From the NCBI GenBank assembly GCA_964016885.1, contig CAXHJY010001737.1, positions 1 to 64,000 of the forward strand: 64,000 bases of DNA, read 5' to 3'. The translations under genes and the position numbers were made by a program. The notes below the pieces were generated by a model. That model worked only from the letters and a program-made list of their open reading frames with translations, was not told the origin of the DNA and searched no databases. The DNA comes from Eledone cirrhosa (Eukaryota). Below are positions 1 to 64,000 of the stretch, piece after piece; positions within the stretch are counted from its first letter, which is position 1, and every line of letters starts with the position of its first letter.

Positions 1-221
1 CAAATATAAATATATTTCCCCCATACACATGTGTGTGCGTGCATACGCGCATGCGTACGCGTGCCCATGGGTGCGCGCGAGTGTATGAGTGGGTATGTTC
101 TGTTGAAAGTGTCTCGTGAATTTATGGCTACAGTTGTATAGATTATACTTAGAAATTGTCTACAGAATTCCCTAAACCTTCGTCAATTTACTAGAACCTT
201 TAAGAATTTAGCTTTTAAGGA

Positions 222-391
222 AACATATATATATATATATATATAAATATATATACATATATATATATACATATATATATATGTATATATATATATGTAT
301 ATATATGTATATATATATATGTATATATATATGTATATATATATGTATATATATAAGTATATATATATATGTACATATATATATATATATG

Positions 392-456
<65 letters not shown>
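222..456. repeat. (TA)n/(TATG) compound microsatellite
   Basis: Directly visible; source of the spurious YIYI ORFs. Confidence 0.95.
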
Positions 457-513
457 GAAACAAAATGAAACGAAATTTCATTTCTCACTCTTAGTATGGC
501 ACTTACTTAAATG

Positions 514-949
514 TAAGTATGCATGTATACGTACATACATATATGTATACAGACGTACAGTAGCATGCACATATATATATATATATACATATATACATAC
601 ATATGCATACAGGTACACATACATATATGCACGTATCAGTTTAGCGGCGCTAACGTCGCTTTGTTCGTTGTAAACAAACTGAACAGCCTGAATTTATGCC
701 ATACGGTGTTAAGGCAACCACGTCACCTTTTTGTTCAACACTGACATAAATGACACCGTATGGCATAAATTCAGGCTGTTCAGTTTGTTTACAAACGAAC
801 AAAGCGACGTTAGCGCCGCTAAACTGATACGTGCATATATGTATGTGTACCTGTATGCATATGTATGTATATATGTATATATATATATATATGTGCATGC
901 TACTGTACGTCTGTATACATATATGTATGTACGTATACATGCATACTTA
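514..949. repeat. Fold-back (inverted repeat) element, ~196-bp near-perfect arms 514-709 / 753-949 with 43-bp spacer
   Basis: taagtatgcatg...atacggtgt reverse-complements acaccgtat...catgcatactta; ORFs 523+ and 650- translate nearly identically. Confidence 0.9.
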
Positions 950-1945
<996 letters not shown>

Positions 1946-2140
1946 TAGATAAATCTACCAAGAGTTTACGGTAGTGTCCAATCCGTATGAAGAACTCAAT
2001 GTAATCCGGATATCATGGAAAGAAGAGATGCAATGAAAAATCACTTTCGGTGAAAGATAAACGGAATACAGAGTCAAGATAAAATATTAAAAAAATAATG
2101 AATAAGGAACTGTTTCATTGTTTTATTCATTATTTTTTTA

Positions 2141-3057
<917 letters not shown>

Positions 3058-3863
3058 AAGGATTAGAATACTGGAGCGTGTTGGAGTTAAACACCCTCTT
3101 CGTGTTATAGAAATGACAGTAAAAGGTATAGCTCAATGCAGTTAAACAGAGCCAAAAAATTAAGAGAGTAAAACAAAGAATCCTTTAATACATCAAAAGT
3201 TTTTATTCTCCGACAATGTTTCGTCCTATTAAGGACTCATCAGGGCAATCAAAACAACAAGAAGTAATATCGGCAGATACAAGCCGGAAACTCTGAAGAA
3301 TATGGCAACTAACCTAAATCTAGCAACTAACCTAAATCTAAACAAATTTGGTTATATAGAGCAGGAATTATATATAACACAATGCAATAAACATAATACA
3401 TTATAATAATATACCTTTACCAACATTAAAATTACAAATTAAAAATCAAAAGGTACAATATATACATGTATATATGTGCGCACACACACACACATATATA
3501 ACAATACACCCATCTATGATCAACTACACAAATTAAGCCCTATTAGAAGTTTGAATATAAAAATAAGCATGATAAGAGTGAAAATAATACCAATACATCT
3601 ACCCAATATACATGAGGCAATGATATGATATAATTACAAGAGACACATATAATAAATAATAAACAATAAAATTATATAATTCAATATAATATAATAAAAT
3701 AGATAATCCCCGGTTAGTTTACAGAAACAATATAGATGTCACAATAAAATACAATGATAATACGTAAACAGTGTACTAACATTTACCATAAACAATGTAT
3801 ACAAATCGATTCATACTGGGTTACAGAGTAAATGAGGAAAAATAAATTATATAATACTCAAAA
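3058..3863 (-). repeat. Inverted pseudo-LTR/5' segment of the PLE
   Basis: Reverse complement of 4136-5056 with a ~130-bp internal deletion and a short gcaactaacctaaatcta duplication. Confidence 0.9.
3205..3249 (-). ncRNA. Minimal type I hammerhead ribozyme (inverted pLTR copy; stem I weakened)
   Basis: Minus strand reads attgcc CTGATGA gtcct-taat-aggac GAAA cattGTC ggagaat. Confidence 0.75.
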
Positions 3864-3864
3864 G

Positions 3865-4954
3865 ATTATTTTATGTCAATTTATAATATATTATATTATA
3901 TTGTATTGTAATATTGATCCTTATTACTTACTGTTCATTATATGTAACATTATGACATTTAAACTTTGTATATCATGTAAGATGTCTGTATATTTTGTAA
4001 TATTGTAATATTGATCCTTATTACTTACTGTTCATTATATGTAACATTATGATATTAGACTTTACATATCATGTAAGATGTCTGTATATATTTTTTCTGT
4101 ACCATCATAATTTTTACAGTACCATTATAGTGTTTTTTTGAGTATTATATAATTTATTTTTCCTCATTTACTCTGTAACCCAGTATGAATCGATTTGTAT
4201 ACATTGTTTATGGTAAATGTTAGTACACTGTTTACGTATTATCATTGTATTTTATTGACATCTATATTGTTTCTGTAAACTAACCGGGGATTATCTATTT
4301 TATTATATTATATTGAATTATATAATTTTATTGTTTATTATTTATTATATGTGTCTCTTGTAATTATATCATATTATTGCCTCATGTATATTGGGTAGAT
4401 GTATTGGTATTATTTTCACTCTTATTTTTCATGCTTATTTTTATATTCAAACTTCTAATAGGGCTTAATTTGTGTAGTTGATCATAGATGGGTGTATTGT
4501 TATATATGTGTGTGTGTGTGCGCACATATATGCATGTATATATTGTACCTTTTGATTTTTAATTTGTAATTTTAATGTTGGTAAAGGTATATTATTATAA
4601 TGTATTATGTTTATTGCATTGTGTTATATATAATTCCTGCTCTATATAACCAAATTTGTTTAGATTTAGGTTAGTTGCTTTGGACTATATTTGTAATATG
4701 GTTCTTAATGTTATCTACATCCTTAGTTATTCTTATTATTATATATTTTTATTTTTATTTTCATTTTTATTATCATATATTTTTGTAAAACTTTAGTGTA
4801 TGCACACTCCATATTCTTCAGAGTTTCCGGCTTGTATCTGCCGATATTACTTCTTGTTGTTTTGATTGCCCTGATGAGTCCTTAATAGGACGAAACATTG
4901 TCGGCTAATAAAAACTTTTGATGTATTAAAGGATTCTTTGTTTTACTCTCTTAA
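3865..4954 (+). repeat. 5' pseudo-LTR of the PLE
   Basis: Near-identical direct repeat of 8653-9781. Confidence 0.9.
4865..4909 (+). ncRNA. Minimal type I hammerhead ribozyme in 5' pLTR; predicted cleavage after C4902 (GUC)
   Basis: attgcc CTGATGA gtcct(taat)aggac GAAA c-att-GTC ggctaat; AATAAA overlaps its 3' end. Confidence 0.85.
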
Positions 4955-5132
4955 TTTTTTGGCTCTGTTTAACTGGATTGAGCTATACCGTTTACTGTCA
5001 TTTCTATAATACGAAGAGGGTGTTTAACTCCAACACGCTCCAGTATTCTAATCCTTGTAACTGCTCCCGACTGGTTGAGCTTACTCACATATATACTGGT
5101 ATTTTGGCCTTTATATATATTTATCTGACAGT

Positions 5133-7789
5133 ATGCTAACAAAGAGTTACCTGCCTTTATCTCTGAAAAATATTCCCACCCCCTCTAAGAATACTTACCA
5201 AAAAACTACTGATAGCTAGTGTTAACTCCTTTGTAAAAAGGATTAGATGGCGTGCATTCTACTACGATAATAATAAGAATAGGATGGACCCCAGGAATAG
5301 AACAAATTTTAATAACTATGGCTTCAAAACTTATAAGAGCCCACCACACAACATAGTTTTGAAAGTGACTTACTCTCTCTGGTCAAAAATGTTAGATTTA
5401 GGCCAAATAATAGACATAGAAATTATGATAATTTCGATAAGTTCCAGTCCAGACTTAAAAATATTGTTAAGGGTTTCGGTGAGAATAAGTCCATTCTTGT
5501 CCCGGCAGATAAGACTAAGAATCTATACTCCATGGACTATAGTACATACCGCGATTTTATTTATAAAGAGTTATATAGAAACTATAAAAAAACTACGCTT
5601 GAGAATTTGAACCACATCAATAGTGAGGGCCTTAGAATAGTCTCTGACCTCGGACTCGATAAGTATACCCAGCCATATTACCCTCGAGAACCGAGATTCA
5701 CACTTAAGGATCATAAGGTTGATTTTATTAGTAACCCCTCAGTTAGACTTATCTGTCCTTCTAAGTCGGATATAGCCATTATCAGTAAAAAAATCCTTGA
5801 CCTTATTATACCAGATGTTAGGGATAAGGTTAATTTTAACCTATGGGGGAACACTAGGGAAGTTATAGATTGGTTCTCTGGGATTAATAGACTTGAATCT
5901 AATAAGTTTATCCAATTCGATATTGATGCCTACTACACATCAATTTCACCCATCCTCCCCAATAAAGCCTTAATGTTGGCCATGAGAGTGTCCAGCCTTA
6001 CACGATCGCAGGTAGATATTATACTAGCAGCCCGTAAAACTATTATTAAATTTGAGGACACATTTTGGACCCGTAATTTCGACGTTACAATGGGTTCGAG
6101 TGATTCGGCCCAGGTTACTGATCTTGTTGGGTTGTTCCTCCTTAATGAACTATACGCTACCTTCCCGCACCTTATAGGCGGACTATATCGTGATGATGCA
6201 TTGTTTGTAATTAACTCTAGCACCAACAATGTAGAACATAATAAGAAGAAGCTTTATAAGTTTTTTAAAAGCTACAACCTTTCGATCACGATAGATAGAA
6301 ATGATAGAGCGGTTAACTTTTTAGATGTGACTTTGGACTTGGCCACTAATAGTTTTAAACCCTTCCATAAGCCTAATGAAATTCTTTCTTATGTTAGCCC
6401 CAACTCTAACCACCCTAAGTCTATGATAAACTCTATAATTAGGGGCGTATCTAATAGGATTTCCACACTATCTAAGGACATAAGAACATTTAATGAACAT
6501 GCGGAATACTACAATAATGCCCTAGCAAATTCAGGTCACTCTAGTAAAATAAATTATAATGATAGTAACCTTAGAAAGTGTCCGCTTACTCTTAATAATA
6601 ATAACATTATATCACATAACATGGCCATGAATGGGAGTAGCAAATATAGTAACCGTAGAATTTATATAGGTGTATCTGAACCCACCCATAAGTTAACCCA
6701 CCGGACTCGTAATAGCAAATATAATACCTCTAGGAGACAAGTCGAATCCCCTGTGCGCTCACGCATCGGTGTTGGTTTTGCTGGATCTTATTCTAATAAT
6801 GTTGCTCCTAGTGATCCTATCATTGGCCCTAATCCTCTTGAAGAGATTCCGGACAACAGCAGATCTACTGGAGGTAGAAACTATAATAGACATAACGAAA
6901 TTATGGCTGATTCTATGAATGTGGCTTCAACTAATCCTGATAGTAACCCTAGTCTCGACGGTGGGACATTTGATAGAGGTAGGGTCGGTAAGAATAAAAA
7001 TAAAAATAGAAGGCGATTAAATACTTATTTTAACCCGCCATATAATCAGGATGTATCAACTAATATCCCTAGGTCTTTCTTCACTATCTTAGAGAAAAAT
7101 TTCCCCCCTTCTCATAAATACCATGGTATTTTTAATAAAAATGTTATTAAACTCTCATTCTCTACCACCCCTAATATTAGTTCTCATTTAGCTAGCACTA
7201 ATAATAGGAAAATTAGGGATGGATTCTCCTCTCTACATACTACTAGTCTGAACGGATCTGACAATGCTTTACCACCAGAACAGTCCTTATCTAATAGAGG
7301 TCCTACGTGTAATACATCACCACTCGAGCCAACCAATAACACCCGGAAGTGCAATTGTAGAGTGAGTGCTAACTGCCCTCTAAATGGTAACTGCCTTTCT
7401 AAGAACATTGTCTACGCTTGCGAAGTTATAACTAATTCCTCTAATAGAACGTATATAGGATCTACTTCAAACACTTTTAAGACTAGGTTTAACTCTCATA
7501 TCTCTAACTTCAAACATGTTAGGTTTAAGAATTCTACCTCTTTAGCGCATTATATCTGGGATCTTATATACCATATAGCCTTAACTGGCGTTTAGTAGCA
7601 CGCTCTAACCACCTTTCTACACATAGTAAGTTTTGTAATCTCTGTATACTTGAGACACACTCTATTATTTTCTCTAGCGTATCCTTACTTAGAGAGTCTG
7701 AGATATTCTCTTCTTGCCCCCACGCCATTTCTAATTCTTATTTTTATTATAAACCCAAACGTTCTAGTAGTACAAATTGTACCCATTAG
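5133..7789 (+). pseudogene. PLE polyprotein: reverse transcriptase + C-terminal GIY-YIG endonuclease, disrupted by ~3 frameshifts
   Basis: N-terminal SLKNIP...KRIRWRAFY and ADKTKNLY in shifted frames; RT motifs FIQFDIDAYYTSI, FDVTMGSSDSAQ, GLYRDD; CNCRVSANCPLNGNC, IVY...YIGST..FKTRFNSH; shifted tail WRLV...CNLC..E...SSCPH ending at TAG 7789. The longest open part is 5532-7595. Confidence 0.9.
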
Positions 7790-8652
7790 CAGATATATTC
7801 CATTACTTAGTTTTTAGTTTAGGTTCTTTTGTTTGCCAACATTATTGTTATCATCATTATTACCATTGGTTTTTGATGACTCTTCATTCTAGCTCTCATA
7901 ATCATTTGGCTACTGTACCATATCTATGTTTTCACTATTACACCTTGTTAATATACATAAGATTACACGCTTTACGCCACTTACGTTATTCTATTATTAT
8001 CTTTATTTTTATTTTTATTATTAATTTTATTTTTAATTTTATTTTTATTCAGATTCATCTTTGGACAACCCCCCCCTCCCCCTCCCATGCGCACATAAAC
8101 TTATTGTCAACCCCTCCAGATTGACTATGATTATATTTAACCCCCCCCTCTTTTACGCTTCATTCTATTATTTATTATAGTATATCGACTATATTTTATG
8201 CCACTTCGCACCCTCCATACATTTCGTCAATTCTGTCCCCATTAGCCTACCTTAATTCTACTTAAGTCAGTTTTTTAGATATCGTTGCGTATATGATAGT
8301 AAAAAATGTTCATTCCTTTTTGTAAACATTTGTAATGAAACATTAAAGTTTATAAACTTTAATGACTTAAACTACAGCTAATATTATACTACCTTATTGG
8401 ATAGGTTTGATATTTTTAATATTAATTTATCAAATAGGGTTTTGAGTCAATTAAAATGATTGTTTTCCTTAGTGTTTACCTAATTTCTTAACCGCATGTG
8501 AGGCCTTAGTGTGTATATATTTGCTTTTGTTTTGTAATTTCCGGTTGATTATATTTATTTATTTATTTCATTCTATATTCTATTTACTATTCACTGTCTG
8601 GCTTTGCTTACACATCCACATATGTCTGTCTACTAACCTTGTAATTATAAGT

Positions 8653-9287
8653 ATTATTTTATGTCAATTTATAATATATTATATTATATTGTATTGTAAT
8701 ATTGATCCTTATTACTTATTGTTCATTATATGTAACATTATGACATTTAAACTTTATATATCATGTAAGATGTCTGTATATTTTGTAATATTGCTAATAT
8801 TGATCCTTATTACTTAATGTTCATTATATATAACATTATGATATTTAGACTTTACATATCATGTAAGATGTCTGTATATATTTTTTTCTGTACCATCATA
8901 ATTTTTACAGTACCATTATAGTGTTTTTTTGAGTATTATATAATTTATTTTTCCTCATTTACTCTGTAACCCAGTATGAATCGATTTGTATACATTGTTT
9001 ATGGTAAATGTTAGTACACTGTTTACGTATTATCATTGTATTTTATTGACATCTATATTGTTTCTGTAAACTAACCGGGGATTATCTATTTTATTATATT
9101 ATATTGAATTATATAATTTTATTGTTTATTATTTATTATATGTGTCTCTTGTAATTATATCATATCATTGCCTCATGTATATTGGGTAGATGTATTGGTA
9201 TTATTTTCACTCTTATCATGCTTATTTTTATATTCAAACTTCTAATAGGGCTTAATTTGTGTAGTTGATCATAGATGGGTGTATTGT

Positions 9288-9340
<53 letters not shown>

Positions 9341-9781
9341 GCGCACATATATACATGTATATATTGTACCTTTTGATTTTTAATTTGTAATTTTAATGTT
9401 GGTAAAGGTATATTATTATAATGTATTATGTTTATTGCATTGTGTTATATATAATTCCTGCTCTATATAACCAAATTTGTTTAGATTTAGGTTAGTTGCT
9501 TTGGACTATATTTGTAATATGGTTCTTAATGTTATCTACATCCTTAGTTATTCTTATTATTATATATTTTTATTATTTTTATTTTTATTTTCATTTTATT
9601 ATCATATTTTTGTAAAACTTTAGTGTATGCACACTCCATATTCTTCAGAGTTTCCGGCTTGTATCTGCCGATATTACTTCTTGTTGTTTTGATTGCCCTG
9701 ATGAGTCCTTAATAGGACGAAACATTGTCGGCTAATAAAAACTTTTGATGTATTAAATGATTCTTTGTTTTACTCTCTTAA
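8653..9781 (+). repeat. 3' pseudo-LTR of the PLE
   Basis: Direct repeat of 3865-4954, ending at the (TA)n junction. Confidence 0.9.
9692..9736 (+). ncRNA. Minimal type I hammerhead ribozyme in 3' pLTR; predicted cleavage after C9729
   Basis: Identical to 4865-4909. Confidence 0.85.
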
Positions 9782-10494
9782 TATATATATATATATAATA
9801 TATATATATATAATATATATATATATATATAATATATAATATATATATATAATATATAATATATATATATAATATATAATATATATATATAATATATATA
9901 TATAATATATAATATATATATATAATATATATATATAATATATATATATATAATATATAAATATAATATATATATATATAATATATATATATATAATATA
10001 TATATATATATATAATATATATATATAAATATATATATATATAATATATATATATATAAATATAATATATATAAATATAATATATATATATATATATATA
10101 TAATATATATAAATATAATATATATATATATAATATATATATATATATAATATATATATATATATATAATATATATATATAATATATATATATATATATA
10201 ATATATATATATATATAATATATATAATATATATATATATATATAATATATATATATAATATATATATATATATGTACATATATATATATATATATGTAC
10301 ATATATATATATATATCTATAATATATATATGTACATATATATATATGTACATATATATATATATGTATATATATAATATATATGTATATATATAATATA
10401 TATGTACATATATATATATAATATATATATACATATATATATATAATATATATATATATAATATATATATATATATATAATATATAAATATATC

Positions 10495-10541
<47 letters not shown>

Positions 10542-10596
10542 ATATATATAATATATAAATATATATATATATAATATATAAATATATATATATATA

Positions 10597-10674
<78 letters not shown>

Positions 10675-10688
10675 AATATATATTATAT
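9782..10688. repeat. (TA)n/(TAA) compound microsatellite, right flank of PLE
   Basis: Directly visible. Confidence 0.95.
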
Positions 10689-11086
10689 TGGACACTGACC
10701 AAGAGACTCACTCAGATGGTGGATGGGTGCTACACGAGAATGCTGAGGATGGCTCTGAACATTAATCAGTATACACTGAGGATGAAAAACTCAGAGCTGT
10801 ATGGGAGCATCTCAAAAGTCAGCTCAAAAGTGACACAGAGGAGACTGAGGTTGGCTGGACATGCTCACCGACATCCAGAGTTGACATTGCACTAGGTGCT
10901 CCTTTGGGAGCCCCTACATGGACACACTAGAAGAGGAAGACCAAGGTTAACATATGTTGATGCCCTAAGGACAGACACTGGTCTGTTGGAGATGCAGGAT
11001 ATGGCAGCGATAATGAGGGACAGAGACCGCTGGAGAGAACTCGTCCATGGATCTCGGGAATTTTACCCGCCTTAGATAGATAGATA
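10689..11086 (+). mobile_element. 5'-truncated non-LTR (RTE-type) LINE 3' end with (GATA)n tail
   Basis: Translates WTLTKRLTQMVDGCYTRMLRMAL...RRLRLAGHAHRH...RRGRPRLTYVD...RDRWRE with one internal stop; ends tagatagatagata. Confidence 0.8.
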
Positions 11087-11136
11087 TTTATATTATATAT
11101 ATATATATATAATATATATATATATAATATATATAT

Positions 11137-11197
<61 letters not shown>

Positions 11198-11315
11198 ATA
11201 TATATATATATATATTATTTATATATATATAATATATATATAATATATATATATATATAATATATATATATATAATATATATATATATAATATATATATA
11301 GTTTTAATATAGATG

Positions 11316-11366
11316 AGATTCTACAGGACTAGAACTGTTTCATTCTTTAGAAATCATCAGGAATCT
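11316..11366 (-). ncRNA. Type I hammerhead ribozyme, family 2 (GUA cleavage triplet)
   Basis: Minus strand: agattc CTGATGA t-ttc(taaa)gaa-t GAAA cag(ttctagtc)ctg TA gaatct; all three stems pair. Confidence 0.78.
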
Positions 11367-11980
11367 GGGTATCAAAAAATAAGTATGGTATTTATAGGTC
11401 TCTACAAGTGGTAGGAGAGGGTGGGGAGTGGGATGGGTGTAGGTCATTGGTTGATAGAAAAGGGAATTCATTAAAAGCTAAAATCATTAAGGTTCTACTA
11501 AGTGACAAAGGTTTAGAGAATTCTGTAGACAAATTCAAAATATTGAGTGCATTCTTACAATTATCCTCAAAGTTCTCTTGAACTATTCAACTATATGCCA
11601 GAAATCGACAGACACATTCACAAAACACACTCACTCACACACTCGCGTGCCACCATAAACACACATACACATACACATATACACACATAAAAACACACAT
11701 ACACATGTATATAAATATATTTATATACATATATACACACATACACATATATATATATATATATATACATACACACACGCGCACACATATATACACACGT
11801 GTATATATATATATATATATATACACACATAAATATATACATACATACACACACATACACACACACATACATACATATATATATACACACACACACATAC
11901 ATACATATATATACACACACACACACATATACACATATCTTGTAGAGACCTATAAATACCATACTTATTTTTTGATACCC

Positions 11981-12031
11981 AGATTCCTGATAATTTCTAA
12001 AGAATGAAACAGTTCTAGTCCTGTAGAATCT
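11981..12031 (+). ncRNA. Hammerhead family 2 copy with G8A core mutation (probably inactive)
   Basis: agattc CTGATAA tttctaaagaat GAAA cagttctagtcctg TA gaatct. Confidence 0.65.
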
Positions 12032-12204
12032 CATCTATATTAAAACTTTTATACTCTGCAATGTATTGAGTACCTTACTTACTGTGGTTACCTCCGATTC
12101 AACCCGGAATAACGTAATATATATATATATATATTATATATATATATATATATTATATATATATATTATATATTTATATATGTACATATATATATAATAT
12201 GTAC

Positions 12205-12252
<48 letters not shown>

Positions 12253-12266
12253 CATATATATATATA

Positions 12267-12709
12267 TATTAGGTATAGGATTATTCAAGATGTAGTGATG
12301 GTTAATTACTACACTGGATATGGTTGACGTACGGTAAGAGGTTACTCTACGAGTTATGGAAGAATTGTTCAAGAAACTTAGTTCCTGGTCCTTCAGTATT
12401 CCGGAGTGTATATAAAGAATGAATAATAACAGGTAGACATCATAAAAATACTTGTGAATTTGCACGTAGCGGAACTAGGCTGCAGTACCACCGTGGAAAC
12501 ACTTGTAAGCACACGGAATAAATTACCTTTTTATGATGTCTACCTGTTATTATTCATTCTTTATATACACTCCGGAATACTGAAGGACCAGGAACTAAGT
12601 TTCTTGAACAATTCTTCCATAACTCGTAGAGTAACCTCTTACCGTACGTCAACCATATCCAGTGTAGTAATTAACCATCACTACATCTTGGATAATCCTA
12701 TACCTAATA
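12267..12709. repeat. Fold-back element, 182-bp arms 12267-12448 / 12528-12709
   Basis: Arms reverse-complement with 1 mismatch; ORFs 12166- and 12454+ translate near-identically. Confidence 0.9.
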
Positions 12710-12811
12710 ATCGCCTCCTACATAGTTGAGCAACCACACCGACATATATACCATCGAAAGATTTATCGTCATGTTTCATAATTAATTAAATAAATATCTT
12801 AACTAAATATA

Positions 12812-13460
12812 CTACATTTTAAATTTATATTTAAACGTTGAGTTCAATCTATGTCTGCAGCAACTGAATAAATTGCTTCTTAGATTAAGGGAATTTTTAG
12901 ATTTTAATATAAAGAATATCTCCTCCACGCAGAGGTCACATGTCTCAGATGAGGAATTAAAAGGAATCCCTCTTGAGACTATATTCCAAAACAACGAATA
13001 TCCAACATTATCATGTTTAAGTTGCCAGAGTAAGCCTGATAGTGAAATTGAAGATTTTTTGCCTGGATCTGTGAAAGAATTCTTATGATTATTATAGCGA
13101 AGTTTAAATTCTGTCGAGGTGGAACCAACATAGTTAAAAGAATTTAAGTCAGTTTTAACATTACAATTGTATATTATATTTTTAACTAAGCAATTGTTAT
13201 TTAACGGACATTTAGATTTATTTCTACAGTTGCAGTTGTTTAGTTGAATATTGTTTAGGCTATTATCGGTATTTTGGCTAGGTTTTAGATTCCTATTATT
13301 TATTCTGTTAATATTTTGTGCTAAGTTTTTGGTTGACGAGTAAGTTAATTTTATAGTATGTCTATTAAAAATTGAGTGATATTTATGTGTTCTAGGGAAG
13401 CGTTTGTCAAGAGCATTAAAAAATAGTTTAGCAATGTGGGTTTTAATATTTAGTGAGAAA
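12812..13460 (-). mobile_element. 5'-truncated second Penelope-like element: linker + intact GIY-YIG endonuclease C-terminus
   Basis: [61 protein letters not shown]; homologous to but diverged from the 5133-7789 element. Confidence 0.88.
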
Positions 13461-13643
13461 TATATATATTTAGTGAGAAATATATATATATATATATAAA
13501 TATGTATATATATAAATATGTATATATATATATGTATATATATAAATATATATATATATATGTATATACATATAGGTATATATATATGTATATATATGTA
13601 TATATATATGTGTGTGTAAGTATATATATATTTGTATATATAA

Positions 13644-14235
13644 CTCGATTCTTCTCTCCATTCGAACCCATTCATTCAATAACTTCTATGTCACACTATA
13701 TCATATTTTCACCATTCTATATCATATCTTTTCTCTAAAAATCATATTTTCCCTATCACCGCATTATCTCTATCGTATTTTCTTAAACAAAACAAATCTT
13801 GTATTTTCGTTTATTGTTAAATTATGCCCAATTTTTTCTCGATTCTTCTCTCCATTCGAACCCATTCATTCAATCACTTCTATGTCCTAATTTCACACTA
13901 TATCATATTTTCACCATTCTATATCATATCTTTTCTCTAAAGATCATATTTTCCCTATCACCGCATTTTCTCTATCGTATTTTCTTAAACAAAACAAATC
14001 TTGTATTTTCGTTTATTGTTAAATTATGCCCAATTTTTTCTCGATTCTTCTCTCCATTCGAACCCATTCATTCAATCACTTCTATGTCCTAATTTCACAC
14101 TATATCATATTTTAACCATTCTATATCATATCTTTTCTCTAAAAATCATATTTTCCCTATCACCGCATTTTCTCTATCGTATTTTCTTAAACAAAACAAA
14201 TCTTGTATTTTCGTTTATTGTTAAATTATGCCCAA
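13644..14235 (+). repeat. Three tandem ~202-bp monomers at the LINE 5' end
   Basis: ctcgattcttctctccattcgaaccc starts at 13644, 13838, 14040. Confidence 0.92.
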
Positions 14236-14591
14236 AATACGGCGATCTTATCTTAAACCTTACATTCTCGCTAACAACCCATCATCCCTCCCTCCCGCCC
14301 CCACGCACCACCATTATTACGTGGACCAATCATAAGTCAGAGGCCCATACTATCGCTTAACTGGTTGCTTTTCGATATGATGGATGGACTACGGAATTCT
14401 GGAGAGTTGAAGAGAGAAAAATGTGGACGCTCAGCGACAATGCCAAAGATAAAGCCAAATTCACCTCGTGGACGAGAATGCAAGCACTCCTCCTTGTTTC
14501 GGCCCAGGATGGCTAACATAACCCCCCCCCCCCCCCCGCGCCCCACCGCTCCCACCCTCCAAACGCAATCCAAAACTTCAGAGTTGGTACC

Positions 14592-17500
14592 ATGAATGTA
14601 GGCACCTTAAAGGGTCGCTCTAACGAGGTTGTAGAAATGCTTGAACGTAAGGTCGATGTTTGTTGTATTCAAGAGACCAGGTGGAGGGGAGGGTCGGCTA
14701 GATTCATCGTGGGTAAAGAACGATGCTATAAGCTTTTCTGGGTGGGAAATGACAATGGGTTGGGTGGGGTAGGAATCTTGGTAGCAGAAAAGTGGGAAGA
14801 TAAGATAATAGACGTAAATAGAGTGAACGACAGAATAATTAAAATAAGACTTGTCCTCAATAAAACTACGGTGACAGTAATATCTGCGTACGCACCCCAA
14901 TCCGGACTGCCCCACGCTATAAAAGACAGATTCTACGAGACACTGATGCTCGCTACCTCCCAAATAACCGACAGTGACTATATAGTTATTGCAGGCGACC
15001 TAAATGGTCACGTTGGACAACATTGTGACGGCTATGACGGAATCCATGGAGGCTATGGGTTCGGTACTAGAAATGAGGAAGGCTCCAGAATCCTGGAATT
15101 CTGCGACGCAAATAACTTAACTATCTGTAACACTAACTTCAAAAAACGAGACAATCACTTGATCACCTATAGATCGGGGGAACACACAAGCCAGGTAGAT
15201 TATATCCTTACCAGAAGACGTGACAGAGTGTCTGTTGTTAACACTAAATCCCACCCCCATGAAGAATTCACCTCCCAACATAGACTGATAATTAGCGACC
15301 TCATAGTCAGGACGAGACGTACTAGACAGCGGAAGAGGACTATCCTCAGGAGAAAAATATGGAAGCTAAAGGACCCCATAGCCAGAAATAAATTTCAAAG
15401 CATATTACTTGACGCTTTCGACAGTAAGGAAGAGCAATTAGAGTCGTATAATATAGAGGAACAGTGGGAATTCCTGAGAGCAAACCTGCTGACGGCGGCA
15501 GACGAAGTCTGTGGCTGGAGCAGGCCTGTAGGTAGGAGGAGAGTAACATGGTGGTGGAACAGTAAGGTGGAGGAGTCAATTAAGGCCAAAAAGCAGGCTT
15601 GGAAAGTATGGCGGGATGGGGGAAGTAGAGAAGACTATCAAGTGGCCAGGAGGGAAGCTAGGAGACAAGTGTACTTCGCAAGAAGGGAAGCAGAGGAAAG
15701 AAAGTTCAAGCATGTTCTACAACGTGAGGACCAAAAACGTGAGGTGTTCAGGATTGCCAGGCAATGTGTCAAGGAAAACCGTGATATTGTCGGGGAGAAG
15801 TGTGTACTTAACGATGATGGCATACTTGCCATCACCGACGCTGATAAGAAGGTAGCTTGGAAGTGTCACTACGAAAGGCTTCTAAATGAGAACAAATGGG
15901 AGAAAGACAGTCTCCCCCAGATCGATCCAATAGAGGGACCAGCAGTGTTAGTTGAAGGTAGTATAATAAGTAAGGCAATCAAAGATATGAAGACGGGTAA
16001 GGCGGCTGGGCCTTCGGAAATAGTTGCTGAGATGCTGAAGGCATCTGGTTCGGTGGGACACACCATGGTCACCCGGATAGTTAACCAAGTCGTACAGAAT
16101 GGGGTTGTTCCGAAGGAATGGCGTAGCAGCATCATCGTTAACTGCTATAAGGGAAAAGGAGATGCCCTAGATAGGAGTAACTATAGAGGCATTAAATTAA
16201 TCGACCAGGTCATGAAGGTCACGGAAAAAGTAATAGCGCAACTAATCAGAGAGAGAATTGATCTAGATGAAATGCAGTTCGGGTTTGTGTCAGGCAAAAG
16301 TACCACAGACGCTCTTTTCATTGTACGACAACTACAGGAGAAGTACCTAGCTAAAAGTAAACCCCTATACTTAGCTTTCGTCGACTTGGAGAAAGCCTTC
16401 GACAGAGTCCCCCGTTCCATTATCTGGTGGTCTCTTAGAAAACTAGGTGTTGACGAATGGCTTGTGAGAGCTATACAAGCCATGTATAAAGAAACAGTCA
16501 GTAAGGTTAGAATTAACAACGAATATAGTGAAGAGTTTAGCGTAAAAGTTGGTGTCCATCAGGGCTCTGTTCTTAGCCCCCTACTATTTATTATTGCCCT
16601 TCAGGCTATAACAGAGGAGTTCAAGACCGGCTGCCCATGGGAACTCCTATACGCAGATGATCTAACGCTCATAGCTGAATCAATGACCGAACTAGAGAAG
16701 AAATTCCAAACGTGGAAGCACGGCCTAGAATCAAAAGGCCTTAAAATTAACCTGGCTAAGACTAAAGTTCTAGTTTGTAGGAAAGAAAATAAGGCGGCGG
16801 TCCCATCGGGGAAATGGCCATGCTCAGTGTGTAGGAAAGGCGTAGGTAGAAACTCCATTTTATGTCCCAAATGCAAAGTATGGGTGCATAAAAGATGTAG
16901 TGGGATCACAGGTAAGCTAACTAAGAACATAGATCTTACATGTGGCCAGTGCTCTGGTGCAATAAGTAGCAGCAAGTGCCCACAAAATACTAGCTCCTTC
17001 AACTGCGCAGAGGGTTCTATAGAAATAGTGGACAGCTTCCGTTATCTGGGTGACAAAATCAGCAGTGGGGGAGGGTGCTCTGAAAGTACAGTAGCTAGAG
17101 TCAGAACTGGATGGAAAAAGTTCAGAGAGCTTATACCACTATTAGCCGCTAGAGGGTTCTCCCTAAAAATGAAAGGCAGGTTATACGATGCCTGCATACG
17201 AACAGCAATGCTGCATGGCAGTGAGACCTGGGCATTGTGTGCAGAGGATATACGCAGACTAGAGAGGAACGAAGCTTGCATGCTCCGCTGGATGTGCAAT
17301 AGTAATATACGTGAACGGCAAAGCATAAACGAACTAAGGAAAAAATTAGAAATAAGAGGGATCAGATGTTGTTTACTCGAGAGAAGGCTACGTTGGTACG
17401 GTCACGTGATGCGCATGAAAGACGACAGCTGTATAACAAAGTGCAGGGCAATAAAGATAGACGGTAGCCACGGAGTAGGCAGACCCAGAAAAACATGGGA

Positions 17501-17606
17501 CGAGCTGATAAATTCCGACCTCACACGCTTACACCTCTCCAAGACAATGTCACTGGACCGAGACCTTTGGCGGTACTCAGTAATAGAGAAGACCCGCCTT
17601 ACCTAA
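14592..17606 (+). CDS. RTE LINE ORF: APE endonuclease + reverse transcriptase + PHD-like Cys/His finger
   Basis: NVGTL, CCIQETRW, GDLNGHVG, VDYIL, SQHR (APE); YRGIKL, QFGF, FVDLEKAFDRV, GVHQGSVLSPLLF, LLYADD, YLG (RT); uninterrupted 1004 aa. The true start is probably upstream (FRVGT precedes the ATG). Confidence 0.93.
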   Translation: MNVGTLKGRSNEVVEMLERKVDVCCIQETRWRGGSARFIVGKERCYKLFWVGNDNGLGGVGILVAEKWEDKIIDVNRVNDRIIKIRLVLNKTTVTVISAYAPQSGLPHAIKDRFYETLMLATSQITDSDYIVIAGDLNGHVGQHCDGYDGIHGGYGFGTRNEEGSRILEFCDANNLTICNTNFKKRDNHLITYRSGEHTSQVDYILTRRRDRVSVVNTKSHPHEEFTSQHRLIISDLIVRTRRTRQRKRTILRRKIWKLKDPIARNKFQSILLDAFDSKEEQLESYNIEEQWEFLRANLLTAADEVCGWSRPVGRRRVTWWWNSKVEESIKAKKQAWKVWRDGGSREDYQVARREARRQVYFARREAEERKFKHVLQREDQKREVFRIARQCVKENRDIVGEKCVLNDDGILAITDADKKVAWKCHYERLLNENKWEKDSLPQIDPIEGPAVLVEGSIISKAIKDMKTGKAAGPSEIVAEMLKASGSVGHTMVTRIVNQVVQNGVVPKEWRSSIIVNCYKGKGDALDRSNYRGIKLIDQVMKVTEKVIAQLIRERIDLDEMQFGFVSGKSTTDALFIVRQLQEKYLAKSKPLYLAFVDLEKAFDRVPRSIIWWSLRKLGVDEWLVRAIQAMYKETVSKVRINNEYSEEFSVKVGVHQGSVLSPLLFIIALQAITEEFKTGCPWELLYADDLTLIAESMTELEKKFQTWKHGLESKGLKINLAKTKVLVCRKENKAAVPSGKWPCSVCRKGVGRNSILCPKCKVWVHKRCSGITGKLTKNIDLTCGQCSGAISSSKCPQNTSSFNCAEGSIEIVDSFRYLGDKISSGGGCSESTVARVRTGWKKFRELIPLLAARGFSLKMKGRLYDACIRTAMLHGSETWALCAEDIRRLERNEACMLRWMCNSNIRERQSINELRKKLEIRGIRCCLLERRLRWYGHVMRMKDDSCITKCRAIKIDGSHGVGRPRKTWDELINSDLTRLHLSKTMSLDRDLWRYSVIEKTRLT

Positions 17607-18133
17607 ATACAAAGTAAAAACCTACTACAGTCAGTAGGCATCTCTATCAAAACACACCCCCGTCCCACCACCTCCACCCCACCCACACCGCCCCTTTCAA
17701 TGTAAAGTTATGTTGGTCCCACAACATCCAGGCCGAAACAAATGAGATCGTGTAGGTGTCACGACAAAAAACACACAGTCCACGCTGTAAATGTGGCCGT
17801 GTAGGCAACACGGTAAAAACCTCCCAGCCCCACACTGTAAATGTGGTTGGTGTTAGGAAGGGCATCCAGCTGTAGAAAACCCGCCAGACAGTCCACGCTG
17901 TAATGTGGCCGTGTAGGCAACACGGTAAAAACCTCCCAGCCCCACACTGTAAATGTGGTTGGTGTTAGGAAGGGCATCCAACTGTAGAAAACCCGCCAGA
18001 CAGTCCTATGCGAGCAAGACAACCACTCTTGCCTCAAGTGGGAAAACCCCCGTCCAAACCCATGCAAGCATGGAACACGGACGCTAAACCTGATGATGAT
18101 GATGATGATGATATATGTGTGTGTAAGTATATA

Positions 18134-18164
<31 letters not shown>

Positions 18165-18275
18165 GTACATATATATGTATATATACATGTATAGCTATAT
18201 ATATATATATATGTATATATATATACATGTATATCTCTCTCTATATATATATACATGTGTATATAGATACATGTA

Positions 18276-18320
<45 letters not shown>

Positions 18321-18403
18321 CTATATATGTATATATATATATATATATATATACATACCTATATATGTATATGCATGTGTATGTATATATATATACATAC
18401 CTA

Positions 18404-18441
<38 letters not shown>

Positions 18442-18481
18442 CCTATATATGTATATGCATGTGTATGTATATATATATATA

Positions 18482-18660
18482 TAGTTATGTAATAAACAAT
18501 ATAAGACAATTATTTCATTTACCAAAGGCTTCACGATGACAGACGAGCCTGACACAGAGTCTGAAGACGACCGAAGTCAGATGTCTGTGTCAGGCTCGTC
18601 TGGCTTCGTAAAACCTTTGGTAAATGAAATAATTATCTTATATTGTTTATTACATAACTA
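18482..18660. repeat. Fold-back hairpin, ~77-bp imperfect arms
   Basis: tagttatgtaataaacaatataag...gacacaga / tctgtgtc...cttatattgtttattacataacta. Confidence 0.88.
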
Positions 18661-18918
18661 AAAAGCTCTGTAGTCTACATAGAGCACTCTCCTTTCCTAC
18701 GGAAACACTTTATATATATATATACTTATATATGTGTACATATTTATGTCTGTATCTATATATGTATATGAATATATACATATATATATATGAATACATG
18801 TGTGTATATATGTGTAAATGTGCATGTATGTATATATGTGCATATATATATGTACATATGCATATATATATGTATATATGTACATATGTATATATGTGCA
18901 TATATATATGTACATACA

Positions 18919-18952
<34 letters not shown>

Positions 18953-18979
18953 CATGTGTGTATGTATATTATACATGTG

Positions 18980-19010
<31 letters not shown>

Positions 19011-19394
19011 GTGTGTATGTATATATATATATATACATGTGTATGTGTATATATATAGAGAGAGATATACATATATGTATGTGTGCGTGTGTATATGTAT
19101 TTATATATATATATAGGAACGTCATAAACAACAACAACAAAGCAGTACAAGTTACGGAAAAATATGTGATGTTGATAAATAAAAACAGAAGACTATTTGA
19201 TTTTCACATAAGTTTATTATTTTATCATATGGATGGTCACGGTTGGAACATTATTGATTACTCATACATCGGGTCGTCCTCGGGTTGGCCAGGTCTCTGT
19301 GAAGAGATGTAAATAACTTAAACCTATAACTGTGTGAAATAAAAGAAAGATTTATATACATTTATATTTCCTGTGTTGTCGGTCAAGATCTAGA

Positions 19395-20050
19395 GATGGT
19401 TGACGTATTTGTCCCTGGTTCAATCCTGACCTAGACTAATCTTTAATATATGATAGGAAAGAACCTTTCTAAAGGGAGATAACTCAAATAAATATAACAG
19501 ATAGAAGGAACACGTCTCCAAAACAGTAGTTGAGGTCCTGGTCCCTAGTTCTATCCTAGCCTAGACTAATATTAAATATTATATGATAGGAAAGGTGGGA
19601 CGGTGGTGGAAAGAACCTTTCTAAAGAGAGATAACTCATGTATGTATAAAAGATAGAAATAACTGTTTCTACTTTAGGCACAAGGCCAGCAATTACGCAG
19701 TGCATTACTGGTACTTTAAAAGATAGAAATAACACGTTACCAATAACGTGGTTGAGGTCTTCGTCACTAGTCCATACCTGATCTAGACTAATCCTTTACC
19801 ATTGTTTGACAAGAAAAGTGTTTGGGTGGGATGGAGAGAAGAACGTTTCTAAAGGGATGTAACTGGATTTCATACAAGCTAGAAAACATTGGTAGAAGTG
19901 ATGGTCACTGATTCAATTCTGTCCTAGTCTAATATTTTACCTCTGTACGATAGGGGAGTGAGCCAGGATACAGACCTTTCTATTAGAGAGTACAGATCTC
20001 CAAAGAGGAGACCCCCCCAAAAAAAAAGAAAGATAACTCTAGCAAAACCA
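19395..20050. repeat. Diverged tandem repeat, 4-5 copies of a ~130-bp unit
   Basis: Recurring gtccctggttcaatcctgacctagactaat...agaacctttctaaagggagataactc. Confidence 0.65.
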
Positions 20051-20656
20051 TAAGAGGTTCTTGAATAAAGAACTTATTCCCCTTTGGCTAATACTGTCAT
20101 GTAATGTTATGGACATCACTGCCCCTTCGGCTAATAACCCTGTTATGTAATGTTATGGATATCTCTGTCCCTTTGGCTATCTCATGTTTCTAGCACTTGT
20201 TTTGACCATGAAAATATCCACACTCAGGGTAAAGAATTTCCTTAAAAAATTAAATTAGTCGTTTAGAGTTACCTCCCTTTGACCGTAAAATTGATGTGAA
20301 CTATTAAAGCTAAAATTGACCTCATTGACTTTGTTTTGTTACCTCATAACTTTCTTAATAATTTATATTTTGTTTTGAAATTTAACAGAGATACGCATTA
20401 AAGTTTGTCGATTACGATTCTTGAGATGAATTTAAAATATCTATTAACCGAAAATATATAATAAGGCTAGAAATAAGATAATTGGTAGATTTGTTTACTA
20501 TTTTCACCTATGGTTATGACTTGAGCGAGATTTCGCTGTAATTACTATATATTTTATTGTGTATATATGTATTATGTACATCTATTAAGCATCATTTAAA
20601 GGAAATTTCTAGCGTTTTATATTTATATGCGTGTGTGTATGTTTGCATACGCCCAT

Positions 20657-20820
20657 AATATTTAATATAGAAATGTCTTCTACGGGACTAGAACCAATAG
20701 TTTCCTTCGAATGAAACAGTTCTAGTCCCGTAGAAGCCACTTCTATATTAAATATTGTATATACTCTATGTATTGAGTACCTTACTTACTGCGGTTAACC
20801 CCGATTGAAACCGGGATACA
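20657..20820 (+). repeat. Hammerhead family 2 derivative with local fold-back (arms 20657-20694 / 20719-20756)
   Basis: tttccttcgaatGAAAcagttctagtcccGTAgaag and downstream tgtattgagtaccttacttactg match 11994-12110; CUGAUGA lost. Confidence 0.7.
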
Positions 20821-22205
20821 CACACACATAATATATAGATATAGAGGTGTATATGAAAGCATATAATATATATATTAATAGGTGTGCGTATGAAAACAAA
20901 TGCAAACCCATACACACGCATATATACATAAAACGCTAGAAATAGCAGCTGAATCTCATTTAAATCACTACACACTGCCTTAAAACCTCGTAGAAATAGT
21001 AAACAAATCTCACCCAAATCACAGAAGAAACACGAGGCCGTTTGAAATATTGTAAACAGAGTCAAATATATTGGATTTATGAAAATAAGTACGTTTATAC
21101 ACGAATATATATATTTGTATACATGTGTGATTACTCCGCTATTTTAAATAACACAGTGAGGTTTTTAAAAGCTCCACCGCATATTTGTAGCGAAATTATC
21201 AACTTTTCAAACAATATATTCTGTTAATAACTGTTTCACTGGTTAACTCACAACAATTGTGTAAATAAATTATTATTACGTGTATGAATTAGAGAGGAAG
21301 ATTTAAGATATTTTCTCACCGTTTTTTGTTGATAAAATCAAGATGGAGTTGTCACTAATGACTCAGCAAATTCTTGTGGCATGATGGGAAATATTTTAGA
21401 ATTTAAAGCATGATTCTCCCAAAGTATAACCCATTCTCTGTATGTATGCATGCATATTATATATATAAAACATGTATTAATATATCGTATGTATATATAT
21501 TATATACATCGTATATATACTTTGGAGGGTCATACTGCCAATAAAAAACACGCACACATGAGGTTTTATTTATTATAATTTCTTGTCGGTTAGTTGTTGA
21601 TTGTCAAAGCTGTTTCGTCACAGATTTTGTGATCACTTCTGTTACTTTGTGTCTCCTCTTTCTTCTGTTCCACACCATCTTGTCTTTGTATTTATATACT
21701 CATATATATACATGTGTAAAGGCTATATCCACATATAGGTGTATGCACGTATGTATATGTACTTATATGTATATACACAAATATATACATATGTAATATG
21801 AAGGATTCGGCACCCTGACGGTTGAGCTTCAACAACTAATTCCGAACTGTTGAAATGGAAGCAGCCACAGGATACCACATCTACAATGGATGATTTGTAC
21901 AATGTCGAGTGCTGTAATTTATTATATCATGTTTTACTTACTAGAATGGCCAGTTCTACCTGATGTACAGACCACATTATGGTCAGTCAGCTGTCACGCA
22001 GATAAAATGAAGCATTCAATGTCGCGTATAAATAGTAAAAACCGGAGCTTTTGAAGAATTTTAAATATTTTAAAGTCTTTTCAAAAGATTTTATATCATC
22101 TGAAGACTTTAGGTTATGAAAATTTATAGTCCTCAGTGAAATATGTATCACAGACATTTATATAAACCTAAATCAACCTCTTATGGCCTCTGATCTCTTT
22201 AATAC

Positions 22206-22237
<32 letters not shown>

Positions 22238-22238
<1 letters not shown>

Positions 22239-22348
22239 CCTGGGTTCAATTGGGGTAACCACAGTAAGGTACTCAATACAGTGGTAGAGTGTAAACAACA
22301 AATTTAATATATTAGAACTGTTTCATTGGAAGGAAATCATCAGGAAAG
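22238..22348 (-). repeat. Hammerhead family 2 derivative (stem III/cleavage site deleted)
   Basis: Minus strand: ttc CTGATGA tttccttccaat GAAA cagttcta ... tgtattgagtaccttactgtggttacccc. Confidence 0.7.
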
Positions 22349-22356
22349 CACACAGT

Positions 22357-22391
<35 letters not shown>

Positions 22392-22439
22392 GTGTGTGAT
22401 TGTATGTGTGTGATTGTATGTGTGTCGACAACAGTCAAT

Positions 22440-22652
22440 CGACTTTTATCGAATCGGACTGTGGAAACAATGTTTCCGTTGGACTTTCCAATTGCTAATA
22501 CTATCTATCGGTCACAACTCCAGGAAGGAGCAATGTGAAATAAAGTGTCTTGCTCAAGGACATAATGCATTATCCGGTCCAGGAATCAAACTCAGAATCT
22601 CACGATTGCACATCAAATTATTTTACCACTCAGTCACGCGCCTTCACACACA
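22440..22652 (-). mobile_element. tRNA-derived SINE (V-domain-like core)
   Basis: gagcaatgtgaaataaagtgtcttgctcaaggac; related copies at 37195-37410, 54983-55368. Confidence 0.7.
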
Positions 22653-22829
22653 CACATATAAATAAAACCCGAAACCACTTAACACAGCAGTCGGTATTTT
22701 ACATATCTCTATAACTACTCTGCATCTCCACATGCATTGAGTACTCCCATGATTAGTGGTCTCTTCAGTCTCAGCACCACATACTCTATATGTACATACA
22801 TACATTCATAAATATATATATATACATCC

Positions 22830-23105
22830 CTAGGATGGGTAAAATTCCCGAGATCCATGGATGAGTTCTCTCCAGTGATCTCTGTCCATCTTCCAGAGAC
22901 CAGTGTCTGTCCTGAGGGTACAATATATGTCTTTCTTGGTCTCCCTCAAGTGTGTCCGTGTAGGGGCTCCGACAGGAGCACCGAGTGCAGTGTCAACTCA
23001 ATGTCGGTGAGTATGTCCAGCTAACCTCAGTCTCCTCTGTGTTACTTTTGAGCTGACTTTTGGGAGGCTCCTGTACAGCTCCGATTTCTTCATCTTCAGT
23101 GTCTA
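22830..23105 (-). mobile_element. Diverged copy of the 10689-11086 LINE 3' end
   Basis: Reverse complement matches gggaattttaccc, ccatggatc, ggagcccctacacggacacac, aaaagtcagctcaaaagt. Confidence 0.8.
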
Positions 23106-23489
23106 CATACATATACACACACACGCACGCACATACATATATATACACACACACACACATATATATATATACATATACACAAAGAATCAAAATAAGTTCC
23201 TATGCGGTCATTTGTCCAGCTAGAAATTAGAACCAAATCTTCCTAAAAACCCAACTACTTAAAGAAAAATCGGAAGAATAAACTGTGGTATGAAGCCCTC
23301 AATACACAAAAAACCCCAAGGATGGTCACAGGTGAGCTGTCTTTGATTACTAGAGATCCACTCCAGTAAATCTGACCTAGGGCTAAACAACAGCCTCTCT
23401 CTAGATATATATGTCATGTTTTACAACTTTCTCCATACCATATCTGGCTATGTTTCTTAACCCTATTCTTTCTAACTGATACCTTTATC

Positions 23490-23625
23490 CAGTGGTTCCC
23501 AAAGAGGGTTCCACAAAGGAGTGTCTAGGGTCCTGTGAAAAAAGGTAGAGGAGTATATTTATATTACAACCAAAAGCTTCTGAACCAAAAAGGGTTCCGC
23601 ATTTGAAAAAGTTTAGGAAACCCTG
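23490..23625. mobile_element. Short hAT-type MITE
   Basis: Termini cagtggttcccaaa ... tttaggaaaccctg; TSD not clean. Confidence 0.55.
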
Positions 23626-24074
23626 CTTTCACTCTCCCCACTGATTCTCTTTTTGGTAAACCTTTATTATTAATTATTAAAAAAATTATTTAATTAAATT
23701 AAATTCATAGGTTTGGTTAAAATTTTTGAAGTTGAAGTTTGTTTTTTTCCTGATATTTCCATGTTTTGAACAAATGTTATTCAAAGCCATCGTAATTTAC
23801 ACATTTTCTGTTGTACCTCTACCCCAAAACCTCAATTGCCTGTTTCCTGTGGTACCCCTACCCCAAAACCTCCATTATTATATGATAATATAAATTTACC
23901 ATATTTTCTTATAAAGCCCCATTTCTTTGTATGATTTCTTCACACATCACAAGACCAAGCGATGGTAATGCCACCTCACGTACACCAGTTACTTACCTGT
24001 GACGAGGTTTAGTAACGAGGAAACGAGCTTATACCAGACAACATCAACACCTTGCAGTTAATTCTTTCTTTTAA

Positions 24075-25935
24075 ATTCAGGCAGAAGACCAGCAATTTGT
24101 GGGGAAGGGGAAAGTCTATACAGACCCCAGTACTTTACTGTTATTTTATTTTATTGACCTTGGAAGGATGAAAGGCAAAGTTGACCTTGGTGGGTTTGGA
24201 CTCAGACTGTAAAGAGCCAGAACAAATACCGCAAAGTAGTTTGTCCGATGCTCTACCGACTCAAACAATCTACCATGCTGTAACAACAACAACAATGGTT
24301 TCTACTTTTTGAGGGGAGAGGAAAGTCAATTAAATCGACCCCATTACATTACTGGTACTTTATTTTATCAACACTGTAAGGATGAAAAGCAAAGTTAACC
24401 TCGGCAGGATTTGAAATCAGAACGTTAAGGGACGTAACTAAATACCGCAAAACATTTTCCCCGATGCTCTACCGATTCTGCCAATCCACCACCCTAGTAA
24501 TAATAATAATGGGTTCTGATTTAGGCACAAGGCCAATAATTTTTTCCTGGGGGACAATTTTATTAAATCTACCCCAGAGCATTACTGGTACTTTATTTTA
24601 TCGACCCCGTGAAGATGAAATGTAAAGTTAACCTCGGAAAGATTTGAACTCAGAATGTAAAGGGACATAACTCTATGCTGCAAAGCATGGTGTCTGACAC
24701 TCTACCGATTCTAACAATCCACCGCACTTAGAAAATAATAATAATAATAATAATTGTTTCTACTTTAGACACAAGGTCAGCAAATACCCAGTACATTACT
24801 GGTACTTTATTTTATCGACCCCCATAAGGATGAAAGGCAAAGTCAACCTAGGCGGGATTTGAGCTCAGACTGTAAAGGGACGTAACTATGCTAGAAAGCA
24901 TGGCGTCTGACCCTCTACTGATACTGCCAATTCACCGCCCTTATAATAATAATAATAATAATGACTTTTGATTTATGCACAAGGCCAACAATTTTGTGGG
25001 AAAGAGAAAGTCAATTAAATCCTGTAAGGATGAAAGGTAAAGTTAACCTCGGCAGGATTTTAATTCAGACCGCAAAGGGCCGTAACTCTATGCTGCAAAG
25101 CATGGCATCCGACTCTCTACCGATAATAATAATGACACCTTTGTAAAGACAATTGATTAAATAACATTTTATACATATTTTGAGCTGTTTTCTTGAGCCT
25201 TTTACATAAAAAGTTTAAATAATAAATTTTTTTTTTCTCCATAAAATATATTAAGACAATAAGACTTTAGTTCACTTCAAAGAAATAATAATAATAATGC
25301 TTTCTAATTTAGGCACAAGGCCAGCAATTTTGGGGGCGGGAGGGGGGAGAAATAAAGAGAGGTAGAGGAAGTTGATTATATCGACCCCTAGTACATGGCC
25401 GGTACTTTATTTTATCACACCCCCCACCCCCACCCCCCAACTGGAAGGAGGAAAGGAAAAGTTGACACCGGCAAGATCTGAACCTAATGTTAAGGGCCTC
25501 AATAAATGCTGCAAGGTATTTTGTTCGACATACTACCAATACTACCACCCCACTTCCTAAATAATAATAATAATAATAATAATAATTGTTTCCACCTTTG
25601 GCACAAGGCCAGCAATTACCCAGTACATTACTGGTACTTTATTTTATCGACCCCGTAAGGATGAAAGGCAAAGTTAACCTTAATAATAATAATGATTTCT
25701 AGTATAGGGAGAAGGCCAGCAATTTGGGGGGAGGGGAAAGTCGATTAAATCTTAAATCGACCCCAGTGTGTTACTGCTACTTTATTTTATCGACCCCGTA
25801 AGGATGAAAGGCAAAGTTAACCTCGGCGGGATTTGAACTCAGAACGTAAAGGGATGTAACTATATACTGTAAATCATATTGTCCCACGCTCTTCTGATTC
25901 CTGCAAATCCACCGCCCTAGTAATAATAATAATAA
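24075..25935 (-). mobile_element. Head-to-tail cluster of ~8 tRNA-derived SINE copies (Meta-domain-like core) separated by (AAT)n tails
   Basis: Repeated cgaccccgtaaggatgaaaggcaaagttaacctcggcgggatttgaactcagaac and aggcacaaggccagcaatt. Confidence 0.85.
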
Positions 25936-27384
25936 TGTATGTGTAGCTTGGTTAGTGGTTATTTTCTGGTATAAATAGTAATTTGTACATATATAGTTTA
26001 GAAAGTATGTCTTATCTCTTGATACCATCACTGGTACTACGTTATAAAACTTTGTTTTAAAGCATTTATATCTCTCTCTCTCTATATATATACATATATA
26101 TAAAAAAAAATTTAAGTTATGTTCCAAACACTAGCGTAATAATGAGTAAGTTAGTTATGTTACTAAATCTCGCAAACTTATTTGCAAACAATAGGCAGTG
26201 GCCTTAGAAATAGAGTAATGAAAGGGTTAAAGAGTTTATATTTATCTAAGAAAAACCCTTCCATTATAATTTTATCTAAGAATCTTTGTTAAGTTATGTT
26301 CCAAACACTAACTTAAAAATGAGAAAGTTATTTTACTAAATCTCTTGAAATTCTTGATTATTTTCAGAAACATTTTTTCTTTGAAAATAATAGGCAGTGC
26401 TTTTCATGAGAAATATGGTAAACAAGAGTTAAACATAGAACTCTGTAGAGATCTTTCTAGAGAGTTTTTCTAATAGAGTTCCACCAGGACAGGTTCCAGT
26501 CTTATGAGAACTCCCTATAGATAAAGTGTTGTGTCAGTAGAGAGCTCTCTCTGTAGATATGGTGTTGTGTGTTCATAGAGAGCTCTCTGTATAGAGAAAA
26601 GAACTCTATACATATGTAGTTGTTGTGTGTCAGTAGAGAGCTCCCTATGTAAAGAGAACTTTCTGTAGATATGGTGTTGTTGTGAGTTGGTAAAGAGCTC
26701 TCTCTGTAGATATGGTGATGTTGTGTTGGTAGAGAGCTGTTTGTGTGAAGAGAAGAGAGAGCCACAATCTAGAGGAGAGATCACAAGAAAGAGATTTTTT
26801 TTGTATATGTGAAGTTGTATGGGGGTGAGAGGAGACAGAAAGAGAGAGTGAGAGTGTGCATAAAAGAGTGTTACAGAGTGAAAGAGAGAGAATGTGTGTG
26901 AAATAGAGATAGTTATAGAGTGAGAGGGAGAATGTGGGAAAGAAAGTTTGCACGTATATATATACACATACATCTAAACATACACACACACATATTTACA
27001 TACATGTACATGGTGGATCCTCAATGCGTATCCAATTGTTTCATCAACATGGTGAAAATGGCTGAGTATTCCAGACACATATAACCTTAACATAAGTCTT
27101 ATGTGAAATCAGTATGACACTGAGTGGATATGCCGATTCTTTGAATTTCAGATACAATCCATTAGACGGGCATCCACACAGCTTCTGTCCACCCCGTTTC
27201 TCCCACCAGGCTTGGGTTGATCCGAGGCTGTGGTAAAAGACACTTGCCTAAAATGCCACGCTGTGGGATTGAACACACAACCTCATGATGACATACAGGA
27301 GTCCACGTAGACATACAAGTTCACATACATACACATTTACATATATATACATTCTTACATGCACACATACATGTTGATTGCTAC

Positions 27385-29085
27385 TTCTCGTCACAAGAGT
27401 GCCATCCCTTCATTGAACATTGCATGATTGTGTGCACGCAGGTGACTTTTCAGACCTGCTTTTGTTTTGCAGGTATGTTCACAGATGTGGCATTTGAACT
27501 GCCTGTCTCCTGCCAATACCAACTGGGGTGTGTCTTCAAGCATTTTACCATGTCTAGTCAGATTACCCACTGACTTGCAAATTAAACCACACTCACTGCA
27601 AATGTACCATGGAGTGTGTGGCAGTAGAACCATCTCACAGTTGGCTCCATTTCTTCCAGGCTCATGTCATTTCAGATGGTTAACAAAACCAGCTCTCGTT
27701 AGAATAAATTGGCCACATTCATTGCACCTGGATTTTTGGCCACGTTCATTGCTGCTGGATTTTTGTCCCGTTTATGAAGTGAACGCTTCAAAAGAGCATG
27801 CTCCACTTGCTTTTTCTCAAAGAAATCCATGATTTACGGCCTTGAGCCAGTCTTTCCCAGTTCTCCATATCAATCTTCAGAGATTTAAGATTGTCTTTTA
27901 TGACACCCTTAAACTGCTTCTTTGGTTTATGCTGTGGCTTTTCCTCTGGTCAGCTCTCCATAAAATAACTGTATCAGCCTATCCTCTATCCTGACCACAT
28001 GACCAGCCCAACACATCTGGGTCATAATAATCCTCGTCTCAAAACTGGTGTTACCCGTTTTCTCGAGTACTGCAGCATCAGGTGTGTAAGAGGACCACTT
28101 GATGTTCAGTTCAGGATGCGCCATATAAAACGCTGATGAAATCTTTCCAACTGCCTGTAAGTTGGCCATGTTTCGCATCCATATAGCAGGGCTGTAAGAA
28201 CACAGGCCTCATACACAGAGAGCTTTGTGTTTCTTGTGATACCCCGATTTGACCAGATTCGCTTCTCAAGCTTCCCGAAGGCAACACTTGCTTTAGCAAT
28301 CCTGTGATTTATTTCAGCAGCGAGGGTACCATCTCTGCAAAGTGTACTACCAAGAGACACAAAGCTCTCCACCACCTCAAGTCTTTTTACTCTCACAAAA
28401 ATGTCTGGCTCCACATACACTTTACCCAACTGGGGAGTGTACATGACCTTTGTCTTTTTTAGACTAATATTTAGCCCAAACACAGTACATGCATTGGAAA
28501 AGGTGTCCAATATCAACTGCATCTCCACTACTGTGTGAGCCACAAGATCTGCACCATCAGCATACAGGAACTCCCTAACAAGAATGCCCAATGTTTTAGA
28601 CTTGGTATTAAACCATCTTAGATTAAAGACTTTGCCAGAGGTTCTAATTTGCAAGCATACACCGACTTCAAAGTCTTGGCAGGTATACGTAAACAGCATG
28701 GTAATGTATACTTGGTATAATGGCACTTGTTGCTCAACATATTTCTCCATTAGCTGACAGGCTGAGAAAATCATGTCCATAGTACCCTGCCCAGCTCTGA
28801 AGCCACACTGGGTCTCAGTGATGACACCAGGGCAGATCCATTTGTTAAACAATTCAGCAAGACTTTGGATAAGACTTTTCCTACAGATTCAAGCAGACTT
28901 ATACCACGATAATCACTGTATTCCGACTTGGAGCCCTTGCCCTCGTAAATCGAGAGCAAAATTGCATCTACCCAGTCTTGCAGGACAGGCTCACCATGCC
29001 ATAGAGATAAGAAGGCCCCAGGCCCCATGAATGGCCATAGCAAGACTGTTTTCTCTAAAGCGAATCAGCTCAACAGGTACTCCAT
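27385..29085 (-). mobile_element. Degraded RTE/BovB-like LINE fragment with C-terminal C2H2 zinc fingers
   Basis: YRGISLL, QCGFRAG, FLYAD, LLYGCETW, WAGHVVR, CSECGLIC..H, CHICEHTCKTKAGLKSHLRAH across frameshifted ORFs. Confidence 0.85.
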
Positions 29086-29750
29086 CCATTTATACATATA
29101 CATACACACATGTAGATACATACACATATATACATATACATACACACATGTAGATACATACACATATATACATATACATACACACATGTAGATACATACA
29201 CATATATACATATACATACACATATATACATGTACATATATACATATACATACACACATGTAGATACATACACATATATACATATACATATGTAGAAACA
29301 TACACATATATGCATGTACATATATACATATACATACACACATGTAGACACATACACATATATACATGTACATATATACATATACATACACACATGTAGA
29401 TACATATATACAAATAGACACAGGCAAATATACATATATGTACATATACATATATTTATAAACATACACACACGTGCGTATAGATACATACATGTATATA
29501 TATATATAATTTATATATATATATATATATATATACATACACGTATGTATCTGTGTCTGTATATATACACATACACATTGATACATACATACATACACAC
29601 ATAGATATATGTTCTTAAACACACATACATATAGATACATATATACAGATATATATATATATATATACATGAAGGTGGTTTCCCAGCATTACATTAGTTT
29701 TGATGGCTAAAATAGACAGAAGTGTATATACAGACACACACACACATATG

Positions 29751-29782
<32 letters not shown>

Positions 29783-30005
29783 TATATATATACCTGTATA
29801 TGTACATGTATGTATAAATAAACTCTGTATTTATTATATTGAGTACTCTTCACTTTGACAAATAGAACACATTTGATCATATGTATATAAGTTGTAATAT
29901 ATATATATACATATATATAATAGTAGAACACTGGAGTGTTATATCCGTAGTAGTAGAGCACTCAGTCCATGGGACGAGTTTCCTTTTCCGTACAACTTCA
30001 TTTAG

Positions 30006-30048
30006 ACCGAGCTGAAGATCCGAATAAGGTGAAACATTTGTTCTCGGT
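30006..30048 (+). ncRNA. Minimal type I hammerhead ribozyme, family 3 (GUU triplet, cleavage after U30042)
   Basis: accgag CTGAAGA t-cc(gaataa)gg-t GAAA ca(tt)tG TT ctcggt; perfect 6-bp stem I. Confidence 0.72.
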
Positions 30049-30073
30049 ATGGTGAACTAACTGTTGTGGAACT

Positions 30074-30148
<75 letters not shown>

Positions 30149-30339
30149 ATATATATTTCTATTTTTGATACAGAATAATAATACACAGAATTTTCTCGAG
30201 AGAGAGAGAGTGAGAGAGATAGATAGATAGGGAGGGTTAGAGATAGATAGATAGAGTGAGAGAGAGATAGAGAAAACCAAACTATAGACTGGACTTTTAA
30301 TAATCCACATATGACGGGCATTAACTGACTGATAGATCT

Positions 30340-30393
<54 letters not shown>

Positions 30394-30675
30394 CTTTGTA
30401 TATATATAAACTGTCACTTCCCCCTCCTCTTCCCTGCTCTTTTTTAAATCTTTTCTTTTAGTCTTTGCCAACTGGCAGCTCAGTTTGTTGTTGTTAATGT
30501 TGGTTGTGTTGGTGTTGTTTGTGTTGGTGGCCCCCGAACAAGCATATAGCGTCTAGTCCTGCTTTGTTCGGTGAAGTTTGTATAAGTCTATGAGACTGGA
30601 CAAAAGAGGAAGTGGGGACAGCAGTTACAATCATCATACATAAAACTAAAGTGGACCCTGGTATTTTGTTTATTT

Positions 30676-30745
30676 TCAGACCTCGTGTTGGAGGTATTGG
30701 TTGGTGAAGGACTTTAGTTCACTGTCCAGCCAATCGGCTTTGTTT
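30676..30745 (-). CDS. MFN2: Mitofusin last coding exon ([22 protein letters not shown])
   Basis: ttcag acceptor, frame continues from previous exon, TGA stop. Confidence 0.92.
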
Positions 30746-33700
30746 CTGAAAACAAACAAAAACAAATAAATATATAATTAATTAAACAAATGAAAGAGCA
30801 ACATTAAACAAACAGAAACTATCTGATCATCAGATCAATGGACCAGGGAATCAATGTTTCCATTGTTGATACTATCTGTCAGTCACAACTCCTGGCAGAA
30901 AAAAAGAGCTGATCATCAGATGAGACCAAGGAAACAATGTCTCCATTGGTCTTTCCATTGTTGATACTATCTGTCAGTCACAACTCCTGGCAGAAGAAAG
31001 GAGCTGATCATCAGATCAGACCAAGGAAACAATGTCTCCATTGGTCTTTCCATTGTTGATACTATCTGTCAGTCACAACTCCTGGTAGAAGAAAGGAACT
31101 GATTATTAGATCAGACCAATGAAACTATGTTTCCATTGGTCTTTGCATTATTGATACTATCTGTCAGTCACAACTCCTGGTAGAAGAAAGGAACTGATTA
31201 TTAGATCAGACCAATGAAACTATGTTTCCATTGGTCTTTCCATTGCTGATACTATCTGTCAGTCACAACTCCTGGTAGAAGAAAGGAACTGATTATTAGA
31301 TCAGACCAATGAAACTATGTTTCCATTGGTCTTTGCATTATTGATACTATCTGTCAGTCACAACTCCTGGTAGAAGAAAGGAACTGATTATTAGATCAGA
31401 CCAATGAAACTATGTTTCCATTGGTCTTTCCATTGTTGATACTATCTGTCAGTCACAACTCCTGGTAGAAGAAAGGAACTGATTATTAGATCAGACCAAT
31501 GAAACTATGTTTCCATTGGTCTTTGCATTATTGATACTATCTGTCAGTCACAACTCCTGGTAGAAGAAAGGAACTGATTATTAGATCAGACCAATGAAAC
31601 TATGTTTCCATTGGTCTTTCCATTGTTGATACTATCTGTCAGTCACAACTCCTGGTAGAAGAAAGGAACTGATTATTAGATCAGACCAATGAAACAATGT
31701 CTCCATTGGTCTTTCCATTGTTGATACTATCTGTCAGTCACAACTCCTGGTAGAAGAAAGGAACTGATTATTAGATCAGACCAATGAAACTATGTTTCCA
31801 TTGGTCTTTGCATTATTGATACTATCTGTCAGTCACAACTCCTGGTAGAAGAAAGGAACTGATTATTAGATCAGACCAATGAAACTATGTTTCCATTGGT
31901 CTTTCCATTGCTGATACTATCTGTCAGTCACAACTCCTGGCAGAAGAATGGAACTAGTCATCAGATCAGACCAAGGAAACAATGTCTCCATTGGTCTTTC
32001 CATTGTTGATACTATCTTTCAGTCACAACTCCTGGCAGAAGAAAGAAACTGATTATTAGATCAGACCAAGGAAACAATGTCTCCACAAGTCTTTCCATTG
32101 CTGATACTATCTGTCAGTCACAACTCCTGGTAGAAGAAAGAAACTGATTATTAGATCAGACCAAGGAAACAATGTCTCCACAAGTCTTTCCATTGTTGAT
32201 ACTATCTGTCAGTCACAACTCCTGGCAGAAGAAAGAAACTGATTATTAGATCAGACCAAGGAAACAATGTCTCCACAAGTCTTTCCATTGCTGATACTAT
32301 CTGTCAGTCACAACTCCTGGTAGAAGAAAGAAACTGATTATTAGATCAGACCAAGGAAACAATGTCTCCACAAGTCTTTCCATTGCTGATACTATCTGTC
32401 AGTCACAACTCCTGGCAGAAGAATGGAACTAGTCATCAGATCAGACCAAGGAAACAATGTCTCCATTGGTCTTTCCATTGTTGATACTATCTTTCAGTCA
32501 CAACTCCTGGCAGAAGAAAGAAACTGATTATTAGATCAGACCAAGGAAACAATGTCTCCACAAGTCTTTCCATTGCTGATACTATCTGTCAGTCACAACT
32601 CCTGGTAGAAGAAAGAAACTGATTATTAGATCAGACCAAGGAAACAATGTCTCCACAAGTCTTTCCATTGTTGATACTATCTGTCAGTCACAACTCCTGG
32701 CAGAAGAAAGAAACTGATTATTAGATCAGACCAAGGAAACAATGTCTCCACAAGTCTTTCCATTGCTGATACTATCTGTCAGTCACAACTCCTGGCAGAA
32801 GAATGGAACTAGTCATCAGATCAGACCAAGGAAACAATGTCTCCATTGGTCTTTGCATTATTGATACTATCTTTCAGTCACAACTCCTGGCAGAAGAAAG
32901 GAACTGATTATTAGATCAGACCAAGGAAACAATGTCTCCACAAGTCTTTCCATTGCTGATACTATCTGTCAGTCACAACTCCTGGCAGAAGAATGGAACT
33001 AGTCATCAGATCAGACCAAGGAAACAATGTCTCCATTGGTCTTTCCATTGTTGATACTATCTTTCAGTCACAACTCCTGGCAGAAGAAAGAAACTGATTA
33101 TTAGATCAGACCAAGGAAACAATGTCTCCACAAGTCTTTCCATTGCTGATACTATCTGTCAGTCACAACTCCTGGTAGAAGAAAGAAACTGATTATTAGA
33201 TCAGACCAAGGAAACAATGTCTCCACAAGTCTTTCCATTGTTGATACTATCTGTCAGTCACAACTCCTGGCAGAAGAAAGAAACTGATTATTAGATCAGA
33301 CCAAGGAAACAATGTCTCCACAAGTCTTTCCATTGCTGATACTATCTGTCAGTCACAACTCCTGGCAGAAGAATGGAACTAGTCATCAGATCAGACCAAG
33401 GAAACAATGTCTCCATTGGTCTTTGCATTATTGATACTATCTTTCAGTCACAACTCCTGGCAGAAGAAAGGAACTGATTATTAGATCAGACCAAGGAAAC
33501 AATGTCTCCACAAGTCTTTCCATTGCTGATACTATCTGTCAGTCACAACTCCTGGCAGAAGAAAGGAACTGATTATTAGATCAGACCAAGGAAACAATGT
33601 CTCCACAAGTCTTTCCATTGCTGATACTATCTGTCAGTCACAACTCCTGGCAGAAGAATGGAACTGATTATTAGATCAGACCAAGGAAACAATGTCTCCA

Positions 33701-36700
33701 CAAGTCTTTCCATTGCTGATACTATCTGTCAGTCACAACTCCTGGTAGAAGAAAGGAACTGATTATTAGATCAGACCAAGGAAACAATGTCTCCACAAGT
33801 CTTTCCATTGCTGATACTATCTGTCAGTCACAACTCCTGGCAGAAGAATGGAACTGATTATTAGATCAGACCAAGGAAACAATGTCTCCACAAGTCTTTC
33901 CATTGCTGATACTATCTGTCAGTCACAACTCCTGGCAGAAGAATGGAACTGATTATTAGATCAGACCAAGGAAACAATGTCTCCACAAGTCTTTCCATTG
34001 CTGATACTATCTGTCAGTCACAACTCCTGGCAGAAGAAAGGAACTGATTATTAGATCAGACCAAGGAAACAATGTCTCCACAAGTCTTTCCATTGCTGAT
34101 ACTATCTGTCAGTCACAACTCCTGGCAGAAGAATGGAGCTGATCATCAGATCAGACCAAGGAAACAATGTCTCCACAAGTCTTTCCATTGCTGATACTAT
34201 CTGTCAGTCACAACTCCTGGCAGAAGAAAGGAGCTGATCATCAGATCAGACCAAGGAAACAATGTCTCCACAAGTCTTTCCATTGCTGATACTATCTGTC
34301 AGTCACAACTCCTGGTAGAAGAAAGGAACTGATTATTAGATCAGACCAAGGAAACAATGTCTCCACAAGTCTTTCCATTGCTGATACTATCTGTCAGTCA
34401 CAACTCCTGGCAGAAGAATGGAACTGATTATTAGATCAGACCAAGGAAACAATGTCTCCACAAGTCTTTCCATTGCTGATACTATCTGTCAGTCACAACT
34501 CCTGGCAGAAGAATGGAACTGATTATTAGATCAGACCAAGGAAACAATGTCTCCACAAGTCTTTCCATTGCTGATACTATCTGTCAGTCACAACTCCTGG
34601 CAGAAGAAAGGAACTGATTATTAGATCAGACCAAGGAAACAATGTCTCCACAAGTCTTTCCATTGCTGATACTATCTGTCAGTCACAACTCCTGGCAGAA
34701 GAATGGAGCTGATCATCAGATCAGACCAAGGAAACAATGTCTCCACAAGTCTTTCCATTGCTGATACTATCTGTCAGTCACAACTCCTGGCAGAAGAAAG
34801 GAACTGATTATTAGATCAGACCAAGGAAACAATGTCTCCACAAGTCTTTCCATTGCTGATACTATCTGTCAGTCACAACTCCTGGCAGAAGAATGGAGCT
34901 GATCATCAGATCAGACCAAGGAAACAATGTCTCCACAAGTCTTTCCATTGCTGATACTATCTGTCAGTCACAACTCCTGGCAGAAGAAAGGAACTGATTA
35001 TTAGATCAGACCAAGGAAACAATGTCTCCACAAGTCTTTCCATTGCTGATACTATCTGTCAGTCACACTCCTGTGACCAAAGAAACAATGTTTCCAATGG
35101 TCATTCCATTAGAACCCAGACCAGACCAGCACCAGCTCTACGTACCTCAATGTCTTTGACTTAGAAGTGATGTCCTTTAGTTGGTCAATGTCCTTCTGTA
35201 TTTTCTGGATTTCATCTTCTAACTGTTTCCTGGACAGGTCAACTTGGTGGCACACAACAGAGAAAGTGGAGGTCAGCTCCCTGGAGTGAGAGTGTGAATA
35301 TGAGAGAGAATGGAGATATGGGGAAATTGTCTGTGTATATTTATGTTTATGGTAGTGTATATGTGTGTGAATATGTAGTGCTACTGGCAGTATGTGAGTA
35401 TATATATGTATTATGTCAGGTCGCTCTTGAGTGCTACTGGTAACATGTAACCCAGTTCAACCTGTCTCATGGTCGGGTTGTTGGCAATTAAACCGGCAAC
35501 TCCACCAAACAAGCTTGGTGAGGAGACGATATCTGGACACCCTGCTGGATTGAAATACAAGACCCAGCAAAGGGCGGAGGAACTCAGCAGAGTCAACGGT
35601 CATCCAAATAGTAGTCTTTTTTTAAAATGTGTATACACTTCTAAGTGTAGATGTGTATATATATGTGTACATGTGTGCAGTGTTAGTGGCAATGTGTATA
35701 TGTATACATGTGTATACCATGCCAGTGGTAATATGTATATGTATGTCATCATCATCGTTTAACGTCTATCTTCCACGCTAGCATGGGTTAGACGGGAATT
35801 GTCCCATTTGAGGCAAGATTGGTCGGGTGACTATGCCTCACTTGTATAGGACTATCTGGCAGGTTTTCTACGGCTGGATGCTCTTCCTAACACCAACCAC
35901 ATTTACAGTGTGGACTGGGAGCTTTTTACCAGGTTACCTACACGACCACATTGCAGCGTGGACTGTGTATTTCTTTTTGTGTATACATATGTGTATATGT
36001 GTGTAGAGTGCCAGTGGTAATATGTCTATGTTACTTACTGTTTCACCTGGTGACTACAGTTGGAGCTGGTTAAATCTACAATCAGCCGTAACTTACTGCT
36101 CGCGTACTCTACATATTGACGTTTGAAAGCCCTTTCTTTGGCTTTATTGGTCCACGTTAGCCTTTCATAACAATACAGGAGACCATACAAGGCCCCACTT
36201 ACTGCAATCACCCGCCAGCCGGCAGCTTTTGTAATCTGCAAATAAATACAACAACAACAATAACAAGGGATTCAAAATTTTGATAGGGTTTAAACAAAAA
36301 TTTTGGTAAGGTTTATACCAGTCATGGGCAACCTGCAGCCCACAAAGCTTTCTGAATGGCTTGCCTAAGTCACGTAAGTGAAATCTTTCTGATTTTTTTT
36401 CAGTCGTAATTTACCTTTCTATCATTTTTACGATCGTGTTCGAATTCTGAAATCAAAACAACCCGAGTTACCGCCCTTTTTTTTAATGTGGGCACGAATG
36501 TAAATTAGCGCCTGTGGCCCACCTGACGATGAGCCAGATCTCATGCGCCCCGCTTCTCGAAAAAGGTTTCCCATGCCTGGTTTAAACTAGTTTTCGTAGG
36601 ATATAAAGTACAATCTTAAAACGGTTTAAACTAAAATTTTGTTAGGGTTTAACCCTTAAGAATTTACATTATTCTATATATATCATTGTATTTTCATAGT

Positions 36701-37810
36701 GAAGACTTTACCTCACATAATACTGAATCTACGAGATTTTGATATTATTTATTTTGAGAACAATACCTTAACATTAGTATGTGTTGGCTGGGTACAGTTG
36801 GTTTGAACAGAAAGAGGTGAGAGAATTCTGGCCGGATACGGTCGGTTTAAATGCTAAAGAGTTAAACTAAAATTTTGGTAGGGTATAAAGTATAATTTGA
36901 ATAGGGTTTAAACTAAAATTTTGGTAGGGTTTAAAGTATATTTTTAATAGGGTTTAAACTAAAATTTTGGTAGTGGAGAAATGCTGTGTTGGAAAGGACC
37001 CATCTGATCCATGCAAGGATGGAAGAACAGATGTTATATAATGCTGAATACACTGTATTTTAATGAAATTATAAAGAATTTTAAGGAATTTACTAAAATT
37101 ATTAATTATTTCATTACTGAGATAGTAACTTAATATATAGTTATCTAAAATTATGTTAAAAAATTTTAATTTAAATAAGAATCGATTGATAAGACCGCAG
37201 TGGTGTGGAGCTTGTCAAATTGGACCAAGGAATTAATGTTTCCATTGGTCTTTCCACTACTGATGCTATCTACCCAGCACAAGTCCTGGTATAAGGAGCA
37301 ATGTGAAATTAAGTGTCTTGCTCAAGAACATAACGCATTGCTTGGTCTGAGATTGAACTCGCAACCTCATGATTTCGAATCCAATTCTCTAACCATTAAA
37401 CCATGCATCTTTGAAAAAAAAGATTAAAATGGGCAGTTTTGTGTCATAGAAGATAATCTGGTCTTGGACTATGACAATTCATCCAGCAAGGAAGGTGGAT
37501 GTAAAATGAGGAAGATGCAAAGTAGTTTTGGCCAGACAGGTAACAAAAAGGCTAAGGTAGGTGAGGTAGGTGTGTGTGGGTGGGTGGGTGGTACTTACCA
37601 TTCCTACGAGAACCATGGCACCGACAGTGGTACGAGAGGTGACTGAGGCAAACGTACTTAATATAGCAACGAGGACTTCACTAGATTGTGACACATCTGT
37701 GACGGTGGGCTGACTGGTCTGAGGTGTCTGATAAATATAATGACAGATTATATATATATATATATATAATAATAATATAATAAATACAAAGACCAAAAGA
37801 GGGGACTCTT

Positions 37811-37841
<31 letters not shown>

Positions 37842-38044
37842 GTGTGTGTATACATATAAACATACGTATGTATGCACACACACAGGAAGTGCCTGTCTCG
37901 CATTACATCTTTTCTATAAGCAACTTTGTTATATATATATACTTCCGTACGAGCAAGACACGGTCTCCCGACAATTCCCGCATCAAATGGAACAAAACTG
38001 TCTAACCCATGCAGGCGTGGAAGATGGACATTAAACGATGATGA

Positions 38045-38095
<51 letters not shown>

Positions 38096-41023
38096 GAGTG
38101 AGAGAGAGAGAGAGTGAGCAAGAGAGAGAGCGAGAGAGAGAGTGAGCAAGAGAGAGAGCGAGAGAGAGGTGAGTGTGAGAGAGAGGAGACAGTGAGCAAG
38201 AGAGAGAGAGGTGAGTGTGAGAGAGCGAGAGAGAGGTAAGTGTGAGAGAGCGAGAGAGAGGCGACAGTGAGAGAGAGCGAGTGAGCGAGTGAGAGAGCGA
38301 GAGAGTGGTGAGTAATAGAGAGAGCGCGAGAGGTGAGTGAGAGAGAGAGCGCGAGAGGTGAGAGAGAGAGAGCGCGAGAGGTGAGAGAGAGATATATTAA
38401 AAAGAAAACAAAAACAAAGATACAACAACAACAACAACAACAACAACAAAACCAATAAATCAGTGTTCCAAATTTTACCGTAATATTCCCCGTTAAGAAG
38501 TTCTGTTTCTTCATTGGCAAGAAGAAGCGCTGCATAAGGGCAGTGGGACCAAATGTGAATCGGAACTCGATGTCTTCATGGAAATCAGCACAGAGGTTCC
38601 GACAATCAAGACGGTACATTAGTTCAAAGTCACGGCCTGGAAATGGTAGCACACTCTGCTGAAGTTTCACCTTGTCTTTGAGTAGTGTCGACATTTGCTC
38701 TGGGATAGAAATGAAGAATATTAAATGATAATTACAGCTCACACCCTGTATGTAAGTTTAGCTGGCCCCACCCACCAGGTTTTTTCTTATACGATACCCC
38801 ATTCCTATAATGTAGTTCTTGTTACAGTTCACATCTATGTAGGTCTAGCTGACCCCACTACCAGGTTCTATCTTATAGGAGACCCCAGTCCTATCATATT
38901 CTTGTTACAACTCACACATCTATGTAGGTCTAGCTGACCCCACTACCAGGTTCTATCTTATAGGAGGCCCCAGTCCTATCATATTCTTGTTACAACTCAC
39001 ACCTCGTATGTAGGTTCAGCTGCCCGCCCCTCACCAGGTTCTATCATGTTCTTCTTGTTATAGTTCACACCTATGTAGGTCTAGCTGACCCCACTACCAG
39101 GTTCTATCTTATAGGAGGCCCCAGTCCTATCATATTCTTGTTACAACTCACACCTCGTATGTAGGTTCAGCTGCCCGCCCCTCACCAGGTTCTATCATGT
39201 TCTTCTTGTTATAGTTCACACCTATGTAGGTTTAGCTAGTCTCAAATGAAGTTATATCTCATAGGAGATTTCTCAGGTGTTTCAAAGATAGGGATGCTGT
39301 TGTTTCACAAAGAAGAACATGAAATGAAAAGCCTTGCTCAAGAACACAACATAAGCTACCTGGTTCAGGAATTGAACCCAATCTCATGATTGTGAAGCCA
39401 ACACCTTAACCACAAGGCCACACGTTTGTTTGTATATATATATATATGTGGTAAATGTGGTTGGTGTTAGGAAGGGCATCCAGCTGTAGAAAACCCGCCA
39501 GACAGTCCTATGCGAGCAAGACAACCACTCTTGCCTCAAGTGGGAAAACTCCCGTCCAAACCCATGCAAGCGTGGAACATGGACGTTAAACGATGATGAT
39601 GATGATGATGATGATGATATGTATATAAAATTACAAGAAAGGAAGCAGGCTGTGTGGTTACACAGTAAACAATGTTTAAGATGGTAATATAGACGAAACA
39701 AGAGAAGAACCCCTCCATCAGCTGTTAACTGCAGATCATAGATGTTTCGGCACTTAAAATATATATATATATCACCTTGATCACTTTGACCGACCAGTCA
39801 GTCGGGCGTCCATTCAATGCCGCTGGTCACAGCACACCGTCCATTCCTCTCTGGATTGTGCTTTCCTCATCCTTGTATTCCCAATCGTATTCTTAAAATC
39901 GTAACTCCACCCTCGTGGAGGCCTTCCGAGTGGTCGTTTCCGCTCGCGCGGGTACCACTCGACAACTATGCGGGAAGCCTTCCGAGTGGTTGTTTCCGCT
40001 CGCAACTGCGGGTCCACCGATTATCAGTGAACCGGGCGACGTGTCCAGCCTATCTGAACTTGCTGCGCATATATTCCGTGATGAAGTCCCTCACGCCGGA
40101 CTTCTGTCTGATGACTTCGCTCCTGATGTGCTCTCTCAACGAGATTCCCAGCATTGATCTCTCCATGGCTCTTTGAGCCGTTACCAGCGTCTGCTCTTCT
40201 TTCTTCGTTGTAGCCCAAGTTTCACTACCATATAACATTGCATGTAAAACTGTGCTATTGAAGAGGTTGGCGTGGGTGGTCTTGTCTAACCTCCCCTTGA
40301 GCACATCTCTATATTTAAGCTATATATATAGATACAATATATTAATAAATGGAAATTGTATTTATAAAACCATATTTATTTTATTATACATATTTCAAGA
40401 GCAACCAAGGCAAATTATGGTGCGCTTTCATCAGATAAAATACAAATTTGTTTTATAAATAAATATTGACATACCCGGAAAAAAGACAACTTTAACGGTT
40501 GGAGCTTCCTGGATCAGTTATAAAAAATTTTAAGCTTGTTGAATCCCAACAAATTAAATATAACCTCTGCATATATATATAAAAAAATAGAGGTGTAACA
40601 CACGAGAGCAAACATCATGGGCGCTCTATCTCAAAATTATTTTTGAAAAGCATTAGAAATGCGCAACCGGTAAAAACTTAAAACTAAAACTGAATACTAA
40701 CCAATACTTATTACTAATTTATACTTATTCCTAATTAAACTATTTTTCACTGGGAAAAATTTGTCAGCATTTTCTTTTCCTTTTACTAATATATATAGCT
40801 TAAAATGGAGTGAGAATAAGAAGAAAGCAAGAACGGGGGGGGGGGGGGGGGGGGGGGGGGAAGAGTTTTTCTCATCAGTTGTCTACAGGGGGTCCCGGAT
40901 ATTTCCACGCTTTAAAGACAATATAACTACCGCCCAGAGTGTTCAATAACTGAGTAAGTTATTGGGAAAACTGAGGAGGGAGGGAAGGAAAATAAAAGGG
41001 AAAAGGGAAGAAAAGAGAAAACA

Positions 41024-41059
<36 letters not shown>

Positions 41060-44000
41060 AGGTGGTCTTGTTGGTAACACAACAAAAAGCACTGTCTACC
41101 CTGTCAGATGGTTGTGCAAACACTAAGCTGTATAATTAAAGCAATTAGATATAATTACATTTTAATAAACTCAAACAAATTAATGAAGAAGTGTGAAATT
41201 TTTAAATAAAAATAAAATTAGTTAAATTAATTATGATAGAAAGTTAATATCAATAATTGAAATAATTAAATAATTTAAAAAAAATTAAACATTTAAATTA
41301 TCATTATTATTATTTAAATATAAATTGAACTAATTAAAATCACTTAATTATTCAATGTAAACAGTAGTTTAATTAATTTAATCAGGCAAAATAATAAAAC
41401 AAATCAAGCAAATATATTTAACCCTTTTCATACCAAACCATGTGAAACCACCTCTGGTTCTGGGATATAAAACTATATTTTAAAGTGTTTATCATCATTA
41501 TTTTATGTAAGAACCTTTGTTAAGTTATGTTCCAAACACCCCTGGTTCTAGAATATAAAACTTTATTTTTAAGTGTTTATATTTATCTAAAAACCTTCTA
41601 ACATAATTTTATGTAAGAACCTTTGTTAAGTTATGTTGTGGTTCTCTAGTACAAAACTATTTATATTTATCTAAAAATCTTTCATCATAATTTTATATAA
41701 GAATCTGTGTTAAGTTATGTTCCAAACATCAGCTTAACCCTTTTGATACCAAACCACCCCTGGTTCTATGATACAAAACTGTATATTTTAAAGTGTTTAT
41801 ATTTATCTAAAATCTTTCCAATACAATTTAATGTAATAACCTTTGTTAAGCTATATTCCAAACACCACCTTAATCTTTTTGATACCAAACCATCTCTGGT
41901 TCTATGACACAAAACTCTGTTTTTAAAGTGTTTATATTAATTTAAAATCTTTCCAATATAATTTTATGTAAGAACCTTTGTTAAGTTATGTTCCAAAGAG
42001 CAATTTAATAATGAGAAATCTCTTCAAACTGTTGATTAGTTTCAGAATAATTTTAAAATTATAGGTAGTGTCTTTCATTAGAAATATGGTAACGAAAGGG
42101 TTAAAGATATAGGCAGTGTCTTTCACTAGAAATATGGTTATGAAAGGGTTAAATTAAATGTAAATAGGAATAATGAAGCAAGGAGAGGAGACAGCACATT
42201 TGTGAGCAGGAGGTGGCACAAAACCAATAGGCTCTGAGGAGCAGAGGCTATTGTAGTAGTGGTAGAAACAGCAGAGAGAGGATTCAGCGTGTCTGTGGGA
42301 TTGAGGATGGAGTGAAGGTGGCATGAGGCCAGCTTGTCACCTCTGTGGAACAGAACTTGGAATGGAGGTGGTATAAGGCCAGCCAGCCAACCTGTAATCT
42401 CTAAGGAGCACAGGCCATGATAGTAGTGGTAGAAATAGCAGAGAAAGGATACAGCATGTCTGTGGGATTGAGGATGGAGTGGAGCTGGCATGAGACCAAT
42501 GAACCAGCCTGCTACCTCTGTCGAGTGGAGGTGGTGGTGGCTAACCAGCCTGTCTCCTCTGATGAGCAGTAGCTGGAGTGGAGGTGGTATGAAGCCGGCC
42601 GGCCCACGACATATGAGGAGCACAGGTTAGAGTGGAGACCAACATGGTATCAGCCAACCAGTCTTTCACCTCCAAGGAGCACAGGACATCGTAGTAGTGG
42701 TAGAAAAAGGCAGAGAGAAGATACAGTAATGTCTGTGGACCAGAGCCTGGAGTGGAGGTGGTATGAGATTAGCTAACCAGCCAGTCGCATCTGAGGAACA
42801 GAAATTGGGGTGGTATGAGGCCAGCCAACCTTCCACCTCTAAGGAGCAGAGGCCATTGTAGTAGTGGTAGAAAAAGGCAGGGAGAGAGGACACAGCACTT
42901 CTGTAAACAGATTGCTGAAGAGGATGGGAGATTACCTGAGAGGACACAGCACTTCTGAAGACAGATTGCTGAAGAGGTTTAAGAAAGTGGGAGGTTAACT
43001 GAGAGGACACAGCATTTCTGTAGACAGACTGCTGAAGAGGGTGGGCGATTACCGGAGAGGACACAGCACTTCTGTAGACAACAGACTGCTGAAGAGGTTT
43101 AAGAAGGTGGGGGGATTACCGGAGAGGACACAGCACTTCTGAAGAGATTTAAGAAGGTGGGAGGTTAACTGAGAGGACACAGCATTTCTGTAGACAGACT
43201 GCTGAAGAGGGTGGGCGATTACCGGAGAGGACACAGCACTTCTGTAGACAACAGACTGCTGAAGAGGTTTAAGAAGGTGGGGGGATTACCTGAGAGGACA
43301 CAGCACTTCTGAAGAGGTTTAAGGTAGGGAGATTACCGGAGAGGACACAGCACTTCTGAAGACAACAGACTGCTGAAGAGGGATAAGAAGGTGGGGAGAT
43401 TACCTGTTATTTTCTCTCGTATTTGGACAACTGGTTTGCTCAACACATTGGAGCAACGTGCATGCATGTTACTCCCGAGGATCTCTTCCACGTATGTGTG
43501 CAACTCCTACAGTGGGCCAGTGACAAAAACAAAGATACAAGTTATGTTGTTGTCTAGAGCCCAGTGTTGTTGTCATTGTTGTTGTTATTCTGGTTCTATA
43601 GTTGTTGTTGTGTAGCCCCAGGTCAAAGCCTGGTGGAGCTCACTCAAGTGATTTTCTGTTGGTTGTAGTTCTAGAGCCACAAAATAAAACACCCAGTCCA
43701 CTCTGTAAAGCGGTAGTGCTGGTGCCATGATAAAACACACCCAGTCTACTCTGTAAAGCGGTAGTGTTGGTGTCATGATAAAACACACCCAGTCTACTCT
43801 GTAAAGCGGTAGTGCTGGTGCCATGATAAATCCCACCCAGTACACACTGTAAAGTGGTAGTGCTGGTGTCAAGACAAAAGCACCCTGTCCACTCTGTAAA
43901 GTGGTAGTGTTGGTGTCATGACAAAAGCACCCTGTCCACTTTGTAAAGTGATAATGCTAGTGTCATGATAAAATACACCCAGTACACTTTGTAAAGTGGT

Positions 44001-47000
44001 AGTGCTGGTGTCATGATAAAATACACCCTGTCCACTCTGTAAAGTGGTAATGCTGGTGTCATGATAAAATACACCCAGTAGACTTTGTAAAGTGGTAGTG
44101 CTGGTGTCATGATAAAATACACCCTGTCCACTCTGTAAAGTGGTAATGCTGGTGTCATGATAAAATACACCCAGTACACTTTGTAAAGTGGTAGTGCTGG
44201 TGTCATGATAAAATACACCCTGTCCACTCTGTAAAGTGGTAATGCTGGTGTCATGATAAAATACACCCAGTACACTTTGTAAAGTGGTAGTGCTGGTGTC
44301 ATGATAAAATACACCCTGTCCACTCTGTAAAGTGGTAATGCTGGTGTCATGATAAAATACACCCAGTACACTTTGTAAAGTGGTAGTGCTGGTGTCATGA
44401 TAAAATACATCCAGTACACTTTGTAACCAACGCATGTTTACACGGAGGGGCAGATGTATGATAAGTGGTGGTGGTGGTGATGACGATGGCGGTGATAGAG
44501 ATGATGAGGATGGTGGAGATGGAGATGATGATGATAATTTCTAACACCAACAGCAGCAAGTGCAACAACAACAGCAGCAACAACAACAGCAACACCATGC
44601 AGTGTCAAATTATTTAAAAAACAACAACAAAATAAATAAATAAAGGTAAAATAGGCAACAACAACAAGTAGAAAAAGAGAACTGGTGTGTGCTGGGGGGG
44701 GAGGGAGGAGGCAGACAGTGAACAGAAAATAAACAAAATATAAATAACAATAAAAAACAAAAAAAAAACAAAAAAAAAAAACAGCCAGGCTAAATTGTTA
44801 CTTTTTTTTTGGTTGGAGTGGTTGTGATGGTATGTACACCTTTGACCTCTCCTTTCATCTAGCTACTGCTACTATCAACAACACCACTGCCAGCCACCTT
44901 TGAAGCAATTATAAAAGGTCAGGTGACATTAGCTCAGGGTCAGGTCAGGTGGGAGAGAGGAATAGAAAACTATCTTGATCTCTTAACATCCTGTAATGAT
45001 TTAGCAGAAAATATCTAAAAAAAAAACAGGTTTGTTAATTCAAATGTTTATAGCATCTTTACTAGTGGACAAGATTGCTGCGAACATTTGCAGTATTATC
45101 TCTTAACATCCTATAATGATTTATAAAAAACAGGTTTAATTAATCATCATCGTTAAACGTCCATCTTCTACACTAGTATGGGTTACACGGGAAATGTCCC
45201 ACTTAAGGCAAGATTGGTCGGGTGACCGTGTCTCGCTCGTATAGGACTATCTGGCAGGTTTTCTTCGGCTGGATGCCCTTCCTAACACCAACCACATTTA
45301 CAGTGTGGACTGGGAGCTTTTTACCAGGTTACCTACACGGCCACATTACAGCGTGGATTGTTTTTTTGTCGTGACACCTACACGACCTCATTAGTTTGGA
45401 CTGGATGTTTATAGCATCTTTAATAGTGGACAGAGTGTTGTAAACATTTGCAGTATTATCTCTTAACATGTAATGATTTAGCAGAAAATATCTAAAAACA
45501 GGTTTGTTAATTTAAATGTTTATAGTATCTTTACTAATGGACAGAATGTTCAAACATTTGCAGCATTATTTCTTAACATCTTGGATTGGTGGATTGGCAG
45601 TATTGGTAGAGGGTCGGACGCCTTGCTTTGACGCATAGAGTTACGGCCCTTGCCATTCTGAGTTCAAATCCCGCCAAGGTTAACTTTGCCTTTCATCCTT
45701 GCGGGGTCGATAAAATAAAGTACCAGTAATACACTGGGTTATTGCTGGCCTTGTGCCTAACGTAGAAACAATTATTTCTTAACATCTTGTAGAAAATATC
45801 TAAAAACATGTTTGTTAATTCAATTATTCATAGTATCTTTAGACAGATTGTTTTTAAAATTTAGAGTATTAGAGTGAAGACTTTAATATCTAAACTGTAA
45901 TGCAGTCATAGTGTTGTTTTGTACTTTTCAAGAATGCGTTGCTAATGTGGTTTCATGCAGTACAGGATGGTTAATTCGAATGTATATAGTATCTTTACTG
46001 GTGGACAGATTGTTGTGAACATTTGTAGTATTACAGTAAACACTTTAAATATTTAACCCTTTCGCATTTACATTACTCTATATTTACTATTGTATTTTTG
46101 TGGTAAAGGCTTTATCTTACATAATATCGGCTTAACCCTCTAGCATTTAAACCGGCCGTATCCGGCCAGAATTCTCTTACCTCTTTCTGTTCAACCCACC
46201 CGTAACCAGCCACTCATACTGATGTTAATGTAGTGTTCTCAAAATAAATAGTAACATCAAAATCTTGTAGATTCCATATTATATAAGATGATTATGTAAG
46301 GTAAAACCTTTACTATGAAAATATAATAGTAGAGTAATGTAAATGCTAAAGGGTTAATGTGATGCAATCATAGTGCTGTTTTGTACCTTTCAAGAATGTC
46401 TCACTAATATGGTTTCATGTGGTACAGGATGGTTAAGAGTTAAACCAAGGACCTGGTTCGACGGTCTAAATGCCTACAACAGTGTGGTGGACTTTGTTAA
46501 AGAGATACAAGGGCTCCAGCAATGGTGATGATATCTGGGTGGATGGTGGTAGTTGCTGTACTGGCAAGTGGCTAAGGTGAGAGGTGAGAGGTCAAAGGTG
46601 AGATGTCGGCTGCTTACCTGTCATATACAAATCCATGTTCCCCATCCCTCGACACACAGAACCCGTACACCGACCAACCATATTTCGGCAAAGGGTTGAC
46701 TCAAGATGGCCGTGAAGATCCTGGACAGTAGTAGCAACAGTAATAGTAGTAGTAGTATTGGTTGTGGTGGTGGTAGTGGTGGGAGAGAATAATTGGTTGT
46801 GTTATAGATAACATCAGAGAGTGAGTGAGAGTGAAAGGAAGTAGAAGAGAAGAGGGAAAGAGAGAGAGAGGAGAGAGATAGACAAAGAAAGAGAGGAGAG
46901 AGATAGACAAAGAAAGAGAAGAGAGAGAAATATATATAGAGAGAGATGAAGATGGATACAGAAATAGAGATAGTCAAATAGATAGAGAGAGAGAATACCT

Positions 47001-47257
47001 TACCTTCTTATAGTTATTCAACATGAGCATGTCGGGGTGGAATGGTCGATCAAACTCATCAACCACCATGGCGAGCCGATGGATTTCTTCGTTGAGGGCA
47101 CTACCCACCTTCAGTGACAGACAGACAGATGGGCAGGAAGAGAGAGAGAGAGAAAGAGAAGACAATTAATTAACTACATCAAATCAGTTTGATTGGTCAT
47201 CGATTTACAACTGGGGTACATTGAAGGCTGTAATTTACAGGAGATGCTAGTAACCCT

Positions 47258-47291
<34 letters not shown>

Positions 47292-50200
47292 AATTATTGT
47301 GTACAGTGCTCAGGTGCACTACAACTCATCAAAGGTGCATGTATAGTACATAGAATAATGTACAAATGTCAGGAAAATGAACAGTGTATGAGTCATGATA
47401 TAATAATAATAACAATAATGAAATATTGTGTACAGTGCCCAGGTGCACCACAACTCATCAAAAAAGTGCATGTACAGTACATAGGGCAAACCACCCTGAA
47501 ATTGCCCCTGGTTCTACAGGGTGTACCAAAAAGGCTATATTTATTAACCTTTCGTATTTAAACTGGATGTATCTGGCCATAATTCTCTCACCTCTTTCTG
47601 TTTAAGCCGGCCATAGTCAGCCACTCATACTGAAGTTAAAGTATTGTTCTCAAAATAAATAATACTAAAATCTCATAGATTCGATATTGTGAGGTAATGA
47701 CTTTACTTTATGGAAGGTAAGCTAAAAAAAAAAGCAAAAAAGCCCCACCTTGCGCTCAACATTGTCGACCATGTCTTTGATTTTCTCCTTGATATCAGCT
47801 GTGACGATCTTCATCTGTTTCTCCATATAGGCTAACTCTTCACTTTTCTCCTGGAAGATCTTTGTTTGATCATCTCTGAAGATGGCAATACAGTAAGACG
47901 ACACATACAGACATATGTGATAACAAGGGTGATGAGCGTGCACGATGATAGCGATGATGAAGAGGGAGCAAGGAAAAAAAAAAGAAACAACATGAGGACA
48001 AAGTCTTTGCAAGAAAATAAAAATTAAAAATAAACATCTTAACCCTTCAGCATTTAAACTGGCCATATCTGGCCAGAATTCTATCACCTCTTTCTGTTCA
48101 AACCATCTGTAACCAGCCACTTTTATTTATGTTAAGGTAGTGTTCTCAAAATAAATAATATCAAAATCTCTTTGATATTGTGTGAGAATTGTGTGAGGTA
48201 AAGCCTTTACCATGAAAATACAATAGTAAATATAGAGTTATGTAAATGCTAAAGGGTTAAGCAAGTTACATGCAAAATAAACACAATTTCATCAACATAA
48301 ATACAACTACTTCTTTAGTTTCTTTAGCTCACCATGGAACCTTGGGTGACAAGAGATCCCTATTTCACAAGGTTGCAAGCCTTGTTCAAAGGCCAGCTCC
48401 CATTCAAGGTATCATCTGTTCCTTGTTTCTGTAGCAATTTTGAATAATGGACGTATGGTAAGGTTGCTAGACTCATATACCATCTGAACACAGACTGAAA
48501 ACTAACCTAGGTTTTTGAAGTTACAGTGGGATAGGGGTCTGTATCCTTGGATAAGGGCCCACTTTAGGTAGTCAGCCAGAGCTAGCTGAACCTGGGGACT
48601 CAAATCATTTCACTCTATTTTCAAAGGAACATCAGATAAAGTTATGTCCAGTTTTGAAATAATGTTTCTTTAAATTTTGGGTAATGGTATATCTGGGATT
48701 GTAAATAACGTTACTTCAAATCCTTTCATTTTATTTAAAAAAAAAAAACATTAGATAATATTATGTCCAGTATTGAAATAACATTTCTTTAAATCCCTTC
48801 ACACTATTTTCACTACAACTACTAGCTGTATTTCAGTGACTCAGTAAGAATCACATCAACCATCACTACAACACCACCACAATTACAGCCATCACTACAA
48901 CAACCATAACAACCAACAAAACCACAACAATCATAACAACCAACACCACCACCAACCATCACCACCGCCACACCACCACAATCACAAAAAACACAGCCAT
49001 CACAACCACCATCAATATTACAAATAGATATTAGACATTGAACAATATGAAGGAGCAACAAAAAAACTAGATTAGGCATGTTAGAGGTGGGGGGGGGGAG
49101 GAAGGGCTTGTGTAAGGACTTGATAACTGTAGGGGGCGGGGAGGAGCTGTGATGTTGTTGGGGATACTCTCAAGTCTTGAATAATCGTCCTCCCCCGCTT
49201 ATTAATTTTTCAGAATGCCCTCCCTTCTATTAAATTTTGCTAATCTATCTCCAGCAAAATTGTATTGTAAGTGATTCATATTGATACAGCAACTGAAGAA
49301 TCTAATAATAATAATTTTATTTTACATCAAAAGAAATATTATATATGACAAAAAAAGAAAAAAAAAATTACAAGAAATCCCCTATTTATAAACATACGCT
49401 ACTATACAATTAACGATTTCCTCTCCCTTCGTTAATAAGAATTTAAGCATTATTTGGGACCTGAGAGTAATTGATATAATATAGAACGGGATGGAAAGGG
49501 ACTGATGTTGTTTAGGTTGGGGACTGGGGTGACTGTTATAAATATATCCTGGCCGTTTAGGTACCAACTGTTCGTTGACCCCTCATAAGGGCTGCTTGCT
49601 GTCTTTCATTCCTCCTTCGGTCAAGCGTTATTAATCTACGCTACAGCAATCTAGGCAGGGAAGGTGAGAATGTACTGGCTGCAGAAAAAAACGTGCAAAC
49701 ACTGCACACTACGTGCTTTCACTACACACTACATGCATGCATTGCACACTACGTGTGCAGTCACTGCACTGCACACAACTGAAAGAGAAGAAGAATAAGT
49801 GCCGACAGTGTAGACCTGCGTAGTAAGCTTCTCTGGTGGACATCTTCCATGACAGTACGGAGGTGGCTGTTGATGTGGTTGCCTCGTTCTGTGTGGAGTT
49901 CAAACTTGGTCTTCACAGCAGATTTAGAGATACATTCCTGCAAGGAGAGAGATAGATAGAAACAGTTAGCAAGGGAGAGAGAGAGAGAGAAACAGTTAGC
50001 AAGGAAAAGAGAGAGAGAGAGAGATAGATAGAAAGAGTTAGCAAGGAAAAGAGAGAGAGAGAGATAGATAGAAACAGTTAGCAAGGAAAAGAGAGAGAGA
50101 GAGATAGATAGAAACAGTTAGCGAGAGAGAGAGAGAGTATATAGAGATAGTTAGTGAGGGAGAGAAAGAGTATAGAGAGACAGTTAGTGAGGGAGTGAAA

Positions 50201-53200
50201 GAGTATAGAGAGACAGTTAGTGAGGGAGTGAAAGAGTATAGAGAGACAGTGAGGGAGTGAAAGAGTATAGAGAGACAGTTAGTGAGGGAGAGAAAGAGTA
50301 TAGAGAGATAGTTAGTGAGGGAGAGAAAGAGTATAGAGAGACAGTGAGGGAGTGAAAGAGTATAGAGAGACAGTTAGTGAGGGAGAGAAAGAGTATAGAG
50401 AGATAGTTAGTGAGGGAGAGAAAGAGTACATAGAGATAGTTAGTGAGGGAGAGAAAGAGTATAGAGAGACAGTTAGTGAGGGAGTGAAAGAGTATAGAGA
50501 GACAGTTAGTGAGGGAGTGAAAGAGTATAGAGAGACAGTGAGGGAGTGAAAGAGTATAGAGAGACAGTTAGTGAGGGAGAGAAAGAGTATAGAGAGACAG
50601 TTAGTGAGGGAGAGAAAGAGTATAGAGAGACAGTTAGTGAGGGAGTGAAAGAGTATAGAGAGACAGTGAGGGAGTGAAAGAGTATAGAGAGACAGTTAGT
50701 GAGGGAGAGAAAGAGTATAGAGAGACAGTGAGGGAGTGAAAGAGTATAGAGAGACAGTTAGTGAGGGAGAGAAAGAGTATAGAGAGACAGTTAGTGAGGG
50801 AGAGAAAGAGTATAGAGAGACAGTTAGTGAGGGAGAGAAAGAGTATAGAGAGACAGTTAGTGAGGGAGTGAAAGAGTATAGAGAGACAGTTAGTGAGGGA
50901 GTGAAAGAGTATAGAGAGACAGTGAGGGAGTGAAAGAGTATAGAGAGACAGTTAGTGAGGGAGAGAAAGAGTATAGAGAGACAGTTAGTGAGGGAGAGAA
51001 AGAGTATAGAGAGACAGTTAGTGAGGGAGTGAAAGAGTATAGAGAGACAGTGAGGGAGTGAAAGAGTATAGAGAGACAGTTAGTGAGGGAGAGAAAGAGT
51101 ATAGAGAGACAGTTAGTGAGGGAGTGAAAGAGTATAGAGAGACAGTTAGTGAGGGAGTGAAAGAGTATAGAGAGACAGTGAGGGAGTGAAAGAGTATAGA
51201 GAGACAGTTAGTGAGGGAGAGAAAGAGTATAGAGAGACAGTGAGGGAGTGAAAGAGTATAGAGAGACAGTTAGTGAGGGAGAGAAAGAGTATAGAGAGAC
51301 AGTTAGTGAGGGAGAGAAAGAGTATAGAGAGACAGTTAGTGAGGGAGTGAAAGAGTATAGAGAGACAGTTAGTGAGGGAGAGAAAGAGTATAGAGAGACA
51401 GTTAGTGAGGGAGTGAAAGAGTATAGAGAGACAGTTAGTGAGGGAGTGAAAGAGTATAGAGAGACAGTGAGGGAGTGAAAGAGTATAGAGAGACAGTTAG
51501 TGAGGGAGAGAAAGAGTATAGAGAGACAGTGAGGGAGTGAAAGAGTATAGAGAGACAGTTAGTGAGGGAGAGAAAGAGTATAGAGAGACAGTTAGTGAGG
51601 GAGAGAAAGAGTATAGAGAGACAGTTAGTGAGGGAGAGAAAGAGTATAGAGAGACAGTTAGTGAGGGAGTGAAAGAGTATAGAGAGACAGTGAGGGAGTG
51701 AAAGAGTATAGAGAGACAGTTAGTGAGGGAGAGAAAGAGTATAGAGAGACAGTGAGGGAGTGAAAGAGTATAGAGAGACAGTTAGTGAGGGAGAGAAAGA
51801 GTATAGAGAGACAGTTAGTGAGGGAGAGAAAGAGTATAGAGAGACAGTTAGTGAGGGAGAGAAAGAGTATAGAGAGACAGTTAGTGAGGGAGTGAAAGAG
51901 TATAGAGAGACAGTTAGTGAGGGAGTGAAAGAGTATAGAGAGACAGTGAGGGAGTGAAAGAGTATAGAGAGACAGTTAGTGAGGGAGAGAAAGAGTATAG
52001 AGAGACAGTTAGTGAGGGAGAGAAAGAGTATAGAGAGACAGTTAGTGAGGGAGTGAAAGAGTATAGAGAGACAGTGAGGGAGTGAAAGAGTATAGAGAGA
52101 CAGTTAGTGAGGGAGAGAAAGAGTATAGAGAGACAGTGAGGGAGTGAAAGAGTATAGAGAGACAGTTAGTGAGGGAGAGAAAGAGTATAGAGAGACAGTT
52201 AGTGAGGGAGAGAAAGAGTATAGAGAGACAGTTAGTGAGGGAGAGAAAGAGTATAGAGAGACAGTTAGTGAGGGAGTGAAAGAGTATAGAGAGACAGTGA
52301 GGGAGTGAAAGAGTATAGAGAGACAGTTAGTGAGGGAGAGAAAGAGTATAGAGAGACAGTTAGTGAGGGAGAGAAAGAGTATATAGAGACAGTTAGTGAG
52401 GGAGAGAGGGGATAGTTAGTGAGGGAGAGAGGGGATAGCTAGTGAGGGGGAGAAAGAGTATATAGAGATAGTGAGAGAGAGGGAGATAGATGCAGTCAAT
52501 GAAGAAGAAAGATAGAAGTTCATGAGGGAGATAGACAGAGACAGTGGGGAAGAGGGATAAAGAGAGAAAGAGAGACAGCTTGTGGGGAAGATAGAGAGAT
52601 ATGTATAGATAAACAATTGTTTTTACTTTTGGCACAAGGCCAGCAATTACCCAGTACATTACTGGTACTTTATTTTATCGACCCCGTAAGGATGAAAGGC
52701 AAAGTCAACCTCGGCGGGATTTGAACTCAGAATGGCAAGGGCCGTAACTCTATGCATCAAAGCATGGCGTCCAATCCTCTACCGATACTGCCAGTTCACC
52801 GCCCTTGTATAGATAAATAATAAGTGACAGAAAGAGATAGTGAGTGGTAGAGAGAGAGAGTGGTAGAGATAGTGAGTGGTAGAGAGAGAGAGTGGTAGAG
52901 AGAGAGAGTGGTAGAGAGAGAGAGTGAAAGACAAAGTTAGTTAGTAGGGGATAGAGTGGTAGAGAGATATCGATATATAGATAGATAATTGTTTCTACTT
53001 TAGGCACAAGGCCAGCAATTACCCAGTGCATTACTGGTACTTTATTTTATCAGATCGTAAAGGGACGTAACTATGCTGGAAAGCATGGCGTCCGACCCTC
53101 TACCGATACTGCCAATCCGCCTATATAGATAGATAATGATAGAGAGAGAGAAATCAATAGATAGAGAGAATGAGTCGTAGAGAGATAGAGAGACGTAGGG

Positions 53201-54908
53201 TTAAACAAGAACAACAACTCCAAATTACAGGTGAAATCAGGTGTTAAGTAGTAAAGTGAAGGTTAATTAAACTTACCTCAAACGTTCGTTCAAAGTTTGC
53301 AAATTCAAACAAGCGAACTTGAAAACCTTCCTGTAAGGCACCAACTGAAAGGAAAGGAGATAAGATTTACAGCTTACACCAGTGATTGGAGTGAGGATGG
53401 TCACAATTGGAGCACCATTACCACCATCATCACTGTTTAACGTCCATTTTTCCATGTTACCCTCCAACCATAACCACCTCCAAAAGATGTATAGTAATAT
53501 ATCATTATAAAATATGTATTGGGGTTGATATATTTTAAATTGTCAAACACCCACGATAGTTATGAACAGGTGGGTGTGGCTAAGAGATGTCTTGTGCCAT
53601 AGTTATGAACAGGTAAATGCAACAGCTCTGAATAGGTAGGTGTGGCTAAAGTTGTCGTAGAGGTGGTGTATGCTATAGTTATGAATAAGTAGGTGTGGCT
53701 AAAGTTGTCGTAGAGGTGGTGTATGGCTATAGTTATGAATATGTAGGTGTGGCTAAAGTTGTCGTAGAGGTGGTGTATGGCTATAGTTATGAATATGTAG
53801 GTGGCTAAAGTTGTCGTAGAGGTGGTGTATGGCTATAGTTATGAATAGGTAGGTGTGGCTAAAGTTGTCGTAGAGGTGGTGTATGGCTATAGTTATGAAT
53901 ATGTAGGTGTGGCTAAAGTTGTCGTAGAAGTGGTGTATGGCTATAGTTATGAATATGTAGGTGTGGCTAAAGTTGTCGTAGAGGTGGTGTATGGCTATAG
54001 TTATGAATATGTAGGTGTGGCTAAAGTTGTCGTAGAAGTGGTGTATGGCTATAGTTATGAATAAGTAGGTGTGGCTAAAGTACAACAGCTCTGAATAGAC
54101 AGGTGTGGCTAACATATAGCTCTGAACAGGTAGGTGTGGCTAAAGTTGTCCTAGAGGTGGTGCATACTATAGCTATGAATATGTAGGTGTGGCTAAAGTT
54201 GTCCTAGAGGTGGTGCATGATATAGCTATGAATATGTAGGTGTGGCTAAAGTTGTCCTAGAGGTGGTGTATGCTATAGCTATGAATATGTAGGTGTGGCT
54301 AAAGTTGTCCTAGAGGTGGTGCATGCTATAGCTATGAATAAGTAGGTGTGGTTAAAGTACAACAGCTCTGAATAGGTAGGTGTCGCTAAAGTTGTCCTAG
54401 AGGTGGTGTATGCTATAGTTATGAATATGTAGGTATGGCTAAAGTTGTCCTAGAGGTGGTGCATGCTATAGTTATGAATATGTAGGTATGGCTAAAGTTG
54501 TCCTAGAGGTGGTGCATGCTATAGCTATGAATAAGTAGGTGTGGTTAAAGTACAACAGCTCTGAATAGGTAGGTGTCGCTAAAGTCAGTAGAGACTTACC
54601 TGGTGTTGGCGTTCCCTTATCTTCATGTAACCGGGACATTAAGGCTTCTCGTGCTGACACAAAGAACACCCGGGTTTCGGCATCTTCTGGTCGCACTACA
54701 TTCAGTTCTTTACCAAGAAATTGGACATTGCGTTCCATGTGTTGTTTTCTCACCTGAAATTAATTACAAAACACAACACACCTGAATTAATTATTCCACA
54801 ACACAGCAACAACCCGAGTGTAGTTTGAAGTGCAACATATGCACATACACACACATATATATATATAATCAGTAGCTAGGACATTCATATGCACATACAT
54901 ATATATAA

Positions 54909-54939
<31 letters not shown>

Positions 54940-55521
54940 ATCAGTAGCTAGGACATTCATATGCACATATATATATATATATGGAGGCACATGGTTTAGT
55001 GGTTAGAGCATTGGCCTTGCAATCGAAAGGTTGTGAGTTCAATTCTCAGACCGGGTGGTGTTGTTTCCTTGAGCAAGACACTTTATTTCACATTGCTCCA
55101 GTTTACTTAGCTGTAGAAATGAGATGATAGGGACTGGGGTCCCTATCATTCCACTGCAAAGTGGTCGAGGAGGTGCCACGGCAAAAAAGCACCCAGTCCA
55201 CACTGTAAAGTGGATGTGTAGGCGCCACGGAAAAAAAGCACCCACAACTCACTGTAAATGAGGTTGGTGTTAGGAAGGGCATCCAGCTGTAGAAATCAAG
55301 CCAGAATCAGTTCCCGTCCCACCCTTGCAAGCAGGCAAAAGCGGACGTAAAATGATGATGATGATGATATATATTTATTTCACATTGCTCTATGTGCCTG
55401 GATTTGTGACCGGTAGATAGTATTAGCAAATGGAAAGACCAATGGAAACATTGTTTCCTCGGTCCGATTTGACAAGCTCCACTCCACTTGTTAAGCGAAT
55501 GAGGTCTGGGATCTTGTCGAT

Positions 55522-55563
<42 letters not shown>

Positions 55564-58500
55564 GTCCAGTCAAACAACCTCTCTAGTGCTGGTGGCACGA
55601 ATAAAAGCGCCCAGTCCATGCTGTAAAGTGGTGTGGTGATAGGCACAACATATCAAAAAATGATAGGCACAACATACAAATATAGTGATGATGATAATAT
55701 GATACATATGTAATACGTACAGCCTCTATATCTTCCTCTATTGCTGAGATATCCCATCTGTTTTGTAAGATAAATATATTCGGTTTGGACAATTTGGAGT
55801 TTACTTTGTGGAAAAAATTCTTTTCCTGGAATTAAAAAACAAAACAAAAAAAAAACCATCAATTTTCAGAATATTTTTTGATGATGATGATGGTAATGGT
55901 CGTGGTAAATGTAGTGATGGTAGTAATGGTAATGACAAAGGTAGTAGTGGGGATAGTGATGGTGGTGATAATCGTCATACAGGTTCACAATTTTTATCAG
56001 AAATTCTGAAAACTGAACATTTTTTTCCAAGTTGCCATCTGCACACCAAAGCTTGCGTTTGGCGCCAAACTTAACCTGAGACGATCCACATTCAACCGAG
56101 ATCACACAGTTGTATCTCAGTGCACCTACCATGTCGCCTCTGCTGCTCATGGAGATTTTGTTTATTTTTTGCTGATTTTCTTTTTTTTTTTACTTTAACC
56201 CTTTAATGTTCAAACTGGCCAAAACCGGCCAGAATTCTCTACCTTTTTCTGTTGAAACTGGCTGTAACTGGTCACTCAAACTGATGTTAAGTTATTGTTC
56301 TCAAAATAAATACTTTCAAAATCTCATAGATTCGATATTATGTGAGATAATTATGTGAGGTAAAGCCTTTACCATGAAAATATAATAGTATATATAGAGT
56401 AATGTGAATGCTAAAGGATTAAAGACTGTGAAAATGTGAAAAAGAGTTGCAGATTCTGCTATGGTTAACAGAAGCAGATAAGGAAGCGCCTGTCATAATC
56501 AATAGCACAGAAGCTTGATCGTGATATATCTGTGCGATGTCTTACTGAAAATTATGGTGTGGGAACTATCACCACGTACAACCTAAAAACTTTAAAATCT
56601 ATGCTAAAAATCTTCCAATCCCAAATCCCAAAAGTGTCTGGTCCCAAGGTTTTCGGATAAGAGCTTGTGAACCTGTAATGGATGTGGGGGTGATGGTAGT
56701 GGCCGTGATGGTCATGGTTAAGGACAATAGTAGTGGCACTGATTATGGTGATGGTGGTTATGAATGTAGGGACGGTGGTAGGAGTAATGGTGATGGCAGT
56801 AATGATGGTGGCAGTGGCTGTGACTGCCATGGTAATAATAGTGCTGGTGATGATAGTGGTAGTGATGATGATAATGATAGTAGTAATGGTAGTTATCACA
56901 ATAGTAGTAAGAGGGAGTACTCACGGTTTGCATAAGTGTTGACTCAGCGTTGGCAACCAGAACAAAGACATCTGCATCTAAACAGTGAGCATCAATCCAG
57001 TTGTCAAGATCAGGTGATACATCAATACCGGGGCTGATTGATAGATATTGATAGATAGATATTAATAGATAGATAGACAGACAGATAATATAATACATGT
57101 TTATGTATAATACATGTTTATATATAATACATGTTTATGTATAATACGTTTATATATAATACATGTTTATGTATAATACATGTTTATGTATAATACATGT
57201 TTATGTATAATATATGTTTATGTATAATACATGTTTATGTATAATACATGTTTATGTATAATACATGTTTATGTATAATACATGTTTATGTATAATACAT
57301 GTTTATGTATAATACATGTTTATGTATAATACATGTTTATGTATAATACATGTTTATGTATAATATATGTTTATATATAATACATGTTTATGTATAATAC
57401 ATGTTTATGTATAATACATGTTTATGTATAATATATATTCATATATAATATATTTATGTATAATATTCAATATGTTCATGTATAATATATATATTTATGT
57501 ATAATATACAATATGTTTATGTATAATATACAATATATTTATGTATAATACATATATTTATGTATCATATTCAATATGTCTATGTATCATATTCAATATG
57601 TCTATGTATAATATTCAATATGTCTATGTATAATATACAACAGGTTTATGTATAATATTCAATATATTTATGTATAATATTCAATATGTCTATGTATAAT
57701 ATTCAATATATTTATGTATAATATTCAATATGTCTATGTATAATATTCAATATATTTATGTATAATATACAACAGGTTTATGTATAATGTGAAGTCGCGT
57801 GACTTTGTGGTTAGGATATTTGGCTCACAATCCTGGCCACCTCCTACTACACCACACCACACCCTACCTACACAAAGACTCTCCATTCTTACCTGTCAAG
57901 TAGCACCACATCTTCTTTGAGCAATCGACACTTATCTTTGGGCCAAAGTATCCGTATCAATGCATTGTTGTCCAGTTTCATGTTACTGAGGGCATGGGCT
58001 AATTGTTTGATGTCCTAGAGAGACAGAGAAAGAGTTTTATATATATATATGAGAGAGAGAGAGAGTTATATATAGAGAGACAGAGAGTAAAGATAGAGAG
58101 AAAGTTTTATATATATATAGGAGACAGAGTGGAGAGAGAGTTTTATATATATAGGAGACAAAGAGGGGAGAAAGAGAGAGTTATATATATGTATATATAT
58201 ATATATCTAGGAGACAGAGAGTGTAAAGGGAGATATATATATATTGATCCGGAATTATTGCCAGTGTCCGACGAACCTGCAGTTCTAGAATCAGACAGAT
58301 CAATACAATGATCGCGTCTCGAGCTGTCTGCCGGCGAAACAATTGTAACACAATAGATTGAGTCCAGATGCATCACTGATTTTTCGTTTTATATTATATA
58401 TATATGAGACATAGAGTGTAAAGGGAGAGAGAGAGTTATATAGAGAGAGACAGTAAAGGTATCGAGAGCATGAGCTAGTTGTCTAATGTTCTACTAAGAG

Positions 58501-61500
58501 AGAGTTAGGGTTAGGGTTAGTTCATGTTGCTCCTTCAACCTGGAGTTGCGACTGATAGATAGTGCTAGCAATTGGAAAGACCAACGGAAACATTGTTTCC
58601 TCGGTCCGATATATATATATATATATAAAGAGGAAGAGAGAGAGTAAAGGTATCGAGAGAGAGAGAGAGAGAGAGTAAAGGTATCGAGAGAGAGAGAGAG
58701 AGAGACAGTAAAGGTATCGAGAGCATGAGCTAGTTGTTTAATGTCCTACAGAGTGAGAGTAAAGGAGGAGGAGAAAACAGGATTAATAACAAACAGTGAG
58801 ACAAAAAAAACAAGAGGAAGGACGAGTAGATAGGTAGAGAGGAGTGAGAGAGGTGGAGTGGAGTGAGAGAAGAGAGGTGGAGTGAGAGAAGAGAGGTGGA
58901 GTGAGAGAAGAGAGGTGGAGTGGAGAGAGAAGAGAGGTGGAGTGGAGAGAGGTGGAGTGGAGAGAGAGAAAAGGTTGAGTGGAGAGAGAGAAAAGGTTGA
59001 GTGGAGAGAGAGAAAAGGTTGAGTGGAGAGAGGGGAGAGTGAGAGTAGAGAAGTGGAGTGAGAACGAGAGTAGAGAAGTGGAGTGAGAGTGCAAACTTAC
59101 ATTGATACTCTTGGGTGTGTCTGAGTCATCGGTGAGTAAGACTGCTTCATTAGAGTCAGAACCTTCAACCTGAAGGAAACAGTTGGTGGTGTGTCCTATA
59201 CCACTGGGAAGGATCTTATCCCTTAACATGGCGTTTATCACAGTACTTTTACCATTTGATGTCCTGTAAATATATAATGTTACAATGAATACATGCGGAG
59301 TAAGGTTGAAAAGTTTTGTGGGTCACCAGGAACCTCTCCTTGCGATTGTCAAGAGGAGGAAATTGGTGTAATTTGGCCACATCACATGACATGACAGCAC
59401 GTGCAAGACCATCATTGAAGGTGACTGTAAGAGGGGACGCCAATGCAAAAACTGGTTGGACAATGTCAAAGAATGGACACACATGACTACACCAGATTTG
59501 TTGATGGCCACCGTTGATAGATGGTTATTTTCTACATTTAGTTTCAAATTTCTGTCTGGAAAAGTTGATATGTATCTATATATATAAAACTGAGGATGTG
59601 TGTGTGTCTGTCTCTGTGTGCGTGAGTTTGAATCCCTAAAACTCGAGAAGTACCCAACCGATTTTTTTCAAACTTTACATGTTTCAGGGAGTGTTATCCA
59701 CATAAAATTCAACTTTTTGATCCCCTAGGTGAAAAACTGTGTTTTTCCAGCGTTTTAGGGTTTTTTGAGGCGTTACGCCAGACCGATTTCCTTAAAATTC
59801 TAACTATGTATTAGTCAGTCTCTTTTTCATACCATCGCATTAGGTGAAAACCTGCATTTTTCCTGCTTCATCGAGGAAAATCTTAAAGATTATCCAGCCA
59901 TCAGAGTATTCGGGTTATTTTCTTTACATATTGTCCAGGCTTGCAGTTTTTCCACGGTTAGGTCTGTTGGCGGCCCGCGTTCCAAAATACCTTATCTTGT
60001 GCAACGCCAGGTACCACTGCTAGTTATATATATAAACAAAATTAGTTTTGCTCTAACATAGCGGATAAGTAAATGCATTTGTGAGTCTATCTATATATAT
60101 ACATATATATCGAAATGTGTTAATTAGCTGCCCCGGTTTATAAACGGGGTTTGGAGTTCTGCCTATTTCTCAGACATAAAATAGGTGGAGTCGATTCATG
60201 TTCAGATTGCTTTATAGTCGAGTATATACACTAAGTGGTAAAGTCATAACTTACCGTCTAAAAAAGACCACTTACATGTGGTCCCTGGACAAGGATAAGA
60301 CCTTACAATCTTGAACTCAACACCCTAACCACTAGGCCACACAGCACAGATAAGTAGTAACATCATAATTTACACACTGTCCCACCTGGTCAAGGAATTG
60401 AGCCCAATACCCTAACCATTAGGCCACACAACATAGACAAGTGGTAAAGGCATAATTTACAGTGCCCCACCTGGTCAAGGAATTGAGCCCAATACCCTAA
60501 TCATTAGGTCACACAACATAGACAAGTGGTAAAGCCATAATTTACAGTGCCCCACCTGGTCAAGGAATTGAGCCCAATACCCTAACCATTAGGCCACAGA
60601 ACATAGACGAGTGCTCACATCATAATTTACAGTGCCCCACCTGGTCAAGGAATTGAGCCCAATACCCTAACCATTAGGCCACAGAACATAGACGAGTGCT
60701 AACATCATAATTTACAGTGCCCCACCTGATCAAGGAATTGAGCCCAATACCCTAACCATTAGGCCACAGAACATAGACGAGTGCTAACATCATAATTTAC
60801 AGTGCCCCACCTGGTCAAGGAATTGAGCCCAATACCCTAACCATTAGGCCACACAACATAGACAAGTGGTAACATCATAATTTACAGTGCCCCACCTGGT
60901 CAAGGAATTGAGCCCAATACCCTAACCATTAGGCCACACAACATAGACAAGTGGTAACATCATAATTTACACTGTCCCACCTGGTCAAGGAATTGAGCCC
61001 CACACCCTAACCATTAGGCCACAGAACATAGGCAAGTGCTAACATCATAATTTACACACTCTCCCACCTGGTCAAGGAATTGAGCCCCACACCCTAACCA
61101 TTAGGCCACAGAACATAGACAAGTGCTAACATCATAATTTACACACTGTCCCACCTGGACAAGGAATTGAGGCCCACACCCTAACCATTAGGCCACACAA
61201 CATAGCTAAGTGCTAACATCATAATTTACACACTGTCCCACCTGGTCAAGAAATTGAGCCCCACACCCTAACCATTAGGCCACAGAACATAGACAAGTGC
61301 TAACATCATAATTTACACACTGTCCCACCTGGTCAAGAAATTGAGCCCCACACCCTAACCATTAGGCCACACAACATAGCTAAGTGGTAAAATCATAATT
61401 TACACTGTCCCACCTGGTCAAGGAATTGAGCCCCACACCCTAACCATTAGGCCACAGAACATAGACAAGTGCTAACATCATAATTTACACACTGTCCCAC

Positions 61501-63946
61501 CTGGACAAGGAATTGAGGCCCACACCCTAACCATTAGGCCACACAACATAGCTAAGTGCTAACATCATAATTTACACACTGTCCCACCTGGTCAAGAAAT
61601 TGAGCCCCACACCCTAACCATTAGGCCACAGAACATAGACAAGTGCTAACATCATAATTTACACACTGTCCCACCTGGTCAAGGAATTGAGCCCCACACC
61701 CTAACCATTAGGCCACAGAACATAGACAAGTGCTAACATCATAATTTACACACTGTCCCACCTGGTCAAGAAATTGAGCCCCACACCCTAACCATTAGGC
61801 CACAGAACATAGACAAGTGCTAACATCATAATTTACACACTGTCCCACCTGGTCAAGAAATTGAGCCCCACACCCTAACCATTAGGCCACAGAACATAGA
61901 CAAGTGCTAACATCATAATTTACACACTGTTCCACCTGGTCAAGAAATTGAGCCCCACACCCTAACCATTAGGCCACAGAACATAGACAAGTGCTAACAT
62001 CATAATTTACACACTGTCCCACCTGGTCAAGAAATTGAGCCCCACACCCTAACCATTAGGCCACAGAACATAGACAAGTGCTAACATCATAATTTACACA
62101 CTGTCCCACCTGGTCAAGAAATTGAGCCCCACACCCTAACCATTAGGCCACAGAACATAGACAAGTGCTAACATCATAATTTACACACTGTCCCACCTGG
62201 ACAAGGAATTGAGCCCCACACCCTAACCATTAGGCCACACAACATAAGCTAAGTGGTAAAATCATGACTTACAGTGCCCCACCTGGTCAAGGAATTGAGC
62301 CCCACACCCTAACCATTAGGCCAGACAACAGAGACAAGTGCTCACATCATAATTTACAGTGCCCCACCTGGTCAAGGAATTGAGCCCAACACCCTAACCA
62401 TTAGGCCACAGAACATAGACGAGTGCTAACATCATAATTTACAGTGCCCCACCTGGTCAAGGAATTGAGCCCAATACCCTAACCATTAGGCCACACAACA
62501 TAGACAAGTGGTAACATCATAATTTACAGTGCCCCACCTGGTCAATGAATTGAGCCCAATACCCTAACCATTAGGCCACACAACATAGACAAGTGGTAAC
62601 ATCATAATTTACAGTGCCCCACCTGGTCAAGGAATTGAGCCCAATACCCTAACCATTAGGCCACACAACATAGACAAGTGGTAACATCATAATTTACACT
62701 GTCCCACCTGGTCAAGGAATTGAGCCCCACACCCTAACCATTAGGCCACAGAACATAGACAAGTGCTAACATCATAATTTACACACTGTCCCACCTGGTC
62801 AAGGAATTGAGCCCCACACCCTAACCATTAGGCCACAGAACATAGACAAGTGCTAACATCATAATTTACACACTGTCCCACCTGGTCAAGAAATTGAGCC
62901 CCACACCCTAACCATTAGGCCACAGAACATAGACAAGTGCTAACATCATAATTTACACACTGTTCCACCTGGTCAAGAAATTGAGCCCCACACCCTAACC
63001 ATTAGGCCACAGAACATAGACAAGTGCTAACATCATAATTTACACACTGTCCCACCTGGTCAAGAAATTGAGCCCCACACCCTAACCATTAGGCCACAGA
63101 ACATAGACAAGTGCTAACATCATAATTTACACACTGTCCCACCTGGTCAAGAAATTGAGCCCCACACCCTAACCATTAGGCCACAGAACATAGACAAGTG
63201 CTAACATCATAATTTACACACTGTCCCACCTGGTCAAGAAATTGAGCCCCACACCCTAACCATTAGGCCACAGAACATAGACAAGTGCTAACATCATAAT
63301 TTACACACTGTCCCACCTGGACAAGGAATTGAGCCCCACACCCTAACCATTAGGCCACACAACATAGCTAAGTGGTAAAATCATGACTTACAGTGCCCCA
63401 CCTGGTCAAGGAATTGAGCCCCACACCCTAACCATTAGGCCAGACAACAGAGACAAGTGCTAACATCATAATTTACAGCGCCCCACCTGGTCAAGGAATT
63501 GAGCCCAACACCCTAACCATTAGGCCACAGAACATAGCTAAGTGGTAAAATCATGACTTACAGTGCCCCACCTGGTCAAGGAATTGAGCCCAACACCCTA
63601 ACCATTAGGCCACACAACATAGCTAAGTGGTAAAATCATGACTTACAGTGCCCCACCTGGTCAAGGAATTGAGCCCAACACCCTAATCATTAGGTCACAC
63701 AACATAGACAAGTGGTAAAACCATAATTTACAGTGCCCCACCTGGTCAAGGAATTGAGCCCAACACCCTAATCATTAGGTCACACAACATAGACAAGTGG
63801 TAACATCATAACTTACCGTCCGAAGAAGACCACTTTCATGTGATCCCTGGACAATACTTCTGTAATTCCATGGACTTTGTCTTTAAATCCTTTCACTCTT
63901 TCAGCATAATCTGCTGTCACAAGATCTTTAGCAACTTCCAACGTGT
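30676..63946 (-). CDS. MFN2: Mitofusin (MFN1/MFN2/Marf family) gene, 16 coding exons in window, 5' part missing
   Basis: Exons join in frame through GT-AG sites: G1 GRTSNGKS, G2 HTTNCF, G3 DSPG, G4 NRWD, HR1, TM region, YERLTWT, HR2, stop TGA at 30676-30678. Confidence 0.96.
30825..35110. repeat. 95-bp minisatellite, ~45 copies, filling the last mitofusin intron
   Basis: actatctgtcagtcacaactcctgg recurs at 30966, 31061, 31156... Confidence 0.95.
35146..35280 (-). CDS. MFN2: Mitofusin exon, HR2 ([44 protein letters not shown])
   Basis: AG/GT boundaries, 135 bp, frame-compatible. Confidence 0.92.
35745..35970 (-). mobile_element. Short element made of the RTE 3' UTR with (TGA)n tail
   Basis: Reverse complement matches 17770-18110; further copies at 37940-38045, 39450-39618, 45140-45410. 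Confidence 0.75.
36039..36235 (-). CDS. MFN2: Mitofusin exon ([12 protein letters not shown]...YERLTWT...SNCSHQVK)
   Basis: Diagnostic TM/YERLTWT motif; cag/gtaagt boundaries. Confidence 0.95.
36319..36579. mobile_element. hAT-family MITE
   Basis: TIRs cagtcatgggcaac / gtttcccatgcctg; 8-bp TSD gtttatac/gtttaaac. Confidence 0.8.
36650..36865. mobile_element. TTAA-flanked piggyBac-like MITE (related copies ~46055-46356, 48039-48260, 56195-56422)
   Basis: ttaaccct...taaatgctaaagggttaa termini and shared internal sequence. Confidence 0.65.
37599..37727 (-). CDS. MFN2: Mitofusin exon (TPQTSQP...[14 protein letters not shown])
   Basis: AG/GTAAGT boundaries; first TM segment. Confidence 0.92.
38479..38699 (-). 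CDS. MFN2: Mitofusin exon (QMSTLLKDK...[16 protein letters not shown]...GNIT)
   Basis: Conserved LCADFxEDIEF motif; 221 bp. Confidence 0.94.
38750..39240. repeat. Intronic minisatellite (~65-85-bp related units)
   Basis: Repeated tatgtaggtctagctgaccccactaccaggttctatc. Confidence 0.8.
39778..40305 (-). mobile_element. 5'-truncated RTE LINE 3' fragment
   Basis: [17 protein letters not shown]...[12 protein letters not shown]...AGHVAR...[14 protein letters not shown]; atcaaggtgat tail. Confidence 0.85.
41418..42152. mobile_element. TTAA-ended MITE-like element with internal tandem duplications (related to ~25990-26435)
   Basis: ttaacccttt... / ...aaagggttaa ends; repeated aagaacctttgttaagttatgttccaaac. 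Confidence 0.55.
42880..43403. repeat. Tandem repeat abutting an exon donor site
   Basis: Repeated gattacc(t/g)gagaggacacagcacttctg. Confidence 0.85.
43404..43506 (-). CDS. MFN2: Mitofusin exon ([19 protein letters not shown]...REKIT)
   Basis: tag/gtaatc boundaries, 103 bp. Confidence 0.92.
43690..44425. repeat. 48-bp minisatellite with alternating (96-bp dimer) variants
   Basis: ataaaatacacccagtacactttgtaaagtggtagtgctggtgtcatg repeats. Confidence 0.92.
45588..45772 (+). mobile_element. tRNA-derived SINE (same family as the 24-26 kb cluster; also 52615-52805 and 52990-53120 on minus)
   Basis: B-box gagttcaaatcc; ctttgcctttcatccttgcggggtcgataaaataaagtaccag. Confidence 0.8.
47004..47108 (-). 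CDS. MFN2: Mitofusin exon ([25 protein letters not shown]...YKK)
   Basis: Conserved EEIxRL..VDEF..FHP; AAG acceptor, GTAAGG donor. Confidence 0.92.
47749..47875 (-). CDS. MFN2: Mitofusin exon, HR1 ([14 protein letters not shown]...VERK)
   Basis: 127 bp, frame-compatible, AG/GT. Confidence 0.9.
49816..49937 (-). CDS. MFN2: Mitofusin exon ([16 protein letters not shown]...SLLR)
   Basis: Diagnostic ECISxSAVKTKF; weak GTCTAC donor required by frame. Confidence 0.9.
50135..52410. repeat. 33/29-bp purine-rich minisatellite
   Basis: gagtatagagagacag(ttag)tgagggag(a/t)gaaa; source of the [10 protein letters not shown] ORFs. Confidence 0.95.
53277..53344 (-). CDS. MFN2: Mitofusin exon ([22 protein letters not shown])
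   Basis: Conserved EGFQ.R..EF..FER.FE; 68 bp. Confidence 0.94.
53570..54585. repeat. 53-54-bp minisatellite
   Basis: gtaggtgtggctaaagttgtcgtagaggtggtgtatggctatagttatgaatat repeats. Confidence 0.92.
54600..54753 (-). CDS. MFN2: Mitofusin exon (VRKQHMER...[11 protein letters not shown]...TPTP)
   Basis: Conserved RxFFVSAxE; 154 bp. Confidence 0.95.
54983..55368 (+). mobile_element. tRNA-head SINE with V-like core and RTE-derived 3' tail
   Basis: A box tggtttagtgg, B box gagttcaattc, ccttgagcaagacactttatttcac, ggttggtgttaggaagggcatccagctgtagaaa, (tga)n. Confidence 0.8.
55721..55825 (-). CDS. MFN2: Mitofusin exon ([28 protein letters not shown]...)
   Basis: G4 NRWD motif; AG/GT. Confidence 0.95.
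55980..56675 (+). mobile_element. Tigger/pogo-like (Tc1-mariner) deleted DNA transposon with nested MITE
   Basis: TA-flanked TIRs caggttcacaa/ttgtgaacctg; remnant HTH coding [12 protein letters not shown] near 56530-56590. Confidence 0.75.
56925..57033 (-). CDS. MFN2: Mitofusin exon ([36 protein letters not shown])
   Basis: G3 DSPG split across the intron; [12 protein letters not shown]. Confidence 0.96.
57090..57790. repeat. 17-bp then ~22-bp AT-rich minisatellite
   Basis: atgtttatgtataatac repeats grading into tatgtataatattcaata. Confidence 0.9.
57893..58014 (-). CDS. MFN2: Mitofusin exon (DIKQLAHAL...[17 protein letters not shown])
   Basis: Conserved QLAHAL, WP..KC.LL. Confidence 0.95.
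58264..58351 (+). ncRNA. Degenerate hammerhead ribozyme with long stem II, family 4
   Basis: gtgt CCGACGA [~60-nt stem II incl. cagacag/ctgtctg] GAAA c(aatt)GTA acac. Confidence 0.5.
59101..59263 (-). CDS. MFN2: Mitofusin exon ([34 protein letters not shown]...)
   Basis: P-loop and G2 motifs; 163 bp. Confidence 0.96.
59290..59525 (+). mobile_element. Old RTE-like LINE 3' fragment
   Basis: [39 protein letters not shown]. Confidence 0.65.
59575..60023 (+). mobile_element. Non-autonomous Helitron-like element
   Basis: A|TCTATATATATAAAA start; degenerate subterminal hairpin (tgtgcaacgccagg) then CTAG|T end. Confidence 0.6.
60310..63810. repeat. 85-87-bp minisatellite, ~41 copies, abutting an exon donor
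   Basis: cctggtcaagg at 60385, 60470, 60555... Confidence 0.95.
63817..63946 (-). CDS. MFN2: Mitofusin exon (TLEVAKDLV...[14 protein letters not shown])
   Basis: Conserved VL.R.HMKV.FFGR preceding the P-loop; cag/gtaagt boundaries. Confidence 0.95.
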
Positions 63947-64000
63947 CTGAAAAATTAATAGCATCATCACCATCATTGTCCTTATCATTATCATCATCAC

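What the first reader, a model, noticed from the sequence alone, without database searches (positions are those of the whole stretch)
4865..9736. Minimal hammerhead ribozymes in both pseudo-LTRs of a Penelope-like element
Identical motifs at 4865-4909 and 9692-9736 have an intact core (CUGAUGA, GAAA, GUC), a 5-bp stem II with UAAU loop and a very short stem III. The stem III sequence ACAUUGU is quasi-palindromic. That fits the established dimeric activity mode of PLE minimal hammerheads, in which two tandem copies pair. Cleavage at both sites would release a ~4.8-kb unit-length RNA (4903-9729). AATAAA follows immediately.
Basis: partly seen in the sequence, partly recalled or inferred. Interest (0 to 1): 0.72.

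Follow-up and report, generated by a model that had tools for sequence, protein, structure and literature searches.

The report
Hammerhead pair in Hydra-clade Penelope element
This is a broken copy of a known kind of jumping gene that carries three copies of a small hammerhead RNA motif, predicted to cut only in pairs, and the layout of its sister copies suggests that the element is likely copied from one looped RNA, a step that has been proposed before and is untested here.

Summary
Confirmed, and a known arrangement. Identical type I hammerhead motifs sit at 4865-4909 and 9692-9736. The element is a frameshifted copy of a Hydra-clade Penelope-like retroelement (RWR, DKT, CxCX5C, C-terminal GIY-YIG, (TA)n targets); the genome holds 1018 exact copies of the motif. 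Hydra-clade hammerheads are published, one from an octopus (PMC8557442). The motif looks selected: 1 of 45 sites varies between subfamilies against 12 of 55 in the flank. Stem III is predicted to form only between two copies. A released linear 4.8-kb RNA is not the simple template: 96 of 100 copies read through the cut site. Copies end 53 or 157 nt beyond it, and 56 of 56 informative two-armed insertions pair one end of each kind. The two pLTRs of an insertion differ by 1.1%, arms primed together by 0.9%, other copies by 7.9%. Best reading: a ligated circle primed twice (0.5); strand transfer on an uncut RNA is the main rival. Cleavage and expression are untested. This scan noted similar two-armed layouts before, on other DNA.

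The parts
3055..3863 (-). Inverted arm: 5'-truncated copy equal to element positions 4136-5059, with a gap at about 4680-4808; carries the 104-nt tail and ends in (TA)n
3205..3249 (-). Third hammerhead motif; core intact, third stem I pair broken; predicted cut after 3212
3865..4955 (+). 5' pseudo-LTR (second pass through the 3' UTR)
   Evidence: 94.9% identity to 8653-9782, gaps included; 0.54% substitutions
4865..4909 (+). Type I hammerhead motif 1; predicted cut after 4902
4907..4912 (+). AATAAA, a candidate poly(A) signal overlapping outer stem I (also at 9734-9739); function untested
4956..5059 (+). 104-nt tail between the two fixed 3' end sites of the family (4955 and 5059), inferred reverse-transcription start sites
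5133..7789 (+). Broken RT plus GIY-YIG ORF of Hydra type; frameshifts near 5199, 5352 and 7562, in-frame deletions near 6073 and 7689
7790..8652 (+). Unique part of the long 3' UTR
8653..9782 (+). 3' pseudo-LTR; ends at the family's short end site and runs into (TA)n
9692..9736 (+). Type I hammerhead motif 2, identical to motif 1; predicted cut after 9729
2150..3058 (.). (TA)n-rich target microsatellite, left flank
9783..10690 (.). (TA)n-rich target microsatellite, right flank

Best explanation
This is a frameshifted copy of a Hydra-clade Penelope-like retroelement with a hammerhead motif in each pseudo-LTR and in an inverted arm; the two hammerheads of one transcript are predicted to pair, would cut and rejoin a 4.8-kb unit into a circle, and the element's protein likely copies that circle from two fixed sites into both ends of a break in (TA)n. 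Shown: the motifs, the clade motifs, the two fixed 3' ends 53 and 157 nt past the cut site, their one-of-each pairing in two-armed insertions, seamless read-through of the cut site, and near-identity of the two pLTRs within an insertion. Inferred: transcription from the 5' pLTR, dimer folding (likely with help from protein or Mg2+), cleavage, ligation, two priming events on one RNA, and copying past one full lap, which rebuilds the 5' pLTR and so the second hammerhead.
For: Selection on the motif: among 100 copies picked by a sequence downstream of the cut, 1 of 45 hammerhead sites is polymorphic above 8%, and that site is C/U at the tolerant cut position, against 12 of 55 sites in the upstream flank (Fisher p 0.005; threshold chosen by me, sites not independent). 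A sister family in the genome swaps the first stem I pair C-G to U-A and keeps the ACA-N-UGU palindrome (2 loci read). Dimer need: monomer stem III costs 2.6 kcal/mol, pair probability 0.0003; the double hammerhead scores -19.1 against 2 x -4.7. One RNA, two primers: 56 of 61 two-armed insertions pair a 4955 end with a 5059 end, none pairs like with like, 5 are uninformative; 5 of 11 short tailed arms starting after 4900 begin at 4952-4955, the other start site. Intact junction: 96 of 100 copies cross the cut site. pLTRs rebuilt from one copy: median difference 1.10% within 14 insertions, 0.90% between 34 arm pairs (p 0.43), 7.87% between insertions; own partner nearest in 11 of 14. Of 40 long arms, 7 stop at 5040-5057 or 4952-4961 after one lap (windows chosen after seeing the data). 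The circle model is proposed in PMC4209133.
Against: No cleavage, ligation or circle is shown. Second-lap arms look capped: 1 of 22 runs more than 1600 nt past the cut against 39 of 131 first-lap arms (Fisher p 0.016), which fits a template with a fixed 5' end better than a free circle. No insertion with three tandem hammerheads was seen in the 52 regions. Truncations do not pile up at the cut: 1 of 37 (TA)n junctions lies at 4903 and none of 40 long arms. The active dimer is not the lowest-energy fold (-24.0 for an off-path dimer, -10.6 for an off-path monomer). In the green anole PLE, cleavage was not needed for insertion in vitro and no RNA-seq reads ended at the cut (PMC11167929). Naiad PLEs spread without canonical hammerheads (PMC8557442). 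In 3 of 14 insertions another copy's pLTR was closer than the own partner.
Confidence: 0.5

Rival explanations
1. The template would be an uncut linear transcript. Priming occurs at the two sites near its 5' end, the cDNA reaches the RNA start and transfers by homology to the 3' pLTR, as in LTR elements. The hammerhead pair would hold the two pLTRs together or trim and turn over RNA, without making the template.
For: Explains the matched pLTRs, the intact junctions, the one-of-each ends and also the cap on second-lap length. Unprocessed RNA was the main substrate in vitro (PMC11167929). An internal promoter in the pLTR is known for Drosophila Penelope (PMC2377424).
Against: One second-lap arm reaches 2252 nt, beyond the cap. 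Gives a weaker reason for the strong conservation of the catalytic core. Tandem hammerhead arrays of about 466 nt with an inverted arm in the same genome suggest that some PLE machinery copies many laps.
Confidence: 0.3
2. Plain linear read-through: a long uncut transcript of a partial tandem is primed in its downstream pLTR, each pLTR is inherited from the matching pLTR of the parent, and the hammerhead only limits transcript length.
For: Needs no ligation; fits the cap on second-lap length and the lack of truncations at the cut.
Against: Predicts that 5' and 3' pLTRs drift apart over generations, but they differ no more than arms primed together, and only one non-microsatellite difference recurred between insertions. 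Parents that end at 4955 lack a downstream 5059 site. An AATAAA upstream of both sites would, if used, remove them from the 3' end.
Confidence: 0.12
3. The motif is an inert or parasitic passenger in the 3' UTR with no part in the element's cycle.
For: Score below Rfam's gathering threshold; off-path folds are more stable; PMC8557442 raises parasitism as a possibility.
Against: Core and stems stay fixed while the flank varies; compensatory change in a sister family; same position and palindromic helix III in the 26 Hydra rows of File S2.
Confidence: 0.08

Closest known systems
Hydra clade of Penelope-like elements (Craig et al. 2021, PMC8557442; seen: passages, sections 6 and 11, supplement part 2 of 56 with the Hydra sheet of File S1 and File S2, and a term search of the supplement)
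   Same: RW(R/K), DKT, CxCX5C linker, C-terminal GIY-YIG, CxxC and CxH around the E and N residues, (TA)n targets, hammerhead near the 3' end with a palindromic helix III, inverted 5'-truncated arm and a tail at one end. An Octopus bimaculoides family (Hydra-1_Obim, 2507 bp) with a hammerhead is listed.
   Different: Unit about 4.8 kb, where listed families are 1.1-3.0 kb. ORF 897 aa against a median of 709 in 120 homologues, with extra residues between RT and endonuclease. 3' UTR about 2 kb. Tail 104 nt rather than 30-40. Helix III palindrome of 7 nt, where most listed ones have 9.
PLE hammerheads (Cervera and de la Pena 2014, PMC4209133; seen: parts 1-2 of 4 of the text)
   Same: Type I hammerheads in both pLTRs, palindromic helix III region, dimer requirement, motifs also in opposite-strand pairs, proposed circular template for more-than-unit copies.
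   Different: Keeps a short helix III and has no extra base before stem II, so it is not their strict min-HHR. The motif is nearly invariant here, while they report high variability.
PAc Poseidon element of the green anole (Frangieh et al. 2024, PMC11167929; seen: parts 1-2 of 4 of the text)
   Same: Two internal reverse-transcription start sites that bound the tail, downstream of a hammerhead; both DNA strands cut and extended; AT-rich targets.
   Different: Other clade; start sites inside the ORF, whereas here they are 177 and 73 nt upstream of the start codon. They saw no strand difference in start site; here the two ends of an insertion always use different sites.
Adineta vaga EN+ Penelope elements (Arkhipova et al. 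2013, PMC3846280; seen: passages)
   Same: Two direct pLTRs plus one inverted pLTR, tail on one inverted pLTR, long inserts between RT and endonuclease.
   Different: They propose self-priming on an antisense template. The fixed one-of-each ends here fit priming by both DNA ends on a sense template more simply (inference).

Membership tests
Type I hammerhead ribozyme | Core CUGANGA, GAAA and NUH in order, with stems I and II | tested here: met
   stem I pair probability about 0.9, stem II 0.99
Type I hammerhead ribozyme | Rfam RF00163 gathering score (34 bits) | tested here: not met
   31.7 bits, E 6.8e-5; the shortfall lies in stems I and III, so the filing rests on the structural definition, not on Rfam's curated cut-off
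Type I hammerhead ribozyme | Stem III stable in a single copy | tested here: not met
   pair probability 0.0003; expected for dimer-type motifs
Type I hammerhead ribozyme | Self-cleavage at the NUH site | not testable with these tools
   needs in vitro transcription or raw RNA reads
Type I hammerhead ribozyme | Conservation or covariation of stems | tested here: met
   1 of 45 variable sites against 12 of 55; one compensatory stem I pair in a sister family; no covariation within the family, which is nearly invariant
min-HHR in the strict sense (PMC4209133) | No helix III or loop 3; unpaired base between positions 9 and 10.1 | tested here: not met
   a 2-bp helix III with an AUU loop can be drawn, and G10.1 follows the core directly
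Penelope-like element, EN+ | Single ORF with RT and C-terminal GIY-YIG endonuclease | tested here: met
   YRDD and VY..YIG..R..H in natural open copies; Pfam GIY-YIG only weak, E 0.0027, below cut-off, and no Pfam RT hit
Penelope-like element, EN+ | pLTRs, inverted 5'-truncated arm, tail at one end | tested here: met
Hydra clade | RWK-type motif and DKT in place of DKG | tested here: met
   RWR and DKT in open copies; RW[RK] in 113 and DKT in 109 of 120 homologues
Hydra clade | CxCX5C linker; CCHH absent; CxxC and CxH near the C terminus | tested here: met
   read from the translations; CxCX5C in 107 of 120 homologues
Hydra clade | Insertion into (TA)n | tested here: met
   172 of 182 fixed ends are followed by a TA run
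Hydra clade | Generally short (<3 kb); a tendency in the paper, not a diagnostic motif | tested here: not met
   unit 4671-4938 nt in 14 insertions
Hydra clade | Placement in an RT tree with named Hydra families | not tested
   no named reference proteins were held; the homologues carry no informative names

The most novel reading that the evidence does not exclude
An autonomous 4.8-kb Penelope-like element goes through a hammerhead-made circular RNA that is primed twice, once by each end of the DNA break, at two fixed sites 104 nt apart. This would explain at once the tail at one end, the inverted arm and the rebuilding of pseudo-LTRs, for which PMC2377424 saw no obvious mechanism.
Probability: 0.45. 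Interest if true: 0.65.

Novelty: new member of a known kind. Interest (0 to 1): 0.33.

Why it matters
The hammerheads themselves are ordinary for this class of element. The value lies in the family: it is young, with at least 1018 identical motifs and several natural copies with open 897-aa frames. Its copies give counts on an open question, namely how Penelope-like elements rebuild their pseudo-LTRs and what the ribozyme is for. The counts rule out a cut linear RNA as the simple template and argue against plain inheritance of each pLTR. That leaves two testable routes, a ligated circle or strand transfer on an uncut RNA.

Tried and rejected
Expression: no RNA holder listed, so no reads were laid; this says nothing on expression. 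Rfam at gathering threshold: 0 matches in the window. The microRNA and snoRNA hits lie far below their gathering scores, most of them on TG/TA repeats, and were rejected. Pile-up of truncations inside the palindrome: 20 of 37 (TA)n junctions fall at 4893-4902 (nominal p 0.007, two likely duplicates kept, only the first 100 of 254 matches seen). I do not count it as evidence, because junctions also pile up at other TA-like words such as 4882-4883 and 4906-4908, so microhomology can explain it. The first pLTR comparison was inflated by alignments running through inversion junctions and was replaced, where 2 of 16 insertions dropped out for lack of a motif pair. For one search, 2 of 24 second-lap rows were dropped (one does not reach the cut, one is a duplicate locus); chaining across subfamily indels may shorten some arms. 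One search missed some known long arms, so its count of arms passing 4810 is a lower bound. One search failed for lack of coordinates and was redone. Naiad/Chlamys rejected (endonuclease is C-terminal); Neptune, Nematis and Poseidon rejected on DKT, CxCX5C and the missing CCHH. The primary paper on dimer cleavage of small PLE hammerheads (PMC5785218) is not held; I saw only its title and a summary in a review (PMC6765202, passages). Searches for a printed two-primer or circle test in PLEs: 'Penelope, twin priming, inverted, tail' gave 1 unrelated review; searches listed no paper whose title or abstract start reports such a test; I read only some of those listed. Subscription papers and 55 of 56 parts of the Craig supplement (its Hydra alignments among them) were not read and may bear on clade placement and novelty. 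The host lineage was not tested.
Full report
1. Observation. The two motifs are present and identical at 4865-4909 and 9692-9736. Each has stem I (GCC/GGC, extended by AUU/AAU around a bulge), CUGAUGA, stem II GUCCU/AGGAC with a UAAU loop, GAAA, ACAUUGU and a GUC triplet. A 32-nt pattern finds three matches in the window and none in 100 shuffles; the third is at 3212-3243 on the minus strand. Rfam Hammerhead_1 scores the copies 31.7, 31.7 and 29.6 bits, under the gathering score of 34. The genome holds 1018 exact 38-nt copies and none of the reversed control.

2. Anatomy. The insertion runs from 3055 to 9782 between (TA)n tracts. It has an inverted arm (3863 to 3055, equal to 4136-5059 with one gap), a 5' pLTR (3865-4955), an ORF (5133-7789), a long 3' UTR and a 3' pLTR (8653-9782). 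The ORF of this copy has three frameshifts. Natural copies elsewhere have open 897-aa frames with RWR, DKT, YRDD, CxCX5C, a GIY-YIG core without CCHH, and CxxC and CxH near the C terminus. These are the diagnostic motifs of the Hydra clade in PMC8557442 (section 11). That paper's supplement lists Hydra hammerheads with palindromic helix III, among them one from Octopus bimaculoides. 335 proteins match at E 1e-20 or better; of the 120 listed, 107-113 carry each of the three motifs RW[RK], DKT and CxCX5C. No tree with named families was built.

3. Is the ribozyme maintained? I took the first 100 of 1994 genomic matches to a sequence downstream of the cut, so they were not chosen for an intact hammerhead; all lie on one contig. 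Above an 8% minor fraction, 1 of 45 hammerhead sites varies, against 12 of 55 upstream sites (Fisher p 0.005). The one variable site is C/U at the cut position, which hammerheads tolerate (my knowledge). A relaxed pattern gives 13592 matches against 206 for the control. One sister family changes the first stem I pair from C-G to U-A and keeps the palindrome; no PLE ORF was found beside the 2 loci read. In the monomer stem III is unfavourable (-4.7 with it, -7.3 without; pair probability 0.0003). The double hammerhead scores -19.1, but off-path folds are lower still. So a dimer is needed and is probably not enough alone, in line with low dimer activity (PMC4209133) and protein-assisted cleavage (PMC11167929).

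4. What the copies say about the template. In 157 loci of contig C1, 199 arms were mapped: 101 end near 4955, 81 near 5059, 14 run on into the ORF and 3 end elsewhere; 172 of the 182 fixed ends are followed by a TA run. Both sites lie downstream of the cut, by 53 and 157 nt. 96 of 100 copies cross the cut site, and positions 4900, 4903 and 4904 never vary. One of 37 (TA)n junctions and none of 40 long arms start at 4903. A cut linear 4903-9729 RNA is therefore not the simple template. Of 125 insertions, 61 are two-armed; 56 pair a 4955 end with a 5059 end, none pairs like with like, and 5 cannot be scored. The other 64 show one arm or a tandem within the stretch fetched. Five of 11 short tailed arms begin at 4952-4955, as if stopped by the other primer. 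A tail at one end is known (PMC8557442; PMC3846280), and so are two start sites (PMC11167929). The strict pairing suggests two priming events on one RNA (inference).

5. pLTR rebuilding. In 14 insertions with both pLTRs the pair differs by a median of 1.10%; 34 arm pairs differ by 0.90% (p 0.43); pLTRs of different insertions differ by 7.87%; the own partner is nearest in 11 of 14. Both pLTRs thus likely come from one RNA segment at each insertion. A hammerhead-ligated circle does this, as proposed in PMC4209133, and so does homology-guided strand transfer. Against a free circle: 1 of 22 second-lap arms exceeds 1600 nt, against 39 of 131 first-lap arms, and no triple tandem was seen. For it: 7 of 40 long arms stop at the two start sites after one lap (windows chosen after the fact), one second lap reaches 2252 nt, and the core is conserved. 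I put the circle at 0.5, strand transfer at 0.3, plain linear inheritance at 0.12 and an inert motif at 0.08.

6. Comparison and novelty. It works like the published PLE hammerheads and meets every Hydra sequence motif tested. It differs in size (4.8-kb unit, 104-nt tail, 7-nt palindrome). It is not a min-HHR in the strict sense. The finding as written is a new member of a known kind. The counts on end pairing and pLTR identity were not found in print in the searches made, which cover open papers only. Earlier notes of this scan describe two-armed retrozymes with two fixed ends in this genome and a one-lap Hydra copy in another genome. They are unchecked and not independent support. My end-pairing reading was written down before I saw them; the circle arguments of paragraph 5 came after.

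7. Verdict. Observation confirmed; interpretation partly supported; cleavage, ligation and expression untested. Interest 0.33.

Noticed in passing
window 12812-13500, minus strand: 5'-truncated fragment of a second Hydra-type element (endonuclease region, 37% identity to the main family), with what looks like an inverted repeat in its 3' UTR near 12300-12720. My scan found no canonical hammerhead there.
   Followed up: partly
window 14517-17606, plus strand: Open 1029-aa frame with AP endonuclease, RT and a PHD-like finger: a non-LTR retrotransposon; RTE-like by recall, not tested.
   Followed up: partly
window 13688-14293: Three tandem copies of a 202-nt unit next to the second Hydra fragment.
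   Followed up: no
L231 and L232 (G000:C1:5737000-5754500): Array of about 31 hammerhead units of about 466 nt on one strand followed by an inverted copy, a retrozyme-like layout with a PLE-type inversion; its stem II shows a compensatory change (GUUG/CAAC against GAUG/CAUC) relative to L230.
   Followed up: partly
L228:5916 and L229:5860: Sister hammerhead family with a longer stem II and an ATTAAA at the same offset after the cut as this family's AATAAA, which hints at a conserved poly(A) signal.
   Followed up: partly
L052:871-3561: The open frame is about 190 aa longer than the median homologue, with the extra residues between RT and endonuclease; similar inserts are described in PMC3846280.
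   Followed up: partly
window 3892-4092 and 8680-8882: A duplication of about 100 nt inside each pLTR.
   Followed up: no
L130 (G000:C1:44241394-44244422): A very short two-armed insertion in which both arms begin at the stem III palindrome.
   Followed up: partly
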